Shown: one piece after another, positions 1 to 64,000 of the stretch
How positions within the stretch are numbered: position 1 is the first letter of the stretch
Layout: each line of letters begins with the position of its first letter
DNA from: Gemmatimonadota bacterium
Lineage (GTDB): Bacteria; Latescibacterota; UBA2968; GCA-2709665
Length of the DNA stretch: 64,000 nt
Reading direction: 5' to 3'
Assembly (NCBI GenBank): GCA_028874335.1
Contig: JAPPJY010000013.1
Location: forward strand, 6,526 to 70,525
Position numbers and translations under genes: made by a program
The notes under the pieces: generated by a model
Told to the model about the DNA's origin: nothing
Seen by the model: the letters and a program-made list of their open reading frames with translations, nothing else
Database searches by the model: none

Positions 1-232
1 TGTCGCCTTTCCGTTTTTTTGTCGTTTCGTGTTTTCCGCCTTTTTTATCGTATTCTCGCCGTTTCGCTCTTCACGGTTTCGCCTTTCGCCTTTTTTTCGT
101 GTCTATTCGCGTTTTTCGCAGTTTCGTCTTTTCGTAGTTATGTTGTTGCCCTTCGTTTGTTCGTATTCTCGTATTCTCGCCTATTCGTATTCTCGCCTAT
201 TCGTCTATTCGCATTCTCGCCTATTCGCCATC
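1..232. repeat. A-poor pyrimidine-rich low-complexity tract; 163-226 is eight tandem 8-nt units (GTATTCTC / GCCTATTC variants)
   Basis: Direct reading: units GTATTCTC, GTATTCTC, GCCTATTC, GTATTCTC, GCCTATTC, GTCTATTC, GCATTCTC, GCCTATTC at 163-226. Upstream 1-162 is a looser TTTCG/TTCGC-rich tract. It abuts the stop codon (221-223) of the minus-strand gene and the window edge. Confidence 0.8.
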
Positions 233-1156
233 GTAGTAATACGCGGGTTCTTCAACTTCAATTCGGCTCTTCTCGGTCAGGTGGATCGGACTCGACAACT
301 TCTGAATGACTTCCTGCTGAACGAGCCATTCACAGGCCGCTTCAAGGCCGCCGCCTTGGATCTTTTTTTCGAAATAATCGCTGATTTCCGAGAGTCTACG
401 CACTTCAGACGATTCCTCCAGGTAATTCAGCAGCGGGCGAAAGAGATCCGGCGTCCCTTCCTCCAGAAAATTGTTGACCAGATCGAGTACGCGTTTGACG
501 GACTCGCGCGTCTTGGACTGACTCACGAAGTCCGTGTAGACCGCGTCGAATAGCTGTGGATTGTATTTCAGCGCCTGATGGACCACTTCCCGGCCGGGCG
601 CTTCGTTGTGCAGGATCACCTGGATCGATGCCAGGTCGCGCACAACCTGCATGAGCCACCAGAAGCTGTATTCGTAGTCCATTTTCAGGTAGAAGTACTT
701 TTCGGCTTTGTTGAGCGACGGTATCAGAAAGCTTGCGTGTCTCAACAGTTGGTATGCCCGGTCTCTCGCTCCGATTTGATCGATGGCGTCGTACCATCTC
801 GCCACGGAATCGTCTTTCGTGAAAAGAAGGGTACTCGTCGAAAACGTAAAGTCCAGCCACCCTCCGGCGAGGTCGCCCTCGATCCGTCGTTTGAAAACGC
901 TGCGGGGAATGCGTTGCGCGTGGATGTTGACTTCGTCTTCACAGAGCGTTACATGTCCTTCTTTCACCCCATCCTGCATGATGATCCACAGATCGATGTC
1001 CGAATTCACCCAGACTTCGTCGTAGGACAGACTGCCAAACAGAATCGCAGCCAGTACCGTCCGGTCCGTTTCGAGTTTTCCGGCCAGAGACGACAGCGCG
1101 CTCCGGTAGTGTTTCCGGATTTCATCCGGAGTGTCAGGAAGCATCGAAAACTCCAT
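221..1156 (-). CDS. Nucleotidyltransferase-domain protein (Pol-beta fold)
   Basis: ORF 221..1189(-). Motif FGSLSYDEVWVNSDIDLW (GS...DxD). The internal Met MEFSMLPD at 1156 is the more plausible start, but the start is uncertain. Confidence 0.7.
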   Translation of the reverse strand: MEFSMLPDTPDEIRKHYRSALSSLAGKLETDRTVLAAILFGSLSYDEVWVNSDIDLWIIMQDGVKEGHVTLCEDEVNIHAQRIPRSVFKRRIEGDLAGGWLDFTFSTSTLLFTKDDSVARWYDAIDQIGARDRAYQLLRHASFLIPSLNKAEKYFYLKMDYEYSFWWLMQVVRDLASIQVILHNEAPGREVVHQALKYNPQLFDAVYTDFVSQSKTRESVKRVLDLVNNFLEEGTPDLFRPLLNYLEESSEVRRLSEISDYFEKKIQGGGLEAACEWLVQQEVIQKLSSPIHLTEKSRIEVEEPAYYYDGE

Positions 1157-1283
1157 CGTCACTATATTAATGAACGCGAGGCAGCACATGATATACGCAG
1201 GTACGAATCAGGTGTCAAGGTCAATTCCCCGAAAGCACCGGACTCCCGCGGCCCGCTTTCCACAATTTCCCACGGAGGAGCCG

Positions 1284-3689
1284 ATGGTTCATCAAATCCA
1301 GTCATGGATGCCGACTGTCGTCCTGTTAATCTGTCTGCTTACGGCATCCGGCGCCGCGTCCGCCGGCGAGTTCAGGCTCACGATTCTGCACAACAACGAC
1401 GGCGAGTCCCAGTTGATAAACGCCGGAGAGGGCCTGGAAGACTTCGGCGGCGTGGACCGATTCAAGACCCTGGTAGATCAGCTCAGAGCCGAAGCGCGGT
1501 TGGACGGCGGCGTACTCATGGTTTCATCGGGCGACAACTTCCTTGCAGGCCCCGAATTCAACGTCAGCCTCAGGCGTGCGGATTCCGACCCCTTCTACGA
1601 CACCCTGGCGATGGACCTGATCGGGTACGACGCAGTATGCATCGGAAACCACGACCTGGACTTCGGACCGGACATCCTGGCCAGATTCATTTCCGGTTAC
1701 AGCCTCACGCGCCCGCCGTATCTCAGCGCCAATCTGGACTTCGGGGACGAACCGGAACTGGCGGATCTCGTCCATTCCGGCCGAATCGCGGGGAGCGCGG
1801 TCGTCAGAGTCGGCGGCGAACGTATCGGCATCGTAGGCGCCACCACCCCGGACCTGGCGTTCATCTCCAGTCCGCGAAATGTGAGGGTCGACGGCAGGCT
1901 GCGGGAAGCTATCCAGTCCGAAGTGAACGGGCTGGCGCTGCGTGGGGTGAGTATCATCGTTCTGATCAGCCACCTCCAGTCCATTGACGACGATCTGGAG
2001 CTCGCGCGAGAATTGCGGGGCGTGGACGTGGTGATTGCGGGCGGCGGCGACGACCTCCTGGCGAATCCTGGAACGCTTCTTGTTCCCGGCGACGAAACCG
2101 AGATCTCCAGACCGTACCCGATAGTCGAACAGGGCGCAGATGGAAACGACGTCCACGTTGTCACCACCGCGGGGAATTATCGCTACGTGGGCCGGTTCGT
2201 GGCCAGTTTCAATGCTGCCGGCGTCATTACGGCAGTCGACCGGGACGCCAGCGGTCCGGTGCGGGTGGCCGGGGGCGGCCAGCCGGATGCCGTGGCCCCC
2301 GACCCGGAGGTCCGGAACCGGATCGTGGCCCCGGTCATTGATGCCCTTGCGTCCCTGGCTTCCAATCCAGTGGGAACATCGGAAGTTGCGCTCGACGGCG
2401 TGAGAAGTCGAATTCGGACCCGGGAGACCAACGAAGGCAACCTGGTGGCCGATGCCCTCCGGTGGCAGAGCGCGCAACTTGCCTCGTCGTTCGGCGTTCC
2501 CGATCCACAGGTGGGCATCGCGAACGGAGGGGGAATACGCAACGCCAGCGAGATTCCCGCCGGCGTGATATCCGAACTCACGACCTTCGACATGCTGCCA
2601 TTCCCCAACTTCGTCACCGTCGTGCCCGCCGTTCCTGCGGCACAATTCAAGGAAATCATGGAGAACGCGGTCTCGAGGGTAGAACGCACCTCAGGGCGAT
2701 TCGCTCAGATATCGGGCTTTACGATGGTCTGGAATCCGGACGCCGTCGCTCAGGAACTGGATGAGCGTGGAAACGTCGCGCAACCCGGCAGCCGTATTGT
2801 GGAGATTACCCTCGATACGGGCGCCGGCATCGTCGAAAACGGAAACGTCGTATCCGGCGCGCCGGACATTCACGTGGCAACCGTCGACTTCCTTGCCAGG
2901 GGTGGTGACCAATACCCCTATCGGGGCGCCCGCTTCACGCGTCTGGGCGTCACCTACCAGCAGGCGCTTGTCAATTTCATCAGGAAAGCCCTCAAGGGCC
3001 GGATCACGGCGGCGGCCTATCCGGAAGGTGGACAGGACCGGATTACGACCGGACAACCGACGCCGGCAGACGAGCCGAATGTACGCAACCGCTCTGTCGT
3101 ACACGTTTTCCTGACGCGAGACGACGTGCCGGTCCCGGAAGCACGGGTTGAATTCTCACGTTCCGTCTCCGGCCGCTCGAGCGTCTACCTGTGGAGAGGC
3201 ACAACAGACGCCGAAGGCCGCGCCACCATAGAAATCCGACCTGAAAGCCGTCGAAGCATCTCCGGCTACTACGCCGTTCGCGCAGTGGACATCGCGGGCG
3301 ATAAGATCTCCAAATGGGGTAGCGTCCCGATCAACGGCGGGCGGGAAATCACGCTCCTCCTGCCGGTGGGTGGCGTCGCCCGCGTGGAGGACGATAGTTC
3401 GCTGGCTCCGGAGACGCTGGCGCTTTATCCGAATACACCCAACCCGTTCAACCCCTCAACCCGGATTGTTTACCGGATCCCTGAACCGGGGCAGGTCGAC
3501 CTCACGATCTACAATGTACTGGGTCAGCAGGTCCGGGTTCTGGTACGGGATCACCAGGGTCGGGGCCGGTACGAGATCCTGTGGGACGGAAGGGACGGGT
3601 TCGGGCGTACCGTTTCCAGCGGCGTCTATTTCTATCGGCTGGCGCATCCGGGCGGCGCGCTCACCAATCGCATGCTTCTGGTTAAATGA
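1284..3689 (+). CDS. Secreted bifunctional metallophosphatase/5'-nucleotidase with T9SS-type C-terminal sorting domain
   Basis: ORF 1131..3689. ATG at 1284 follows GGAGGAG (1274-1280) and opens a signal peptide MVHQIQSWMPTVVLLICLLTASGAASA. Motifs SSGDNF and IGNHDLDFG are present. The first motif reads HNNDGES rather than NDxH. The last ~80 aa (FNPSTRIVY...GVYFYRL...LLVK) resemble a Por/T9SS CTD. Confidence 0.85.
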   Translation: MVHQIQSWMPTVVLLICLLTASGAASAGEFRLTILHNNDGESQLINAGEGLEDFGGVDRFKTLVDQLRAEARLDGGVLMVSSGDNFLAGPEFNVSLRRADSDPFYDTLAMDLIGYDAVCIGNHDLDFGPDILARFISGYSLTRPPYLSANLDFGDEPELADLVHSGRIAGSAVVRVGGERIGIVGATTPDLAFISSPRNVRVDGRLREAIQSEVNGLALRGVSIIVLISHLQSIDDDLELARELRGVDVVIAGGGDDLLANPGTLLVPGDETEISRPYPIVEQGADGNDVHVVTTAGNYRYVGRFVASFNAAGVITAVDRDASGPVRVAGGGQPDAVAPDPEVRNRIVAPVIDALASLASNPVGTSEVALDGVRSRIRTRETNEGNLVADALRWQSAQLASSFGVPDPQVGIANGGGIRNASEIPAGVISELTTFDMLPFPNFVTVVPAVPAAQFKEIMENAVSRVERTSGRFAQISGFTMVWNPDAVAQELDERGNVAQPGSRIVEITLDTGAGIVENGNVVSGAPDIHVATVDFLARGGDQYPYRGARFTRLGVTYQQALVNFIRKALKGRITAAAYPEGGQDRITTGQPTPADEPNVRNRSVVHVFLTRDDVPVPEARVEFSRSVSGRSSVYLWRGTTDAEGRATIEIRPESRRSISGYYAVRAVDIAGDKISKWGSVPINGGREITLLLPVGGVARVEDDSSLAPETLALYPNTPNPFNPSTRIVYRIPEPGQVDLTIYNVLGQQVRVLVRDHQGRGRYEILWDGRDGFGRTVSSGVYFYRLAHPGGALTNRMLLVK

Positions 3690-3815
3690 CGTTCGGTACA
3701 GACCTGACTCGCATCGGCAGCTTTCCGCCTTCCGGTCACTTGACGAAGCCGACGGTTTCCGGTATATTTCCGTACGGATCCCGGTAAGTTCTGTACTCTT
3801 CCGGAGACGGTAGGG

Positions 3816-4091
3816 ATGTTTTTTTCCTGCAGACGGATTCATCCTTTTGTCGTTTTCGCTCTGACAATTTTCACGGGCTACCTTGCGTTATTTCTGCTTG
3901 CCGCCTTTCCCGGACATGAACACGACCATCAGTGTGATTTCTGTGCGTGGTTCAGCAATCTGAGTATCGGTCTGCCTGCAGTACTGGCGCTGCAAATCTG
4001 GTTTCTGTATTTCAGGCAGGGATTTTCCTCGTTCCGTTCCCCGCGCTCTTCCCTCCTTCTGCCAGAAGGACGCGCGCCTCCCGTGTCCTGA
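3816..4091 (+). CDS. Small two-TM membrane protein with His/Cys cluster (HEHDHQCDFC), hypothetical
   Basis: ATG at 3816. Two hydrophobic segments (FVVFALTIFTGYLALFLLAAF, LSIGLPAVLALQIWFLYF) flank GHEHDHQCDFCAW. No recognisable family. Confidence 0.4.
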   Translation: MFFSCRRIHPFVVFALTIFTGYLALFLLAAFPGHEHDHQCDFCAWFSNLSIGLPAVLALQIWFLYFRQGFSSFRSPRSSLLLPEGRAPPVS

Positions 4092-4405
4092 TCCATCCTC
4101 ACGTGTCTTCCTGACACGTCCTTCGTACTTCCAGGTTTTTTCAAACAGGTCGTTCCAGGTCGGCCCTGGCTCGAATCCGCGCATGTAGGAACGTGGATCG
4201 GTTCTGCACGCGGATACACTCTCGGGACCGCGTATAGCGCAGTCCCGCCCCCCCGGGTTAGGCTACATCCGCAATGGCGGAAAACCAGCCCGGCGATTTG
4301 GCATTTCGCCAGCATGCCGGCAAATCCGCAGTTCGTCTACCGTGCCGGCGGATGCTCACGCGAGAATCGGGGCGAAGTGAGATTCCGGTACACAGGAGGA
4401 TGTTA

Positions 4406-5659
4406 ATGTTCAGCATGTTGAAGATGAAAACACCCCTGCACTGGATTACAGCGGCGGCGGTTCTTGCCGTGGTCGCGTCCGGTTGTGGAAAAGAAGACCC
4501 CATCACGCCACAGGAAGAGCATTACGAAGCCGAAGGCCTCGTCCTCCTCGACGGAGGACAGCGATTCTTCCGTTATTTCCAGGGCAGGATCGACTCGGGC
4601 GACGGCCGGGCGGAAGCCCTGGAAGTCCATCACGGCGAAGTCACCAGCAAGTGGAGCATCCGCTTCCTGGACAAAGACGGAAACGAAATGGCGCCCCCCA
4701 CCGGCGAGGGCTTCAGTTTCACGTGGGAAATCGCGGATAAGGATATTGTGGAAGTCGTCCAGGACGCGGGCGAAGCGGGCAAATTCGTCTTCGCCCTGCG
4801 TGGCCTCGAAGATGGCGAAACCACCATCAAGCTTCAGATCTCGCACGAAGGGCACGTGGACTTCACCACACAGCCGCTCCCGGTGCACGTAGTGGGCGAG
4901 TTCGAGGCGGAAGGGCTCGTCATCATCGAATCCGGCGTTCGATTCTTCCGCTATTTCCAGGGCGAGATCGACTCGGGCGAAGGTCGGGTATCTGAACTTA
5001 CGGCGCCGATTGGCCTGACGCCTCACTGGCGCATCATGTTTCTGGATGATCACGGAGAGGAAATAGACCCGCCGGACGATCCGGAATTCTCGTTCGCCTG
5101 GATCATTGCCGACTCCGACGTGCTCGAAGTCCACCAGGACGAGGGCGACGAGGGTTCATTCGAGTTCCACCTGCGCGGCTTGCAGGAGGGCGAAACCACC
5201 ATTGTATTTGGAGTCAGACACGAAGGCCACATTGACTTCCGCACACAACCCATTCCCGTACACGTGGAGTCACAGGAGGGCCAGCACGAGGAACCCGTGG
5301 GCGTTCGTCTCAAAGAGGAAGACAGCGGTGAGTTGCTCACACAGGCGCCCCTGAAGGGAGAAGGCGAAGCCACCGAGGCCCTGACCGTTGCTGCAGGCGA
5401 TACGACCGATCACATTGCGGCGTTCTTTTTCGACGAGCACGACGTGGAATTCCAGCCGGAAGCACCCGACGAGACGCTTGGGATTGCGGTGGCCGACACG
5501 TCGTTGCTCGCCATCGATCCACCGGTAGCGCCCGAATACTGGGCCTTCAGACTCATCGGCAAGAAGGCCGGCACCACCACCATAACCCTTTCCATTCTCC
5601 ACGACGGCGAGGCGGAAGACGAATTCGCGCCGATTTCGGTGGCGATCACCGCACCGTAG
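4406..5659 (+). CDS. Lipoprotein with three tandem ~120-aa repeats (HEGH-containing), hypothetical
   Basis: ORF 4274..5659. AGGAGG (4394-4399) lies 6 nt before the ATG at 4406. Lipobox LAVVASGC. Repeats at about 4526-4894, 4904-5266 and 5294-5656 share EAEGLV..FFRYFQG.IDSG.GR...F.F.W.IAD.D..EV.QD.G..G.F.F.LRGL..GETTI......HEGH.DF.TQP.PVHV. Confidence 0.8.
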   Translation: MFSMLKMKTPLHWITAAAVLAVVASGCGKEDPITPQEEHYEAEGLVLLDGGQRFFRYFQGRIDSGDGRAEALEVHHGEVTSKWSIRFLDKDGNEMAPPTGEGFSFTWEIADKDIVEVVQDAGEAGKFVFALRGLEDGETTIKLQISHEGHVDFTTQPLPVHVVGEFEAEGLVIIESGVRFFRYFQGEIDSGEGRVSELTAPIGLTPHWRIMFLDDHGEEIDPPDDPEFSFAWIIADSDVLEVHQDEGDEGSFEFHLRGLQEGETTIVFGVRHEGHIDFRTQPIPVHVESQEGQHEEPVGVRLKEEDSGELLTQAPLKGEGEATEALTVAAGDTTDHIAAFFFDEHDVEFQPEAPDETLGIAVADTSLLAIDPPVAPEYWAFRLIGKKAGTTTITLSILHDGEAEDEFAPISVAITAP

Positions 5660-5724
5660 CAGGAAACGCGGCGGGAGGGTTGTTCTCGCCCTCCCGCCAT
5701 CTGCAACGTCGGAGCACATTCCAG

Positions 5725-8001
5725 ATGGCTCACTTGTTCAGGATAACGTATCTGCACCCGGGTGACGGCTCCAGCCACCGTTTCGCCATCCGGATATCCT
5801 TCATCCTGTCGGCGCTCACGTTGCTGTTTCTGGGCTTTCCGGCGGGTATCAGTTCGGCAAATCGGGCCGCTTTAATCGAAGGGTACGTCTTCGACGGCGT
5901 GACCGGACTGCCCGTTTGGAACGTGAACGTGCAAACCCTGAATCACGCCACCGGCGCGTCGACGGACGAAAAAGGCCGATTCGTGCTCCACCTGTCGCCG
6001 GGCGACTATCGGTTGTCACTTACGCACGTCGGCTATCAGGAAACGCGCCACGAACTGAATGTCTCGGGAGCGAAGCATCCCGTTGTCTATCTGGAACTGG
6101 CGCGGCTGGACCACCGGCTGGACCCCATCGACGTTGTGGCCGAACGCGCTGAAACCCGATTTGAAGAACTGCATGAGGCCACCCGTGTGCTTTCGGGCGA
6201 CGAACTCAGGAAGAAATACAGCATCACGTTGGCCGAGACCATGAAGAATGAACTCGGCGTTGCCATCCAGAGCATGGGCCCGGCGCCGGCCCGCCCCGTC
6301 ATCCGCGGGCTCAGCGGCGACCGTGTACAGATCAACGTCGACGGCATTCAGTCTCAGGACCTCTCCGCAACGTCGGCTGACCATGCGGTAACGGTCGAAA
6401 CCTTCAACGCGGAACGCCTGGAAATCATCCGTGGGCCCCGCACGCTGCTGCACACGTCCACTGCCGGCGGCGGCGTGATCAACGTCGTCAAGCACAGGAT
6501 CCCCGAAACCCGGCCGGAGCGCTTCTTCGGGAGCGTGGGCGCCTACGGGGAAACGGCGAACCGGGGTTATTTCTCGTCCGCCGCTCTTACCACGCCCGTG
6601 GGGCCGCTCGCGTTGCACGCCGAGTCCACCTACCGGGATACCCGAGACATCCAGACCCCGGTCGGCCGGCTTGCCAATACGCCCATCAACACCAGAACCT
6701 ATGCCATCGGCGTGTCCTACGCGGGCGACCGGGGATACGTCGGCGCTTCTTTCGATGAATTCGACACTCAGTATGGCATTCCGGGCGGATTCATCGGCGC
6801 GCATCCCAACGGCGCGGACCTCGATATCGTTCGTCGGGTCTTCGACGGGAAGGCGGTCTATCGGTTCGACGGAGGAACGACGGACAGGTTTGAAGCGGGC
6901 TTCACAAAGGCCTATTACTACCACGTCGAGTACGAATCAAGCGGCAGGATCGGGTCCGAGTTCCTCTTTCACGACTACAGCGGCGATCTCAAACTCTACC
7001 TGAACACGGGAAACCAGGAGCAAAACACCGTTCTCACGGCCGGCTTCGAACATCGCAATCTCAAGCTGGGCGCTTTTGTCTTCACCCCGCCCACGCGGAA
7101 ACAGAACGTCAACTTCGGGCTGTACCACGAAACAACCTGGCGCAATATCGAACTGCAGGCCGCGGGCCGTTACGCCTATGCCACCTTTGACCCGCGCCTC
7201 CAGGCGATCTCCAGCACGAGTCTGGACGTTAACCGCACGTTCCATACATGGTCCGCGGCTTTCAGCCCGCTCGTGCCGCTTACCGACCAGCTGACCGCGG
7301 GCCTCAGCCTCAGCCGCTCCCAGCGCGCGCCCACCATCGAGGAACTCTACAACGAGGGACCGCACCTGGCCGCTTACACCTTCGAGAAGGGCAACGTCGA
7401 GCTCAATGCTGAACGCAGTCTCGGCGCGGAAGCATTCATCCACTACCTGCAGCCGGGATTCGACCTGGTCTTCACGGGATTCTGGAACGAATTCGACAAT
7501 TACATCGCGCCGCGAAATACGGGAGAAATCTACTATGCTCAGTTGCTTCCCATCTACGCCGCGGAGGGTATAGACGCGAGAATGATGGGCGTGGAATCCC
7601 ACCTGAAATGGCGTCCGAACGCGCGCCTGGAACTGGAGATTAACCTGAGCCACGTGCGCGGCGAAAACCGGGACGACCGTATGCCCCTGCCCGAAATGCC
7701 GCCGCTCAAGTTAGTGGGCAGCGCAACCTACAGGCACCCGTGGCTTACCTGTGGCGGAACGATGGAGTGGGCCGCAGGGCAGGAACGGGTGGATACCTAC
7801 GAAGACCCCACCGACGGTTATTCGGTCTTCGGCGTCTACGTACAGCGGGATTTCCTCACGAATCAGGCCCGCCACAGCTTTGTCCTTTCCCTTGAGAATC
7901 TGTTCGACACGGAATACCGCAACCACCTGTCGCGCATCCGATCCGTGATGCCCGAAACCGGCCGCAGCCTTAAACTGAACTACAAGATGTATTTCTTTTA
8001 G
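5725..8001 (+). CDS. TonB-dependent receptor with N-terminal carboxypeptidase-regulatory-like domain
   Basis: ORF 5680..8001. CarbopepD_reg-like segment GYVFDGVTGLPVWNVNVQ...GRFVLHLSPGDYRLSLTHVGYQ. Plug region IRGLSGDRVQINVDGIQ. Barrel ends in the terminal aromatic LNYKMYFF. Start at Met 5725 is uncertain. Confidence 0.9.
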   Translation: MAHLFRITYLHPGDGSSHRFAIRISFILSALTLLFLGFPAGISSANRAALIEGYVFDGVTGLPVWNVNVQTLNHATGASTDEKGRFVLHLSPGDYRLSLTHVGYQETRHELNVSGAKHPVVYLELARLDHRLDPIDVVAERAETRFEELHEATRVLSGDELRKKYSITLAETMKNELGVAIQSMGPAPARPVIRGLSGDRVQINVDGIQSQDLSATSADHAVTVETFNAERLEIIRGPRTLLHTSTAGGGVINVVKHRIPETRPERFFGSVGAYGETANRGYFSSAALTTPVGPLALHAESTYRDTRDIQTPVGRLANTPINTRTYAIGVSYAGDRGYVGASFDEFDTQYGIPGGFIGAHPNGADLDIVRRVFDGKAVYRFDGGTTDRFEAGFTKAYYYHVEYESSGRIGSEFLFHDYSGDLKLYLNTGNQEQNTVLTAGFEHRNLKLGAFVFTPPTRKQNVNFGLYHETTWRNIELQAAGRYAYATFDPRLQAISSTSLDVNRTFHTWSAAFSPLVPLTDQLTAGLSLSRSQRAPTIEELYNEGPHLAAYTFEKGNVELNAERSLGAEAFIHYLQPGFDLVFTGFWNEFDNYIAPRNTGEIYYAQLLPIYAAEGIDARMMGVESHLKWRPNARLELEINLSHVRGENRDDRMPLPEMPPLKLVGSATYRHPWLTCGGTMEWAAGQERVDTYEDPTDGYSVFGVYVQRDFLTNQARHSFVLSLENLFDTEYRNHLSRIRSVMPETGRSLKLNYKMYFF

Positions 8002-8077
8002 TTTCCACCTGGCGTCGCCCGCGAATGCGCCAGCGCTTGGCGTGCCGTCTTCCCAAAGTTGGACGATCGCTTGCAAC

Positions 8078-8109
8078 ACTAAGCCCCGAATCCAAAAATG
8101 GATCCGGGG
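8078..8109 (+). terminator. Hairpin downstream of the TonB receptor, flanked by 8-bp direct repeats CTTGCAAC
   Basis: CCCCGAATCC-AAAAAT-GGATCCGGGG (one mismatch). CTTGCAAC occurs at 8070-8077 and 8110-8117. There is no clear T-run, so terminator function is uncertain. Confidence 0.3.
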
Positions 8110-8210
8110 CTTGCAACTTTGCAGGCTTCACTTTATCTTAGAGGTTGAGAATCACAACAATTTCGGGGCCGAAGGAATTCACTCCGCATAGAAATCAGAG
8201 GAGGCCCTCC

Positions 8211-8453
8211 ATGGCTGAAACAAGGATTGATGAAGATGGCCATCTCCTGTTGCCGAGGGAAGTACTGGAGTATCTGCATCTGAATCCGGGAGACCGATTG
8301 AATCTTGTCATTCAGGACAATGGGGATGTGGTCTTAAGATCGAACCTGCGAGACGTTAGAGATTTGAAGGGAATTCTGCCACGTACGTCAAAGCGGGTCT
8401 CTGTTGCGGATATGAATCGGGCGATTCGGTTGCGAGGTAGCAAGACGAAATGA
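8211..8453 (+). CDS. vapB: AbrB/SpoVT-family antitoxin (VapB-like)
   Basis: ATG 8211 follows AGAGGAGG. MAETRIDEDGHLLLPREVLEYLHLNPGDRL is a swapped-hairpin AbrB-type N-terminus. Its stop overlaps the PIN gene start (ATGA). Confidence 0.8.
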   Translation: MAETRIDEDGHLLLPREVLEYLHLNPGDRLNLVIQDNGDVVLRSNLRDVRDLKGILPRTSKRVSVADMNRAIRLRGSKTK

Positions 8454-8836
8454 TGGGTTTGGATACCAACGTACTCGTTCGATATCTTACGCAAGATGAC
8501 CCCGAACAGTCGAGTATCGCAACACGACACATCGAAACGGATAACGAGTCATTTTTCATCACATCGACTGGCTTGTGCGAGCTTGTCTGGGTTCTGGAAA
8601 CGGCCTATGACTATGATCGATCGACAATTTCAGACACGCTAGGGGATATACTTCAGACGCGCCAATTCACCTTTGACGATAAGTTGTCGTTGGAAAAAGC
8701 ACTGTACGATTATCGAAATAGTAAAGGTGATTTTTCTGACTACGTACTCGGCCATAAGAGCAGACTGGCGGGATGTAACAAGACATTCACATTTGACCGT
8801 GCACTGAAAAACCACCCTCTATTCCAGTTACTTTGA
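8450..8836 (+). CDS. vapC: PIN-domain ribonuclease toxin (VapC-like)
   Basis: MMGLDTNVLVRYLTQDD carries the N-terminal acidic PIN signature. 128 aa. 4-nt overlap with the upstream antitoxin. Confidence 0.85.
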   Translation: MMGLDTNVLVRYLTQDDPEQSSIATRHIETDNESFFITSTGLCELVWVLETAYDYDRSTISDTLGDILQTRQFTFDDKLSLEKALYDYRNSKGDFSDYVLGHKSRLAGCNKTFTFDRALKNHPLFQLL

Positions 8837-8979
8837 ATAACGGAAACCCGTCGACATGCATCTTTCCTCAGGACTAAATACCCACCAACTTTACCGAACG
8901 TCCGGAACTTCCATACTACAGGGAAGCTCGGTGCCTTGATTCGCATGTGTTTCGATTCTGTCCGGCCCCGATCCCATCC

Positions 8980-9726
8980 TTAGTTCTTTTCCAACATCGC
9001 CCTCCGCATCACCCGTTCCACAACCCGTGGACACCAGGCGCCCAGGAAGGCCGCCGTTCGGTTTCCGAAGCCCGGAACGAGCAGACGTCTTCGCTTCTCA
9101 ATGCCACGAAGGATGGCCTCCGCCAGGTCTTCCGGCGGCATGCGTTTTTCCTCTCGCGAGTTGTCCGGGCTGTACCGGCGGGCATGAGCCGTGCGAGTGG
9201 GACCCGGAAAGACCGTCATAACGTGAATCTCGCGCGGGGCGAGCGCGACGGAGAGACTTCGCGCGTAGGACGCCAGCCCGCTCTTGGTTGCCGCGTACGC
9301 CGCTGCCCCTGGATAGCTCACGTAGTGCGAGAGTGAGGAGACGAAGACCAGGGATCCGCCGGGCGCAATGCGGTCGGCCTCCAGCAGCCCCGCCGTCAAC
9401 ACCATGGGCGCCTGGAAGTTTATCGCAACCACCTTCTCCTGATCCGTCATACCCACGTGGGGAAACCGCCGCACGGCGTTGATCCCCGCATTGTGAATGA
9501 GTACGTCGATCGTATCCATCGAGGCCAGTCGATCGTTTACGCGTACGACGCCCGAATCGGTACTCAGATCGGCAATGACAAACCGCGCGCCCAGCTCCGG
9601 CTCGAGATCCGCGGCCCGGTTTGCGTCCACGTCAACGCCGGTTACGGAATACCCGGCGCGAACAAGCCTGCGCGCGAGCGCCTCGCCGATTCCATTGGCC
9701 GCGCCCGTTATGACCGCGTGTTTCAT
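8980..9726 (-). CDS. SDR-family oxidoreductase
   Basis: MKHAVITGAANGIGEALARRL (TGxxxGIG), NAG and YxxxK (YAATKSG) motifs. The ATG at 9726 overlaps the stop of the upstream SDR (ATGA). Confidence 0.85.
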   Translation of the reverse strand: MKHAVITGAANGIGEALARRLVRAGYSVTGVDVDANRAADLEPELGARFVIADLSTDSGVVRVNDRLASMDTIDVLIHNAGINAVRRFPHVGMTDQEKVVAINFQAPMVLTAGLLEADRIAPGGSLVFVSSLSHYVSYPGAAAYAATKSGLASYARSLSVALAPREIHVMTVFPGPTRTAHARRYSPDNSREEKRMPPEDLAEAILRGIEKRRRLLVPGFGNRTAAFLGAWCPRVVERVMRRAMLEKN

Positions 9727-10466
9727 TTCGCCCGCCATCGCATCACGGCTTCGATCGCGCCGTCGAAATAGCGTCCGCAGAGCCGCAGCCATCTGTTTCT
9801 CAAGCCGATTGTCACCACCGATCCATGTCCGTCGATCGCCCGCGCAATCCGCCGGGCGACGCGTTCCGCCGGCGGGAAGGCTCTGGAACGATCGTCCTGC
9901 CATCCGGACTTGCGATGAATGCCCGTTTGCGTTGCCCCCGGGTGTATGACCTGGACGTTCACGTCGCCCTCGACGCGCAGATTGCGCCCGAAGACGTCAA
10001 GCGCCTCTTTGGCTGCCGCATAAACCGCGAATTCCGGACACGGGAACGCATGGGCGATGGACCCGATGAGTACGTGTTTGCCTCGTGCATTGTTTACATA
10101 GGGTACCAGCGCATGGGTCAGTCGTAACGGCGCCAGAAGATTGACGGCTACGATCTCATGAATGCTGGAGACGGGCTGATCGGCCACGGTACCGTAGTAT
10201 CCCACTGCCGCGTTCTGAATCGCGAGGTCCAGTGAAATGATCTCCCGCGAACTCAAAAACGATCGCACCTGATCCGTGCAATCCTCCCTGGACAGATCCG
10301 CCTCGCAATAGGTCTCTTCGCTGTAGAGTGCTCCTTTGAGCGAATCCAGCGGTCGCCTGCCCACCAGTACCAGCCTGACGTCGCGCGCACGGTAGATTTC
10401 CGCAAGCGCGTGGCCGATGCCGTCCGTGGCGCCGGTAATCAGCACGGTTTTCCTATCGCCCGTCAT
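9723..10466 (-). CDS. SDR-family oxidoreductase
   Basis: MTGDRKTVLITGATDGIGHALAEIY, NAA, YAAAKEAL motifs. Confidence 0.85.
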   Translation of the reverse strand: MTGDRKTVLITGATDGIGHALAEIYRARDVRLVLVGRRPLDSLKGALYSEETYCEADLSREDCTDQVRSFLSSREIISLDLAIQNAAVGYYGTVADQPVSSIHEIVAVNLLAPLRLTHALVPYVNNARGKHVLIGSIAHAFPCPEFAVYAAAKEALDVFGRNLRVEGDVNVQVIHPGATQTGIHRKSGWQDDRSRAFPPAERVARRIARAIDGHGSVVTIGLRNRWLRLCGRYFDGAIEAVMRWRAK

Positions 10467-10639
10467 GACATATACATCCTTCGTCGCGTCTGTAAACGAG
10501 CCGCAGTTCCGCGAACACCTCCGGCTCGGACCTGTACATTATCGACCGTCATCTCCAGGGCTTGCCCCGCGACCGTCGAAATCCTATCTTTACCTGGTGT
10601 TCCGGATCCCGCAGTTAATGTTTTTGTTTCGATCACGAA

Positions 10640-11665
10640 ATGACAGAAAGGAGGCGTCCGGGCGGCTTATGCGTCATGGTCGACCTGGAGCAAAAAGAAC
10701 AGACAATGAATGATTCGCAGATGTTGACCGAGGAAGTGAACGACGAGCGGGCCTGGCGGGCGGGCAGTATCGATGATTCCGCAGCCTGGAACTACCCGCT
10801 GTCCGGGGATTATCTCTCCGGCTGTGAGCGCATCGTACGCGAAGTGCGGGGTCGCGACCTGCCTGTTACGGAGATTTCCCGCCAGGGCATGTCGTTGACT
10901 GATGGCGGAGATTGCCTTCAACCGGTACTCGACGCTCTCAGGTCCGGGCGTGGATTTGCCATCGTCAATCGCGTACCGGTCAACGGGTATGCATCTGAAG
11001 AAGCGCAGTCGATGTACTGGATGACCGGCGAGTGCATTGGCGCCCCTATGGAGCAAAATATAGAGGGAACGCTATTGTACGACGTCCGTGATACGGGGAA
11101 GAATGTGACACAGGGAGCCAGGTTTTCTGTGACCAATGCGGAGAGTACGTTTCACAATGACAATGCCTTCGGTTCACGGCTGCCCGACATCGTGGGACTG
11201 CTCTGCCTGCGTACGGCGAAGTCCGGTGGACAGAGTCAGTTGATCAGCGGTTACGCCCTCCACAATGAACTCCTGGAAAATCACCCGGACGCCCTCGAAA
11301 CGCTCTATCAGCGATTCTATTTCGATCGTCGGGGACAGTTCAGGTCCGGGGACTTACCCACGTCTCGTTTCCCGGTTTTTCGATGGAGCCAGGGTGAATT
11401 GACGCTCCGATACCTGTATTATTACATCCTGGTGGGTCACGAGCGCGCCGGCGAACCGCTGACCGTCGAACAGAGAGGCGCACTGGAAGTTGTAGAAGCG
11501 TTGCTTCGCCGCGCGGAATTCAGGGTGGAGTTCAGTCTGCAACCCGGGCAGATGCTTTTTACGAACAACCGCTGGATACTTCACAATCGCACCGCATTCG
11601 AGGACGATGCCGACCCTGCGCGTCGACGGCACTATGTGCGACTCTGGCTACGGTACCGGAACTGA
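10640..11665 (+). CDS. TauD/TfdA-family Fe(II)/2-oxoglutarate dioxygenase
   Basis: TFHNDNAF (HxD facial-triad motif), distal His in RWILHNRTAF. Start is uncertain (alternatives at 10676 and 10706). Confidence 0.75.
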   Translation: MTERRRPGGLCVMVDLEQKEQTMNDSQMLTEEVNDERAWRAGSIDDSAAWNYPLSGDYLSGCERIVREVRGRDLPVTEISRQGMSLTDGGDCLQPVLDALRSGRGFAIVNRVPVNGYASEEAQSMYWMTGECIGAPMEQNIEGTLLYDVRDTGKNVTQGARFSVTNAESTFHNDNAFGSRLPDIVGLLCLRTAKSGGQSQLISGYALHNELLENHPDALETLYQRFYFDRRGQFRSGDLPTSRFPVFRWSQGELTLRYLYYYILVGHERAGEPLTVEQRGALEVVEALLRRAEFRVEFSLQPGQMLFTNNRWILHNRTAFEDDADPARRRHYVRLWLRYRN

Positions 11666-11721
11666 CGGCTCCGAATCACGATAATCGGTCGCTCGTTACG
11701 ACCGCGCGTTCACGCCGTTCG

Positions 11722-12177
11722 CTAATCTACAATCTCGTAAGCCCCTGAATTGTTCATATTCTCCCGCGTCTCCACCCGGTAGACCCAACAACGCCCGTCC
11801 GTCTTTTCGCGTATCATCCGATCGGCATAGTCGAACACGAATTTGGAGGATGCCTCCATCCCGACGTTGGGAATCACGCGCAAGTCGACGATCCCCCTGC
11901 GGTGCATCTCCTCGAACAGCACCCGCTCGGGGTCGTTTTCGTTGATCAGCATCGTGTGGTCGAACATGTGTTCCAGCCAAGCCTTCAGGTCCTTGAGCTT
12001 GCCGAAATCCACCACAAAGTGATTCTCGTCCAACTCGTCGCAGGTAAAATGGAACGTAATGTCCCGGTTGTAACCGTGGATAAACTGACAGTGCCCGTCG
12101 TGATGCGCCTGTCGGTGCGAACACGGCAGGTTGTGAAACGTCTTGGTGGACGAAAACCGTCCTTTTCCCCTGGCCAT
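11722..12177 (-). CDS. queD: 6-carboxytetrahydropterin synthase / 6-pyruvoyl-tetrahydropterin synthase family (QueD-like)
   Basis: FSSTKTFHNLPCSHRQAHHDGHCQFIHGYN...VVDFGKLK...DHTMLIN is a typical PTPS/QueD core. Start Met at 12177 was chosen within ORF 11722..12249. Confidence 0.8.
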   Translation of the reverse strand: MARGKGRFSSTKTFHNLPCSHRQAHHDGHCQFIHGYNRDITFHFTCDELDENHFVVDFGKLKDLKAWLEHMFDHTMLINENDPERVLFEEMHRRGIVDLRVIPNVGMEASSKFVFDYADRMIREKTDGRCWVYRVETRENMNNSGAYEIVD

Positions 12178-12256
12178 GATGCTCGTCTCTCTTTTCGGCT
12201 CATCGCTGACAGATGCCATAGAAAATACGCAATCCACCTTCTCTGTCAAGGATTCA

Positions 12257-12447
12257 CCTCAATTCCGCAAAAGCCGTAACGCGGCACCGCGACGAAACCT
12301 TTCGAAACGGGCCAAAATGGTCATCATGAAGCACGTTTTTTCCGTTCACGTCCAGTGTCCTGGTGTATCCTGGTAATCAGCAGTCTAATCGCCGTTATTA
12401 ACTCGCACATATTCGAACTAACATCCCCGAAAAATGACGAATCAAGG
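12257..12447 (+). mobile_element. MITE-like element, family A, copy 1
   Basis: ~90% identical by manual alignment (about 20 mismatches in ~190 nt) to 48426-48615. Imperfect TIR CCTCAATTCC...GGAATCAAGG. Flanked by the direct repeat TTCA (12253-12256 and 12448-12451). Confidence 0.85.
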
Positions 12448-12479
12448 TTCAGCATTGGAAAAACACAAGGAGCGCGAGG

Positions 12480-13319
12480 ATGATCATCGATACCCATACC
12501 CATTTCTACGATCCATACCGCCCCAAAGGCGTACCCTGGCCGCCGCACGACGACAACCTGCTGTACCGGTGTGTGCTTCCTGATGACTATAAGGCCGTGG
12601 CCGTTCCCGAGGGCGTCACCGGCACCGTGGTCGTGGAAGCCAGTGAATGGGTTGAAGACAACCGCTGGATCCTCGATCTGGCCGAAACGGAACCCTTCAT
12701 CGTCGGCTTCGTGGGTAATCTCGACCCGGAATCGGACGACTTTGAGAATCGGCTTGTGAGTCTGTCAGGGAATCCCCTCTTCCGCGGCATCCGCCTTCAC
12801 CGGAACGAAGTTCAAACTGTCAGCGACGCGCTGTTTTCCAGACTCGAGTTGCTTGCCCGGTCCGATCTGTCGCTGGACCTTCTGATCGACGTCGACCAGC
12901 TTCCCTCTGCCGTCCGCATTGCCGAGGGGCTGCCGGACTTACGCATCGTACTCAACCACGTTATCCATGTCCCTGTCGACGGCAAGACGCCGGACCCCGA
13001 TTGGATCGACGGCCTTCACAATGTCTCGCGGTACCCAAACGTCTACTGCAAGGTCTCCGGCCTGGTTGAAACCGCCGTGCAGAAACCCGCGCCTCCCGAG
13101 TTGATCTACTACGCGCCGACCCTGGACCACCTCTGGGAAATACTCGGCGTGGATCGGCTCATCTATGCCAGCAACTGGCCCGTATGCGAACACGGCGCGG
13201 ACTACGCGACTGTACAACGCATCCCCATGGAGTACTTCAGCGCCATTGGAAAGGAAGCGGTCGAGAAGGTCTTCTGGAGGAACGCGAAAGCGGCCTACAA
13301 GTGGCCCGACCGGAAGTAA
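12480..13319 (+). CDS. Amidohydrolase-2 family metal-dependent hydrolase (TIM barrel)
   Basis: MIIDTHTHFYDP N-terminal HxH motif; 279 aa. Confidence 0.8.
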   Translation: MIIDTHTHFYDPYRPKGVPWPPHDDNLLYRCVLPDDYKAVAVPEGVTGTVVVEASEWVEDNRWILDLAETEPFIVGFVGNLDPESDDFENRLVSLSGNPLFRGIRLHRNEVQTVSDALFSRLELLARSDLSLDLLIDVDQLPSAVRIAEGLPDLRIVLNHVIHVPVDGKTPDPDWIDGLHNVSRYPNVYCKVSGLVETAVQKPAPPELIYYAPTLDHLWEILGVDRLIYASNWPVCEHGADYATVQRIPMEYFSAIGKEAVEKVFWRNAKAAYKWPDRK

Positions 13320-13422
13320 TGGCGATCCGGCGGGCAATGGGAACGCGCCGCCGGAACTGTCCCACCGGTTGTGAGACCCTTGACACGCAGCCAACCCGAT
13401 CCCGCCGGGCCGCGGTCGGCGC

Positions 13423-13779
13423 TTATCGCCGCGGGGCGAGCATGGGCCCAAGCGGCCGGCCGCCGAGCAGATGCATATGCAGGTGATAGACCTCCTGGCC
13501 GCCGTGGTCCCGGCAATTCACGATCAACCGGTACCCGTCCTCGGAAAGCCCTTCGGCTTCCGCGAGCCGGGCCGCCACGCTGAACAACCGACCGAGTGCG
13601 GCCTCGTCCTCTCCTGACACATCACTGACGGTGGGAATCACCCTGTTGGGCACAATCAGAATGTGAGTCGGCGCCTGAGGGTTGATATCTCGAAACGCCG
13701 TGACCAGTTCGTCCTGGTAGGTGATTTCCGAAGGGATCTCCTTCCGGATTATCTTGCTGAAGATTGTCTCTTCCGCCAT
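13423..13779 (-). CDS. HIT-family (histidine triad) nucleotide hydrolase
   Basis: Met at 13779 follows [20 protein letters not shown]...HLHMHLLGG histidine-triad motif. Confidence 0.9.
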
Positions 13780-13911
13780 GAATTCTCCTTTCGGTAATTG
13801 CTTCATTTTGCTATCTTTTCCTGCCCTTGTGGACCAAGAAGCTGTCTTAAAGACATTCCTTCATCTGCAAATAGAGCCAGTCCCGACTCCCGTTCGAAGG
13901 TTCGGCGGAAC

Positions 13912-14175
13912 ATGCTTTCTTTCATCGACCGCATTCTGGCCGGTTCAGCAATAGTCCTGCTGCGGATCTACCGTGGGCTTGTCTCTCCTTTTCTCCAGGT
14001 CGTTTTCGGCCCCGGCAGCGGGTGCCGGTTTCATCCCACCTGCGCCAGGTACGCCCGCGATTGCTTTCGACAACATCGCTTTCCGTTCGCGCTCTACCTG
14101 TCGGTCTTGCGAATTCTCAAGTGCCATCCCTACCATCCCGGCGGGATTGATCCCGTCCCGCCGCAAAGTCGTTAG
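13912..14175 (+). CDS. yidD: Membrane protein insertion efficiency factor YidD
   Basis: LLRIYRGLVSPFL...CRFHPTCARYA...HPGGIDPVP is the typical YidD core. Confidence 0.85.
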   Translation: MLSFIDRILAGSAIVLLRIYRGLVSPFLQVVFGPGSGCRFHPTCARYARDCFRQHRFPFALYLSVLRILKCHPYHPGGIDPVPPQSR

Positions 14176-14996
14176 TGCAAACCTCCATGTTCGGAATCGC
14201 CCAGATCCATTGGAGCGCCGACCCCGAGATCTTCCGCATCGGTCCGGTCGTCCTGCGCTGGTACAGCCTGTGCTTTCTGGTTACCTTCGTCCTCGGCTAC
14301 TTCATTATGCGCCGGATGTTCCGGTTCGAGGGAAAATCCGCGAAGGACCTCGACAGCCTGGTGAATTATATGGTTCTCGGCACCCTCATCGGCGCGCGCC
14401 TGGGGCATTGTCTGTTCTACGATCCTGCATTCTACATTTCAAATCCAATTGAGATCTTCAAGATCTGGCGAGGCGGCCTTGCGAGCCACGGCGCAGCCAT
14501 CGGCATTTTTGGCGCGCTCTATCTGTACGCCCGAAACCGGACGGATCAGTCCTACATCTGGACCCTCGATCGCATCGTCGTTACGGTAGCCCTTGGCGGT
14601 TTCTTCATCCGAATTGGAAACTTCTTCAATTCCGAGATTTACGGCACCCCGACCGACCTCCCCTGGGCAATTGTCTTTTCGCACGTGGATACCGTCCCCA
14701 GGCATCCGGCGCAACTCTATGAATCCCTCGCCTACGGACTGATCTTCCTTCTCCTCTATACGGTCTGGTCAATAAAGCGCAACCGGACGCCATCGGGATT
14801 GCTTCTCGGCATGTTCCTCGTTTCCGTCTTCTCGTTCCGGGTGGTCGTCGAATTCGTCAAAGTCCGTCAGGCCGCTTACGGCCACGGCTTCCCTCTCAGC
14901 GTGGGACAATGGCTCAGCGTCCCCCTTGTCATCCTGGGCATCGCCCTGCTCGTAAACGCTTCACGGAAAAATCCCTCGACAGCCTCGACGTCGTAA
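14175..14996 (+). CDS. lgt: Prolipoprotein diacylglyceryl transferase
   Basis: GPVVLRWYSL..., WRGGLASHGAAIG, GNFFNSEIYG, HPAQLYES motifs. The GTG start overlaps the yidD stop (TAGTG). An alternative ATG is at 14187. Confidence 0.9.
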   Translation: MQTSMFGIAQIHWSADPEIFRIGPVVLRWYSLCFLVTFVLGYFIMRRMFRFEGKSAKDLDSLVNYMVLGTLIGARLGHCLFYDPAFYISNPIEIFKIWRGGLASHGAAIGIFGALYLYARNRTDQSYIWTLDRIVVTVALGGFFIRIGNFFNSEIYGTPTDLPWAIVFSHVDTVPRHPAQLYESLAYGLIFLLLYTVWSIKRNRTPSGLLLGMFLVSVFSFRVVVEFVKVRQAAYGHGFPLSVGQWLSVPLVILGIALLVNASRKNPSTASTS

Positions 14997-15050
14997 GCAC
15001 GAAGAGGCAGTCACCGCTGTTCCCATTTGTACACAGAAAGGCGGGATCCC

Positions 15051-15806
15051 ATGAACTCGTATGCGGCCGTTGCCGGCGCGTTGCAGGAATCACTCAACCT
15101 TGCCCTCCCTCCCATTGCCGTCTGCATATCGGACGAGGTTCCCGACGGTGTGCCCGAATACGACGGCCGGGCGCCCGCCGGCTGCCTGTTCTGGCAGGAA
15201 GCGGCGAAGGGTCCCTTTGCCACCCGGACCGCGCACCACGAACTGTGCGCCATCGGCGTACATACACACCATATGGCCAACCCTCCTGCTTCGTACCAGG
15301 TCGAACTGGGCGACGTCCTGAAGACGATGGCCGGCATGGAGTACGTTCGTGAACGGGACGTCATGGAGATCCCGGTGCTGGAGAACGAAACCAGATACGT
15401 AATTTACGCCCCGCTGGGTAAAACGCCACTCGAACCGACCGTGGTTCTGCTCTTCGCGCATTCCACGCAGAGCCTGATCATTACCGAAGCCGTCCAGCAG
15501 GTAGAACCCGCCGTTCCGCCCGCAATGGGCAGACCGGCGTGCGCAGTGGTTCCCCATGCCGTCAGAACAGGCGGGGCCGCGCTCAGCCTGGGCTGCTGCG
15601 GCGCACGGGCATACCTGGATGCCCTCACGGACGACATCGCGATATGGGCGCTGCCCGGCGACAAGGTGAACCAGTACGCAGCACGCATCGAAATTCTCGC
15701 CAGAGCCAACGCCGTCCTGGGAGAATTCCATTCCCTGCGCCGAAGCGACGTCGAAGCCGGTCTTGAACCCACGGTTGCAGAGTCTCTTGCAAGGCTGGAA
15801 GACTGA
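15051..15806 (+). CDS. DUF169-domain protein
   Basis: MNSYAAVAGALQESLNLALPPIAVCISDEVP...CLFWQEA...HELCAIGVHTH has DUF169-like organisation. ATG at 15051. Confidence 0.6.
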   Translation: MNSYAAVAGALQESLNLALPPIAVCISDEVPDGVPEYDGRAPAGCLFWQEAAKGPFATRTAHHELCAIGVHTHHMANPPASYQVELGDVLKTMAGMEYVRERDVMEIPVLENETRYVIYAPLGKTPLEPTVVLLFAHSTQSLIITEAVQQVEPAVPPAMGRPACAVVPHAVRTGGAALSLGCCGARAYLDALTDDIAIWALPGDKVNQYAARIEILARANAVLGEFHSLRRSDVEAGLEPTVAESLARLED

Positions 15807-15844
15807 GCCCTTACCGTCAATTTCGATGCGTTCACATCTTTCGC

Positions 15845-15872
15845 TTGAAACAGCACCGGTGCGTGGTATATT
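15845..15872 (+). promoter_or_regulatory. Candidate sigma-70 promoter (TTGAAA-N16-TGgTATATT)
   Basis: -35 TTGAAA at 15845-15850; extended -10 TGGTATATT ends at 15872; about 50 nt upstream of the Cld-like gene. Confidence 0.45.
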
Positions 15873-15923
15873 GAAGAAAATGCGCCGTCCTCAGACTCAT
15901 CTTCACATCAGACGGATTCATCG

Positions 15924-16646
15924 ATGCGTCCCGCTTCAAAAGAACAGACGCTGGACCTGCGTGAAAAAGGCAAACCCATTAGCGGACAGATACAGGCCAG
16001 CAACCGGCGGCTTTTCATGCAGTTGCACGTCTATGAAAACTGCCCGCGCCCGGACACGCTTGCGGACGCACTCCGCGAATCCGGGATCGACGCCGTCCTG
16101 TACGCGGACCTGAACAATCCATCCGGCGTTGGCATTCTTGCGCTATCCGAATCTCCCGATGCGTTCGCGGGGCAAATCCGCACATTGCTGAATGCCGGTC
16201 CGTTCGCTGAACTTCAACGCAATCCCCACCTCACCATGTTCGGGAGAACCTACGCCCACGGTTACGAGCCCGATCTTTTGGAAACGCTGTTGCGAAAGCC
16301 ACGCAGTAAGGTCCTTAACCCGGACTGGCCCTGGGCCGTATGGTATCCGTTGCGCCGCAAGCCCGAGTTCGGACTGCTGCCTGGTGAGGATCTGCGCGGG
16401 ATTATGGGTGAACATGCCAGAATCGGGCGGGCATACGCCGAGGCAGGTTTTGCCCAGGACATCCGCCTGGCCTGCTATGGCCTGGACCGCAACGACAACG
16501 ACTTCGTCATCGGACTGCTGGGGCCCGAGTTGCACCCGCTCTCGCACGTCGTGCAGGAAATGCGAAAGACCCGGCAGACCGCGCAATACGTGCAATCTCT
16601 CGGACCGTTCTTCGTTGGTAAAGCTGTCTGGCAGACGCCTCTCTAA
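15924..16646 (+). CDS. Chlorite dismutase-family (Cld/HemQ-like) protein
   Basis: WAVWYPLRRKPEF..L...DLRGIMGEHARIG......DIRLACYGLD.NDNDFV.GLLG.EL..LSHVVQEMRKT....Y....GPFFVG is the Cld-family C-terminal domain pattern. Confidence 0.7.
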   Translation: MRPASKEQTLDLREKGKPISGQIQASNRRLFMQLHVYENCPRPDTLADALRESGIDAVLYADLNNPSGVGILALSESPDAFAGQIRTLLNAGPFAELQRNPHLTMFGRTYAHGYEPDLLETLLRKPRSKVLNPDWPWAVWYPLRRKPEFGLLPGEDLRGIMGEHARIGRAYAEAGFAQDIRLACYGLDRNDNDFVIGLLGPELHPLSHVVQEMRKTRQTAQYVQSLGPFFVGKAVWQTPL

Positions 16647-16803
16647 CAGCCCGTTGAAAAAGTCCATCCTGGCTACGGCCGGCCCTTGCGGTCGAAATAC
16701 TGCGTTGCGGTCCCTCGCCGAATCGCAGCCGAATCGCAGGATGGGACTCGGTCGCGCGTCCTGTCTTCGACCTCGCCTGCAGAGCGACTTTATCAACGGA
16801 CTG
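16647..16803 (+). mobile_element. MITE-like element, family C, copy 1
   Basis: TIR CAGCCCGTTGAAAAAGTC...GACTTTATCAACGGACTG. Flanked by CTAA (16643-16646, containing the TAA stop of the Cld-like gene) and CTAA (16804-16807). An inverted full-length copy lies at 37824-37983. Confidence 0.85.
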
Positions 16804-16846
16804 CTAACACCTGGGAAGAAGGACAACAAGGTTACCCGACATTGCC

Positions 16847-18100
16847 ATGATTCGTAAAGTCGAAGCCCTCCGCTACGGCTGCCTGCGCTTCATCAGCCGA
16901 CCGCTGGATGCGTTCCACATACTGGTTGGACCCAATGCGAGCGGAAAAACGACCTTTCTGGACGCCATTGCCTTTCTAGGCGACCTCGTTTCCGACGGTC
17001 TGGAGGAGGCCGTCGGAAAACGGGCTGCGGATCTGCGCGATCTGGTCTGGCGTCGTACGTTCGATCCTTTCGAAGTCGCCATCGAACTGAGCATACCGTC
17101 GCAGAAGGCAGACCTTTTCGAAAACCGGCAATACGTTCGATGCCGGTACGAAGTCACCATCGGGACGACATCCGATACCGGTGAGACCGCCATTCTCGCC
17201 GAACGTGTTCTGCTTCTTCCGGACGATTCCCGTAGAGACCCCGAGTCCGAACAGCAGACGCTCTTCCCCATGGACCGCCCGATGCCGGACACGCTCGCCC
17301 TGCCCCGCCTCAGGGGCGCAAGGACCATCGTACACAAGGTTCACGGGAGCAACGACAACTTCTACTACGAAACCGGCACCGGATGGGACCACTCTTTCAT
17401 GCTGGGTCCCAGGCGGTCCGCTCTGGCCAATCTGCCCGAAGACGAAACCCGATATCCGGTAGCGACCTGGCTGAAAGGCGTACTCAACAGGGGAATCCAG
17501 CGCCTGGTACTGAACAGCGCACACATGCGCCGTCCCAGCCCGCCCGGTCGTCCCGCGGCGTTTCAGCCTGACGGCTCCAATCTGCCCTGGGTCCTCTCCT
17601 CACTGCAGTCTGGCGCGCCCGACCGATTCGCGGCATGGGTCACAGCCCTGCAATCTGTTCTACCCGACCTGAAATCCATCCGCACAGTGGAACGTCCTGA
17701 AGATCGTCACTGTTATCTGGTTTTCCAGGATCGAAACGGACTGGAAGCGCCCTCCTGGAAGATTTCAGACGGTACCCTCCGCCTTATGGCGCTTACTCTC
17801 CCTGCATACCTGCCTGACTCTGGAGGCGCTTTCCTCGTTGAAGAGCCTGAAAACGGAATCCATCCCCGGGCCCTCGAAACGGTTTTCAGGGCGCTCTCGT
17901 CCGTTGAAGACGTCCAGATCCTCTTGACCACGCACTCGCCCGTCATTGTGAGTCTGGCGGAGGGCAGTCAGGTCATCTGCTTCTCCAGGACCGAAACCGG
18001 CGCCACCGACCTGGTCCTAAGCACCGAAAATCCCGCGCTGCGCGAATGGCAGGGTGAAACCGATCTGGGTTCACTGTTTGCCGACGGAGTATTGGGTTAG
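16847..18100 (+). CDS. ABC/SMC-like AAA ATPase (AAA_15/AAA_21-type), orphan
   Basis: Walker A GPNASGKTT, signature-like SDGTLRLMAL, Walker B/D-loop FLVEEPENGIHP, H-loop LLTTHSP. Confidence 0.8.
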   Translation: MIRKVEALRYGCLRFISRPLDAFHILVGPNASGKTTFLDAIAFLGDLVSDGLEEAVGKRAADLRDLVWRRTFDPFEVAIELSIPSQKADLFENRQYVRCRYEVTIGTTSDTGETAILAERVLLLPDDSRRDPESEQQTLFPMDRPMPDTLALPRLRGARTIVHKVHGSNDNFYYETGTGWDHSFMLGPRRSALANLPEDETRYPVATWLKGVLNRGIQRLVLNSAHMRRPSPPGRPAAFQPDGSNLPWVLSSLQSGAPDRFAAWVTALQSVLPDLKSIRTVERPEDRHCYLVFQDRNGLEAPSWKISDGTLRLMALTLPAYLPDSGGAFLVEEPENGIHPRALETVFRALSSVEDVQILLTTHSPVIVSLAEGSQVICFSRTETGATDLVLSTENPALREWQGETDLGSLFADGVLG

Positions 18101-18174
18101 AACCGGGCTCGACGCTCTAAGGTTCCCCGACTCGAAGCGTCGTGGAATTCAGGAGACATGTGAGGACGTTCATC

Positions 18175-19344
18175 ATGGATGAACTCGCTCTGAAATACGG
18201 ATGTAACCCGCACCAGAAACCCGCAAGGATATTCAACCGGCACGGTCCGCTTCCCTTCAGCGTCCTCAACGGTGCGCCCGGGTATATCAATCTGCTGGAT
18301 GCGTTCAATTCCTGGCAGCTGGTGAAGGAACTGAGGGAGACGCTCGACACACCCGCCGCGGCTTCGTTCAAACACGTCAGTCCCGCGGGCGCCGCCATAG
18401 GCGTGCCACTGAACGACGATCTCAAGAAGGCATATTTTGTGGAGGGCATGGACCTTTCGCCCCTGGCCGTCGCGTACGCCCGCGCCAGGGGCGCCGACCG
18501 GCTTTCTTCGTACGGGGATTGGGCGGCCCTGAGCGACCCGGTTGACGTGGCCACCGCCAGACTCCTTCGCCGCGAAGTATCCGACGGGGTCATTGCGCCG
18601 GGCTATCATCCGGAAGCGCTGGATATACTGAGAAAGAAAAAAGGAGGCGCCTACCCGGTCCTTGAAGTCGATCCCGATTACAAGCCCATGGAAACAGAAT
18701 GTCGTGAGGTATTCGGACTCACCTTTGAACAGCAATGCAATGACCTGGATGCCGGCCCGGAGATGCTCGGGAACGTCGTTACCCGACGAAAGGAAATCCC
18801 CCCGGACAAAGCCCGGGATATGCTGGTGGCCACCATAACGCTCAAGTTCACCCAGTCGAATTCCATCTGTTTCGCATTGCAGGGCCAGGCCATCGGCGTG
18901 GGGGCCGGGCAGCAGAATCGGCTTGCGTGTACGGATATTGCCGCCGGCAAAGCCGAAGCCTGGTTTCTGCGCCAGCACCCTGCCGTGCTGAATCTGGATT
19001 TCAGAAAAGGCGCGCGGCGGCCGGAAAAGATAAACGCCATCGAACTGTATCTCAAAGGAGACATGACTCCCGAAGAACAACGTGCATGGCGCGTTTCGTT
19101 CCGCAAGGCGCCGCCGCCCTTCGGCGATGCGCCCAGAAGGGAGTGGCTGCAGCGTCTCGGGGGTGTAACACTGGGCTCCGACGCGTATATCCCCTTCCGT
19201 GACAACATCGACCGCGCCGCCCGTACCGGCGTGGAATACGTCATCCAGACCGGCGGTTCCGTACAGGACGACGTCGTGACCGCGGCCGCGGATCAATACG
19301 GCATGGTCATGGTCAATACCGGGATCAGGCTCTTCCATCATTAG
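18175..19344 (+). CDS. AICAR transformylase-domain protein (PurH C-terminal half only)
   Basis: MDELALKYGCNPHQ...FKHVSPAGAA...ICFALQGQAIGVGAGQQNR...GSDAYIPFRDNID...QTGGSVQD matches the AICARFT core. No MGS/IMP-cyclohydrolase N-domain is present. Confidence 0.8.
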   Translation: MDELALKYGCNPHQKPARIFNRHGPLPFSVLNGAPGYINLLDAFNSWQLVKELRETLDTPAAASFKHVSPAGAAIGVPLNDDLKKAYFVEGMDLSPLAVAYARARGADRLSSYGDWAALSDPVDVATARLLRREVSDGVIAPGYHPEALDILRKKKGGAYPVLEVDPDYKPMETECREVFGLTFEQQCNDLDAGPEMLGNVVTRRKEIPPDKARDMLVATITLKFTQSNSICFALQGQAIGVGAGQQNRLACTDIAAGKAEAWFLRQHPAVLNLDFRKGARRPEKINAIELYLKGDMTPEEQRAWRVSFRKAPPPFGDAPRREWLQRLGGVTLGSDAYIPFRDNIDRAARTGVEYVIQTGGSVQDDVVTAAADQYGMVMVNTGIRLFHH

Positions 19345-19465
19345 CCGGGCGCCCATTTTCCATGAGAGACTTTTTTCAATTTTCTGCCGCCGGACGGAAG
19401 CCAGTCTATCCGAAGGCGACTTCAGCGTATCACGACGAATTGTCGCAAAATGCGACGGTTTTCCA

Positions 19466-19494
19466 TTGACCGCCGCGCGAACGGGCATTATATT
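19466..19494 (+). promoter_or_regulatory. Candidate sigma-70 promoter (TTGACC-N17-TATATT)
   Basis: -35 at 19466-19471, -10 at 19489-19494, upstream of the sigma factor gene. Confidence 0.4.
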
Positions 19495-19634
19495 AACCGC
19501 TCGACGCGGTTGTTTTTTTGCAGTATAGGGCGACCCATTTGCGGACTCCCGGCGTCGAATACCATCGACAGGCTTCCTGTTGAGAGAACGGGTGTACCTG
19601 AGGCACACACCATCGCATATGGAGAACTGGGGAC

Positions 19635-20462
19635 ATGAAAGCCAGGATTTCGGACGGCGACGCGGACATCTATCTGCGCGACATCCGAAAATTCACGCCG
19701 CTGAGCAAAGAAGACGAAGCGGACGTGATCGCGGACGCTCAGAGGGGTAACCGCAGAGCCCTCGATCGTCTCATCACCGCCAACCTGCGATTCGTGGTCC
19801 GAATCGCCCGCGAATACAGCGGACGGGGGCTGCCGCTGTCCGACCTGATTGCAGAGGGCAATCTGGGCCTGATCCGGGCCACACGGACATTCGATCTTGC
19901 GCGTGGGCACAAATTCATCACCTACGCGGTCTGGTGGATCCGGCAGGCCATTCTGTCGGCGCTCAATCGGTGTGTACATCCTGTTGTGTTCCCTGTAAAT
20001 CAAATCGACGATCTCGACGTAATCAACAGGGCCAAAAACGCCCTTTCGCAGTCGCTGGGCCGGATTCCCGATCTGGGCGAACTGGTCGAGAAAACCGGCA
20101 TGCCCCTCAGAAGGCTGCGACGCGCCCTCGAGGCCAACCGAACCACCGTGTCTCTCGACAGTCCCACGCACGACGGTTCCTCGGGAGTATACGCCGATAC
20201 ACTGCCGGCACAGGATTCCCGACCAGACGAGCAGTTTGAGGATGCCCGCATCAAGAAGCTGCTCAAGGAATGCCTGAACCGATTGCCCCAGCGCGAAGCA
20301 AGGATATTGAGTCTGTATTTCGGTCTTGACTCGGATAAGCCGGAGCCACTCGAACGTATCGGGAAGCGCCTGCAGATCAGCAGGGAGCGGGTCCGGCAAC
20401 TCAAAGACAGGGCGCTTGGCAGACTCCGGCTCAATTTTGTACAGGAAAACGTGATTTCGTAG
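19635..20462 (+). CDS. Sigma-70 family RNA polymerase sigma factor (short, group 2/3-like)
   Basis: Region 2 [12 protein letters not shown]...[12 protein letters not shown]...[13 protein letters not shown]. Region 4.2 [18 protein letters not shown]. Confidence 0.9.
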
Positions 20463-20483
20463 ACAGAAAAAGCGGCACCAACA

Positions 20484-20524
20484 AATAAAGCGGGCGGCCT
20501 GCATGGCCGCCCGCTTTATTTGTA
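20484..20524. terminator. Bidirectional rho-independent terminator
   Basis: AATAAAGCGGGCGGCC-TGCA-TGGCCGCCCGCTTTATTT between the convergent sigma factor and protease genes. Confidence 0.85.
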
Positions 20525-20558
20525 CGGAATCTAACCGCTTACTCTCCGTGGATCCGGC

Positions 20559-21731
20559 TCATTTCTTTGCCGATTGCTGCTTCAACAACTGAATCTCCCG
20601 CTGGAGACGAAGAAACTCCCGATACAGGACCTGGTTGCCATCCTGCATGGAAAGCTGTGACGAGACTGACAACGCGTCATAACCGGCCGCTGGAAATTGA
20701 CCGTGTTCAACAGAAAGTTTGCCCACCTCGACACGCGGCGTATCCGGTTGTTCACCTCGTTTGATCTTCATCCGGACCTCGGTTCCGGGAGTTGTGGAAA
20801 GGACCAGGCTCTGTAGATGCTCGGCGCTTTGAATCTGTTGCTCCTGGAACGAAATGATCAGGTCCCCCCGCACGATCCCGCTGCTCGCCGCGGGGCCGTT
20901 CGGCGCAATGCTGTCGACGCGTACGCCGTGATAGTCGGCATCGTATTCTCCGGTTACGCCCAGCCATCCGTATACCGTCTGTGAACCGTCCAAGAGGCGT
21001 TGGGCAACACGAACTACGCGGTTGACAGGTACCACGAATACGAAGTTTGTCTCCTGCATCATTCGGGAGTCCGGTGCCCCTTCGGGCAGAATACCGGACC
21101 ATGGATCGAGCAGCGCCCAGACCAGGCCGAGAATCTTACCAGTACTGCAGAATACCGGTGCGCCGCCAAAACTGAGATGCACGGGTGCCTCAACGTGTAT
21201 CAGGTCCTGGGCGCGGTCGACCTTGTTAACAACACCAAACGAAGGGGTCAGGTTTCCGAAACTGTTGCCCAGGATAAACGCATAGTGGCCCATGCGGACC
21301 CTGTCGGAATCGCCGATTGCAATCGGTTCCAGGCCCTCGGCTTCAACGCGGATTACCGCCACCTCGGATACCGGATCCGAAGCGACGAATCGGGCAGGGA
21401 GACGACGTCCCGTATGCAGGGTTACCCAGATTTCCTCGGCATCTTTTACGGCACGATGGACGGTTACAATGGTGCCCCGGTCATCCAGGACAAATCCGGT
21501 GCCGTGCATGAATCCCTTGCCGTACTGAAGCCCATCCACGGCCCCTGTCTGGGTATAGCTGGCATGAATGCGGACAACGCCGGCCCGGTTCTTTTCCAGA
21601 ATCTCGGCTCTTTCTTCTTCGATTCCCTTGAGTACGCTCCCTGGACGAGAATACGCCGCACCCGGAACTGACAACAGTATCCCCATTGCTATGGGAAGCG
21701 TCCACAGCATTTTAAACCGTTTTGCTCTCAT
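20559..21731 (-). CDS. HtrA/DegP-like trypsin-fold + PDZ protein with non-canonical catalytic positions
   Basis: Signal peptide, then GTGFVLDDRGTIVTVHRAV (His present). SEVAVIRV sits where HtrA has SD(L/I)A(L/V). LSFGGAPVF sits where HtrA has PGNSGGPL. PDZ segment GWLGVTGE...GIVRGDLIISF. C-terminal coiled coil. Confidence 0.8.
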   Translation of the reverse strand: MRAKRFKMLWTLPIAMGILLSVPGAAYSRPGSVLKGIEEERAEILEKNRAGVVRIHASYTQTGAVDGLQYGKGFMHGTGFVLDDRGTIVTVHRAVKDAEEIWVTLHTGRRLPARFVASDPVSEVAVIRVEAEGLEPIAIGDSDRVRMGHYAFILGNSFGNLTPSFGVVNKVDRAQDLIHVEAPVHLSFGGAPVFCSTGKILGLVWALLDPWSGILPEGAPDSRMMQETNFVFVVPVNRVVRVAQRLLDGSQTVYGWLGVTGEYDADYHGVRVDSIAPNGPAASSGIVRGDLIISFQEQQIQSAEHLQSLVLSTTPGTEVRMKIKRGEQPDTPRVEVGKLSVEHGQFPAAGYDALSVSSQLSMQDGNQVLYREFLRLQREIQLLKQQSAKK

Positions 21732-21764
21732 TGTTCTCGTAGGCTTTCTCTCCCGCTACATTCA

Positions 21765-22367
21765 CTAAAAGGACACCCGGCGTACGTTGGCCATGCGCCT
21801 GCCCGGGCGCTTGCGAACCATCGACGCGGCCTTTGCGGAATCCGCCCGCCCGGCGCGATAGACCTGGCGCGAAACCGGATAGGACGTATTACGGGGCAGC
21901 ATTTTCAGCGCCCCGCGCAGGTCCGCGGCCGGAAACGTCGAAGACGCCGGCGCAACGATCGTCATCTGGTGAACGCGGTCCATGTTGACCGCGCGTGTTG
22001 AAGACGCCTCGTCCAGCCCCGTGGTCATGCCCAGTGCGATCAGCACGACTGCCGCGCACGTTGCCAGCGCTCTCGGCAGCGTCGGGATAAACACATCCGG
22101 CAGCCTGTTCCAGAACGAGGTCTTTTGCGCCGCTTCCATCATCAGGCGGCTGCGAAGCGCAAAATCGAACCCCGCGGACGGCCGTACGCGCGACATCCGC
22201 GCCAGCCGACCCGTAAGGCTCATGACCCCTTCCAGCGAATCGGCGCAGGTGGAGCACTCTTCCCTGTGGCGATCCATCTGCGCCTTCTTTACGCCTGCTA
22301 CCTCGTCTTCGAGATAGGCCGATAATCGGGCCGCAAACTCACCGCAAGTTATGTGACCCTTACCCAT
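21765..22367 (-). CDS. Anti-sigma factor (zf-HC2), single-pass membrane
   Basis: Met at 22367 follows GGAGGAG. HREECSTCADSL (Hx3Cx2C). TM ALATCAAVVLIALGMTTGL. Confidence 0.8.
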   Translation of the reverse strand: MGKGHITCGEFAARLSAYLEDEVAGVKKAQMDRHREECSTCADSLEGVMSLTGRLARMSRVRPSAGFDFALRSRLMMEAAQKTSFWNRLPDVFIPTLPRALATCAAVVLIALGMTTGLDEASSTRAVNMDRVHQMTIVAPASSTFPAADLRGALKMLPRNTSYPVSRQVYRAGRADSAKAASMVRKRPGRRMANVRRVSF

Positions 22368-22434
22368 GAATCTCCTCCGTTGGTCCCATTTCAATTGCAA
22401 ATTCCCGTGTGGTCCGCAAGACGGCGTAACGCTG

Positions 22435-23040
22435 TCAGATCGCCAGCCCCACGTCTCTTCCCTCATTCTTCAGCTTCTGCTGCAGTTTCAGGCGGGCCCT
22501 GTTCACGCGAGACTTGACCGTACCCACCGGACACCGGCTGATCTCTGCTATCTCCTGGTAGGAAAGCCCTTCAACGTCTCGAAGCAGGATGACCTGCCGG
22601 TAGTTTTCCGAAAGCGACATGATCGCCTGATGAATCTGTACATCCGCGATAGCAGATTCCGTGATTCTATCGGGCCGGTAGGACTCGTCCGGCAATTCCA
22701 GCCCCGTATCGCTCTCTTCATCCCGGTGAAGCGGAAACAGCCGCCAGCGTTTACGACGTCTTAACTCACTTTTCGCCAGGTTGCCGGCAATTGTAAACAG
22801 CCAGGTGGAGAAATTCGCGATCGCGCGATATTCATTCCGCTTTCTGTAAGCCCTGAGAAAAGCCTCCTGAACGATATCCTCGGCTGTTTCCCTGTCTCCG
22901 ACAAATCGAAATACAAAGTTGTAAAGCCTTCCTCTGTAACGATTTACAATCTTTCCATACGCTTCGATGTCGCCGTTGGCAACATCAGTTAAAATTTCGA
23001 CATCCGACGCTGCTCCGTTTTCCGTGTTCACCATGAGCAT
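22435..23040 (-). CDS. ECF (sigma-24/RpoE-like) sigma factor
   Basis: Region 2 YRGRLYNFVFRFVGDRETAEDIVQEAFLRAY and region 4 LSYQEIAEISRCPVGTVKSRVNRARLKL. Confidence 0.9.
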   Translation of the reverse strand: MLMVNTENGAASDVEILTDVANGDIEAYGKIVNRYRGRLYNFVFRFVGDRETAEDIVQEAFLRAYRKRNEYRAIANFSTWLFTIAGNLAKSELRRRKRWRLFPLHRDEESDTGLELPDESYRPDRITESAIADVQIHQAIMSLSENYRQVILLRDVEGLSYQEIAEISRCPVGTVKSRVNRARLKLQQKLKNEGRDVGLAI

Positions 23041-23121
23041 GGTCTTTCCCCCCTTTCACCTGCTACATCCTCGGGAATGGGGCATACGAAACCCGCAATC
23101 CGGACAACCTCCTAACGCCAA

Positions 23122-23149
23122 TTAAACCCTCTGGTCTTGGAAAAGTTCC
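23122..23149 (-). promoter_or_regulatory. Possible ECF-type autoregulated promoter (GGAAC-N17-GTTTAA)
   Basis: The minus strand reads GGGAACTTTTCCAAGACCAGAGGGTTTAA about 85-110 nt upstream of the ECF sigma start. Confidence 0.3.
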
Positions 23150-23202
23150 CGAAAAGCGAAAAATCAGCACCGGTAACCACGCTTTCGATCCGGTTTCTCC
23201 GC

Positions 23203-23230
23203 TTGACAACCGCTTTTGATGTGGTATAAT
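23203..23230 (+). promoter_or_regulatory. Near-consensus sigma-70 promoter (TTGACA-N16-TGgTATAAT)
   Basis: -35 TTGACA at 23203-23208, extended -10 TGGTATAAT at 23222-23230. It points toward acs (ATG 23542). Confidence 0.6.
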
Positions 23231-23301
23231 TATAGCCGCTCCATCCAGGAATTGCAAGACCGGCTTTTACCGGCATCGAACGTACCTTTTCATCCGTTTA
23301 A

Positions 23302-23516
23302 CCTCGATTCGCAATTATCCGGGGACAAGAATGTCGAATATATACTGAAGAACAAGGGCGAATTGGCGTCAAGCGTCCCAGATAATTGAGGTCACTGGAC
23401 GTCAAGGGAAATTTCATCCATTCGAACGACCTCAATGCCCGGTTTCGCACCGACACCTTCTGTGCCTTTTGTGCTTTTTGTGGTAAATTCAGCGGTTGTT
23501 TTATTTCGAATTGAGG
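23302..23516 (-). mobile_element. MITE-like element, family A, copy 4 (diverged)
   Basis: Alignable end to end with 58072-58272 (shared blocks ACCxxGATTCG, GGTCACTGGACGT, CTTTTTGxGG.AATT). Ends CCTCGATTCG...CGAATTGAGG. Flanked by TTAA (23298-23301) and TTAA (23517-23520). Confidence 0.65.
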
Positions 23517-23541
23517 TTAATTCCGAGATAAGGGGTTTTCA

Positions 23542-25542
<2,001 letters not shown>

Positions 25543-25562
25543 AATTCAGACTCGATTGCGTA

Positions 25563-25602
25563 AAGTCAAGAGGGAGCCTTGCGGCTCCCTCTTGACTTTT
25601 GT
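25563..25602 (+). terminator. Rho-independent terminator after acs
   Basis: AAGTCAAGAGGGAGCC-TTGC-GGCTCCCTCTTGACTT followed by TTGT. Confidence 0.8.
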
Positions 25603-25624
25603 ATAGAAAGGTCCCGCCCTGAAT

Positions 25625-26326
25625 ATGACCGCGCCGCCCCGGAAATCCGTGCTCCTGCTCTCTGGCGGCATGGATTCCACCACACTTCTCTGGTGGATGC
25701 GAGACCGTGAACTTTCAGAGATCCACACCGTTTCGATCGACTATGGCCAGCGCCACGCGGTTGAACTCGAATCCAGCTCACGGCTCTCCCGGCTGGCGGG
25801 CGCTGACTCCCACCGCTGCCTCAAAGTCGATCTCCGGCAGATCGGCGGGAATCCGCTCACGGACATCGCGCGGCCCGTTCCGGTGGCGGAACAGGACCGC
25901 CAGGCGCTGACCGTTGTGCCTTTCCGAAACATGCTCTTCGTCACGCTGGCAGCCGCCTGGGCGGAGACGAGGGGTTGCACCGATCTCTTTCTCTCGCCTG
26001 TACGGGACGACTTTCAGATCTACCGGGACTGCCGCCGCGAGTTTTACGACATGCTGGAGAAGGCCCTGTGCCTGGGCGCTACACGGCCCAACGACTACCG
26101 TATCCACACCCCGTTCGTGGAAAAATGGAAAGACGAAATCGTGAGGCTGGGCCTGAACCTTGAGGTGCCGTACGCCGAGACCCACACCTGCTATGCGGGC
26201 AAACGCCCCGCCTGCGGCCGCTGCGACGCCTGCGTGGAACGTATCAGCGCCTTTCGCGCCAATCGCGCCGTCGATCCTCTGGCTTACGAGATCGACATCG
26301 ACTGGACGAAATCCGGGACGCGCTAG
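25625..26326 (+). CDS. queC: 7-cyano-7-deazaguanine synthase
   Basis: SVLLLSGGMDSTT PP-loop, IDYGQRH, C-terminal Cys cluster CYAGKRPACGRCDACVER. Confidence 0.9.
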   Translation: MTAPPRKSVLLLSGGMDSTTLLWWMRDRELSEIHTVSIDYGQRHAVELESSSRLSRLAGADSHRCLKVDLRQIGGNPLTDIARPVPVAEQDRQALTVVPFRNMLFVTLAAAWAETRGCTDLFLSPVRDDFQIYRDCRREFYDMLEKALCLGATRPNDYRIHTPFVEKWKDEIVRLGLNLEVPYAETHTCYAGKRPACGRCDACVERISAFRANRAVDPLAYEIDIDWTKSGTR

Positions 26327-27363
26327 GCGTTTTTCAATGCCGTCACAGCCTCGATCAGACGCCGGTCCGCATTGTATCGGAGTTCGAGAATCTGAACGAG
26401 TTTCTCGGGACTCGCGCCCCTTGAGGTTAACCGATAGACTTCAAGCCTGTCCGCCAGCGCGTTCATTACCATATCGAGCAGGATGAGATCCGACGCATCG
26501 TCCTCCACCATACACTCGTCCGCCAGAACGCGGCGGATCACCTTCAGGCGTTCACGCAGCGCCTCTTCGTCTATCTCCTCGACCTTTCCCCGGCTGACCA
26601 ATCGGGTGGATAGCGTCGCAAGGAATCCTTCGCTGAGGTATTTGCGGGCTTTTTCTTCCGTCCACGAGTCTGAAAGGATGTCCGCAACGGAATGCGGGAT
26701 CTGGTCGGCCCTACCCCGATTATCGGCCGAGCCCGCGCCGTCGTTCTGGCGGCGGGGCTGCCGGCGCCGTCTATTTCGGCGTTGGTCCTGCGAAGCGCCC
26801 CTGGCGGGAGCCTCCTGCGTCCTTTCAGCCGCGGCTTCCACGGGCGCGCCCGCGGGAGAATCGGATGGTGGAGCCCCTGCGGCCTCCGTGGTTTCCGCAA
26901 CCGGCTCCGTAGCGGATTCACCGGCGTTCACCGGCTCGGGCGCTACTGTTGCAGTCGTTGACGAATCCGCGGTTTCTTCAGCCTCATTCCCGGTTTGATT
27001 CTGTTGCTCGTCTGTGACTTTGGCCCGTGTCGAGCGCGCCGCGGGCTTTGCAGATGCCCGCGACCGTTTCCCGGGCCGTCGCGATATCACGCGCTTTTCC
27101 GGGACCTCCGCTGTCTTTCCGGTTGGCTCACCTGCATCTTCCGGGGCGTCGGCTTCGGGCTTCTCCTTCTTTTCATCCGCCGATGCGGCCCGGCTTCGAG
27201 TTGTCCTTGCCGGCTTCTTGCTGCCGGTCCGGGTACGCTTGGCGGGCCGCCGCGACACCACGCGCCTTTCGGAGTCTTTTCCTTCTTCCTTCTTCTCCCC
27301 GCCCGGGGCATCGGAGCCGGGTTGATCGTTCTCCTCGGATGGGGAATCTAGAATAACGTCCAT
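26323..27363 (-). CDS. Hypothetical protein: long basic/acidic disordered N-region with repeated RRV(V/I)SRRP(A/G)KR(T/S)R motif plus ~130-aa helical C-domain
   Basis: Met at 27363 follows GGGAGG. Repeats ERRVVSRRPAKRTRTGSKKPARTTRSR and EKRVISRRPGKRSRASAKPAARSTRAK. No recognisable family. Its stop overlaps the queC stop on the palindromic CTAG (26323-26326). Confidence 0.6.
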   Translation of the reverse strand: MDVILDSPSEENDQPGSDAPGGEKKEEGKDSERRVVSRRPAKRTRTGSKKPARTTRSRAASADEKKEKPEADAPEDAGEPTGKTAEVPEKRVISRRPGKRSRASAKPAARSTRAKVTDEQQNQTGNEAEETADSSTTATVAPEPVNAGESATEPVAETTEAAGAPPSDSPAGAPVEAAAERTQEAPARGASQDQRRNRRRRQPRRQNDGAGSADNRGRADQIPHSVADILSDSWTEEKARKYLSEGFLATLSTRLVSRGKVEEIDEEALRERLKVIRRVLADECMVEDDASDLILLDMVMNALADRLEVYRLTSRGASPEKLVQILELRYNADRRLIEAVTALKNA

Positions 27364-27493
27364 ATACCTCCCTTCGAGCCGCAGACGAAACACGACCGGT
27401 CGTTTCGTCTCCAATCCGCTTCACCATTGAACCTGTCCGAAAACATTAAGACGACGCACTAATATAAGCAAATGTGATGACGATTAACCAGAC

Positions 27494-27522
27494 GAAAAAA
27501 GGCCGGCCAGTAAAGGCCGACC
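27494..27522 (-). terminator. Rho-independent terminator after groEL
   Basis: The minus strand reads GGTCGGCC-TTTACT-GGCCGGCC followed by TTTTTT. Confidence 0.7.
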
Positions 27523-27550
27523 CTTGTACTCCCGGCCGATGTTTCGGACA

Positions 27551-29179
27551 CTAATAGTGGTCGTGACCGTGGCCGTGACCCTGTGGCTCTTTTTCCTCTT
27601 CCGGAACTTCCGTTACCAGCGTCTCCGTTGTCAGCAAGAGCCCGGCAATGCTGGCCGCATTCTCAACTGCGGAACGCACGACCTTCGTGGGATCCGCCAC
27701 ACCGGATTCGATCAGGTCTTCGTAGGTTTCGGTAAGCGCGTTGAAACCGAAGGCGCCGTCTCCATCTTTCACCCGCTGAACGACCAGGCTGCCTTCGTGA
27801 CCCGCGTTGTCGGCGATCTTCCTCAGCGGCGCCTCCAGTGCCTTGTTCAAAAGGTCCACGCCGGTCTTCTGATCTCCGCGAACCCTGCTGCGCACCGTGT
27901 CCAGTGACGCCATACAACGCACGAGGGCCACGCCGCCGCCAGGGACGATGCCTTCCTCCACCGCCGCGCGGGTCGCGTGCAGGGCGTCTTCCACCCTCGC
28001 CTTCTTCTCCTTCATCTCTGTTTCGGTTGCGGCGCCGACGTTCACCACGGCCACGCCGCCGGCCAGCTTGGCGAGCCGCTCCTGGAGTTTCTCCCTGTCG
28101 TAGTCCGAGGTCGTTTCCTCGATCTGCATGCGAATCTGGCTGACGCGTCCCTGTATGTCGTCGGTAGAGCCGGCGCCTTCCACGATTGTGGTATTGTCCT
28201 TGTCGATGACGATCCGCTTGGCCTGTCCGAGGTCGTCGAGCTGGATATTCTCCAGCTTGATGCCCAGATCTTCCGAAATCACCCTGCCCCCGGTGAGAAT
28301 GGCGATATCCTCAAGCATCTCCTTCCGGCGGTCTCCGTATCCGGGAGCTTTCACCGCCGCCGCCTTAATGGTCCCCCGGACCTTGTTTACGACAAAGGTC
28401 GCCAGCGCCTCACCCTCAACGTCTTCGGCGATCACCAGCAGCGCCTTTCCCGTCTGCGCCGTTTTTTCCAGCAAGGGGAGCAGATCCTTCATGTTGGACA
28501 GTTTTTTCTCGTGGATGAGGAGGTAGGCGTCTTCCAGATTCGCTTCCATGTCGTCCTGGTCGGTCACGAAGTACGGTGAAATATATCCCCGGTCGAACTG
28601 CATGCCTTCCACAACGTCGAGCGTCGTCTCGATCGACTTGGCCTCCTCGACCGTAATGGTGCCGTCCTTACCCACCTTTTCCATGGAATCCGCGATTATA
28701 TCGCCAATCCCGCTGTCGTTGTTGGCCGAGATTGACGCAACCTGTGCGATCTCCTTGCGGCCCGTGACCTCCTGTGACTGATTCTTCAGAGCCGCGGTCA
28801 CGGCGGACACACCCTGATCGATGCCCCGCTTGATATCCATTGGGTTGGCGCCGGCGGTCACATTCTTAAGGCCCTCGCGGTAGATGGCCTCCGCCAGCAC
28901 CGTTGCGGTGGTCGTGCCGTCGCCCGCCACGTCGGAGGTCTTGGAGGCGACCTCCTTCACCATCTGAGCGCCCATATTCTCATACGGATCGGGCAGTTCG
29001 ATCTCTTTGGCCACCGTTACCCCGTCTTTGGTTACCGTGGGCGAACCCCATTTCTTGCCCAGAACGACATTTCGCCCGCGCGGTCCCAGTGTCGCCTTGA
29101 CTGCCTTGCTCAGAATGTCCACGCCGTCCAGAACCTTTGATCGGGCTTCTATCCCGTAGCTCAATTGCTTGGCTGGCAT
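27551..29179 (-). CDS. groEL: Chaperonin GroEL
   Basis: 542 aa. [13 protein letters not shown]..., [28 protein letters not shown]-terminal Gly/His-rich tail. Confidence 0.98.
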
Positions 29180-29307
29180 AATTGTCCTCCTGTAAACCCC
29201 AGTGAAAGAAAACCCGTTGGTTCCGGATCCACGGGCGATGTTTCCGGTTCACTATCGCCCATCCCTGCAACGGGATTGAATCACGACTTCCAACTGTACT
29301 GTATCTC

Positions 29308-29598
29308 TTATTCGAGAATACCCAGAATGTCGTCTTCAGAAGCGATCACCAGTTCGTCTCCATCGACCTCGACCTCTGTACCTGCATACTGGCCGATCAA
29401 AACGCGGTTGCCCGCGTTTACAGACACCGGTACGGGATCGCCCGTCTTGTCGTTGACTTTCCCGGGCCCCACAGCGATGACTTCGGCTTCCAGAGGTTTT
29501 TCTTTGGCGGTATCGGGAATGATGATGCCGCCATGGACCTGATCGTCGGCTTCAATCCGCCGGAGAAGAACCCGGTCGGCCAGAGGCTTCACCGTCAT
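29308..29598 (-). CDS. groES: Co-chaperonin GroES
   Basis: 96 aa. MTVKPLADRVLLRRIE...GGIIIPDTAKEKP..., typical GroES. Confidence 0.97.
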   Translation of the reverse strand: MTVKPLADRVLLRRIEADDQVHGGIIIPDTAKEKPLEAEVIAVGPGKVNDKTGDPVPVSVNAGNRVLIGQYAGTEVEVDGDELVIASEDDILGILE

Positions 29599-29665
29599 AA
29601 GCCCCTCCTTCGAATAGAATGGATTCTACGTTAACCCGTTTAATAATAAATATTTTTTCTGACAA

Positions 29666-29692
29666 TTAGCACTCGTTGTAATCGAGTGCTAA
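29666..29692. promoter_or_regulatory. CIRCE operator (HrcA binding site), perfect consensus
   Basis: TTAGCACTC-GTTGTAATC-GAGTGCTAA equals TTAGCACTC-N9-GAGTGCTAA, located 68 nt upstream of the groES start. Confidence 0.9.
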
Positions 29693-29699
29693 CGGGACC

Positions 29700-29728
29700 A
29701 ATATAAAAGCTTTGGCTTCCGGGCGCAA
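29700..29728 (-). promoter_or_regulatory. Candidate groESL sigma-70 promoter (TTGCGC-N17-TATATT)
   Basis: On the minus strand, -35 is TTGCGC (29723-29728) and -10 is TATATT (29700-29705), immediately upstream of CIRCE. Confidence 0.5.
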
Positions 29729-29756
29729 GGACAAATTCCAGCATTCGACAAAAAAG

Positions 29757-29786
29757 CGCATTACGAATCGTAATGCGCCTCCGGCT
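29757..29786 (-). terminator. Rho-independent terminator after the rhodanese gene
   Basis: The minus strand reads GCGCATTAC-GATTC-GTAATGCGC followed by TTTTTT. Confidence 0.75.
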
Positions 29787-29827
29787 ATATCAACCGCGTC
29801 GACCCGTGTTCCGTCCGCGACAATTGG

Positions 29828-30307
29828 CTATTGTTTCGAACGCTTCAATTGCTGTTTCTTCCGCGAGATCCGATTCTCCAGGTGCTCTATTTCGGCTTCC
29901 AACAGTTCAGGACGATCCAGGTCGTCGGATTCCTCCGGAGGCGGCGGCTGTTCCGAAGGCAGGTCCGCGTCCGCCCAGTCTTCGTACCCGCCGGCCATGG
30001 AAATCACCCGCTCATAACCCAATTCCTTCAATGAGTCGGCAGCCAGCAGCGAACGAACCCCGCCAGCGCAATACACCACCACTTCCCTGGACTTGTCCGG
30101 AATGCGGGATTCAGCCTCAGCTTCGAGGCGGCCGCGTGGAACGTGAACCGCTCCCCGAAGATGTCCCGATTCCCATTCTTCCTGTTCGCGCACATCCAGC
30201 AGGACCGGACTCGCACCGCATTCCAGATGATCGTGCACCTCCTGCACGGTCATCTCCGGTATCTCGCTGCGGGCCTCGCTCAAGAGGTCATCTCGGGATT
30301 TCATCAA
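29828..30307 (-). CDS. Rhodanese-domain sulfurtransferase with acidic/coiled-coil C-tail
   Basis: LLDVREQEEWESGHLRGAVHVP and active-site loop VVYCAGGVRS. Confidence 0.85.
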   Translation of the reverse strand: MMKSRDDLLSEARSEIPEMTVQEVHDHLECGASPVLLDVREQEEWESGHLRGAVHVPRGRLEAEAESRIPDKSREVVVYCAGGVRSLLAADSLKELGYERVISMAGGYEDWADADLPSEQPPPPEESDDLDRPELLEAEIEHLENRISRKKQQLKRSKQ

Positions 30308-30367
30308 TCCGGAACTCCTTTTCGTCGCGTCGGCCGGGTTTCACGTTGAGTCGACCGGCGTGTTTGT

Positions 30368-33300
30368 TCACGCCGGCACCCGGCCCGCAAGACCATGGCA
30401 TTTCTTGTACTTTTTTCCGCTGCCGCACGGACACGGGTCGTTTCTGCCCACCTTCTGCACCCGAATCGGGCGCTGCCGGGGCGGCCCACCTTCCGAAGTG
30501 GCTGCGACGGTATCCGAGGTCGGCGACGCTTCGACGCCGGGGGCGAACCCCATGCCGGTGGCATCCTGGTGCGTGAGCGAGACCCGCTGAGGCTGCCGGC
30601 CTCTCGGGCTGGAAAGGTCCTCTTCCACCGGAATGCGAAAAAGGGTCTTCAATGTTTCGCGGTTGATCTCGTCGAGCAGGTCGACGAACATCTGAAATCC
30701 TTCGCGCTTGTATTCGATCAGCGGGTCCTTTTGTCCATATCCCCGCAGGCCGATGCCCTCCTTGAGGTCGTCCATCTCCCTGAGGTGGTCCTTCCACTTC
30801 TCGTCGGTCACCCCCAGATAGACCATTCGCTCGATGTCCCGCATCCTTCCCGCGCCAATCAGGCTCTCCCGGCGTCTGTAGGCTGACCGGATTCCATCGA
30901 ACAACTCGTCCCGGAATCCGTCCTCTTTCAGTTCGGGCAGCGACTCGGGGGGCACTTCCGGAACCTGGAGGAAGATCTGTCGCAGGTCGCGGTAGAGTCC
31001 GTCCAGGTTCCAGTCCTCCTGGGTGCCTTCATCCGGCAGGTGGCTCTGGAACGAAGCGTTCACCACCTCCTCCATCTCTTCTTCGATCTGCTCGTAGATA
31101 TTGTGCTGCTCCAGCCCGTGGCGGCGACGGTCGTATACGACTTCCCGCTGCTGGTTCATCACGTCGTCGTATTCAAGCAGATGCTTCCGCACCTCGAAAT
31201 TCCGGGCTTCCACGCGTTTCTGCGCCCGTTCGATGGATCGGGTAACCATCCGGTGTTCGATCACCTCACCCTCTTCGGCGCCCAGACGATCCATGATCCG
31301 GGCAATCCTTTCGGAGCCGAAGAGCCGCATGAGATCGTCTTCCAGCGAGATGAAAAACCGGGAATTTCCCGGGTCGCCCTGCCGGCCGGCCCGTCCGCGA
31401 AGCTGCCGGTCTATCCGCCTTGCCTCGTGCCGCTCGGTACCGATGATATGCAATCCGCAAGGCACCTCTTCCTCGCAACGGTATTCCTCCAGGTGCGGGC
31501 ACTGGGGGCGACCGCCGTCGGCGCCGGGTATCAGCGCGCATTGATGGTCCTGCGGCGCTTTGACAACCCCGTCCCCCAGCTTGATATCCGTACCACGACC
31601 CGCCATATTGGTGGCGATGGTCACGGCGCCCGGTTGTCCGGCTCTGGCAACGATCTGGGCTTCCTGCTGGTTGTGACGCGCGTTGAGCACCGAGTGTTTA
31701 ATTCCCTTCCGCTTCAGCATTCGGGATAGCAACTCCGACACTTCGACGCTGATGGTACCCACGAGAACCGGCAGGCCCCTGTCGTTCAACCGTTCTATCT
31801 CGTCCACGATGGCGTTGTACTTCTCCCGCTTGGTCCTGAAGATCAGATCCTCCGAATCGACCCGCCGCACGGGTTCGTTCGTAGGCATTACGACAACGTC
31901 CAGCTTGTAGATCTGAAACAGTTCCGCAGCCTCGGTTTCGGCGGTTCCCGTCATCCCCGCCAGCTTGTGATACAATCGGAAGTAGTTCTGCAGCGTAATC
32001 GTGGCAATCGTCTGGGTGTCCCGTTCCACCTTGACGCGCTCTTTTGCTTCCAGAGCCTGGTGCAGGCCGTCCGCAAATCGCCGACCCGGCTGGGGACGCC
32101 CCGTGAATTCGTCGACGATAATCACCTGGCCGCCGTCCACGATATACCTTACGTCCTTCTCATAAAGCGTATGGGCGACCAGAAGCTGTTGCACGCTGTG
32201 AATCGCCTCGCTCTTGCGGGCGTAGTCCTGGTACGCGTCGTCCTGGGCTCTGGCCTTTTCGTCAGGCGCCAGCGCATCGTCCGCTTCGATTTCGTGCAGG
32301 ACTTCATCCAGGTCCTGCAGCACGAAATCGTCCGGCCTCCGGCTGATCTCAACCCTCCCCTTATCGGTCAGGTCGATAACGTGGCTCTTCTCGTCCACGC
32401 TGAAGTAGAGGTCTTCGTCGATCTCGGCCATTCGTTTGTCGCGCAGGTAATCGGCCTCAACCCGGCCGATCAGACGTTTGGTCCCCTCTTCCTGAAGCAA
32501 TTTCATGAACCGGCGGTTCTTGGGCATCCCCCGCTGGACCTGGAGCAGCCGGATACCCGCCTCGTATTCGTCCTTTTCGAGGAGTTCCTCCGCTTCGTTC
32601 AAAGTCCCGGTGACCACCCGGGTTTGCGCCCTGACCAACCGCTCCACCAGCGGCCGCATTTCATCGTACCTCTGATTGTCGGCCTCCGCCACCGCGCCGG
32701 AAATGATCAGGGGGGTCCTCGCCTCGTCGATCAGTATGCTGTCGGCTTCGTCGATGATCGCAAAATAGTGTTCGCGCTGCATGAGGTCGTCCGGACGAAC
32801 CGCCATATTGTCGTAGAGATAATCGAACCCGAACTGGTCCTTCGTGCCATAGACGACGTCGGCCCTGTATGCCTCCTGATGATCGCACTCCCGCAAACGG
32901 TACACGCCCTCCCGGTCTTCCTCCAGGAGATATGCCTCCGCCTCCATGGACCGGTCCTGGATGATGCCGACGCTCATCCCGAGAAAGAGATAGACGGGGC
33001 CCAACCACATGGCGTCCCGCTTTGCGAGATAGGAGTTCACCGTGACGAGGTGAACACCCCGTCCCGTCAGTCCATTCAGATAGAGCGGCATTCCCGCCAC
33101 CAGCGTCTTGCCCTCGCCGGTGGCCATCTCGGCGATTTTTCCCTGGTGTAAGACGATGCCGCCGAGCAACTGCACGTCGTAGGGCACCATATCCCACACG
33201 ATGGACTCACCGGCGCGCTCCCACTGCTTCCCTTCCGCTTTGAACCGGCGGCAAGTCTCCTTGTAGATCGCGTATGCCTCGGGCAGAATCTCCTCCAGAG

Positions 33301-33598
33301 CCTCCGCCTCGACCTCCCTGACCTCGCCCTCCAGTTCCGTGATTTCGTCCAGCAGCGAGGAGCGGTCCATCTCCTCCTCGCTCTTCAGCGCCTCCCGCAT
33401 CTCATCGAGCTGTTCCGTGTATTCGGCTGTCGCGTCCCGCAACCTCTGCCTGAATTCGGTCGTCTTGCCGCGAAGGTCCACTTCGGAGAGCGAAGCAAAC
33501 GACTCGCATAGCCCGTTTATTCTTTCGACCGTCGGCCAGAGTTTCTTCAGATCCCGATCGTATTTGGTCCCGAATACTTTCTTGATCACACCCATCAT
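30368..33598 (-). CDS. secA: Preprotein translocase ATPase SecA
   Basis: 1076 aa. [11 protein letters not shown] Walker [62 protein letters not shown]-terminal zinc motif [14 protein letters not shown]. Confidence 0.98.
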
Positions 33599-33633
33599 AA
33601 GCGCGTATCCACCGATTATCGCCGAAACCTTAA

Positions 33634-33703
33634 CAGTCCGTTGACAATGCGGATCTGCAGGCGAGGCAGTGTCCCGTCCCGGATCGGCTCTCTCAACCCA
33701 TTG
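33634..33703 (-). mobile_element. MITE-like element, family C, copy 4 (short, diverged)
   Basis: CAGTCCGTTGACAATGCGGATCTGCAGGCGAGG...GGCTCTCTCAACCCATTG aligns with both ends of 37824-37983. Flanks are TTAA (33630-33633) and TCAA (33704-33707). The latter contains the nusB stop codon. Confidence 0.6.
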
Positions 33704-34132
33704 TCAATCCGCGGCTTCCGCAAGGATTCCTTTCTGTCTGACCAGCGCATCCAGGATTCCGTTGATGAACGTCGGCGCCTTCTCCACGCTGTACCGCCTG
33801 GCGAGCTCGATCGCTTCGTTCATCGATACCTTGACCGGAATATTGTCGAATGCGAGCATTTCCGTAAGCGCCATCCAGAGCAGGATCCGGTCGATCCTCG
33901 AGATCCGTTCCAGCGCCCAGTTCCGTGAAATCCCTTCTACCAGACCGTCCAGTTCGTCTTTGCGCGTCCAGGTTTCCCGACCAAGCGCGTGGGCGAATTC
34001 CGCGGCTTCATCCGTCAAACCGGCGCGAAGCGCCATGGCATGGAGCGTCTGCTGTACGGGGTCTCCCGAACTCTCGCTCCAATACAGCGCCTGCAGCGCA
34101 ACTTCGCGGGCTTTTCGTCGCGAACCCGTCAT
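33704..34132 (-). CDS. nusB: Transcription antitermination factor NusB
   Basis: [13 protein letters not shown]...; start Met at 34132 overlaps the ribH stop (ATGA). Confidence 0.9.
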
Positions 34133-34608
34133 GCCTCTTCCGCGTCCAGGGATGCCACCAGATTCACCATCTCGACAGCGGCAAGGGCGACCTCCCATCC
34201 CTTGTTTCCGGCCTTGGTTCCCGCCCTTTCGAACGCCTGTTCAATCGTATCGGTTGTCAATACGCCAAACAGGCACGGCACGCCCGACTCAAGTCCGACC
34301 GATGCAATCCCCTTGGAGACTTCGTTGGCCACATAGTCGAAGTGGGGCGTACTTCCGCGAATCACGGCCCCCAGGCAGATCACCGCGTCGTAACGTCCGC
34401 TGCGCGCCATCTTGTCGGCCACCAGTGGAATCTCGAACGAACCCGGAACCCAGGCCACATCGACGTCTTCCGGTTCGCCTCCATGTCGTTTCAGGCAATC
34501 CTCGGCGCCATCAAGCAACTGCTTGCTGACCGGACTGTTGAATCGACTTACCACGATACCGAAGCGTTTGCCTTCCGCGCGCAGTCCACCTTCAATCACT
34601 CTGGCCAT
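34129..34608 (-). CDS. ribH: 6,7-dimethyl-8-ribityllumazine synthase
   Basis: FGIVVSRFN...VPGSFEIP...[19 protein letters not shown]. Confidence 0.95.
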
Positions 34609-35866
34609 ACGTCTCCTCCGGGGAGCCATCCACCAGCTTCAGATCTTCATCGTCGAAAATGTGTCCCATCTTCTTTTGTTTGGTACGCAGATACCGGAGA
34701 TTCCACGGCGTGGGTACAATCTTGACGGGGACCCGCTCCACAATTTCGATTCCGTACGCCTCCAGCCCCACGCGCTTGGCGGGGTTGTTGGTGATCAGCC
34801 GGGCTTTCCTGACGCCAAGGTCCAACAGAATCTGCGCGCCGATGCCGTAATCCCGCTCGTCCATCTTGAAACCGAGCTTCAGATTCGCCTCTACCGTATC
34901 GTAGCCTTCTTCCTGAAGCTGGTAGGCGTTGATCTTTGCACGCAAGCCGATGCCGCGGCCCTCCTGCCGCATGTAGACAACGGCGCCGCGGCCTTCCCGC
35001 TCGATCATCTCGATCGCCGAATGCAGATTGGTGCAGCAGTCGCACCTCAGAGACCCGAATGCGTCGCCCGTGAGACACTCGGAGTGCATTCGCACCAACA
35101 CCGGATCGCCGGCCGTGAGGTCTCCCTTGGTCAGCGCCACGTGATCCCGCCTGTCGACTTCGCTGTCGTAGAGATGAAGCTTGAACTCCCCGAACCGGGT
35201 GGGGAGGCGGACCGTCTCCAGACACTCGACCAGCTTTTCCGAACGCCGCCGGTACGCGATCAGATCGCGGATCGTAATGATCCTCAGGCTGAACTTCCTG
35301 GCCATTTCCATGAGCTGCGGCAGCCGTGCCATCGTCCCGTCGGGATTCAGGATTTCGCACAGGACGCCTGCAGGATAGAGGCCCGCAAGCCGCGCCAGGT
35401 CCACCGTCGCCTCCGTATGCCCTGCCCGCCTCAACACGCCTCCCGGACGAGCGGATAAAGGAAAGACGTGGCCGGGTCTGGCAAAATCGGGAGGGCGGGC
35501 GTCCGGATCCGCAAATCGCTGAATTGTCACCGCACGATCCTGCGCCGAGATTCCGGTTGTTGTGCCCTCAACCGCGTCGATGCTGACCGTGAAGGGGGTT
35601 CCATGCAACGCGGTATTCTTGCCCACCATCATCTCCAGTTCCAACTCCTGCAACCGTTCCGGCATTGCCGGCAGGCAGACCAGCCCGCGCCCGTGAAGGG
35701 CCATGAAGTTGATGATCTCAGGCGTGACTTTTTCCGCCGCCGTGATCAGGTCTCCCTCGTTTTCCCGATCCTCATCGTCCACGACGATCACAAGCTTGCC
35801 CGCACGGATGTCGTTCAGTGCTTCCTCGATGGACGCGATATGGAGCCCGACGTCGACTTCAGACAT
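34592..35866 (-). CDS. ribBA: Bifunctional 3,4-dihydroxy-2-butanone-4-phosphate synthase / GTP cyclohydrolase II
   Basis: [16 protein letters not shown], and GCH-II Cys cluster [28 protein letters not shown]. Confidence 0.95.
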
Positions 35867-35926
35867 GAGATGCCGCTCCCGGCAAAGTGGAGGGTTGAAA
35901 CGAACTGATCGCGGCTTGCGCGATTC

Positions 35927-36583
35927 TCACGAAACCCCTTCTCTTTCACTTCCAATACCGACGTTTCGCAACGTCCCCGGATTTCCGTTATCCGTACATC
36001 CGCCGGTCAGCCTTTCCAGGTACCGCGCCACCAGATCGACCTCCAGGTTGACCGCGTCGCCGACCCGGCGTTCACCGATCGTCGTGGCTTCCGCCGTATG
36101 CGGAATGACCGTCACCGTGAAGTCTCGTGCGCCCGCTGCCACAACCGTCAGGCTGATCCCGTCCACGGCGATCGATCCCTTGGCGGCCAGATACGCGGAC
36201 AGTTCCTCAGGCATTACAATCCGGAATGTCATGTTGTCGGCCCATCGCCGGCGTTCCATCACCCTGCCCATCCCATCCACGTGACCGGCCACCAGATGGC
36301 CGCCCAGGCGGTCCGACAGCTTCACCGAACGTTCCAGGTTCACCCTGTGTCCCGTTTCAAGTCTCCCAAGGGTGGTTCGTTCGAGGGTCTCCGAGACGGA
36401 CTCGAACGAGAACGCATGACGCTCCGCTTCGACAACGGTGTGGCAGGCGCCGTCGATCGATATGCTGTCGCCAACAGAGACATCCTCCAGCACGCGCGTC
36501 GCTTCAACCGTCGTGCGCTGATACCCCGTCCGCCTCTGAACCGCACGCACCAGCCCCACTTCCTCGACAATCCCCGTAAACAT
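35927..36583 (-). CDS. ribE: Riboflavin synthase (alpha chain)
   Basis: [10 protein letters not shown]...[13 protein letters not shown]...[12 protein letters not shown] duplicated lumazine-binding repeats. Met at 36583 within ORF 35927..36739. Confidence 0.93.
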
Positions 36584-36669
36584 CGTGCATATCCTTTCGC
36601 GGGCCCCGCGGAATGGAGAATCAGAGACCGCCGGACAATGGACCCGGCTCCGCCGTCCCGGTCCCGGGT

Positions 36670-37770
36670 TCACGCCTTCCGTGCAGGAACTGCCGCGTCC
36701 TTCATCCGTGCCGTGTAGAACAAGTCGGGGCCGGTCCAATCCACGTCGACCTGATTCAGGTGAATCGCATCGGCCATTCTCGTTATTCCCAGGTCGCCAA
36801 CCGAATCAACCCCTCTTCCCAGAATCGCCGGCGCGATAAACACCGCGAGCCGGTCGATCAACCGCTCGCGCATCGCGGAAGCAGCCACTGCGCCTCCGCC
36901 TTCGATCAACACATGGGTAAACCCTTCGGCGCCGGCACGGGAAAGCACGTCCCGGAGCATGGGCCTTCCATCCCTTGGCGGACTGACCCATACGCGCGCG
37001 CCGCGCGTCTCCATCGCTTCGACTTTTTTTTTTGAGACGCCTTGCGCTGCGGCGAGAATCAACGCCGCCCCGTTGAATACCTTTGCGTCCCGTGAGATCT
37101 CGAGGCGACTGTCCAGCACGATCTTGGCCGGATCCGGACCGTCGAGATGCCGCACTGTCAGCGCAGGATCGTCCGCGTCTACAGTCCCCCTTCCGACCAT
37201 GACCGCGGACGCTTCAGCACGCAGCCCGTGCGCCTTAACCCTGGACGCGTGGGAGGAAATCCATCTCGACTCGCCCGAAGCCGTCGCAATGCGGCCGTCG
37301 AGGGTCTGCGCCAGCTTCAGGGTGACGAAAGGAAGGCCCGTGGTCCGGTGTTTTACGAATATTTCGTTCAGTCGACGCGCCTCTTCCTCGAGTACGCCAA
37401 CCTCCACCCGCACACCTGCCTCCCGCAACCGGTCGATGCCTCTGCCGGAAACCCGTCTGTCCGGGTCCGTCATGCCGCAAACGACCCGCGCAACCCCTTT
37501 CCTGATCAACAAATCCACACACGGCGGCGTACGGCCGGTATGTGCGCATGGTTCGAGGGTCACGTACAATGTTACGCCGGGGGTTCCGTCGGCCATTCCT
37601 TCAAGCGCGTAGACCTCCGCGTGCGGCATTCCGGATTCAGGGTAGTAACCTTTTCCGATAATCTGGCCTTCACGAACCGCCACCGCACCCACAAGCGCAC
37701 CGTCCCGTACCCGACCGCGCCCCTTCTCGGCCAGCGACAACGCCAGCCGCATATAATCCGCATCCGTCAT
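36670..37770 (-). CDS. ribD: Bifunctional riboflavin deaminase/reductase
   Basis: HAEVYAL...TLEPCAHTGRTPPC deaminase zinc motif plus a RibD C-terminal reductase domain. Start Met at 37770. The ORF upstream extension runs into the MITE. Confidence 0.93.
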   Translation of the reverse strand: MTDADYMRLALSLAEKGRGRVRDGALVGAVAVREGQIIGKGYYPESGMPHAEVYALEGMADGTPGVTLYVTLEPCAHTGRTPPCVDLLIRKGVARVVCGMTDPDRRVSGRGIDRLREAGVRVEVGVLEEEARRLNEIFVKHRTTGLPFVTLKLAQTLDGRIATASGESRWISSHASRVKAHGLRAEASAVMVGRGTVDADDPALTVRHLDGPDPAKIVLDSRLEISRDAKVFNGAALILAAAQGVSKKKVEAMETRGARVWVSPPRDGRPMLRDVLSRAGAEGFTHVLIEGGGAVAASAMRERLIDRLAVFIAPAILGRGVDSVGDLGITRMADAIHLNQVDVDWTGPDLFYTARMKDAAVPARKA

Positions 37771-37823
37771 AAACCGCCCTGTATCGCCGGGAAGATGAAT
37801 GGCCAGGCGTGGACGAGGCTTAG

Positions 37824-37983
37824 CAGTCCGTTGGAAAAGTCGCTCTGCAGGCGAGGCCGAGCCATTGTGGTCGAAGACAAGGCGCGCAACCGAGTCCCAT
37901 CCTGCGATTCGGCGAGGGCGCGCAACGCAGTATTTCGACCGCAAGGGCCGGCCGTAGCCCGGATGGGCTTTTTCAACGGGCTG
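37824..37983 (-). mobile_element. MITE-like element, family C, copy 2
   Basis: Reverse complement of 16647-16803 along its whole length. Flanks are TTAG (37820-37823) and TTAC (37984-37987). The latter contains the TAA stop of the upstream minus-strand gene. Confidence 0.85.
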
Positions 37984-40053
37984 TTACTTGAGGTCGACCG
38001 TCGCTGTGCCTACCCCCACGTTGCCCAGCGCATCGGTCGCACGGACGACGACCGTGTATTCCCCCGCCGCCAGATCCTGAATTTCGAAACGCAAGGATTC
38101 CGTTCTGGAGTCGAATATACGATCGACTGGAAAGACCACCTTCCACGCTCCTGAATTCACCGCATAGGCCGCTTTCCAGAGCGGGCTCGCGGCGTCGTTC
38201 AGCGATCCCTCGATACGTACCCCGCCTGCAACCTGCCGTATCTGCAGCGCGACGGAGGGTGGTGTGTGGTCAAGATCGAACGGCCGGCTGACCATCTCGC
38301 CTGCCAGCGCGGTCTCCTCCGGATTGGTCAACCTGTCCGACGCCACCAACCGGACCAGCATCGTACCCTCGGGCGCGGACTCCGTGTGCCAATCGAAGGA
38401 ATTCGAACGCAGGTTTTCTTCCAGGAGTTTCCATCTTTTCTCGGACAGACCCCGATAGTACAACGCATATACCAGCCCGTCGTTATTCGCGTCTTCCGCT
38501 TTCCATGAGATCCGCCAGACGCCCCTCTGGTTATCTGGCGCCTTTCGGCCCTTTCCGGGGTCCTTAGGCGCAGCGCCGTTGCCCTGCGCCTCGATGGGTG
38601 AGACGACGAGTGCGAGGACCCGCGGGCCCAGATTTTCCTGAAGTCCCACCAGACTCACTTCGCGAATCGTCGGAGTGGTCGTACCCGCCACGGATCTCAA
38701 CTCGGCCCGATACTGGAGGAATCTCGCAGGCGGACTGGATACCTGTCCTCCCTGGGAGACCGAAGACCATTCACTCCAGGTGTTGTCCGGTTTTACGCTG
38801 TTTCCCGAACGGGTCTGGAATTGAACGGACGCATCCGGGGCAGGTTCGGCATTCCACCTGATTTTACCCCATCTGGACACGAGGTGGAAATCTCTCACCC
38901 TGGATTCCAGCCTGCCTTCGCGCGCGAACGCCTTTCCCAACCGATACACTTTTCCGGCTCCAGCGGTTCCCAACCAGAAGTCCCCGGAGTTTGACCGGCA
39001 GAACACCCATGGTTGAACGTCTTTCAGCCGGGTCAGCAGCGTCGCCCTGCCGGACAGGTCCACGCGATAGATGCTCCCCCTGTCTCCAGTCAGCACCGTA
39101 ATCTCCCGATCGTCCGCATGCAATGCCAGAAGCATCGGCTCGTCCACCGTCCATAGACGAACCGCCGCACCCGAAGGGCGTATCGCATACAGCACGGAAG
39201 CCTGCCGGGAGGAAGCGGACCCCTGGCCCTTGGCGGATTGTTGAGACGCGCCCTTTCCGCCCCCCTTCGAACGTTTGGACATTGCGCCCGCGAACAGGGT
39301 CCCATCCGTTCCCATCGCCAGCGCGTGGATTTCATCTTCCGCGGCGTCGTACAATACTTCCACCCTTCCCGCAACGTTGACACGGTAGACCAGTCCGCTC
39401 TGGTCCGTGCCGGCGTACACCCTGCCGCCGGCGTCCCGGATCAGCGACACCACATTGTGGTCTTCGCTTTTATATACCTCGTCGACCTCTCCCGCCGCGG
39501 AGATGCGCAGGATTCGTCCGTGTCTGCCGCCGGTGGCCGCGTACAGGCCTCCGTTTCCATCCACAACCAACGCCCAGACGTGTTCGTCTCCGGTTCGACA
39601 AAACGTCTCGGGTTCTTTGCCCTGAACGATCCTGTATACAATACCGTCCGGGGAGGAGCCGGCATAGAGTGTCCCGTCCGTTCCCACCGCGAGACTGAAA
39701 ATGGCCACTTCGGGCGAATCGAAGAGGAGCGTCGGCTCTCCCGCGCCATCAAAGGCGAAAATCTTCCCGCCGTTGCCCGTTGCAATAAACAGGCGACCGC
39801 CTCGCCCCTCCGCGAGTGCCCAGACGAATTCCTCTCCCGTATTCGCCGCGACCTGCAACTCGGGCGCCAGCAACACCGCGCCGTCTCTGGTTATTGAGAC
39901 ACCGTCGGCTTCGCCCCTGGCGAAGGCCTTCTGCGTGTGGTCGCGCCATACGACAGGCTCAACGCCGTCCGTTGGAATCAGAAGGCAGTTGAGCAGAAAG
40001 CACAGGCTCATCAGCAATATACGATAAACGGCATGTCGATTTTCTCGATCCAA
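37984..40053 (-). CDS. Secreted beta-propeller protein with C-terminal Fn3/Ig-like domains, hypothetical
   Basis: N-terminal hydrophobic signal/anchor. About 7 repeats of the L(Y/F)AG(T/S)..G.(I/V)YR(I/V) type. C-terminal Ig-like segment ...YTVVVRATDALGNVG. Confidence 0.7.
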   Translation of the reverse strand: MDRENRHAVYRILLMSLCFLLNCLLIPTDGVEPVVWRDHTQKAFARGEADGVSITRDGAVLLAPELQVAANTGEEFVWALAEGRGGRLFIATGNGGKIFAFDGAGEPTLLFDSPEVAIFSLAVGTDGTLYAGSSPDGIVYRIVQGKEPETFCRTGDEHVWALVVDGNGGLYAATGGRHGRILRISAAGEVDEVYKSEDHNVVSLIRDAGGRVYAGTDQSGLVYRVNVAGRVEVLYDAAEDEIHALAMGTDGTLFAGAMSKRSKGGGKGASQQSAKGQGSASSRQASVLYAIRPSGAAVRLWTVDEPMLLALHADDREITVLTGDRGSIYRVDLSGRATLLTRLKDVQPWVFCRSNSGDFWLGTAGAGKVYRLGKAFAREGRLESRVRDFHLVSRWGKIRWNAEPAPDASVQFQTRSGNSVKPDNTWSEWSSVSQGGQVSSPPARFLQYRAELRSVAGTTTPTIREVSLVGLQENLGPRVLALVVSPIEAQGNGAAPKDPGKGRKAPDNQRGVWRISWKAEDANNDGLVYALYYRGLSEKRWKLLEENLRSNSFDWHTESAPEGTMLVRLVASDRLTNPEETALAGEMVSRPFDLDHTPPSVALQIRQVAGGVRIEGSLNDAASPLWKAAYAVNSGAWKVVFPVDRIFDSRTESLRFEIQDLAAGEYTVVVRATDALGNVGVGTATVDLK

Positions 40054-40144
40054 CAGCCCGGTCTCCTATTATTCCGGAACGTCCGCCGTTTCCGCGACGT
40101 GTTCCCGTGGCCCGAGAGTCCGAAGACGGCGTTGTCGGGATGAC

Positions 40145-41950
40145 CTACTTCCCCTTACCGCCTGCGCCCCCACCCTCGGCGAAAATTACGCCGTTCCGTT
40201 TCCGGTTCACATTCAGTACAACGATCTGACTTCCGGACAGCACATAGTCCGTGGGAATACGCGCCCTCTGAACGACGGTCTGCCGAACCTGTTTTACCGC
40301 ATCCGACGAGCGGGAATACTGAAGCGCCGAAAGCACCGACGACGGCAGCCTTGACACCTCTCGTCCCTCAATTGTCACGCCCGGGGCGCCGGACAGCAAT
40401 TCAACAACCATTTCGTTGTTCCGGCCGGCGCGCCCCAACAGGTGAATGAGATGATCCAGATCTCTGGCGTTGTATTCACCCGGCGCCCGCTTGGCCTCCT
40501 GCTTCACGTGGTCGGATGCGCTGGAAACCCTGAGAATCAGCCGGCCGCCCGGCGTCTGATTTGGTATGACCATGGCCTCATCCACATGCCGCAGTCCCCC
40601 CCGGTAGGTCCTTAATGAAACCGTGACGCGCACCGTATCGCCCGGCTGGAACGATGTCTTCTGTAAGCCGATGGACTTGATGTGGGCGGTATGCGCCCGT
40701 TCGGCTTCCACGTCCAGGTCGAAGGTGACCTTCTCGATCCTGATCGGCTGGAACGGATTCCGGATCAGGCTCGCAAACGGCGTGGTGACACCCAGTACCG
40801 CATTTCCCAGCCCAAGCGTGCCGGCATAGACGTTTTCCGCCTCCACCGAGGGACGTCCGTTCAGGTCGATTCTCACACGGGACTTCACCGTTACCTCTCC
40901 CGTCAGTTTCTCGGACGAAACCATCGCGCTGAAAACCGCGATTCGCAAGAGCGTCGGGCTGAGGTTGCGGTCTCGCAGGACCTCCATACCGAAGTGCGCC
41001 TCCTTCCCCGGAGAACGCAGGTTGATACTCACCGGCATCATGTCAACGTCGAGACCGATGGTGCCGGCAATGCCGGGGGCACGGTCCTGAACGATGGCGC
41101 CCACGGTCTGCCCGGCGACACCCAGCTTGAACGACGCAAATTGACTTGGCAAGACCTCGTGAATGTAGGCTCCCGTCATCGGCAGCGCGGTAGCACCGCC
41201 AAAAATCATGGAATGACCGAACCCGACCACCCGGTCCCCTTCGCGATGGGTAAGCGTTCCGATTCCCGTAACGCTGAGGTCGCCACGGACCAGCTGCACG
41301 CCAAGCGCTGCGCCCGGTTCGAACGCACCGGCAGACAGGCCCCGGTCCTCGCCACCACCGCCCTGGACCGGCGTCCAACCTGTATTCGAAAACGCCTGTC
41401 GGAAATCGGCGACCGCCTGCGGCGCAAAACCGGAAATCACGATCGGCAGGCTGATCGGCGTCAGCTCAGCCGCATCCATCCCGGTAAGATCGATCAGACG
41501 GCGTGCGCCGGCTTGCGTCAGACGGGCCGCCGAACTGACGCCTTCCGTCGCCGGCGGCCGGTTGAAGAGATCAACCATTGCCGCAATTGGCGTAATCCCG
41601 GCGATGGGTTCCTTGGCAAAAGCGCCAATGCGATACGATACGGCGCCGATCAGCTTACCATCAACATAGACCGGACTTCCACTCATCCCCGAAATCACTC
41701 CAGTGCTGGACAGGGGACCGCCGGACAGCCTGGCCAGAATCAGGTCGCTCCCCGGACCGATCGCGTTGTGCAGTACACCCAGGATTTCAACGTGAAACGT
41801 ATCGATTCGCGTACCCTGGAAGACCGTCCGGCCGATGCCCCGCATCCCTCTCCGGAGTTCCTCGACGGGCATCGTCTCCACGGTCGCCCTGGCATTGCCG
41901 GCAACTGTGCACCACAGCAAAGCGGTCAGTGAGATTTTCAGCAGACGCAT
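40145..41950 (-). CDS. Secreted S55 (SpoIVB-type) serine peptidase family protein
   Basis: Met at 41950 opens the signal peptide MRLLKISLTALLWCTVAGNARA. GVISGMSGSPVYVDGKLIGAVS active-site region. The ORF's upstream 198 codons overlap rlmH and were rejected. Confidence 0.75.
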   Translation of the reverse strand: MRLLKISLTALLWCTVAGNARATVETMPVEELRRGMRGIGRTVFQGTRIDTFHVEILGVLHNAIGPGSDLILARLSGGPLSSTGVISGMSGSPVYVDGKLIGAVSYRIGAFAKEPIAGITPIAAMVDLFNRPPATEGVSSAARLTQAGARRLIDLTGMDAAELTPISLPIVISGFAPQAVADFRQAFSNTGWTPVQGGGGEDRGLSAGAFEPGAALGVQLVRGDLSVTGIGTLTHREGDRVVGFGHSMIFGGATALPMTGAYIHEVLPSQFASFKLGVAGQTVGAIVQDRAPGIAGTIGLDVDMMPVSINLRSPGKEAHFGMEVLRDRNLSPTLLRIAVFSAMVSSEKLTGEVTVKSRVRIDLNGRPSVEAENVYAGTLGLGNAVLGVTTPFASLIRNPFQPIRIEKVTFDLDVEAERAHTAHIKSIGLQKTSFQPGDTVRVTVSLRTYRGGLRHVDEAMVIPNQTPGGRLILRVSSASDHVKQEAKRAPGEYNARDLDHLIHLLGRAGRNNEMVVELLSGAPGVTIEGREVSRLPSSVLSALQYSRSSDAVKQVRQTVVQRARIPTDYVLSGSQIVVLNVNRKRNGVIFAEGGGAGGKGK

Positions 41951-42151
41951 CACGACGCAGATCCTTTCTCGTCGATCGGTACGGGAGCCTCGAAATCTAC
42001 GGCGCGACCTCGGAAAAGTCAAGCTCTGCAACGTTCTAAGTACTTGCAAATCAATATCAGACCTTGCTTTATCTACCCAGATATTATACCCGTTTTCGCA
42101 GGTTGGAACAAGCCCCTTGTGCAAATCCGATCTTGTCCTTATCATATTCCA

Positions 42152-42622
42152 ATGCAAATCACGCTGCTGGCGGTTGGCAAATGCCGAAAGCCGTACCTGA
42201 GGGAAGGGGTATCGGATTACATCGATCGCATCCGGAGATACGCCAGCCTGGAGCATATCGAAGTCAGAGAAGAACCCGCGCCACGTAAGGGCGCCGCTGC
42301 CGATAGCCTTTGCAGGGAAGGCGAACGCATCCTTCGGCGCCTTCCGCAAAACGCATTTATGGTCGCCCTGGATCCGAGCGGAGAGTCCTGCGGTTCGGAT
42401 GGCCTCGCCAGGCGCATCCTGAAAATCGGGCTGGAAGGCATTGGCCGAATCGCGTTCGTCGTTGGCGGTCCATCCGGTCTGTCCACCCGGGTCATCCGGC
42501 GCGCCGACTGGCGTCTTTCGCTCTCTTCGTTCACTTTTCCGCACGAGATCGCGCGTCTGGTTCTACTGGAGCAGATCTACAGAGCGTTTACCATCATGTG
42601 CCGCGAGCCGTATCACAGGTAG
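42152..42622 (+). CDS. rlmH: 23S rRNA (pseudouridine1915-N3)-methyltransferase
   Basis: MQITLLAVGK...YI.RI..Y...........ALD..G...............FVVGGP.GL........LSLS..TFPH...R..L.EQIYRA, SPOUT RlmH pattern. 156 aa. Confidence 0.9.
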   Translation: MQITLLAVGKCRKPYLREGVSDYIDRIRRYASLEHIEVREEPAPRKGAAADSLCREGERILRRLPQNAFMVALDPSGESCGSDGLARRILKIGLEGIGRIAFVVGGPSGLSTRVIRRADWRLSLSSFTFPHEIARLVLLEQIYRAFTIMCREPYHR

Positions 42623-42694
42623 ACGCTGCCGCACCCGGTCACGCAACACTCTGGCAAATCCCGAAGGCGCGCTTATCCGGCGACTCCGCGGAAG

Positions 42695-42790
42695 AAAAAG
42701 CCCGGAAAACAGGTTCATACGACAGCCGTGGAGAGATGATTCCGCCACTGGAATCCGGCTGCCGGGCACGTCTCCTGTTTCCGGGCTTTT
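42695..42790 (+). other. Long nested hairpin (candidate structured RNA, terminator or palindromic element)
   Basis: AAAAGCCCGGAAAACAGG (42696-42713) pairs perfectly with CCTGTTTCCGGGCTTTT (42774-42790). Inside it are nested helices CAGCCG/CGGCTG and GATTCC-GCCACT-GGAATC. Confidence 0.5.
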
Positions 42791-43119
42791 AAATGCGGAC
42801 CGAAATGTCAGGATATACAGTTTCGGGGGAACGGAGGATTTCCGGATCCGGCAACCCCGGAGAACGGCCGGAGGGGTATCGGCCACGGGGTTCCGAAAGA
42901 AGGGATGTCTCAATCGTATACGTGTTGAGAGCAATTGAAAGATAAGCCAATGTTTTTTTATAGTCAAGGGGAAGTTTGCTCTAATATACTGTTTTACATT
43001 ATCTTGTGGTCCATCGGTGGTGTTATACATTATATAGATTTACGTGAGACGATCCATCGGAATCCGCATCTTCTGCCATTCGCCGCGCGCGGTTTTGCTT
43101 TTTCCAACGGTGTCGACCC

Positions 43120-44472
43120 ATGCCGCATACGCTTACCATAACCCAGGCGGCGGAACTGATCCGGTCCGGCCGTCTCTCTCCCGTGGATCTTCTTCACGCC
43201 TGTTTTTCGCAGATCGAAGCCCTGGACGGCAGCCTTCACGCCTGGGTCCACGTTGACCGGGAAGGCGCCGAGCGTTCCGCCCGGGGTCTTCAGGAGGAAC
43301 TCGCCCGCGGATTATACCGCGGCCCCCTGCACGGAATCCCGGTTGGGATAAAGGACATCATCGAAGTGAAGGGCCTGCCCACGGCCGCTGGAGCAAACCA
43401 TCTCTACAACCGGGTACCGGATGAAGATGCAGCGGTGGTCGCCCGGCTGCGGAGGTCCGGCGCGGTCATCCCCGGCAAAACGGTCACCACGCCGTTTGCA
43501 TGTTTCGATCCGGCGGAAACCAGGAACCCCTGGAACCCCGACCATACGCCCGGCGGTTCCAGCAGCGGTTCGGCCGCCGCCGTCGCGGCGAGGATGTGTC
43601 CCGCGGCCCTGGGGTCCCAGACAGGCGGATCCATCAGCAGGCCCGCCGCGTATTGCGGCCTGGTGGGACTCAAGCCCACATTCGGCAGGATCAGCCTGCG
43701 CGGGATCCTGCCCGTCAGCTACGAACTGGACCATCCGGGTCCGTTCACACGTTCAGTCGCCGATGCTGCCGCCATACTCCAGTGCCTGGCGGGTCGAGAC
43801 CCGCTGGACCCGCTAAGCGCCGAGGTTCCTGTCGATACCTGCCGGATCGAACCCCTGGCGCGTCTCCCCCGCGTCGGCGTCATTCGCACGTACTTTCCGG
43901 ATAAAGCCGACGCAACCATGCGTGAGGCAACCGGCGACGCCATTGAGCGCCTCGCCTCAGCGGGCGCTCAATTCACCGACGTGCATATGCCCGGATCCTT
44001 TGCTGATGTACACGACAATCACGCGCTACTGCTCGCCGTCGGCGCGGCAAGCGTCCACCGGGAACGATATGACGCCCAGCCGGACGCCTTCCCCACCGGC
44101 CTTCGGGAGATCATGGAGAGGGGACGCGCCGCAGCCGCGGTCGACTACGCCATGGCGCGACGCCACCAGATTGCGTTCAAGTCGGAGATCCTCGCTGCAT
44201 TCGAAGGCGTGGACCTGCTCCTCACCCCTGCAACGCCATCGCCGGCGCCTTCGGGACTGGCATCCACCGGCAACCCCGCCTTCAACAGCCCCTGGAGCTA
44301 CGCCGGCCTTCCCACGATCGTCCTGCCGGCCGTCTGTTCGTCCGACGGACTGCCCGCCGGCATCCAGCTCGTCGCTCGCCCCTTCGCCGAGAGCCGGCTG
44401 CTCTCCATCTCAGCCTGGTGCGAATCCCGTCTCGAGTGGAACCTCACCCCGTCGATTCTCTCCGCCGATTAG
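43120..44472 (+). CDS. Amidase-signature family amidase (GatA-like)
   Basis: GIPVGIKD, GGSSSGSAAAV, GSQTGGSISRPAAYCG, the amidase signature. Confidence 0.88.
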   Translation: MPHTLTITQAAELIRSGRLSPVDLLHACFSQIEALDGSLHAWVHVDREGAERSARGLQEELARGLYRGPLHGIPVGIKDIIEVKGLPTAAGANHLYNRVPDEDAAVVARLRRSGAVIPGKTVTTPFACFDPAETRNPWNPDHTPGGSSSGSAAAVAARMCPAALGSQTGGSISRPAAYCGLVGLKPTFGRISLRGILPVSYELDHPGPFTRSVADAAAILQCLAGRDPLDPLSAEVPVDTCRIEPLARLPRVGVIRTYFPDKADATMREATGDAIERLASAGAQFTDVHMPGSFADVHDNHALLLAVGAASVHRERYDAQPDAFPTGLREIMERGRAAAAVDYAMARRHQIAFKSEILAAFEGVDLLLTPATPSPAPSGLASTGNPAFNSPWSYAGLPTIVLPAVCSSDGLPAGIQLVARPFAESRLLSISAWCESRLEWNLTPSILSAD

Positions 44473-44476
44473 CGCT

Positions 44477-45694
44477 ATGTCTCCGCGTCCGGTCTTCAAA
44501 ATTCTGAAATGGACGATGCTATTTCTCAATCTCTGCGGCGTCGTCCACGCTTCCCGCGCGCATACCCCCAGGCAGCATGCCGTCCGACAGGGGATCGACT
44601 ACATGCTCGACGAACGCTATGCCCGCTCCCACGCCGTTTTCGATTCACTCATCTCCGTAGAGCCTGAAAGACCCGAGGGCTATCTGGGCAAGGCGCTTTC
44701 TTACTGGAACGAAAGCATGCTTCTCGCGGACGGCGAACGCTTTGTCGATTCGGTCGATCGCCTGACCGGACGGGCTATCAAACTTTCCGAACGCGCTCTC
44801 AAGAACGACAACAACGACGCGGAGATGGTCTTCCTTCTTGGAAAAGCCTACGGCCTGCGCGCGGGCCTGGCGCTCATCCACGGCAGTCCCCTGGACGGCG
44901 TACTCCACGGACTGAAATGCCGGGACTTCCTCGAGGAAACCATACGATTGAAACCAGACCTCGCTGACGCCCAATTCGGACTGGGCCTGGCAGAGTACGT
45001 GGCCGCCCGCCAGCCCCGTTTCCTCAGGATGGTCAGCCGGCTCCTTTCGCTTCCCGACGGCGACCGGAAACGCGGTCTCGAACGCCTTGAACGCGTTGCA
45101 AGAGAGGGCATCTACACCCAACGGCACGCCGTCTCCAGCCGTGCCTACATCGCCCTTTATTACGAGAAGGACTATGACGACGCGCGGCGTCGTTTTGCAC
45201 ACCTGCACCTGCGCTATCCCCACAGCCTGGACTACCGGATCCGTTACCTGGACGCGCTCTTCGGGCTTACCATCCAGGGCAGGAAGGATCACCGCGAGGC
45301 CCTGATCGACTCCGCGCGATCGATCCGTTTCCTGGCTGAAGAACGAAACTGGAACCTGAACCGCTGGTCGCGTACGAAGTTGGACTTTATCGAAGGCTTT
45401 GGCCTCTATCTCACCGGTAACGCGGACGCGGCGGTCGAACGTCTGGAAATCTATGCCGCGGAAGCCACAAAAAGGAGCTGGCTGCTTGGACCCACACATC
45501 TCATTCTGGGCAAACTGGCGGACCTGCGGAACGATCGCGAACGTGCAGTCGGCCATTACCGCCGCGTGCGAAAATATGAAAACGTCTGGGGCGTCCACGA
45601 AGAAGCTGACGCCTATATCGGGCAACCGTTCAGCGGTGAGGAGCCCGTCCGGCGCCCTCCGGACACGGTGCGGCGTTACCCGGAGAAACCTTGA
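44477..45694 (+). CDS. Secreted TPR-like helical-repeat protein, hypothetical
   Basis: ATG at 44477 (in frame in ORF 43922..45694) gives the signal peptide MSPRPVFKILKWTMLFLNLCGVVHA. Helical repeat composition. Confidence 0.65.
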   Translation: MSPRPVFKILKWTMLFLNLCGVVHASRAHTPRQHAVRQGIDYMLDERYARSHAVFDSLISVEPERPEGYLGKALSYWNESMLLADGERFVDSVDRLTGRAIKLSERALKNDNNDAEMVFLLGKAYGLRAGLALIHGSPLDGVLHGLKCRDFLEETIRLKPDLADAQFGLGLAEYVAARQPRFLRMVSRLLSLPDGDRKRGLERLERVAREGIYTQRHAVSSRAYIALYYEKDYDDARRRFAHLHLRYPHSLDYRIRYLDALFGLTIQGRKDHREALIDSARSIRFLAEERNWNLNRWSRTKLDFIEGFGLYLTGNADAAVERLEIYAAEATKRSWLLGPTHLILGKLADLRNDRERAVGHYRRVRKYENVWGVHEEADAYIGQPFSGEEPVRRPPDTVRRYPEKP

Positions 45695-45755
45695 CGCGGG
45701 TCGCGGAGGTTCGCCCAATAAAGGGAGCCGTTCGTTGACTGCCCGGCAAAGCCGG

Positions 45756-45784
45756 TTGCGCGTTCAGGATCGATTCCGTATATT
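45756..45784 (+). promoter_or_regulatory. Candidate sigma-70 promoter (TTGCGC-N17-TATATT)
   Basis: Same hexamers and spacing as the groES candidate promoter; about 70 nt upstream of the ATG at 45854. Confidence 0.35.
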
Positions 45785-45853
45785 TTATCAGGCGCATTCA
45801 ACGACGCACTGGTACGCCGTGTCGATACCTACCTTTCGATCGAGTGCGGGAAT

Positions 45854-46105
45854 ATGGCCGAATCGACCGATCCTCAAGCTGCTCCGGCCCCGGATAACAC
45901 CCATTGGGGAGTCGCATATCTGCGCGAAGATCTGCAGGACCTGCGACTCCAATTGCGCGAAGACGTCAAAGACCTCCGCCAGCAGATCGCCGAGACCAAT
46001 AAGCGCATTGACCGGACAAATGAGCTCATTGGATCCCGATTCGCCTGGCTCATTACGACCATGGTGGCGCTGGCGGGCATTCTCGCCGCCCTCATCAAGC
46101 TGTGA
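45854..46105 (+). CDS. Small coiled-coil protein with C-terminal TM anchor, hypothetical
   Basis: LREDLQDLRLQLREDVKDLRQQIAETNKRIDRTNE heptad-like segment, then FAWLITTMVALAGILAALI. Confidence 0.5.
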   Translation: MAESTDPQAAPAPDNTHWGVAYLREDLQDLRLQLREDVKDLRQQIAETNKRIDRTNELIGSRFAWLITTMVALAGILAALIKL

Positions 46106-46297
46106 GACCTGTCCCTGCCGGGCGCTCGCCTGGTCGGCATGCGTCTCCCTGCCGGTTACTTCAGGCCTGCCTGGCTGGAGTGACGTTTCTCAAACGGGAC
46201 TGACGGTGGAAGCACGGTCAACATCAGGAAGACAGGAAAATCCCGGCCGTGTTCCGCACGCGAACATGCCGGAATTTTTGATATTTAGGAAATCGGT

Positions 46298-47104
46298 ATG
46301 GCGTCCGCGTCCTCGATATCCTGGCACCGCTCGAGACTCGGTCATCTCCGGGCGGGTATCCGTTATCCGGCCCCTTCCGCGCCGCCGTGGATCGTCCCCG
46401 CCGTAGTCCGTTTCAAATACCCTGCAGCAGACCTGAAACGCGACTACCCGAAGATTTTCTGCGCCTCGGTTGTCCTCTCCTCAATACTCCTCACCTCAAT
46501 TTGCATTCTCTTTCCTGCGTTCGAGTTTCGCAGCTATCCATCCTACGCCACGCCGGTGATCATCTCACTCGAAGACATTCCCGAAACCCGGCAGGCGCAG
46601 CTGCCTGAAACCGAAGAGGTAATCCTTGGCGCAGGCGACACGGATGGCGTAGCCGTCCTTGACACCGTGGAAGACGAGGCATCCGAAATCGACTTTCTTG
46701 CCAATCTTCAAATCGATGACACGCTTGGCAATATGGACCGGACGCTCAACGAGGAAGCCGTCGATTTCTGGGCCGTGTCGAAGGAACCCGTACTGGTGCA
46801 CGAGGTCCTGCCCATCTATCCCAAGGACGCCCACGATTTAGGCCTGGAAGGGGTTGTGTTCGTCAAATTCGCGGTCGGCACGGACGGGCGAGTCAAAGAG
46901 GCCTCCGTTCAGAAGGGCCCCCGGATCTTTCATGCTTCCGCACTGGGGGCCGTCTACCAGTTTGTGTTCAAGCCCGCTCTCCAGAACGACAAGCCCGTCG
47001 CGGTCTGGATGACCCGTCCCATCCGTTTTCGAATTGTGGACAATCTGCTCGAAGCACGGCCCGTATCACGAATCGAGAATCTGCCTTCGCCGGAATCACC
47101 CTGA
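46298..47104 (+). CDS. TonB-family energy transducer (C-terminal domain protein)
   Basis: N-terminal TM SVVLSSILLTSICILF. C-terminal TonB domain P.YP..A...GLEGVVFVKF.V..DG.V......KG...F..SAL.AV....FKPA.....PV.VW...PI.F. Confidence 0.8.
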   Translation: MASASSISWHRSRLGHLRAGIRYPAPSAPPWIVPAVVRFKYPAADLKRDYPKIFCASVVLSSILLTSICILFPAFEFRSYPSYATPVIISLEDIPETRQAQLPETEEVILGAGDTDGVAVLDTVEDEASEIDFLANLQIDDTLGNMDRTLNEEAVDFWAVSKEPVLVHEVLPIYPKDAHDLGLEGVVFVKFAVGTDGRVKEASVQKGPRIFHASALGAVYQFVFKPALQNDKPVAVWMTRPIRFRIVDNLLEARPVSRIENLPSPESP

Positions 47105-47117
47105 ACGACTCCGTACC

Positions 47118-48122
47118 TCAATCCCTTTGATTGCGATTAACCGCCCCACCTGAATAGATCACTTCCTTCAATCGATTTTGTTCGTCAAGTTCAACACGAA
47201 GGGTAAACGCCCGCCGGTTCAGGAATTGAGGATTGTGATCGAGCGCCGTTTGCAAGGCCAGCGAACCCAGCCATCCCAGCGCGTCGGACCGAATCCCGAA
47301 CCGCAGATCGTGAATCAGAAACGCCCGCCCGTCGTCCCCGGGCTTCTCCAGTGCGGGGAAACGCGCGAACCAGCGATAGATCCGACCGTCGCGCCGTTCC
47401 CACAGGCGTTCAAGACCGGGTTCGGCAAGGGCCGAGCGGTAGGTATTGGGCGAGTCTGCAACCCCTTGATACAACGACACGGGCACCTCGTACCACTCTT
47501 CCTCCCCGACCGCGATTCCACGCCGATGCAGAGGTGAAAAAGGCACAGGAACCGCCGCTGCAGGCGTCAACCCCCGTTCCGATGCCCAGCGATCCAGGTA
47601 CAGGTAGGTTATACCCGAAACGGCGACATTGAACGTCATGTACGCCACAAGCGCCGCCACACCCAGGCGGTACCCATCCGGCCGCCAGACCTTCCAGCCG
47701 AGAACCAGTCCGCTGATAAGAATCAGATCCAGGTACGGGTCGATAACGAACAGCACGTCGAACAACGCCCGGTACCTGGAAAACGGCATGAAGACCATCG
47801 TCCCGTACGAGGTCACCAGGTCGAACAGAATGTGCAGCAACAACCCGGAAAGGGCGACCGCATATAGCTTTGTAAACGGGACGTCCCTGAGTATGAATCG
47901 CCGGACGACCCACGCCACGGCGACGGCGCCAATTGCGGCACCGAAAAACGAATGTGTCATCCCACGGTGCGTCTGCAGGCTTTCGAGTGCGTCACCGGGC
48001 AGGAACACATCCAGGTCCGGCAATACGCTGGTAACCGTCACCAGATTCACAAACCCCCGGTTCCGCGGCCACACGGACCGCGCAACCAGTCGGCCAACCA
48101 GGCCGTGTGTCGGGGTATCCAT
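47118..48122 (-). CDS. Membrane-bound metal-dependent hydrolase (DUF457/YdjM-like)
   Basis: MDTPTHGLVG...HRGMTHSFFGA..., multiple TM segments, extended C-terminal domain. Confidence 0.7.
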   Translation of the reverse strand: MDTPTHGLVGRLVARSVWPRNRGFVNLVTVTSVLPDLDVFLPGDALESLQTHRGMTHSFFGAAIGAVAVAWVVRRFILRDVPFTKLYAVALSGLLLHILFDLVTSYGTMVFMPFSRYRALFDVLFVIDPYLDLILISGLVLGWKVWRPDGYRLGVAALVAYMTFNVAVSGITYLYLDRWASERGLTPAAAVPVPFSPLHRRGIAVGEEEWYEVPVSLYQGVADSPNTYRSALAEPGLERLWERRDGRIYRWFARFPALEKPGDDGRAFLIHDLRFGIRSDALGWLGSLALQTALDHNPQFLNRRAFTLRVELDEQNRLKEVIYSGGAVNRNQRD

Positions 48123-48425
48123 CCCTTTACCCTCAATGAATGAGACCGCGATCGGCGGCAGCGTATGGAATCAGTCCTTGCCCGCCCTGCCCCGCCCGGC
48201 GTGATCCGGCGCCTCCTGACGCCGTCAGTGCCTGAACCGCGGGACACACAGAATATACCCAATGCTCCGGCTGAATCAACCCCGCGCAAACCCAACTTGA
48301 CATTACGGTGTTCCGTCCCATAAATTCCTCACCATTCTTGGGCCGATGTAACACAGGAACACAAACCCGGGACAGGCGGCCAATCTCCGATCCCTTACCC
48401 GTGACGGGTTTCCGGGAGGCATTAG

Positions 48426-48615
48426 CCTCAATTCCGCAAAAGCCGCAACGCGGCACCGCGACGAAACCCTTCGAAACAGGCCGAAATGGTCGTCATGAAG
48501 GACATTCTTTCAGTTCACGTACAGTGTCCCGGTGTATCCTGGTAATCAGCAGTTTAATCGCCTTTTTAACTGACACATATTCGAATTAACGTCCTCGAAA
48601 AATGAGGAATCAAGG
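48426..48615 (+). mobile_element. MITE-like element, family A, copy 2
   Basis: See copy 1. Flanked by TTAG (48422-48425) and TTAG (48616-48619). It ends 6 nt before the SDR start codon. Confidence 0.85.
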
Positions 48616-48621
48616 TTAGAT

Positions 48622-49353
48622 ATGTCGAAGCTCGAAGGGAAAGTCGCGGTGGTAACCGGTGGGAACCAGGGCATCGGGAAGGGAATTGCGCGCGCGCTGG
48701 CCAAAGAGGGCGCGAATCTGGTGTTGACGGCCAGAACGGTCGGAAAACTCGAATCAGCGGCCGAAGAAATAAGGGCGGAGGGCGTGGAGGCGATCGCCGC
48801 CGCCGCAGACGTTACCGACGAATCGCAGGTGCAGGCGGTGTTCGCGAAGACGATGGATCGATTCGGGAGGGTGGATGTGCTGGTGAACAACGCTGCGGCC
48901 TTTGACGGGGGACGAATCGACGAACTCTCCCTGTCAGAATGGGACTGGGCGATGGCGGTGAACCTGCGCGGACCCTTTCTCTGCACGCGGGCGGCTTTCC
49001 GCATCATGAAGGCACAGGGCGGAGGCCGGATCATCAACATCGGCAGCATTTCCGCACAGCGCGTCCGCCCGAATTCCGCTCCCTACAGCACCAGCAAATT
49101 CGGGATTACCGGCCTTACGCATGCCACCGCGCTGGACGGACGGGACTTCGGGATTGTCTGCTCCTGCCTGCACCCCGGCAACACGCTGGTGGAACGCCGC
49201 GAGGAATCGGACGCGCCCACGGACGACGAACCGATGATGACCGTGGATGAATTGGCTCAGGCCGCGGTAACCATGGCGACGCTGCCGCTCCACGTGAATA
49301 TGCTGGAGGCGATCGTGTTGCCCGTCGGACAGCTGTACGTTGGTAGAGGTTGA
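48622..49353 (+). CDS. SDR-family oxidoreductase
   Basis: KVAVVTGGNQGIGKGIA, NNAA, YSTSKFG motifs. Confidence 0.88.
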   Translation: MSKLEGKVAVVTGGNQGIGKGIARALAKEGANLVLTARTVGKLESAAEEIRAEGVEAIAAAADVTDESQVQAVFAKTMDRFGRVDVLVNNAAAFDGGRIDELSLSEWDWAMAVNLRGPFLCTRAAFRIMKAQGGGRIINIGSISAQRVRPNSAPYSTSKFGITGLTHATALDGRDFGIVCSCLHPGNTLVERREESDAPTDDEPMMTVDELAQAAVTMATLPLHVNMLEAIVLPVGQLYVGRG

Positions 49354-49483
49354 ATGACAACCGAAATGTCTCGAAGACCACGAGGATCCGCGACCGGCTT
49401 TCAGACATGATGCGTTCCTTCCGGCTTTCCGGATCTTTTCCTGTTCATCCATGTTTCTGAATTGATCCGGATATGGAATTTCC

Positions 49484-49512
49484 TTGACACTCTCGATGTG
49501 ATTGTTTAATGT
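49484..49512 (+). promoter_or_regulatory. Candidate sigma-70 promoter of the aromatic operon (TTGACA-N17-TAATGT)
   Basis: -35 at 49484-49489 and -10 at 49507-49512, about 70 nt upstream of the leader ORF. Confidence 0.55.
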
Positions 49513-49585
49513 TAGAACGTTCCTGTCGGAGCGGCTGATTGCCGTCGCCAGGTTCGAAACCGGCAGGACACTGGATCGTGGAGGA

Positions 49586-49699
49586 ATGAACGTGACAGAT
49601 CGTGATCGAAACGGGTTTTCCTGGCGTGGGTATTTTTATCGCTCCTACCGGTGGTATTACCGGGAGGTCTCGGATTGTTGTGTCTGCCCACGCGAATAA
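49586..49699 (+). CDS. Candidate leader peptide rich in Trp/Tyr/Phe (37 aa)
   Basis: GGAGGA (49580-49585), then ATG 49586 (or GTG 49592 with better spacing). MNVTDRDRNGFSWRGYFYRSYRWYYREVSDCCVCPRE has 9 aromatic residues (2 W, 5 Y, 2 F) in the 15-residue window at 49616-49660. The stop is at 49697-49699. Confidence 0.65.
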   Translation: MNVTDRDRNGFSWRGYFYRSYRWYYREVSDCCVCPRE

Positions 49700-49733
49700 G
49701 CTGCTGAAAAAGACGTAAACCGGGCCGTGGGCA
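49624..49733 (+). promoter_or_regulatory. Attenuator alternative pairings (segments 1:2 and 2:3)
   Basis: Segment 1 GCGTGGG (49624-49630, over the first Trp codon) is complementary to CCCACGC (49687-49693). Segment 2 TGCCCACG (49685-49692) is complementary to segment 3 CGTGGGCA (49726-49733), which is the 5' arm of the terminator. Confidence 0.65.
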
Positions 49734-49753
49734 TCTGCTCACGGTTTTTTTTT
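49725..49753 (+). terminator. Attenuator terminator (3:4 hairpin + T9) 34 nt upstream of trpE
   Basis: CCGTGGGC-ATCT-GCTCACGG (8 bp including one G-T pair) followed by nine T (49745-49753). Confidence 0.8.
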
Positions 49754-49786
49754 GATTCGGCCGACTCAGGACGCCGGTACCGCGAA

Positions 49787-51304
49787 ATGGCGGCACAACC
49801 GGCCAACTGCCTGGTGAAACTCGTGAACACACCCGATTTGGAGACGACAAAAACGTTGGCCAGGGACCGGGGAATCGTTCCGATCTCCCGCGAAATCCTG
49901 GGGGATACGGAAACCCCGGTTTCCGCCTATTTGAAGCTGCGGCCCGGGAGTCCCTACAGCTTTCTCTTCGAAAGCGTGGAAGGAGGCGAGAAGATCGGCC
50001 GTTATTCCTTCCTGGGCGTGGAGCCGTTCCTTGCCTTTCGGTCGTGGAAATCCCGGATTGAGATAGAGGATCTGAAGCGGGGCGGCGTGAGGGCGTTCGA
50101 GGGATCGCCCATCGCCGAGCTCAGGCGTCTGCTGGGGAAATACCGTTCGGCGCAGCTGGAGGGGCTGCCCCGGTTTACCGGCGGAGCCGTGGGTTACGTG
50201 TCCTACGATGCAATCCGGCTGGTTGAGAACATCCCGGACCGGACGCGCGACGACCACGGTCTGCCCGACGTCGTATTACTCTTCTACGATACGCTACTTG
50301 GCTTCGACAACGTCAGGCAGAAGATCCATCTGATATCCAACGTGCATACCGATGGAGATATCGAGCGGAATTACCGGGAGGCGAAAGCGCGAATCGATGC
50401 GCTGGAAACGGCATTGCGGGGGCCGATTCCCGCCAATGGCGTCCCGGCGGAAACGTCCCGCAGCCGCGCGAGCGAAATCCGGTCGAACACGGAACGGTCG
50501 GTTTTTCTGGACAAGGTGCGCCGCTGCAAGGAATACATCGTCGCGGGCGATATTTTCCAGGTTGTACTCTCGCAGCGCTTCGAGACCGAGATTACCGTGG
50601 GATCTCTGGACATATACCGTGCGCTGCGCACGGTGAATCCGTCGCCGTACATGTTTCATCTGGACCTCAGGGACGTGCAACTCGTAGGCGCGTCGCCGGA
50701 ACTGCTGGTGCGTGTCGAAAACGGCGTCGTGCAGGTGCGTCCCATTGCGGGCACACGCTGGAGAGGGGCTACGGAAGAAGAGGATTCCACCCTCGCGGCG
50801 GACCTGCTGGCGGACGAAAAGGAACGTGCGGAGCATATAATGCTGCTGGACCTGGGTCGGAACGACGTCGGTCGGGTATCCAGATACGATACCGTACGTG
50901 TGACCGAACAGATGGCAATTGAGCGTTATTCTCACGTGATGCATATCGTCTCGAACGTTCGGGGTCGCCTCAGGGACGGCGTGGATGCACTGGATGCGCT
51001 GTATGCCTGTTATCCGGCAGGTACGGTTTCCGGCGCGCCCAAGATCCGGGCGATGGAAATTATCGACGAACTGGAGCCGACCCGCCGCGGGCCTTATTCG
51101 GGGGCCGTGGGTTATATAGATTTTTCGGGCAATATGGATACGTGCATCGCCATACGTACGATGGTGCTGCAGGGACGGAGAGCGTACGTCCAGGCCGGCG
51201 GTGGGATTGTGTTCGATTCCGTACCGGAAAACGAACACCTGGAAACGGTAAATAAAGCGAAGGCGCTGTTCAGGGCGGTGGAACTGGCGGAGGGTGCGGT
51301 TTAG
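49787..51304 (+). CDS. trpE: Anthranilate synthase component I
   Basis: 505 aa from Met 49787. LGDTETPVSAY, ...GAVGY.SYD, AGTVSGAPK, GPYSGAVGY, conserved chorismate-binding domain. Confidence 0.95.
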   Translation: MAAQPANCLVKLVNTPDLETTKTLARDRGIVPISREILGDTETPVSAYLKLRPGSPYSFLFESVEGGEKIGRYSFLGVEPFLAFRSWKSRIEIEDLKRGGVRAFEGSPIAELRRLLGKYRSAQLEGLPRFTGGAVGYVSYDAIRLVENIPDRTRDDHGLPDVVLLFYDTLLGFDNVRQKIHLISNVHTDGDIERNYREAKARIDALETALRGPIPANGVPAETSRSRASEIRSNTERSVFLDKVRRCKEYIVAGDIFQVVLSQRFETEITVGSLDIYRALRTVNPSPYMFHLDLRDVQLVGASPELLVRVENGVVQVRPIAGTRWRGATEEEDSTLAADLLADEKERAEHIMLLDLGRNDVGRVSRYDTVRVTEQMAIERYSHVMHIVSNVRGRLRDGVDALDALYACYPAGTVSGAPKIRAMEIIDELEPTRRGPYSGAVGYIDFSGNMDTCIAIRTMVLQGRRAYVQAGGGIVFDSVPENEHLETVNKAKALFRAVELAEGAV

Positions 51305-51352
51305 CGCCAGCATTGTACGTTGCCACTCTTAACTACAATGTCGGGTTGACTC

Positions 51353-51916
51353 ATGATCCTGGTAATCGACAATTACGATTCGTTCACGTACAATCTGGTC
51401 CAGTATCTGGGCGAGTTGGGCGCACGGATGGATGTGTTCCGGAATGATCAGATCGAACTTGACCGGATCGACGCAACTCAGCCGGAGAAGGTGGTGATTT
51501 CGCCCGGTCCCTGCACACCGAACGAGGCGGGTGTCTCCGTGGATCTTATCCGGCGATTCAGCGGGCGGATTCCAATGCTGGGAGTCTGTCTCGGGCACCA
51601 GTGCATCGGACAGGCCTTTGGCGGCAAGGTTGTGAGGGCGCCGGCAATTCTTCACGGGAAGGTGTCCGAGATTCATCACGACGGACGTACGATTTTCCGG
51701 GATATGTCCCATCCCTTCATCGCAACGCGATACCATTCGCTGATGGTCGAAAGGGGGAGCCTTCCGGACTGCCTCGAAGTGTCCGCGCAGACAGACGATG
51801 GTATAATCATGGGTCTGCGGCACAGGAAATACCCGGTTGAAGGCGTTCAGTTTCATCCCGAGTCCATATTGACGGCCGAGGGTAAAGTGTTGTTGAGGAA
51901 TTTTCTGGAAGGCTGA
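51353..51916 (+). CDS. trpG: Anthranilate synthase component II (glutamine amidotransferase)
   Basis: [30 protein letters not shown] triad motifs. Confidence 0.95.
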
Positions 51917-51971
51917 AATCCAGGGATTGAAAACCCGTCCCATTCTCAGCTTGCATGATGGGGAGACGGCT

Positions 51972-52985
51972 ATGTCGATACAGGATGCGATCGCGAAACT
52001 GATTGAGGGTGAGAACCTGACGCGCGACCGGATGATCGGGGCGATGAACCAGATCATGTCGGGTGGGGCCACGGACGCGCAGATCGGCGCCTTCCTTGTG
52101 GCGCTCCGGGTCAAGGGCGAGACAGTGGAGGAGATCGCCGGCGCCGCCGACGTGATGAGGGAAAAGGCCACGCGTGTCGGCACGCGGCACGCGACGGTGG
52201 TCGATACGTGCGGTACCGGTGGCGACGGTTCGGGAACGTTCAATATCTCCACGGCGGCGGCGTTTGTCGTGGCCGGCGCCGGATTGTGTGTAGCAAAACA
52301 CGGAAACCGCGCCGCGTCCAGCCTCTGTGGAAGCGCCGACGTTCTGAAGGCACTGGGGGTGAACATCGAAGCGTCGCCGGAAACGATGGGGCGGTGTCTG
52401 GACGAGGCAGGCATCGGGTTTCTGTTTGCTCCGGCTCTGCACGGCGCCATGAAGTATGCGATCGGACCCAGACGCGAGCTTGGTGCGCGCACGGTTTTCA
52501 ACGCCCTGGGGCCGCTGACCAATCCGGCAGGCGCCGCCCGGCACCTGATCGGGGTATACAGCCGGTCTCTGACCCACACGCTCGCGGAGGTATTGCGGAC
52601 ATTGAAATCGGAACGCGCGTTTGTGGTACACGGGCTGGACGGACTTGATGAGATCACCACGACCGGACCAACGCAGGTGAGCGAGCTGAACGACGGGACG
52701 GTTTCCACGTACGAAATCACGCCCGAGGAGCTGGGCATCTCGAGGGCGTCGCCAGGCGACCTGGCGGGAGGAAGCGCCGAGACCAATGCGGCGATCCTGC
52801 GCAGGGTGCTGCACGGCGAGCCTGGTCCGCGGCTTGACATCGTTCTGCTGAACGCGGCGGCCGCGATTGTCGCGGGCGGCGCGGCGGATGATCTGCCGGC
52901 GGCTATGGAACTGGCCAGAGACGCCGTGGATTCCGGGCGAGCAATGGATAAACTGGAAGAACTCAAACTGGTTTCGAACGGATAA
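51972..52985 (+). CDS. trpD: Anthranilate phosphoribosyltransferase
   Basis: ATG 51972 follows GGGGAG. VDTCGTGGDG, NISTAAAFV, GPLTNPA motifs. Confidence 0.95.
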   Translation: MSIQDAIAKLIEGENLTRDRMIGAMNQIMSGGATDAQIGAFLVALRVKGETVEEIAGAADVMREKATRVGTRHATVVDTCGTGGDGSGTFNISTAAAFVVAGAGLCVAKHGNRAASSLCGSADVLKALGVNIEASPETMGRCLDEAGIGFLFAPALHGAMKYAIGPRRELGARTVFNALGPLTNPAGAARHLIGVYSRSLTHTLAEVLRTLKSERAFVVHGLDGLDEITTTGPTQVSELNDGTVSTYEITPEELGISRASPGDLAGGSAETNAAILRRVLHGEPGPRLDIVLLNAAAAIVAGGAADDLPAAMELARDAVDSGRAMDKLEELKLVSNG

Positions 52986-52986
52986 A

Positions 52987-53778
52987 ATGGCTACCATCCT
53001 GGATGAGATCATCGCATACAAGCGGCGCGTTGTGGCCGAGGCAAAACAACGGGTCTCGCCCGGGGTTTTGTGGGAAAGGGCGGGCCAGACGCGGGCGCCG
53101 GGCTCCCTGACGAAAAGCCTGACCGCCGGAGAGGATATCGCGCTCATTGCGGAAATAAAAAAGGCATCTCCATCGAAAGGGGTAATCAGGGAAGATTTCG
53201 ATCCGGTTGCAATCGGCCGGGCCTACGAGAAGAACGGCGCGGCGGCAATTTCCGTGCTTACGGACGATAAGTATTTCCAGGGCTCCGACGCGAGTCTGAG
53301 CGCCGTAAGCGAAGCCGTACAACTGCCGGTGCTCCGCAAGGATTTTGTGATCGATCCGTATCAGATCCACGAAGCCAGGACAATCGGTGCGGCCGCGGTT
53401 CTGCTGATTGTCTCAGCGCTCTCGAAACGTGAACTTCCGGAGATGCTCACCGTCTGCAGGGAGTCGGACCTGGACGCCCTGGTGGAAGTACACACCAGGG
53501 AGGAAGCGAGCATGGCGCTGGACGCGGGCGCAGACCTTGTCGGGGTGAATAACCGCAACCTGAAGACGTTCGAAACCGATTTGCGAACCACGTTCGAACT
53601 GATTGAACATCTTCAGGGAGGTCCGGTCATTGTAAGCGAGAGCGGGATCGAGACCAGGGACGACGTCGTCCGGTTGAGGGATGCCGGCGTGGATGGGGTG
53701 CTGGTTGGGGAGCATCTGATGCGCCATCCCGACGTCGGCCGGAAGCTTCGAACGCTGCTGGGCAGGGAAGGCGGTTGA
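52987..53778 (+). CDS. trpC: Indole-3-glycerol-phosphate synthase
   Basis: MATILDEIIAYKRRVV, IAEIKKASPSKG, RKDFVIDPYQI, LVEVH, NNRNL motifs. Confidence 0.95.
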   Translation: MATILDEIIAYKRRVVAEAKQRVSPGVLWERAGQTRAPGSLTKSLTAGEDIALIAEIKKASPSKGVIREDFDPVAIGRAYEKNGAAAISVLTDDKYFQGSDASLSAVSEAVQLPVLRKDFVIDPYQIHEARTIGAAAVLLIVSALSKRELPEMLTVCRESDLDALVEVHTREEASMALDAGADLVGVNNRNLKTFETDLRTTFELIEHLQGGPVIVSESGIETRDDVVRLRDAGVDGVLVGEHLMRHPDVGRKLRTLLGREGG

Positions 53779-53786
53779 TCCGACGC

Positions 53787-54419
53787 ATGGTTCGCGTGAA
53801 GATTTGCGGAATTACAAATCCGGAAGATGCGCTCTTTTCTGTCGCACACGGCGTGGACGCGCTCGGTTTCATCTTCTACAAGCCCAGTCCGCGATACGTA
53901 CACCCGGAACGCGTGAGCAATATTGTCTCGGCGTTACCGCCGTTCGTGACGCCCGTAGGGGTTTTCGTGAACAAGGCCAGGGAGGAGATCGTGGAAACCG
54001 TGCGGTCCACCGGGATTCGGGCGGTCCAGTTGCACGGCGACGAGACACCGGCCGACTGTCTGGGTTATCCGACTCCGGTCATCCGGGCATTGCGGGTCGG
54101 CGACGGATTCAACCCTGCTTCCCTGAGCGACTATCCGGTAAACACGTTTCTGCTGGATACGGACAAAAAGGGACGGTACGGCGGCACCGGAGAGACCTTT
54201 GACTGGCGGTTCGCAAGGGCAGCGACCGCACACGGGCGGATCATCCTCTCGGGGGGAATGGATCCTTCGAACGTGGCCGATGCTGTCCGAACGGTGAAAC
54301 CGTACGCCGTAGACTGCGGCAGCGGCGTTGAAGCCGCGCCCGGCCGGAAGGACCACGCCAGAATCCGCGAGTTTTTGAGGGCGCTCCGCTTTGCGAATCG
54401 CCGCCAACAGCATGTCTGA
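53787..54419 (+). CDS. trpF: Phosphoribosylanthranilate isomerase
   Basis: MVRVKICGITN...DALGFIF...QLHGDE. A TTG at 53775 is an alternative start. Confidence 0.92.
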   Translation: MVRVKICGITNPEDALFSVAHGVDALGFIFYKPSPRYVHPERVSNIVSALPPFVTPVGVFVNKAREEIVETVRSTGIRAVQLHGDETPADCLGYPTPVIRALRVGDGFNPASLSDYPVNTFLLDTDKKGRYGGTGETFDWRFARAATAHGRIILSGGMDPSNVADAVRTVKPYAVDCGSGVEAAPGRKDHARIREFLRALRFANRRQQHV

Positions 54420-54442
54420 ACCCACTATCGGAGCCCAATACA

Positions 54443-55705
54443 GTGGACATCTTGAAAGATCTGGATTTTCGGGGGTACCTCTTTCAGGTAACCGATCCCG
54501 ACGGACTCGAAGCGCGGCTGGCCGGCGGGCCCATAACGCTTTATTCAGGGTTCGACCCCACGGCCGACAGTTTGCACGTGGGCAACCTGATACCCATTCT
54601 CGGATTGCGGCGGTTTCAACTGGCCGGGCATCATGCGATCGGGCTTATCGGGGGAGGCACGGGTCTGATAGGCGATCCGAGCGGCAGCAAGGAAGAACGT
54701 CCGTTGAACCCGCCCGAGTTGATCGCGGAATATACGGGAAGACTCGCAGAGCAACTCGCCAGGTTTCTCGATTTTGAGACCGGAGCCAATCCCGCCCGGG
54801 TGGTCAGCAATCTGGGATGGCTCTCCGAACTGAAGGCGATCGACTTCCTGAGGGACACGGGCAAGCACTTCTCCATGGGCTATATGCTGGCGAAAGAGTC
54901 CGTGGCTTCCCGGCTGGAAACCGGAATCTCATTCACCGAGTTCAGCTATATGGTCATTCAGGCCTATGATTTCATGGAGTTGTTTCAGGCGCACGGATGC
55001 GAGCTCCAGATTGGCGGGAGCGATCAATGGGGCAATATTACAGCGGGAATCGAACTGATCCGGCGCCGGCTGGGCGGACAGGCGCACGGCCTGACGTTTC
55101 CACTGCTTGAGAAGGCAGACGGCTCCAAGTTCGGAAAGACGGCATCCGGCACCGTCTGGCTCGACGCTGGAAAAACGACGCCCTACCAGTTTTACCAGCA
55201 TTGGATCAATACGGACGACCGGGACGTCGTGTCGTTTCTGAAGCTGTTTACCTTTCTCTCCGGGAATGAAATCAGGAATCTGGAAACGGAAGTGACAGAA
55301 CATCCCGAAAAGCGAGAGGCGCAGCGGGTGCTGGCCGAGGAAGTCACCACGCTCGTACATGACAGATCCGCCACCGAAAGGGCGCGGCGGATTTCCGACG
55401 CGTTGTTCTACGGGGAACTGAGGGACCTGAGTGCGCGAGAGATCGAGGAAGGGTTCAGCGACGTGCCGTCTCAGGCGCTCAATGGCGTTTCAGGCGTGGG
55501 ACTGATGGATCTGCTGGTCAACGTCGGCATTTCATCTTCCATGCGCCAGGCGCGGGAAGATATCCGGTCCGGCGCGATATACGTCAATGGCCGGCGTTGC
55601 GCCGATACGGGCATGATGCTTGAACCCTCGGACAGAATCGCCGGCAGATACGTGGTCGTGCGCCGGGGCAAACGCCGCTACTTTCTCGTGCGCTGGAATC
55701 TCTGA
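54443..55705 (+). CDS. tyrS: Tyrosine--tRNA ligase
   Basis: GTG start. GFDPTADSLHVGNL (HIGH), KFGKTASG (KMSKS-like), C-terminal S4 domain. Confidence 0.95.
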   Translation: MDILKDLDFRGYLFQVTDPDGLEARLAGGPITLYSGFDPTADSLHVGNLIPILGLRRFQLAGHHAIGLIGGGTGLIGDPSGSKEERPLNPPELIAEYTGRLAEQLARFLDFETGANPARVVSNLGWLSELKAIDFLRDTGKHFSMGYMLAKESVASRLETGISFTEFSYMVIQAYDFMELFQAHGCELQIGGSDQWGNITAGIELIRRRLGGQAHGLTFPLLEKADGSKFGKTASGTVWLDAGKTTPYQFYQHWINTDDRDVVSFLKLFTFLSGNEIRNLETEVTEHPEKREAQRVLAEEVTTLVHDRSATERARRISDALFYGELRDLSAREIEEGFSDVPSQALNGVSGVGLMDLLVNVGISSSMRQAREDIRSGAIYVNGRRCADTGMMLEPSDRIAGRYVVVRRGKRRYFLVRWNL

Positions 55706-55711
55706 CCTGAG

Positions 55712-55793
55712 AAGCTGTCTTTAAATTCCCCGCGGTCTTCGCGCGGCTGCGAAAGCGGCGGTCGGGAACTCACCGGTAATTTTAAAACAGCTT
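55712..55793 (+). mobile_element. MITE-like element, family B, copy 1 (internal-deletion derivative)
   Basis: AAGCTGTCTTTAAATTCCCCGCGG...GGTAATTTTAAAACAGCTT. It contains only the two ends of the 186-nt copy at 59413-59598. Flanked by the perfect 5-bp direct repeat CTGAG (55707-55711 and 55794-55798). Confidence 0.9.
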
Positions 55794-55888
55794 CTGAGGA
55801 CGCGCGGCCGCGGATGCGTATCGAAGAGCGGTGCAGATGATTAACAGCCGAAACCCATCGTGAATGTCATCAGGAGAGGAACCTTTCA

Positions 55889-56866
55889 ATGAAAGCACCC
55901 TGGATCACCTATCGGCCGGAACTCAAGGTATTGGACTGTACGATTCGAGACGGCGGATTGATGAACGACCACCAGTTTTCCAATGATTTCGTAAAGGCCG
56001 TTTATGAGACCTGCGTCGACGCGGGCGTCGACTATATGGAAATCGGGTACCGGAACTCCAAAGAGATGTTTCCGAAAAAGCAATTCGGAGCCTTCCGGCA
56101 CAGCGACGAAGAAGATATCCGCAGGATCACGGGGGACCACGACCCTGAAACCACCGGCCTGAAGCTTGCCATCATGGCCGATGCCGGCAAAAGCGACTGG
56201 GCGGAAGATATCCTGCCGGCCAGCGAAAGCGTGGTCAGCATGGTACGGGTGGCCTGCTACGTCGAGCAGATTCCCGAGACCGTTGAAATGCTCTGCGACG
56301 CCCACGAGAAAGGATATGAAACCAGCTGCAACATCATGGCCATTTCGACCGTGCAGGAAGTGGAGATCGATCAGGCGCTGGAGGTCCTTGTCGAAACGCC
56401 GGTGGGTACAATATGTGTCGTCGACAGCTTCGGCGCATTGTACCGCGAGCAGGTGGATATGCTCATCCGGAAGTATATGGATGCCGTCGAAGGAATGGGA
56501 AAGGAAGTGGGCATTCACGCGCACAACAACCAGCAACTGGCATTCGCCAATACCATCGAAGCGCTTATCCTGGGCGCCAACCGCGTTGATGCCACGGTGG
56601 ACGGACTTGGCCGCGGCGCCGGGAATTGCCCGCTCGAACTGCTGCTCGGCTTCCTTCGCAATCCAAAATTCAAGATTCGACCCGTCTACAAGCTGCTGGA
56701 AGCCCACTTTGTCGGATTGCGCGAGCAATTGACGTGGGGGCCTCTGGTGCCGTACAACATCACGGGACAGCACAACCAGCATCCCCGCTCGGCGATGGCG
56801 CTTCTGGACGGGGACGACCGCGACCGCTATCTGGCGTTCTACGATCAGGTGATGAGGGATATCTAG
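55889..56866 (+). CDS. DRE-TIM metallolyase (HMGL-like/pyruvate carboxyltransferase-domain aldolase), function unknown
   Basis: AGGAGAGGA precedes the ATG at 55889. [10 protein letters not shown]..., [32 protein letters not shown] are HMGL-like metal-binding motifs. Its stop TAG overlaps the trpB GTG (TAGTG). Confidence 0.8.
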
Positions 56867-58071
56867 TGCTCAACAGAGATGAAGCCGCACGGACGTGGCC
56901 CGATGCCAGGGGACACTTCGGACCCTACGGCGGGCGCTATGTGCCGGAGACGTTGATGCCGTTGCTCGAGGACCTGGAATCAGCCTACCGCGACGCGAGT
57001 GACCGTCCGGATTTCCGCGAGGAACTGGACCGTTATCTCAGGGAATTTGTCGGAAGGCCCACGTCACTCTATTTCGCACAGCGACTGACCGAAGAACTGG
57101 GCGGGGCCAGAATCTATCTGAAACGGGAGGACCTCGCCCACACCGGCGCGCACAAGATAAACAACACGATGGGGCAGATTCTGCTTGCCAGGCGCATGGG
57201 AAAAACACGGATCATCGCCGAAACGGGCGCCGGGCAGCACGGTGTGGCGACGGCGACCGTAGCTGCGATGTTCGGACTGAAGTGCGAGATTTACATGGGC
57301 ACCGAGGACATGGACCGGCAGGCGTTGAATGTGTTCCGGATGCGGCTCCTGGGCGCCAAAGTAACCGGCGTGGAATCGGGAAGCAGGACGCTCAAGGATG
57401 CGATCAACGAGGCAATCCGGGACTGGGTGACGAACGTGGACGATACGTTCTATATTTTCGGATCCGTCCTGGGACCTCACCCGTATCCGATGATCGTACG
57501 GGATTTTCAACGGGTGATCGGGGTGGAGACCCGCGCGCAGATCCTGCGGGCCGAAGGCCGGTTGCCGGACTGTCTGATCGCATGTGTCGGCGGCGGCAGC
57601 AATTCGATGGGGCTGTTTCACGCGTTTCTGGACGATGCGGACGTGCGCATGATCGGCGTCGAAGCGGGAGGCCATGGCATTGCCTCCGGCGACCACGCCG
57701 CCCGGTTTCAGGGAGGAGATCTCGGCGTGTTGCACGGGGCGAGGATCTACCTCCTGCAGGACGAGGACGGGCAGATCGCACTGACCCATTCGGTATCGGC
57801 AGGCCTGGACTATTCCGGCGTGGGCCCCGAGCACTGTCTCCTGCGGGATGAGGGCCGGATCGAGTATGCGTATGCAACCGACGACGAAGCCCTGAAGGGG
57901 TTTCAACTGTTGAGTCGCACGGAGGGTATCATTCCAGCACTGGAAAGCGCGCACGCGATCGCGCACGTGTCGAAAGCGGCGCCGGCAATGGACAGGGATG
58001 CTATAATCGTGGCGAATCTCTCAGGCCGCGGCGACAAGGACGTACAGCAGGCGGCGAAGTACCTGGACTGA
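56866..58071 (+). CDS. trpB: Tryptophan synthase beta chain
   Basis: GTG at 56866 in ORF 56626..58071. [24 protein letters not shown] (PLP Lys), [21 protein letters not shown]. Confidence 0.95.
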
Positions 58072-58272
58072 CCATGATTCGTATGTTTTCGGGTACGTTA
58101 ATTCGTATATGTGCAAGTAGATAAAGGCGATTAAACTGCGGATTACCAGGATAAACCTGGTCACTGGACGTGAACGGAAGAAATGGCCTACCTGACAACC
58201 ATTTCGGCCCGTTTCGGAAAGTTTCGTCGCGGTGCCGCGTTGCGGTTTTTGCGGAATTAAGGCTAACAGCCC
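58072..58272 (-). mobile_element. MITE-like element, family A, copy 3
   Basis: Reverse complement aligns end to end with copies 1 and 2. Flanks are CTGA (58068-58071, containing the trpB TGA stop) and CTAA (58273-58276). Confidence 0.85.
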
Positions 58273-58313
58273 GTTTGGTTTACCGGGCCGGGTCGAATCA
58301 CGGAGTTGTACTG

Positions 58314-59126
58314 ATGACGAGGATCGGGAGACGGTTCGAAGCGTTGAAGAAAGCGGGAACGACCGGGTTCGTCGCCTATATCACGGCCGGAGACCCGGAT
58401 ATGGCAACCACCCGGAAATTCGTACCGGAGCTGGAAAGGCGCGGGGTGGACATACTTGAGCTGGGCGTTCCGTTCTCCGATCCGCTGGCGGACGGACCTG
58501 AGATCCAGGCGGCCTCGCAGCGGGCGCTGAGGCATCGCGTTTCCATCGGCGACGTCATGGACCTGGTGGCGGTTCTGCGGCAGGAGTCCGAGATACCCAT
58601 TGTCCTGTTTACGTATTTCAATCCGATGCACCGCTTCGGTCTCAAACGGCTTGTCGACAGAGCGGCCGAAGCGGGGGTGGACGGCATTCTGGCGCTGGAT
58701 CTTCCACCGGAAGAGGCGGGGGAGTACAAGGGTCTGATGGAGAAACGGGGACTGGATACGATTTTTCTCATCGCGCCCACCAGCCGCGAGGACCGCATTC
58801 GACGAATCGCGTCTCACACCAGCGGATTCGTGTATTACGTGTCCCGCACCGGCGTGACCGGGGAGCGGGACCGCCTGGAGGAAACACTGGGCGAAAGGGT
58901 GGCGGCAATCCGGCGACACACCTCGCAACCGGTAGCTGTCGGATTCGGGATTTCGACGCCCGAACAGTCCGGTGAGGTTGCGGGTTACGCGGATGCGGTT
59001 GTGGTTGGCAGCGCAATCGTGCGACGGATCGCACAGCGGCAGTCCGACCCGGATCTCGTTTCCCACATCGGGGATTTCGTCGAAGAACTGGTGCAACCGC
59101 TGAAGGGAGCATCCGATGGATCTTGA
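58314..59126 (+). CDS. trpA: Tryptophan synthase alpha chain
   Basis: Met 58314. FVAYITAGDPD, LELGVPFSDPLADGP, GFVYYVS..GVTG, GFGIS. Confidence 0.95.
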   Translation: MTRIGRRFEALKKAGTTGFVAYITAGDPDMATTRKFVPELERRGVDILELGVPFSDPLADGPEIQAASQRALRHRVSIGDVMDLVAVLRQESEIPIVLFTYFNPMHRFGLKRLVDRAAEAGVDGILALDLPPEEAGEYKGLMEKRGLDTIFLIAPTSREDRIRRIASHTSGFVYYVSRTGVTGERDRLEETLGERVAAIRRHTSQPVAVGFGISTPEQSGEVAGYADAVVVGSAIVRRIAQRQSDPDLVSHIGDFVEELVQPLKGASDGS

Positions 59127-59385
59127 AGACTGGCGCAGGGAAATCGACATCCTGGACCAGAAGCTGCTGGAGCTTCTGAATCGACGAGCCGAATGCGCCA
59201 TGGAAATCGGCAGGATCAAGCAGGCTATCGAACAACCGATCTTCGTGCCGGAACGTGAGAAGTCGATCCTGAACCGGATACTTGAACTGAACGAGGGGCC
59301 CACGGACGACGAGGCGGTGCGACGGATCTTTCAGCAGATCATCGATGAGTCCAGGCGCCTCATGCAGAAGAATCAGGAAAGCTAA
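59116..59385 (+). CDS. AroQ-class chorismate mutase
   Basis: AAGGGAG precedes the ATG at 59116. LEDWRREIDILDQKLLELLNRRAECAMEIGRIK......P.RE..IL is the CM type 2 helix pattern. 11-nt overlap with trpA. Confidence 0.85.
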   Translation: MDLEDWRREIDILDQKLLELLNRRAECAMEIGRIKQAIEQPIFVPEREKSILNRILELNEGPTDDEAVRRIFQQIIDESRRLMQKNQES

Positions 59386-59412
59386 TCAGGGGCGAACCTT
59401 TCTAAACCTTAG

Positions 59413-59598
59413 AAGCTGTCTTAAAATTCCCAGCGGTCTTCGCACGGCTGCAAAAGCGCCGGTCGGCGTTGGGCAAATCCACCCAAGAGTGGCGAGGGGC
59501 GCGCAGCCACGATACATTGAATATGGGCGGATTCTCCCGCCTTGACCGCCGCTTTTTCGCTCGTGCTCGGGAACTCACCGGTAATATTAAAACAGCTT
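59413..59598 (+). mobile_element. MITE-like element, family B, copy 2 (full length)
   Basis: TIR AAGCTGTCTTAAAATTCC...GGTAATATTAAAACAGCTT. Flanked by the perfect 5-bp direct repeat CTTAG (59408-59412 and 59599-59603). Confidence 0.9.
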
Positions 59599-59668
59599 CT
59601 TAGCTCGAGATCGGTCGGGACGTTTCGTCACGTTTGAAGAACGAGGTTAGTCACGGAGTCGGCAGCGC

Positions 59669-60697
59669 ATGGCATTCACGAAAAACATGAAGATACCCAC
59701 GCCGGAAGCCGTTCTGGACAAGATGCCGCTTCCGAAGAACCTGAAGGGTATAAAGGAGCAGCGGGATGCGGAAATCAGCGACGTCTTCGCGCGCAGGAGC
59801 CGGAAGTTTCTCCTTGTGATCGGCCCCTGCTCCGCGCACAATGAAGACGCCGTGTGTGAATACGTCTCCCGGTTGGCGAAACTGCAGGAGGCCGTCCGGG
59901 AGACGCTGATTCTCGTGCCCCGACTCTATACCAACAAACCCCGCACAACCGGCGAGGGATACAAAGGCATGGGACATCAGCCGGACCCGCGAAAGGCGCC
60001 AGACATGTCCGAGGGCATCTACGCGGTCCGTCAGATGCACATCCGGGCGGTCCGGGAATCCCACCTGACGGCGGCCGACGAAATGCTCTATCCGGGCAAT
60101 CTGCCGTACGTCGAGGACCTGCTGAGCTATATAGCCGTGGGCGCCCGGTCGGTAGAAAACCAGCAACACCGATTGACCTGCAGCGGCGTAGACGTACCCG
60201 TTGGAATGAAGAACCCGACGGGAGGAGATCTTTCGGTTATGCTGAACGCGATTCATGCCTCCCAGATCCCGCACGTCTTCATCTATAACGGCTGGGAGGT
60301 ACGCACCGACGGCAATCCCATGACGCACGCCGTGCTTCGCGGCGCCGTGGACGTAACCGGGCGCAGCATACCGAACTACCATTTCGAGGACCTCATGTAC
60401 GCGGCGGAACTGTATCGGCAGCGGCCGCTCGCCAACGCCGCGATCGTCGTGGATACGAATCACAATAACTCGGGCAAGCAGTTCAGTGAACAGCCGCGGA
60501 TCGGGTTGGAAGTGATACGCAGCCGGCAGAATTCGGCGTTCCTGAACGACATGATCCGCGGATTGATGGTGGAGAGCCATCTGGTTGAGGGGGCGCAAGA
60601 CGTCAATGACGGCGTGTACGGCAAATCCATTACCGATCCATGCCTGGGGTGGGAAGATACCGAGGCGTTCGTAAAGGAACTGGCCGAGGGGATATGA
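59669..60697 (+). CDS. aroG: 3-deoxy-7-phosphoheptulonate (DAHP) synthase, class I-alpha type
   Basis: LLVIGPCSAHN, KPRTT, GARSVENQQHR, VGMKNP, DTNHNNSGKQ, MVESHLVEGAQ, YGKSITDPCLGWEDT. The motifs match the E. coli AroG-type pattern from memory. Confidence 0.9.
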   Translation: MAFTKNMKIPTPEAVLDKMPLPKNLKGIKEQRDAEISDVFARRSRKFLLVIGPCSAHNEDAVCEYVSRLAKLQEAVRETLILVPRLYTNKPRTTGEGYKGMGHQPDPRKAPDMSEGIYAVRQMHIRAVRESHLTAADEMLYPGNLPYVEDLLSYIAVGARSVENQQHRLTCSGVDVPVGMKNPTGGDLSVMLNAIHASQIPHVFIYNGWEVRTDGNPMTHAVLRGAVDVTGRSIPNYHFEDLMYAAELYRQRPLANAAIVVDTNHNNSGKQFSEQPRIGLEVIRSRQNSAFLNDMIRGLMVESHLVEGAQDVNDGVYGKSITDPCLGWEDTEAFVKELAEGI

Positions 60698-60775
60698 TCG
60701 CGAACGGGACCGGAAGGCAGGAACCGACCCGAACGTCCCGCGGGAGCTTTCGCCTCCGCCTCCGAGGATGACCGC

Positions 60776-61888
60776 ATGGCCAACGATCCTCCTTTTGCGC
60801 GCGATGCGATTGCAGTTGTCGGGGTGGGGCTGATTGGCGGTTCGCTCGGGCTGGCGCTCAAGGGTCTGGGCATCGGAAGTCGTATCGTCGGCATCAGCCG
60901 GCAGGAGACCCTGGACGCGGCCTTCGCGCTGGATGTTATCGACGCGGGCTATCGCTATGAGGACCTCGAATCCGGGATTCGCGATGCGGCGCTGGTTTTC
61001 CTGTGCACGCCCATCGTCCGTATTCTGGACATGCTGCCTGAGGTGCTGGGAGCGGCGCGGCAGGATGCGCTCGTGACGGATGTCGGCAGCACCAAGCATG
61101 CGATTGTCTCCACGGCGACGGCCCACGCACGGGATGGCGTGCATTTCGTCGGCGGGCACCCGATGGCCGGTTCCGAGCATCGCGGGGTGGGCGCGGCGGA
61201 CCCGTTCCTTTTTCAGAATGCGATTTATGTGTTGACGCCGTCGCCGGACACGCCCGATATCGTGGTTGAAAAGCTCGCGCGTCTCGTAAGGGCGTTCGGG
61301 GCCAGACCGATGAAGATGACGCCCCGGGAACACGACCGCGCGGCGGCGGCGGTAAGCCACCTGCCGCAGATGATGGCCACAAGCCTGGTGTCCATGGTCG
61401 GAAGGATGACGGAAGACGAAGGGCTGCCGATTCGAATGGCGGCGGGGGGGTTTCGGGACCTGACGCGCATTGCTTCCAGTCCATATGAAATGTGGCGGGA
61501 CATCTGCCATACGAACGCGGCCCCGATCCGGGAGATGATCGATCTTTATATAGAGTCGCTTTCGGCAATTCGCTCGGCCGTGGACCGCGAACGCCTGGAA
61601 CAGGCATTTGCCTATGCGAATCGAATACGCGGACAGATCCCGAAGGACTCCAAGGGATTCCTGCATCCACTGCACGAAATCCTCCTCCTGGCGGAGGACA
61701 GGCCGGGCGTGATCGCCCACGTCGCCAGGACACTGGCCGGAGAGAATATCAACATAAACGACATCGAGGTGCTGAACGTGCGCGAGGGGGAAGGGGGCAC
61801 GATTCGGATGGGGTTCGATTCACGTTCGTGCGCGGAACGAGCCGTTGACGTACTGGCGAAAGCGGGCTACAGCGTGAGATTGAGATAA
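60776..61888 (+). CDS. tyrA: Prephenate dehydrogenase with C-terminal ACT domain
   Basis: IAVVGVGLIGGSLG Rossmann motif, GGHPMAGSE, C-terminal ACT-like LLLAEDRPGVIAHVARTLAGENINI. Confidence 0.9.
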   Translation: MANDPPFARDAIAVVGVGLIGGSLGLALKGLGIGSRIVGISRQETLDAAFALDVIDAGYRYEDLESGIRDAALVFLCTPIVRILDMLPEVLGAARQDALVTDVGSTKHAIVSTATAHARDGVHFVGGHPMAGSEHRGVGAADPFLFQNAIYVLTPSPDTPDIVVEKLARLVRAFGARPMKMTPREHDRAAAAVSHLPQMMATSLVSMVGRMTEDEGLPIRMAAGGFRDLTRIASSPYEMWRDICHTNAAPIREMIDLYIESLSAIRSAVDRERLEQAFAYANRIRGQIPKDSKGFLHPLHEILLLAEDRPGVIAHVARTLAGENININDIEVLNVREGEGGTIRMGFDSRSCAERAVDVLAKAGYSVRLR

Positions 61889-61889
61889 G

Positions 61890-62048
61890 AAGCTGTTTTA
61901 AAATTCCTGGTGAGTCCCGAGCGCGAGCGAAAATGTGTCGGTCAAGGCGGGCAAAGGCGCCCATATTTGGGTATACGGGTGCTTTTGACCAACGCAGACC
62001 GACGGGTTTGCAGCCGCGCGAAGACCGCTGGGGGTTTTAAGACAGCTT
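61890..62048 (-). mobile_element. MITE-like element, family B, copy 3 (inverted)
   Basis: Aligns with the reverse complement of 59413-59598 at both ends; the centre is partly diverged or deleted. Flanks are ATAAG (61885-61889, containing the tyrA TAA stop) and CTAAA (62049-62053). Confidence 0.85.
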
Positions 62049-62131
62049 CTAAAGCGTAAGATCCGGAGACGATTGAACCGGAAAGATCGCTTTCCCTCCG
62101 CTGGCGACCGCATTATAAAGAAGGCCTCGTA

Positions 62132-63430
62132 TTGGAACTCACGGCGTCGGGAATCTCCGAAGATAGCATCAAACCATCGCCCGGGCTCAAGGGGGTTACC
62201 GACCTCCCCGGCGATGCTGAACTTTCGATAATCGCCCTCGCCCTTGCGTCCACGGCCGACGGGATTTCCGAAGTGCGCAGGTGTTCGCGAAGACGCGACG
62301 TCGAGCGAACCGGTGAGTTGCTGTCGGAACTCGGGATTATGGTGGCGCGGGACGGTGAGACCGCTACGGTAACCGGCGCGCCGTTCCGGGCGACGGACAA
62401 TGTGCTGAATGTGGACGGTTCCCTTATCCTGTTTTCCTGTCTGGCGGGATTGCTGTCGAGCGCCCCATTTGTAACGAGGCTCTCCGGGGTTCAGACGGAA
62501 GACGGCGTCGACCGGGTTGCCAAGGCGCTTCGATCGCTGGGCGCGCACGTGAATATTTCGGTTACGGACGGGATATCGGCCGGTGTTGGCGGGTCAAGGT
62601 TGGCGCCCGGATCCTACCGCGTCGGACGTCCCGACCTGGCGGTGAAATGCGGCGTACTGATGGCAGGGCTGGGTGTGGACGGGCCGGTTGAACTCCTTCA
62701 GGACACCGGCGGGGACGACGATCTGGAAGTGTTGCTCCGGGCCGCGGGATGCGATCTGAAGAAGAAGCGGATCAAGGAGGACGGAGGTTATCAGTTGTTG
62801 ATGGAAGGACCCGCGCGGCTCCGCGCCGCTACCCATGAGCTGCCGGGAAGTCCGGACGCCGGGTTGTTTCTCGCCCTGGCTGCGGCGATGCTGAATCAGT
62901 CCGATCTGACGTTAAGCCATTTCGGAATGGACTCGAGAAGCCGCAGGATCGTGGACATACTGCGCAGGATGAACGTGGCTATGGATGTGACCCATTTCCG
63001 GACGGATTCCGGTTTCCCTGCCCGGAACTTACGGATCAGGGGGTCCGACCTGCGCGGCATAAGAATCGCGGGCGCGAACGCGCGACTGATGCGGGACGTG
63101 CTCCCACTCGTGGCGGTCGCAGGCGCCGTTTCCCGGGGCGAAACCATAATTCGGGATGCCGGGGCATTGAGGAATGGACCGGTTGACTGTATTTCGGTTC
63201 TCGTGGAGAACCTGAGGAAGATGGACATTCAAGTGGGAGAGATGCCGGACGGGCTGGTTGTGAAGGGGGGACAACCTCAAGGCGACGAGCTCGATGCCGC
63301 CGGCGACGCCCGCGTGTCCATGGCGCTCCGGCTGGCAGCGCTGGCCAGCGAGGGGGACACGCTCGTCAGGAATCCCGGGCCCGTGGATCAGGGGATGATG
63401 GACCGGCTGGCGTCAGTACAGAAAGCGTAG
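62132..63430 (+). CDS. EPSP synthase-fold protein with most canonical active-site motifs substituted
   Basis: Homology to 3-phosphoshikimate 1-carboxyvinyltransferase is clear along its length (LPGD...,  LRSLGA, LPGSPDAGLFLALAAAM, GDARVSMAL). However, PGDKSISHR reads PGDAELSII, GNSGTTxR reads DGSLILFS, KVKExDR reads RNGPVDC, and DHR reads DAR. TTG start is uncertain. Confidence 0.7.
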   Translation: MELTASGISEDSIKPSPGLKGVTDLPGDAELSIIALALASTADGISEVRRCSRRRDVERTGELLSELGIMVARDGETATVTGAPFRATDNVLNVDGSLILFSCLAGLLSSAPFVTRLSGVQTEDGVDRVAKALRSLGAHVNISVTDGISAGVGGSRLAPGSYRVGRPDLAVKCGVLMAGLGVDGPVELLQDTGGDDDLEVLLRAAGCDLKKKRIKEDGGYQLLMEGPARLRAATHELPGSPDAGLFLALAAAMLNQSDLTLSHFGMDSRSRRIVDILRRMNVAMDVTHFRTDSGFPARNLRIRGSDLRGIRIAGANARLMRDVLPLVAVAGAVSRGETIIRDAGALRNGPVDCISVLVENLRKMDIQVGEMPDGLVVKGGQPQGDELDAAGDARVSMALRLAALASEGDTLVRNPGPVDQGMMDRLASVQKA

Positions 63431-63523
63431 TTCCTGCGCAACATTCAGATGCCCGCCTTGCGCTGCGGCGGCAGCCGGCCGTTGCAGGCGGCGCGGGTCA
63501 ATCTTCGGTACGAGGAGAGCCTT

Positions 63524-63664
63524 ATGAGACTGGTTGTCAGGTTATTCCTTCTGGCGCTGCTGGTGTTCCTGGGAGGCGTGGTCTTCATTCGGTACACCTA
63601 CAACTGTTCGTGGAAAGAGAGTTTCGCCATTGCCGACCAGTTTGTGTCGGACCTGACCCGTTGA
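63524..63664 (+). CDS. Small single-TM protein (46 aa), hypothetical
   Basis: GAGGAGAG (63511-63518) precedes the ATG at 63524. MRLVVRLFLLALLVFLGGVVFIRYTYN... Confidence 0.4.
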   Translation: MRLVVRLFLLALLVFLGGVVFIRYTYNCSWKESFAIADQFVSDLTR

Positions 63665-63711
63665 TAACGTCGCTCCGCAGGCGAGGCCGGTTGGGCTTTT
63701 TCGACGGGCTG
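63654..63711 (-). mobile_element. MITE-like element, family C, copy 3 (mini, internal deletion)
   Basis: GACCCGTTGATAACGTCGCTCCGCAGGCGAGGCCGG|TTGGGCTTTTTCGACGGGCTG joins the two ends of 37824-37983. No clean target duplication is visible. Confidence 0.6.
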
Positions 63712-63802
63712 ACGAGCAACGCGTTGCCAGTTTCGGTTTGGAGGAACTCCGGCTGGCAATGCGCGATAACCGGAACAGAGCACCAGGCCAGAGGAGTCTG
63801 TT

Positions 63803-64000
63803 TTGGGTATTGTCTCGACCACGCGATTGCTGGGCGTGATAGGCGACCCCATCGCCCACTCGTTTTCTCCGGACATGCACAATGCAGCCATAGGCGTTCT
63901 TGAGATCGATTACTGTTACGTCGCCTTTCACGTCTTGCCGGACGGGATTGAACCGGCGCTTGAAGGTATGCGCGCACTGCAGATCCGGGGATTAAACGTT
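63803..64000 (+). CDS. aroE: Shikimate dehydrogenase, 5' part (runs off the window)
   Basis: Not in the ORF track because it is open-ended. GAGGAG (63791-63796) precedes a TTG at 63803. My translation is GIVSTTRLLGVIGDPIAHSFSPDMHNAAIGVLEIDYCYVAFHV...LQIRGLNV, which matches the AroE N-terminal signature G(V/L)IG.PI.HS.SP..HN...GxNVT. Confidence 0.8.
   Translation, partial: MGIVSTTRLLGVIGDPIAHSFSPDMHNAAIGVLEIDYCYVAFHVLPDGIEPALEGMRALQIRGLNV

What the first reader, a model, noticed from the sequence alone, without database searches (positions are those of the whole stretch)
62132..63430. EPSP synthase-fold gene in the aroA position with substituted catalytic motifs (possible pseudoenzyme or divergent class)
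The protein aligns along its length with EPSP synthases as I recall the E. coli and B. subtilis sequences. Nearly every residue block that binds shikimate-3-P/PEP is changed. LPGDKSISHR becomes LPGDAELSII. GNSGTTIR becomes DGSLILFS. KRPM becomes DGVD. RDHTE becomes GDDDLE. LKVKETNR becomes LRNGPVDC. GDHR becomes GDAR. It nevertheless occupies the aroA slot of an aromatic operon between tyrA and aroE. It may be a non-catalytic paralogue, for example a regulator or scaffold. It may be an enzyme with a different substrate. Or it may be a highly divergent EPSPS class, which would matter for glyphosate-insensitivity questions.
Basis: partly seen in the sequence, partly recalled or inferred. Interest (0 to 1): 0.65.

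Follow-up and report, generated by a model that had tools for sequence, protein, structure and literature searches.

The report
Catalytically dead EPSP synthase relative
The gene in the aroA position of this Latescibacterota aromatic amino-acid operon keeps the EPSP synthase fold but has lost almost every substrate-binding residue, and it is still conserved across the phylum (cut down to half an enzyme in some lineages), so it is most likely a non-catalytic pseudoenzyme and not the target of glyphosate.

Summary
ORF 62132-63430 (+, 432 aa) is a full-length PF00275 protein (E 5e-41). It fails the aroA equivalog model (135 bits against a cut-off of 287). Of 21 catalytic or ligand-binding positions it keeps only D313 and R386.

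This is a clade, not a one-off. About 38 Latescibacterota homologues (39-100% identity) share the losses. All sit in the slot tyrA | X | 46-aa ORF | aroE of a trp/aro superoperon.

The gene is under purifying selection (dN/dS 0.21-0.34, against 0.04-0.18 for its neighbours). The former catalytic sites are now more variable than the rest of the protein.

In a nested lineage the middle lobe is cleanly excised, leaving a 215-aa single-lobe protein in the same slot. DAHPS, aroE, aroK and aroB stay intact around it. One relative (L041) has a canonical EPSPS in the same slot, so the window gene is a degenerated positional orthologue of aroA. Other Latescibacterota carry canonical aroA outside the operon.

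Best reading: a pseudoenzyme with a non-catalytic role, mainly in lobe 1. Possible partners are TyrA and/or the adjacent, highly conserved 46-aa membrane protein.

I could not determine whether the window-type genomes hold a second, canonical aroA. No description of such proteins was found in the literature.

The parts
62132..63430 (+). EPSP synthase-fold pseudoenzyme gene (432 aa, TTG start, stop at 63428-63430)
   Evidence: ORF. PF00275 E 5e-41. TIGR01356 scores 135 bits against a cut-off of 287. Only 2 of 21 catalytic sites are kept. AF2 pLDDT 92.6. Foldseek finds EPSPS structures at TM 0.80-0.85.
62201..62836 (+). Codons 24-235, lobe 2 (the middle domain). This is the part excised in the single-lobe relatives and the less constrained half.
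   Evidence: Alignment A4. Entropy is 1.35 bits against 1.11 for lobe 1, p=0.0026. dN/dS is 0.29-0.49 against 0.16-0.24 in 9 of 10 pairs.
62837..63427 (+). Codons 236-432. Together with codons 1-23 (62132-62200) they form lobe 1, the part retained in all relatives. The most conserved stretch is residues 321-400 (GETIIRD..LRxGxxDC..VENLRKM..VGEMPDG..QGxELDAxGDAR).
   Evidence: The single-lobe model has pLDDT 94.0 and matches one EPSPS lobe at TMq about 0.8.
62120..62124 (+). Shine-Dalgarno-like GAAGG, 7 nt upstream of the conserved TTG start
   Evidence: Sequence. The upstream region and the start are conserved in 8 relatives.
60776..61888 (+). tyrA (prephenate dehydrogenase with a C-terminal ACT domain). 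It is the usual upstream neighbour and a candidate partner.
   Evidence: Pfam PDH_N, PDH_C and ACT. The same order is seen in loci L002, L039, L043 and L057.
63524..63664 (+). 46-aa single-pass membrane protein MRLVVRLFLLALLVFLGGVVFIRYTYNCSWKESFAIADQFVSDLTR. It follows EPSPS or EPSPS-like genes throughout the phylum and is a candidate partner.
   Evidence: It is nearly identical in loci whose pseudo-EPSPS is only 70% identical. Homologues also follow canonical EPSPS in L040 and L041. The gap to the upstream gene is 2-5 nt in most lineages. It has no NCBIfam match.
63803..64000 (+). 5' part of aroE (shikimate dehydrogenase); it runs off the window
   Evidence: Sequence. The full gene was called in L001 with Shikimate_dh_N and SDH_C.
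61890..62048 (.). 159-nt palindromic MITE/REP-like insertion between tyrA and the pseudo-EPSPS gene. It is not part of the gene's function and explains the unusually long intergenic gap in this genome.
   Evidence: Terminal inverted repeats AAGCTGTYTTAAAA. Hairpin of -94.5 kcal/mol, z -8.2. Absent from the closest relatives.

Best explanation
The gene encodes a pseudoenzyme: a correctly folded, two-lobed EPSP synthase homologue that can no longer make EPSP. It descends in place from the operon's original aroA. A relative still has a canonical enzyme in the same slot.

It lost the cationic residues that bind shikimate-3-phosphate and PEP. It has since been kept under purifying selection for a non-catalytic role. 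That role lies mainly in lobe 1 (the N-terminal strand plus the C-terminal half), which is the only part retained in the single-lobe lineages and the more constrained half here.

The most likely role is as a binding or scaffolding subunit co-expressed with its two fixed neighbours. These are TyrA (fused to EPSPS in other phyla) and/or the 46-aa membrane protein that is tightly coupled to EPSPS genes throughout this phylum. EPSP synthesis itself must be supplied by another gene elsewhere in the genome.

Shown: fold, residue losses, clade conservation, selection, synteny and lobe excision. Inferred: lack of activity, the partner-binding role, and the existence of a separate functional aroA in this genome.
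For: - **Residue loss:** 19 of 21 catalytic or ligand positions are lost in all of about 38 clade members. Canonical controls are invariant at those positions.
- **Equivalog model:** the gene fails TIGR01356 (135 against 287.25). Canonical Latescibacterota EPSPS pass it (393-406). Other degenerate forms score 115-253.
- **Fold:** intact.
- **Sequence separation:** the clade is sharply separated from canonical EPSPS, with identity dropping from 42% to 30% or less. An exhaustive profile search finds only a few representatives at 50% identity.
- **Selection:** dN/dS is 0.21-0.34, against 0.11-0.15 for tyrA, 0.04-0.12 for DAHPS and 0.07-0.18 for trpA.
- **Former catalytic sites:** they are more variable (1.40 bits) than the rest of the protein (1.21).
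- **Lobe 1:** it is more constrained than lobe 2.
- **Single-lobe relatives:** 215-aa proteins sit in the same slot. The junction lies in the repeated PGxPD motif, and they nest next to P0017 in the tree. The model is confident (pLDDT 94) and matches one EPSPS lobe. DAHPS, tyrA, aroE, aroK and aroB are intact around the single-lobe gene.
- **Canonical EPSPS in the same slot:** seen in L041.
- **Canonical aroA outside the operon:** seen in other Latescibacterota (L040, L042, L058-60). It occurs in the same two datasets as a degenerate slot gene.
- **Chorismate is needed:** trpE, chorismate mutase and tyrA are all present.
- **TyrA link:** the best NCBIfam match is the EPSPS half of the bifunctional TyrA-EPSPS family.
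Against: - No activity or binding was measured.
- A second canonical aroA was not demonstrated for the window-type genomes. There is none in the 64-kb window or within 10 kb on each side in 37 loci.
- The partner hypothesis rests only on gene order, tight spacing and fusion precedent.
- One close relative (L046) has destroyed the gene by an internal deletion of about 306 codons, so any role is dispensable there.
- Several clade-specific invariant polar residues (R50, C51, S52, D197, H235, E337) could mark a new ligand site and not a protein interface.
- Same-dataset co-occurrence is not same-genome co-occurrence; tetranucleotide correlations are 0.70-0.82.
Confidence: 0.62

Rival explanations
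1. Repurposed cleft. The full-length protein still closes its two lobes around a ligand, but a different, less anionic one (a metal or another metabolite). It would act as a sensor or as an enzyme of new specificity.
For: Some clade-specific residues are invariant, and several of them probably face the cleft: R50-C51-S52, D196-D197-E199, H235, D322, E337, R347, D352, C353 (mostly), D392 and R394. Lobe 2 is still under purifying selection, with dN/dS 0.29-0.49. The two-lobe architecture is confidently modelled.
Against: Single-lobe descendants keep the slot and the conservation without lobe 2. They also change C353 to R and lose R394 and D322. Equivalents of the canonical ligand-contact positions are among the most variable sites. 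There is no match to any other enzyme family beyond weak MurA hits far below their cut-offs.
Confidence: 0.15
2. Slowly decaying relic. The operon's aroA became redundant after another EPSPS took over. What remains has no function of its own and persists only because deleting it would disturb expression of the downstream 46-aa ORF and aroE.
For: Selection is 2-3 times more relaxed than on neighbouring genes. There is progressive reduction: single-lobe forms, a 174-aa open stretch (stop to stop) in L028, and an internal deletion with frameshift in L046. Degeneration appears in several branches of the tree.
Against: Open reading frames are intact in more than 50 genomes and contigs, spanning divergence down to about 40% identity. 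dN/dS is well below 1 in both lobes. There are 62 invariant columns among 21 diverse members. The lobe excision is in frame and yields a confidently folding domain that is itself conserved at 72-99% identity across many genomes. Selection for translational coupling alone would not conserve the amino-acid sequence.
Confidence: 0.12
3. Highly divergent but active EPSP synthase: a new glyphosate-insensitive class that uses a different set of residues.
For: It sits in the aroA slot of an otherwise complete pathway operon. No other EPSPS-family gene was found in the sequence I could inspect. D313 and R386 equivalents are kept.
Against: The canonical cleft positions examined go from about nine basic residues (K22, R27, R100, R124, K340, R344, H385, R386, K411) to one, with R124 replaced by Asp. 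The replaced positions are not fixed within the clade. Single-lobe members nested in the clade cannot bind two substrates between lobes. Canonical EPSPS exists in the same phylum, both in the slot and elsewhere. The score is less than half the equivalog cut-off.
Confidence: 0.04

Closest known systems
Class II EPSP synthase (AroA, EC 2.5.1.19), for example Coxiella burnetii 3SLH/3TR1 and Agrobacterium CP4 2GG4
   Same: Full-length homology (E 8e-38, about 26% identity). The same two-lobe inside-out alpha/beta fold (TM 0.80-0.85). The same place in a shikimate/aromatic operon. D313, D343, D384 and R386 equivalents and the structural Gly and Pro residues are kept.
   Different: It lacks K22, S23, R27, N94, G96, T97, R100, R124, S169-Q171, K340, E341, R344, H385 and K411. 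It fails the TIGR01356 cut-off. Relatives exist as a single lobe.
Bifunctional prephenate dehydrogenase/EPSP synthase (TyrA-AroA fusion, NCBIfam PRK14806, for example Pseudomonas/Stutzerimonas, Acinetobacter)
   Same: It is the best-scoring NCBIfam model (188 bits, on its EPSPS half). The gene order tyrA then EPSPS-like matches the domain order of the fusion.
   Different: Here the two are separate genes. The score is far below the cut-off (902). The EPSPS part is catalytically degenerate.
Canonical Latescibacterota EPSPS (P0378 in the same operon slot; P0359 and P0366 outside it)
   Same: Same phylum. The same downstream 46-48-aa ORF (L040, L041). The shared motif LRKMGxxVGEMPDG. P0378 occupies the identical slot.
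   Different: These keep all catalytic residues and pass TIGR01356 (393-406 bits). They are 30% or less identical to the window protein.
Rcl1, the non-catalytic relative of RNA 3'-phosphate cyclase (RtcA). From my own knowledge, not tested here; RtcA and EPSPS/MurA are grouped in one fold superfamily.
   Same: It is a precedent for a member of this fold superfamily that lost catalysis and survives as a binding partner.
   Different: It is eukaryotic, from a different family and in a different process (ribosome biogenesis). No sequence relationship was tested.
MurA (UDP-GlcNAc enolpyruvyl transferase)
   Same: Same Pfam family and fold. Weak hits (36 bits; Foldseek TM about 0.75).
   Different: The scores are far below the cut-offs (297-393). 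The context is aromatic amino-acid genes and not cell-wall genes.

Membership tests
EPSP synthase (aroA equivalog, TIGR01356 / EC 2.5.1.19) | PF00275 enolpyruvyl-transferase fold over the full length, with two lobes | tested here: met
   PF00275 E 5.2e-41, residues 18-422. AF2 pLDDT 92.6. Foldseek TM 0.80-0.85 to EPSPS structures.
EPSP synthase (aroA equivalog, TIGR01356 / EC 2.5.1.19) | Score at or above the curated equivalog cut-off | tested here: not met
   135.1 bits against a cut-off of 287.25. Canonical Latescibacterota controls score 393-406 bits.
EPSP synthase (aroA equivalog, TIGR01356 / EC 2.5.1.19) | S3P-binding residues (K22, S23, R27, S169, S170, Q171, S197, K340; E. coli numbering) | tested here: not met
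   They are A, E, I, D, L, A, G and G in the window protein, and are also lost in all of about 38 clade members.
EPSP synthase (aroA equivalog, TIGR01356 / EC 2.5.1.19) | PEP/glyphosate-site residues (K22, N94, G96, R100, R124, D313, E341, R344, H385, R386, K411) | tested here: not met
   Only D313 (D322) and R386 (R394) are kept. The others are A, G, L, S, D, P, C, A and Q.
EPSP synthase (aroA equivalog, TIGR01356 / EC 2.5.1.19) | Genomic association with shikimate-pathway genes | tested here: met
   trpEGDCF-tyrS-HMGL-trpBA-CM-DAHPS-tyrA-[gene]-46aa-aroE, then ubiE-argS-aroK-aroB in relatives.
EPSP synthase (aroA equivalog, TIGR01356 / EC 2.5.1.19) | Catalyses S3P + PEP to EPSP + Pi; complements aroA mutants | not testable with these tools
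   This needs an enzyme assay or complementation.
Pseudoenzyme (catalytically dead homologue maintained by selection) | Clear homology to an enzyme family together with loss of the essential catalytic residues | tested here: met
Pseudoenzyme (catalytically dead homologue maintained by selection) | Intact ORF conserved across species under purifying selection, so not a pseudogene | tested here: met
   33 GTDB species, 32 of them Latescibacterota, including about 18 closed chromosomes. dN/dS 0.21-0.34. 62 invariant columns. One exception has the gene deleted.
Pseudoenzyme (catalytically dead homologue maintained by selection) | A functional enzyme for the same step is encoded elsewhere in the same genome | tested here: inconclusive
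   None in the window or within 10 kb on each side in relatives. Canonical aroA exists outside the operon in other Latescibacterota, and in the same datasets as a degenerate slot gene. No match to the closed window-type chromosomes among the hits shown.
MurA (UDP-GlcNAc 1-carboxyvinyltransferase) | Score above the family cut-off | tested here: not met
   36 bits against 297 (PRK09369) and 31.8 against 392.7 (TIGR01072).

The most novel reading that the evidence does not exclude
The window-type Latescibacterota may have no canonical EPSP synthase anywhere in their closed genomes, while keeping DAHP synthase, aroB, aroE, aroK, chorismate mutase, TrpE and TyrA. In that case EPSP would be made by a non-homologous, so far unknown enzyme, or the pathway would be bridged in some other way. 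The EPSPS-derived protein and its 46-aa membrane partner would be a leftover or regulatory module of that rewired step.
Probability: 0.07. Interest if true: 0.9.

Novelty: new variant of a known kind. Interest (0 to 1): 0.6.

Why it matters
EPSP synthase is the target of glyphosate and is treated as a universal marker of the shikimate pathway. Annotation pipelines and glyphosate-sensitivity classifiers call any PF00275/COG0128 protein in an aromatic operon 'EPSPS'. JGI names members of this clade that way.

A phylum-wide set of catalytically dead copies has three consequences:
- Pathway reconstructions and sensitivity predictions for Latescibacterota, and probably for related lineages with the other degenerate forms seen, would be wrong if they rest on this gene.
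- It adds a pseudoenzyme to a family for which my searches found none described.
- The in-frame excision of one lobe is a natural experiment. It shows that a single EPSPS lobe can be a stable, selected protein.

The tight link with a near-invariant 46-aa membrane protein points to an unstudied partner of EPSPS in this phylum.

Tried and rejected
- **Second EPSPS nearby.** I ran hmmsearch with a profile of 47 EPSPS homologues (46 canonical plus P0049, later found degenerate) against all ORFs of 80 aa or more in the window and 37 loci. It found only the slot gene in each.
- **Second EPSPS genome-wide.** I then tried to recognise genes on the same closed chromosomes by the 'longest contig' length in protein-search tables. 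The last protein search, with canonical P0210, showed no match among its 120 listed hits. This is a weak negative, because only the best 120 of 8000 are shown.
- **Names and organisms from cluster look-up.** Nothing useful.
- **Same-genome test for canonical and degenerate copies in ERZ27236675 and SRR26701722.** Tetranucleotide correlations were 0.70-0.82, suggestive only.
- **RNA elements.** Rfam and tRNA scans of the window found nothing. The long tyrA-to-gene spacer is therefore not a riboswitch or T-box but a MITE-like insertion.
- **Literature.** I found no paper on EPSPS pseudoenzymes or on the Latescibacteria shikimate pathway. Leino et al. list 'unclassified' EPSPS, but the passages I read do not discuss dead copies.
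- **Proteins of 333-377 aa.** I took them for a possible short family. They are canonical EPSPS with truncated N-termini.
- **Mapping conserved residues in 3D.** Model coordinates are not exposed, so this could not be done.
Full report
**1. Observation**

The window has an ORF at 62132..63430 on the + strand, 432 aa, starting with TTG. The TTG and an upstream GAAGG are conserved in relatives.

- Pfam gives a single full-length match to PF00275 EPSP_synthase (E 5.2e-41, residues 18-422).
- NCBIfam's aroA equivalog TIGR01356 scores 135.1 bits against a curated cut-off of 287.25.
- The best NCBIfam model is the EPSPS half of the bifunctional TyrA-EPSPS family PRK14806 (188 bits).
- The closest solved structures are class II EPSP synthases, with Coxiella 3tr1/3slh at E about 1e-37.

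I aligned the protein with E. coli AroA. My recalled E. coli sequence proved identical to PDB 1g6s. I then tabulated 21 catalytic or ligand-binding positions. The window protein has K22A, S23E, R27I, N94G, G96L, T97I, R100S, R124D, S169D, S170L, Q171A, S197G, K340G, E341P, R344C, H385A and K411Q. Only D313 and R386 survive. Canonical controls in the same alignments keep the whole core set.

An AlphaFold2 model built on a 50-sequence alignment is confident (pLDDT 92.6, pTM 0.90). It superposes on EPSPS structures at TM 0.80-0.85.

**2. It is a conserved clade in Candidatus Latescibacterota**

A search of 5.8 billion proteins found 22 clusters at 42-100% identity. Identity then drops sharply to canonical EPSPS at 30% or less.

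A scan of one genome per GTDB species found the gene in 32 Latescibacterota species, about 18 of them closed chromosomes. The closest is OZ242180.1, at 94% amino-acid identity. Some records are labelled Gemmatimonadota by NCBI.

All members share the residue losses. The 21-sequence alignment has 62 invariant columns. An exhaustive HMMER search of 1.84 billion cluster representatives with the clade profile returned only four representatives of the clade itself. After those came a mix of canonical EPSPS and other partly or fully degenerate EPSPS-like proteins: P0209, P0213, P0215, P0217, P0220, P0222 and P0224.

**3. Context**

The window carries the following genes in order:

| Gene | Coordinates |
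|---|---|
| trpE | 49727-51304 |
| trpG, trpD, trpC, trpF | follow trpE |
| tyrS | 54443-55705 |
| HMGL-like gene | 55889-56866 |
| trpB, trpA | follow the HMGL-like gene |
| chorismate mutase | 59116-59385 |
| DAHP synthase | 59669-60697 |
| tyrA | 60776-61888 |
| the EPSPS-like gene | 62132-63430 |
| 46-aa ORF | 63524-63664 |
| aroE | from 63803 |

In a closed relative the operon continues with ubiE-type methyltransferase, argS, aroK and aroB. The organism therefore encodes several enzymes that consume chorismate, and several that produce the precursor of the EPSPS step.

A profile of 47 EPSPS homologues (46 canonical plus P0049, later found degenerate) found no second EPSPS-family ORF in the window or within 10 kb on each side in 37 related loci.

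**4. Selection**

| Gene | Pairwise Nei-Gojobori dN/dS to eight relatives |
|---|---|
| EPSPS-like gene | 0.21-0.34 |
| tyrA | 0.11-0.15 |
| DAHP synthase | 0.04-0.12 |
| trpA | 0.07-0.18 |

The protein is under purifying selection, but two to three times more relaxed than its neighbours.

Within the clade, the former catalytic positions are more variable (mean entropy 1.40 bits) than the rest of the protein (1.21). They are invariant in real EPSPS. This argues against a new fixed catalytic set at those positions.

Lobe 1 (residues 1-23 plus 236-432) is more conserved than lobe 2 (residues 24-235). Entropy is 1.11 against 1.35 bits (p=0.0026). dN/dS is 0.16-0.24 against 0.29-0.49 in nine of ten pairs.

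**5. Single-lobe relatives**

In nine other Latescibacterota species, most of them closed chromosomes, the slot after tyrA holds a gene of only about 215 aa.

Alignment shows the N-terminal strand (…GLVGECEVPGD) joined directly to what is residue 236 onward of the window protein. The junction lies inside a PGxPD motif that occurs at both places in full-length proteins such as P0017. This is an in-frame excision of the whole middle lobe.

- The form is a family of its own: P0070-P0085 at 72-99% identity, with a second type in P0097, P0098 and P0100.
- It folds confidently (pLDDT 94.0, pTM 0.91).
- It matches one lobe of EPSPS at TMq about 0.8.
- In a neighbour-joining tree of lobe-1 columns it nests inside the pseudo-clade next to P0017.
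- Around it, DAHP synthase, tyrA, aroE, aroK and aroB are intact.

Half an EPSPS cannot form the interdomain active site. In those genomes the slot gene is therefore certainly not the pathway's EPSPS, yet the pathway is kept.

**6. Origin and the whereabouts of a real aroA**

The last protein search used the canonical protein closest to the clade profile, P0210. It retrieved EPSPS that NCBI names as Candidatus Latescibacterota or Latescibacteria. All of them keep the catalytic residues and pass TIGR01356 at 393-406 bits. Their contexts are informative:

- **P0378 (L041):** it sits in the same superoperon slot, followed by a 48-aa ORF, aroE, ubiE, argS, aroC and aroK. The window gene is therefore the positional orthologue of a genuine aroA that degenerated in place.
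- **P0359 (L040):** it lies outside the operon between uvrC and rsmB, still followed by a 46-aa ORF.
- **P0366 and P0371:** they lie next to pyruvate kinase.

A further degenerate protein, P0383 (K22R, R27Q, N94D, G96A, R100Q and others; 253 bits), occupies the slot tyrA-X-46aa-aroE. In the tree it is sister to canonical P0210 and P0359. Another degenerate protein, P0049, is in the same slot in a high-GC genome. These points suggest degeneration happened more than once.

P0383 occurs in the same ENA assembly as canonical P0366 (ERZ27236675) and in the same sequencing run as canonical P0371 (SRR26701722). Tetranucleotide correlations of 0.70-0.82 are compatible with one genome but do not prove it.

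For the window-type genomes themselves I could not show a second aroA. None of the 120 hits listed lies on a contig of the length of the closed chromosomes that carry the pseudo-gene.

**7. Dispensability**

One contig from a close relative (L046) has the identical 46-aa ORF. Its EPSPS-like gene, however, is reduced to residues 1-87 joined out of frame to residues 393-429. Whatever the protein does, it has been lost at least once. Alternatively, this single Logan contig is mis-assembled.

**8. Mechanism**

*Shown.* The gene is a folded EPSPS homologue without the substrate-binding residues. It is conserved, selected and syntenic. Lobe 1 is the constrained and sufficient part.

*Inferred.* It does not make EPSP. 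Another gene does. The retained role is non-catalytic.

The most economical candidates for that role are its two constant neighbours.

- **TyrA.** It is fused to EPSPS in Proteobacteria, and that fused family is the window protein's best NCBIfam match.
- **The 46-aa membrane protein.** It is far more conserved than the pseudo-enzyme itself, differing at 1 of 46 residues where the pseudo-enzyme is 70% identical. In most lineages it starts 2-5 nt after the stop of the EPSPS or EPSPS-like gene, canonical L041 included. It travels with canonical EPSPS even outside the operon.

I therefore propose that EPSPS in this phylum already had a lobe-1-mediated association, and that this association is what selection now preserves. 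This part is a hypothesis only.

**9. Rivals**

- A remodelled ligand-binding cleft is possible, because several clade-specific residues are invariant. The single-lobe forms do not keep them.
- A functionless relic is contradicted by dN/dS well below 1 over deep divergence, and by the in-frame, conserved single-lobe form.
- An active, divergent EPSPS class is very unlikely, for the reasons in sections 1, 4 and 5.

**10. Novelty**

Full-text searches found no description of an EPSPS pseudoenzyme or of this feature in Latescibacteria. The EPSPS classification paper has an 'unclassified' bin, and the passages I read do not discuss dead copies.

I rate this a new variant of a known kind: a known fold and family, in a non-catalytic, phylum-wide form not previously described, with a single-lobe derivative.

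**Caveats**

- All functional statements are inferred from sequence.
- The tree is neighbour-joining on 212 columns.
- The structural models used alignments that include canonical EPSPS.

Noticed in passing
window 63524-63664 (+): A 46-aa ORF (one N-terminal transmembrane helix plus the motif FIRYTYxCSW(K/R)ESFxIADxFV). It is nearly invariant across genomes whose neighbouring pseudo-EPSPS is only 70% identical. Homologues follow both degenerate and canonical EPSPS genes in Latescibacterota, usually 2-5 nt after the stop. It has no family match.
   Followed up: partly
window 55712-55793, 59413-59598, 61890-62048 (half-site at 13839): A family of palindromic MITE/REP-like elements with 14-nt terminal inverted repeats AAGCTGTYTTAAAA and variable interiors (82, 186 and 159 nt). 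They sit in three intergenic gaps of the aromatic operon. There are 7 terminal matches against 0.01 expected. The copy at 61890 folds into a single hairpin (-94.5 kcal/mol, z -8.2) and is absent from the closest relatives.
   Followed up: partly
window 55889-56866 (+): An HMGL-like (DRE-TIM) gene of 325 aa lies inside the trp/aro superoperon between tyrS and trpB. Its best hits are to 4-hydroxy-2-oxovalerate aldolase models, but far below their cut-offs (125 against 229 bits). It is conserved at this position in relatives (L002). Its role in an aromatic operon is unexplained.
   Followed up: no
window 54443-55705 (tyrS); argS in L002 13619-15322: Two aminoacyl-tRNA synthetase genes (tyrS and argS) are embedded in the aromatic amino-acid superoperon. 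The arrangement is conserved across Latescibacterota loci.
   Followed up: no
L046 3526-3896: In one close relative the pseudo-EPSPS is reduced to residues 1-87 joined out of frame to residues 393-429 (a deletion of about 306 codons). tyrA, the identical 46-aa ORF and aroE are intact.
   Followed up: yes
proteins P0209, P0213, P0215, P0217, P0220, P0222, P0224, P0381, P0383, P0049 (loci L043, L044, L057): There are further, separate lineages of partly or fully degenerate EPSPS-like proteins. Several carry a 30-40-aa charged insertion shared with canonical P0210 and P0359. At least two (P0383 and P0049) lie in the same slot, tyrA-X-46aa-aroE. Degeneration of the operon's aroA seems recurrent.
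   Followed up: partly
window 12252-12396 and 48421-48565: A 145-nt direct repeat (90% identical) in two intergenic regions 36 kb apart. It has no significant hairpin (z -0.7) and is unrelated to the MITE-like family.
   Followed up: partly
L028 9968-10489: In one closed Latescibacterota chromosome (OZ240239.1) the slot holds only a 174-aa stop-to-stop stretch covering the last part of lobe 1. It may be a further truncated or decaying copy.
   Followed up: no
L041 6553-7568: In the relative with a canonical slot EPSPS, DAHP synthase is called as two adjacent ORFs (141 and 173 aa). This may be a frameshift or a split gene.
   Followed up: no
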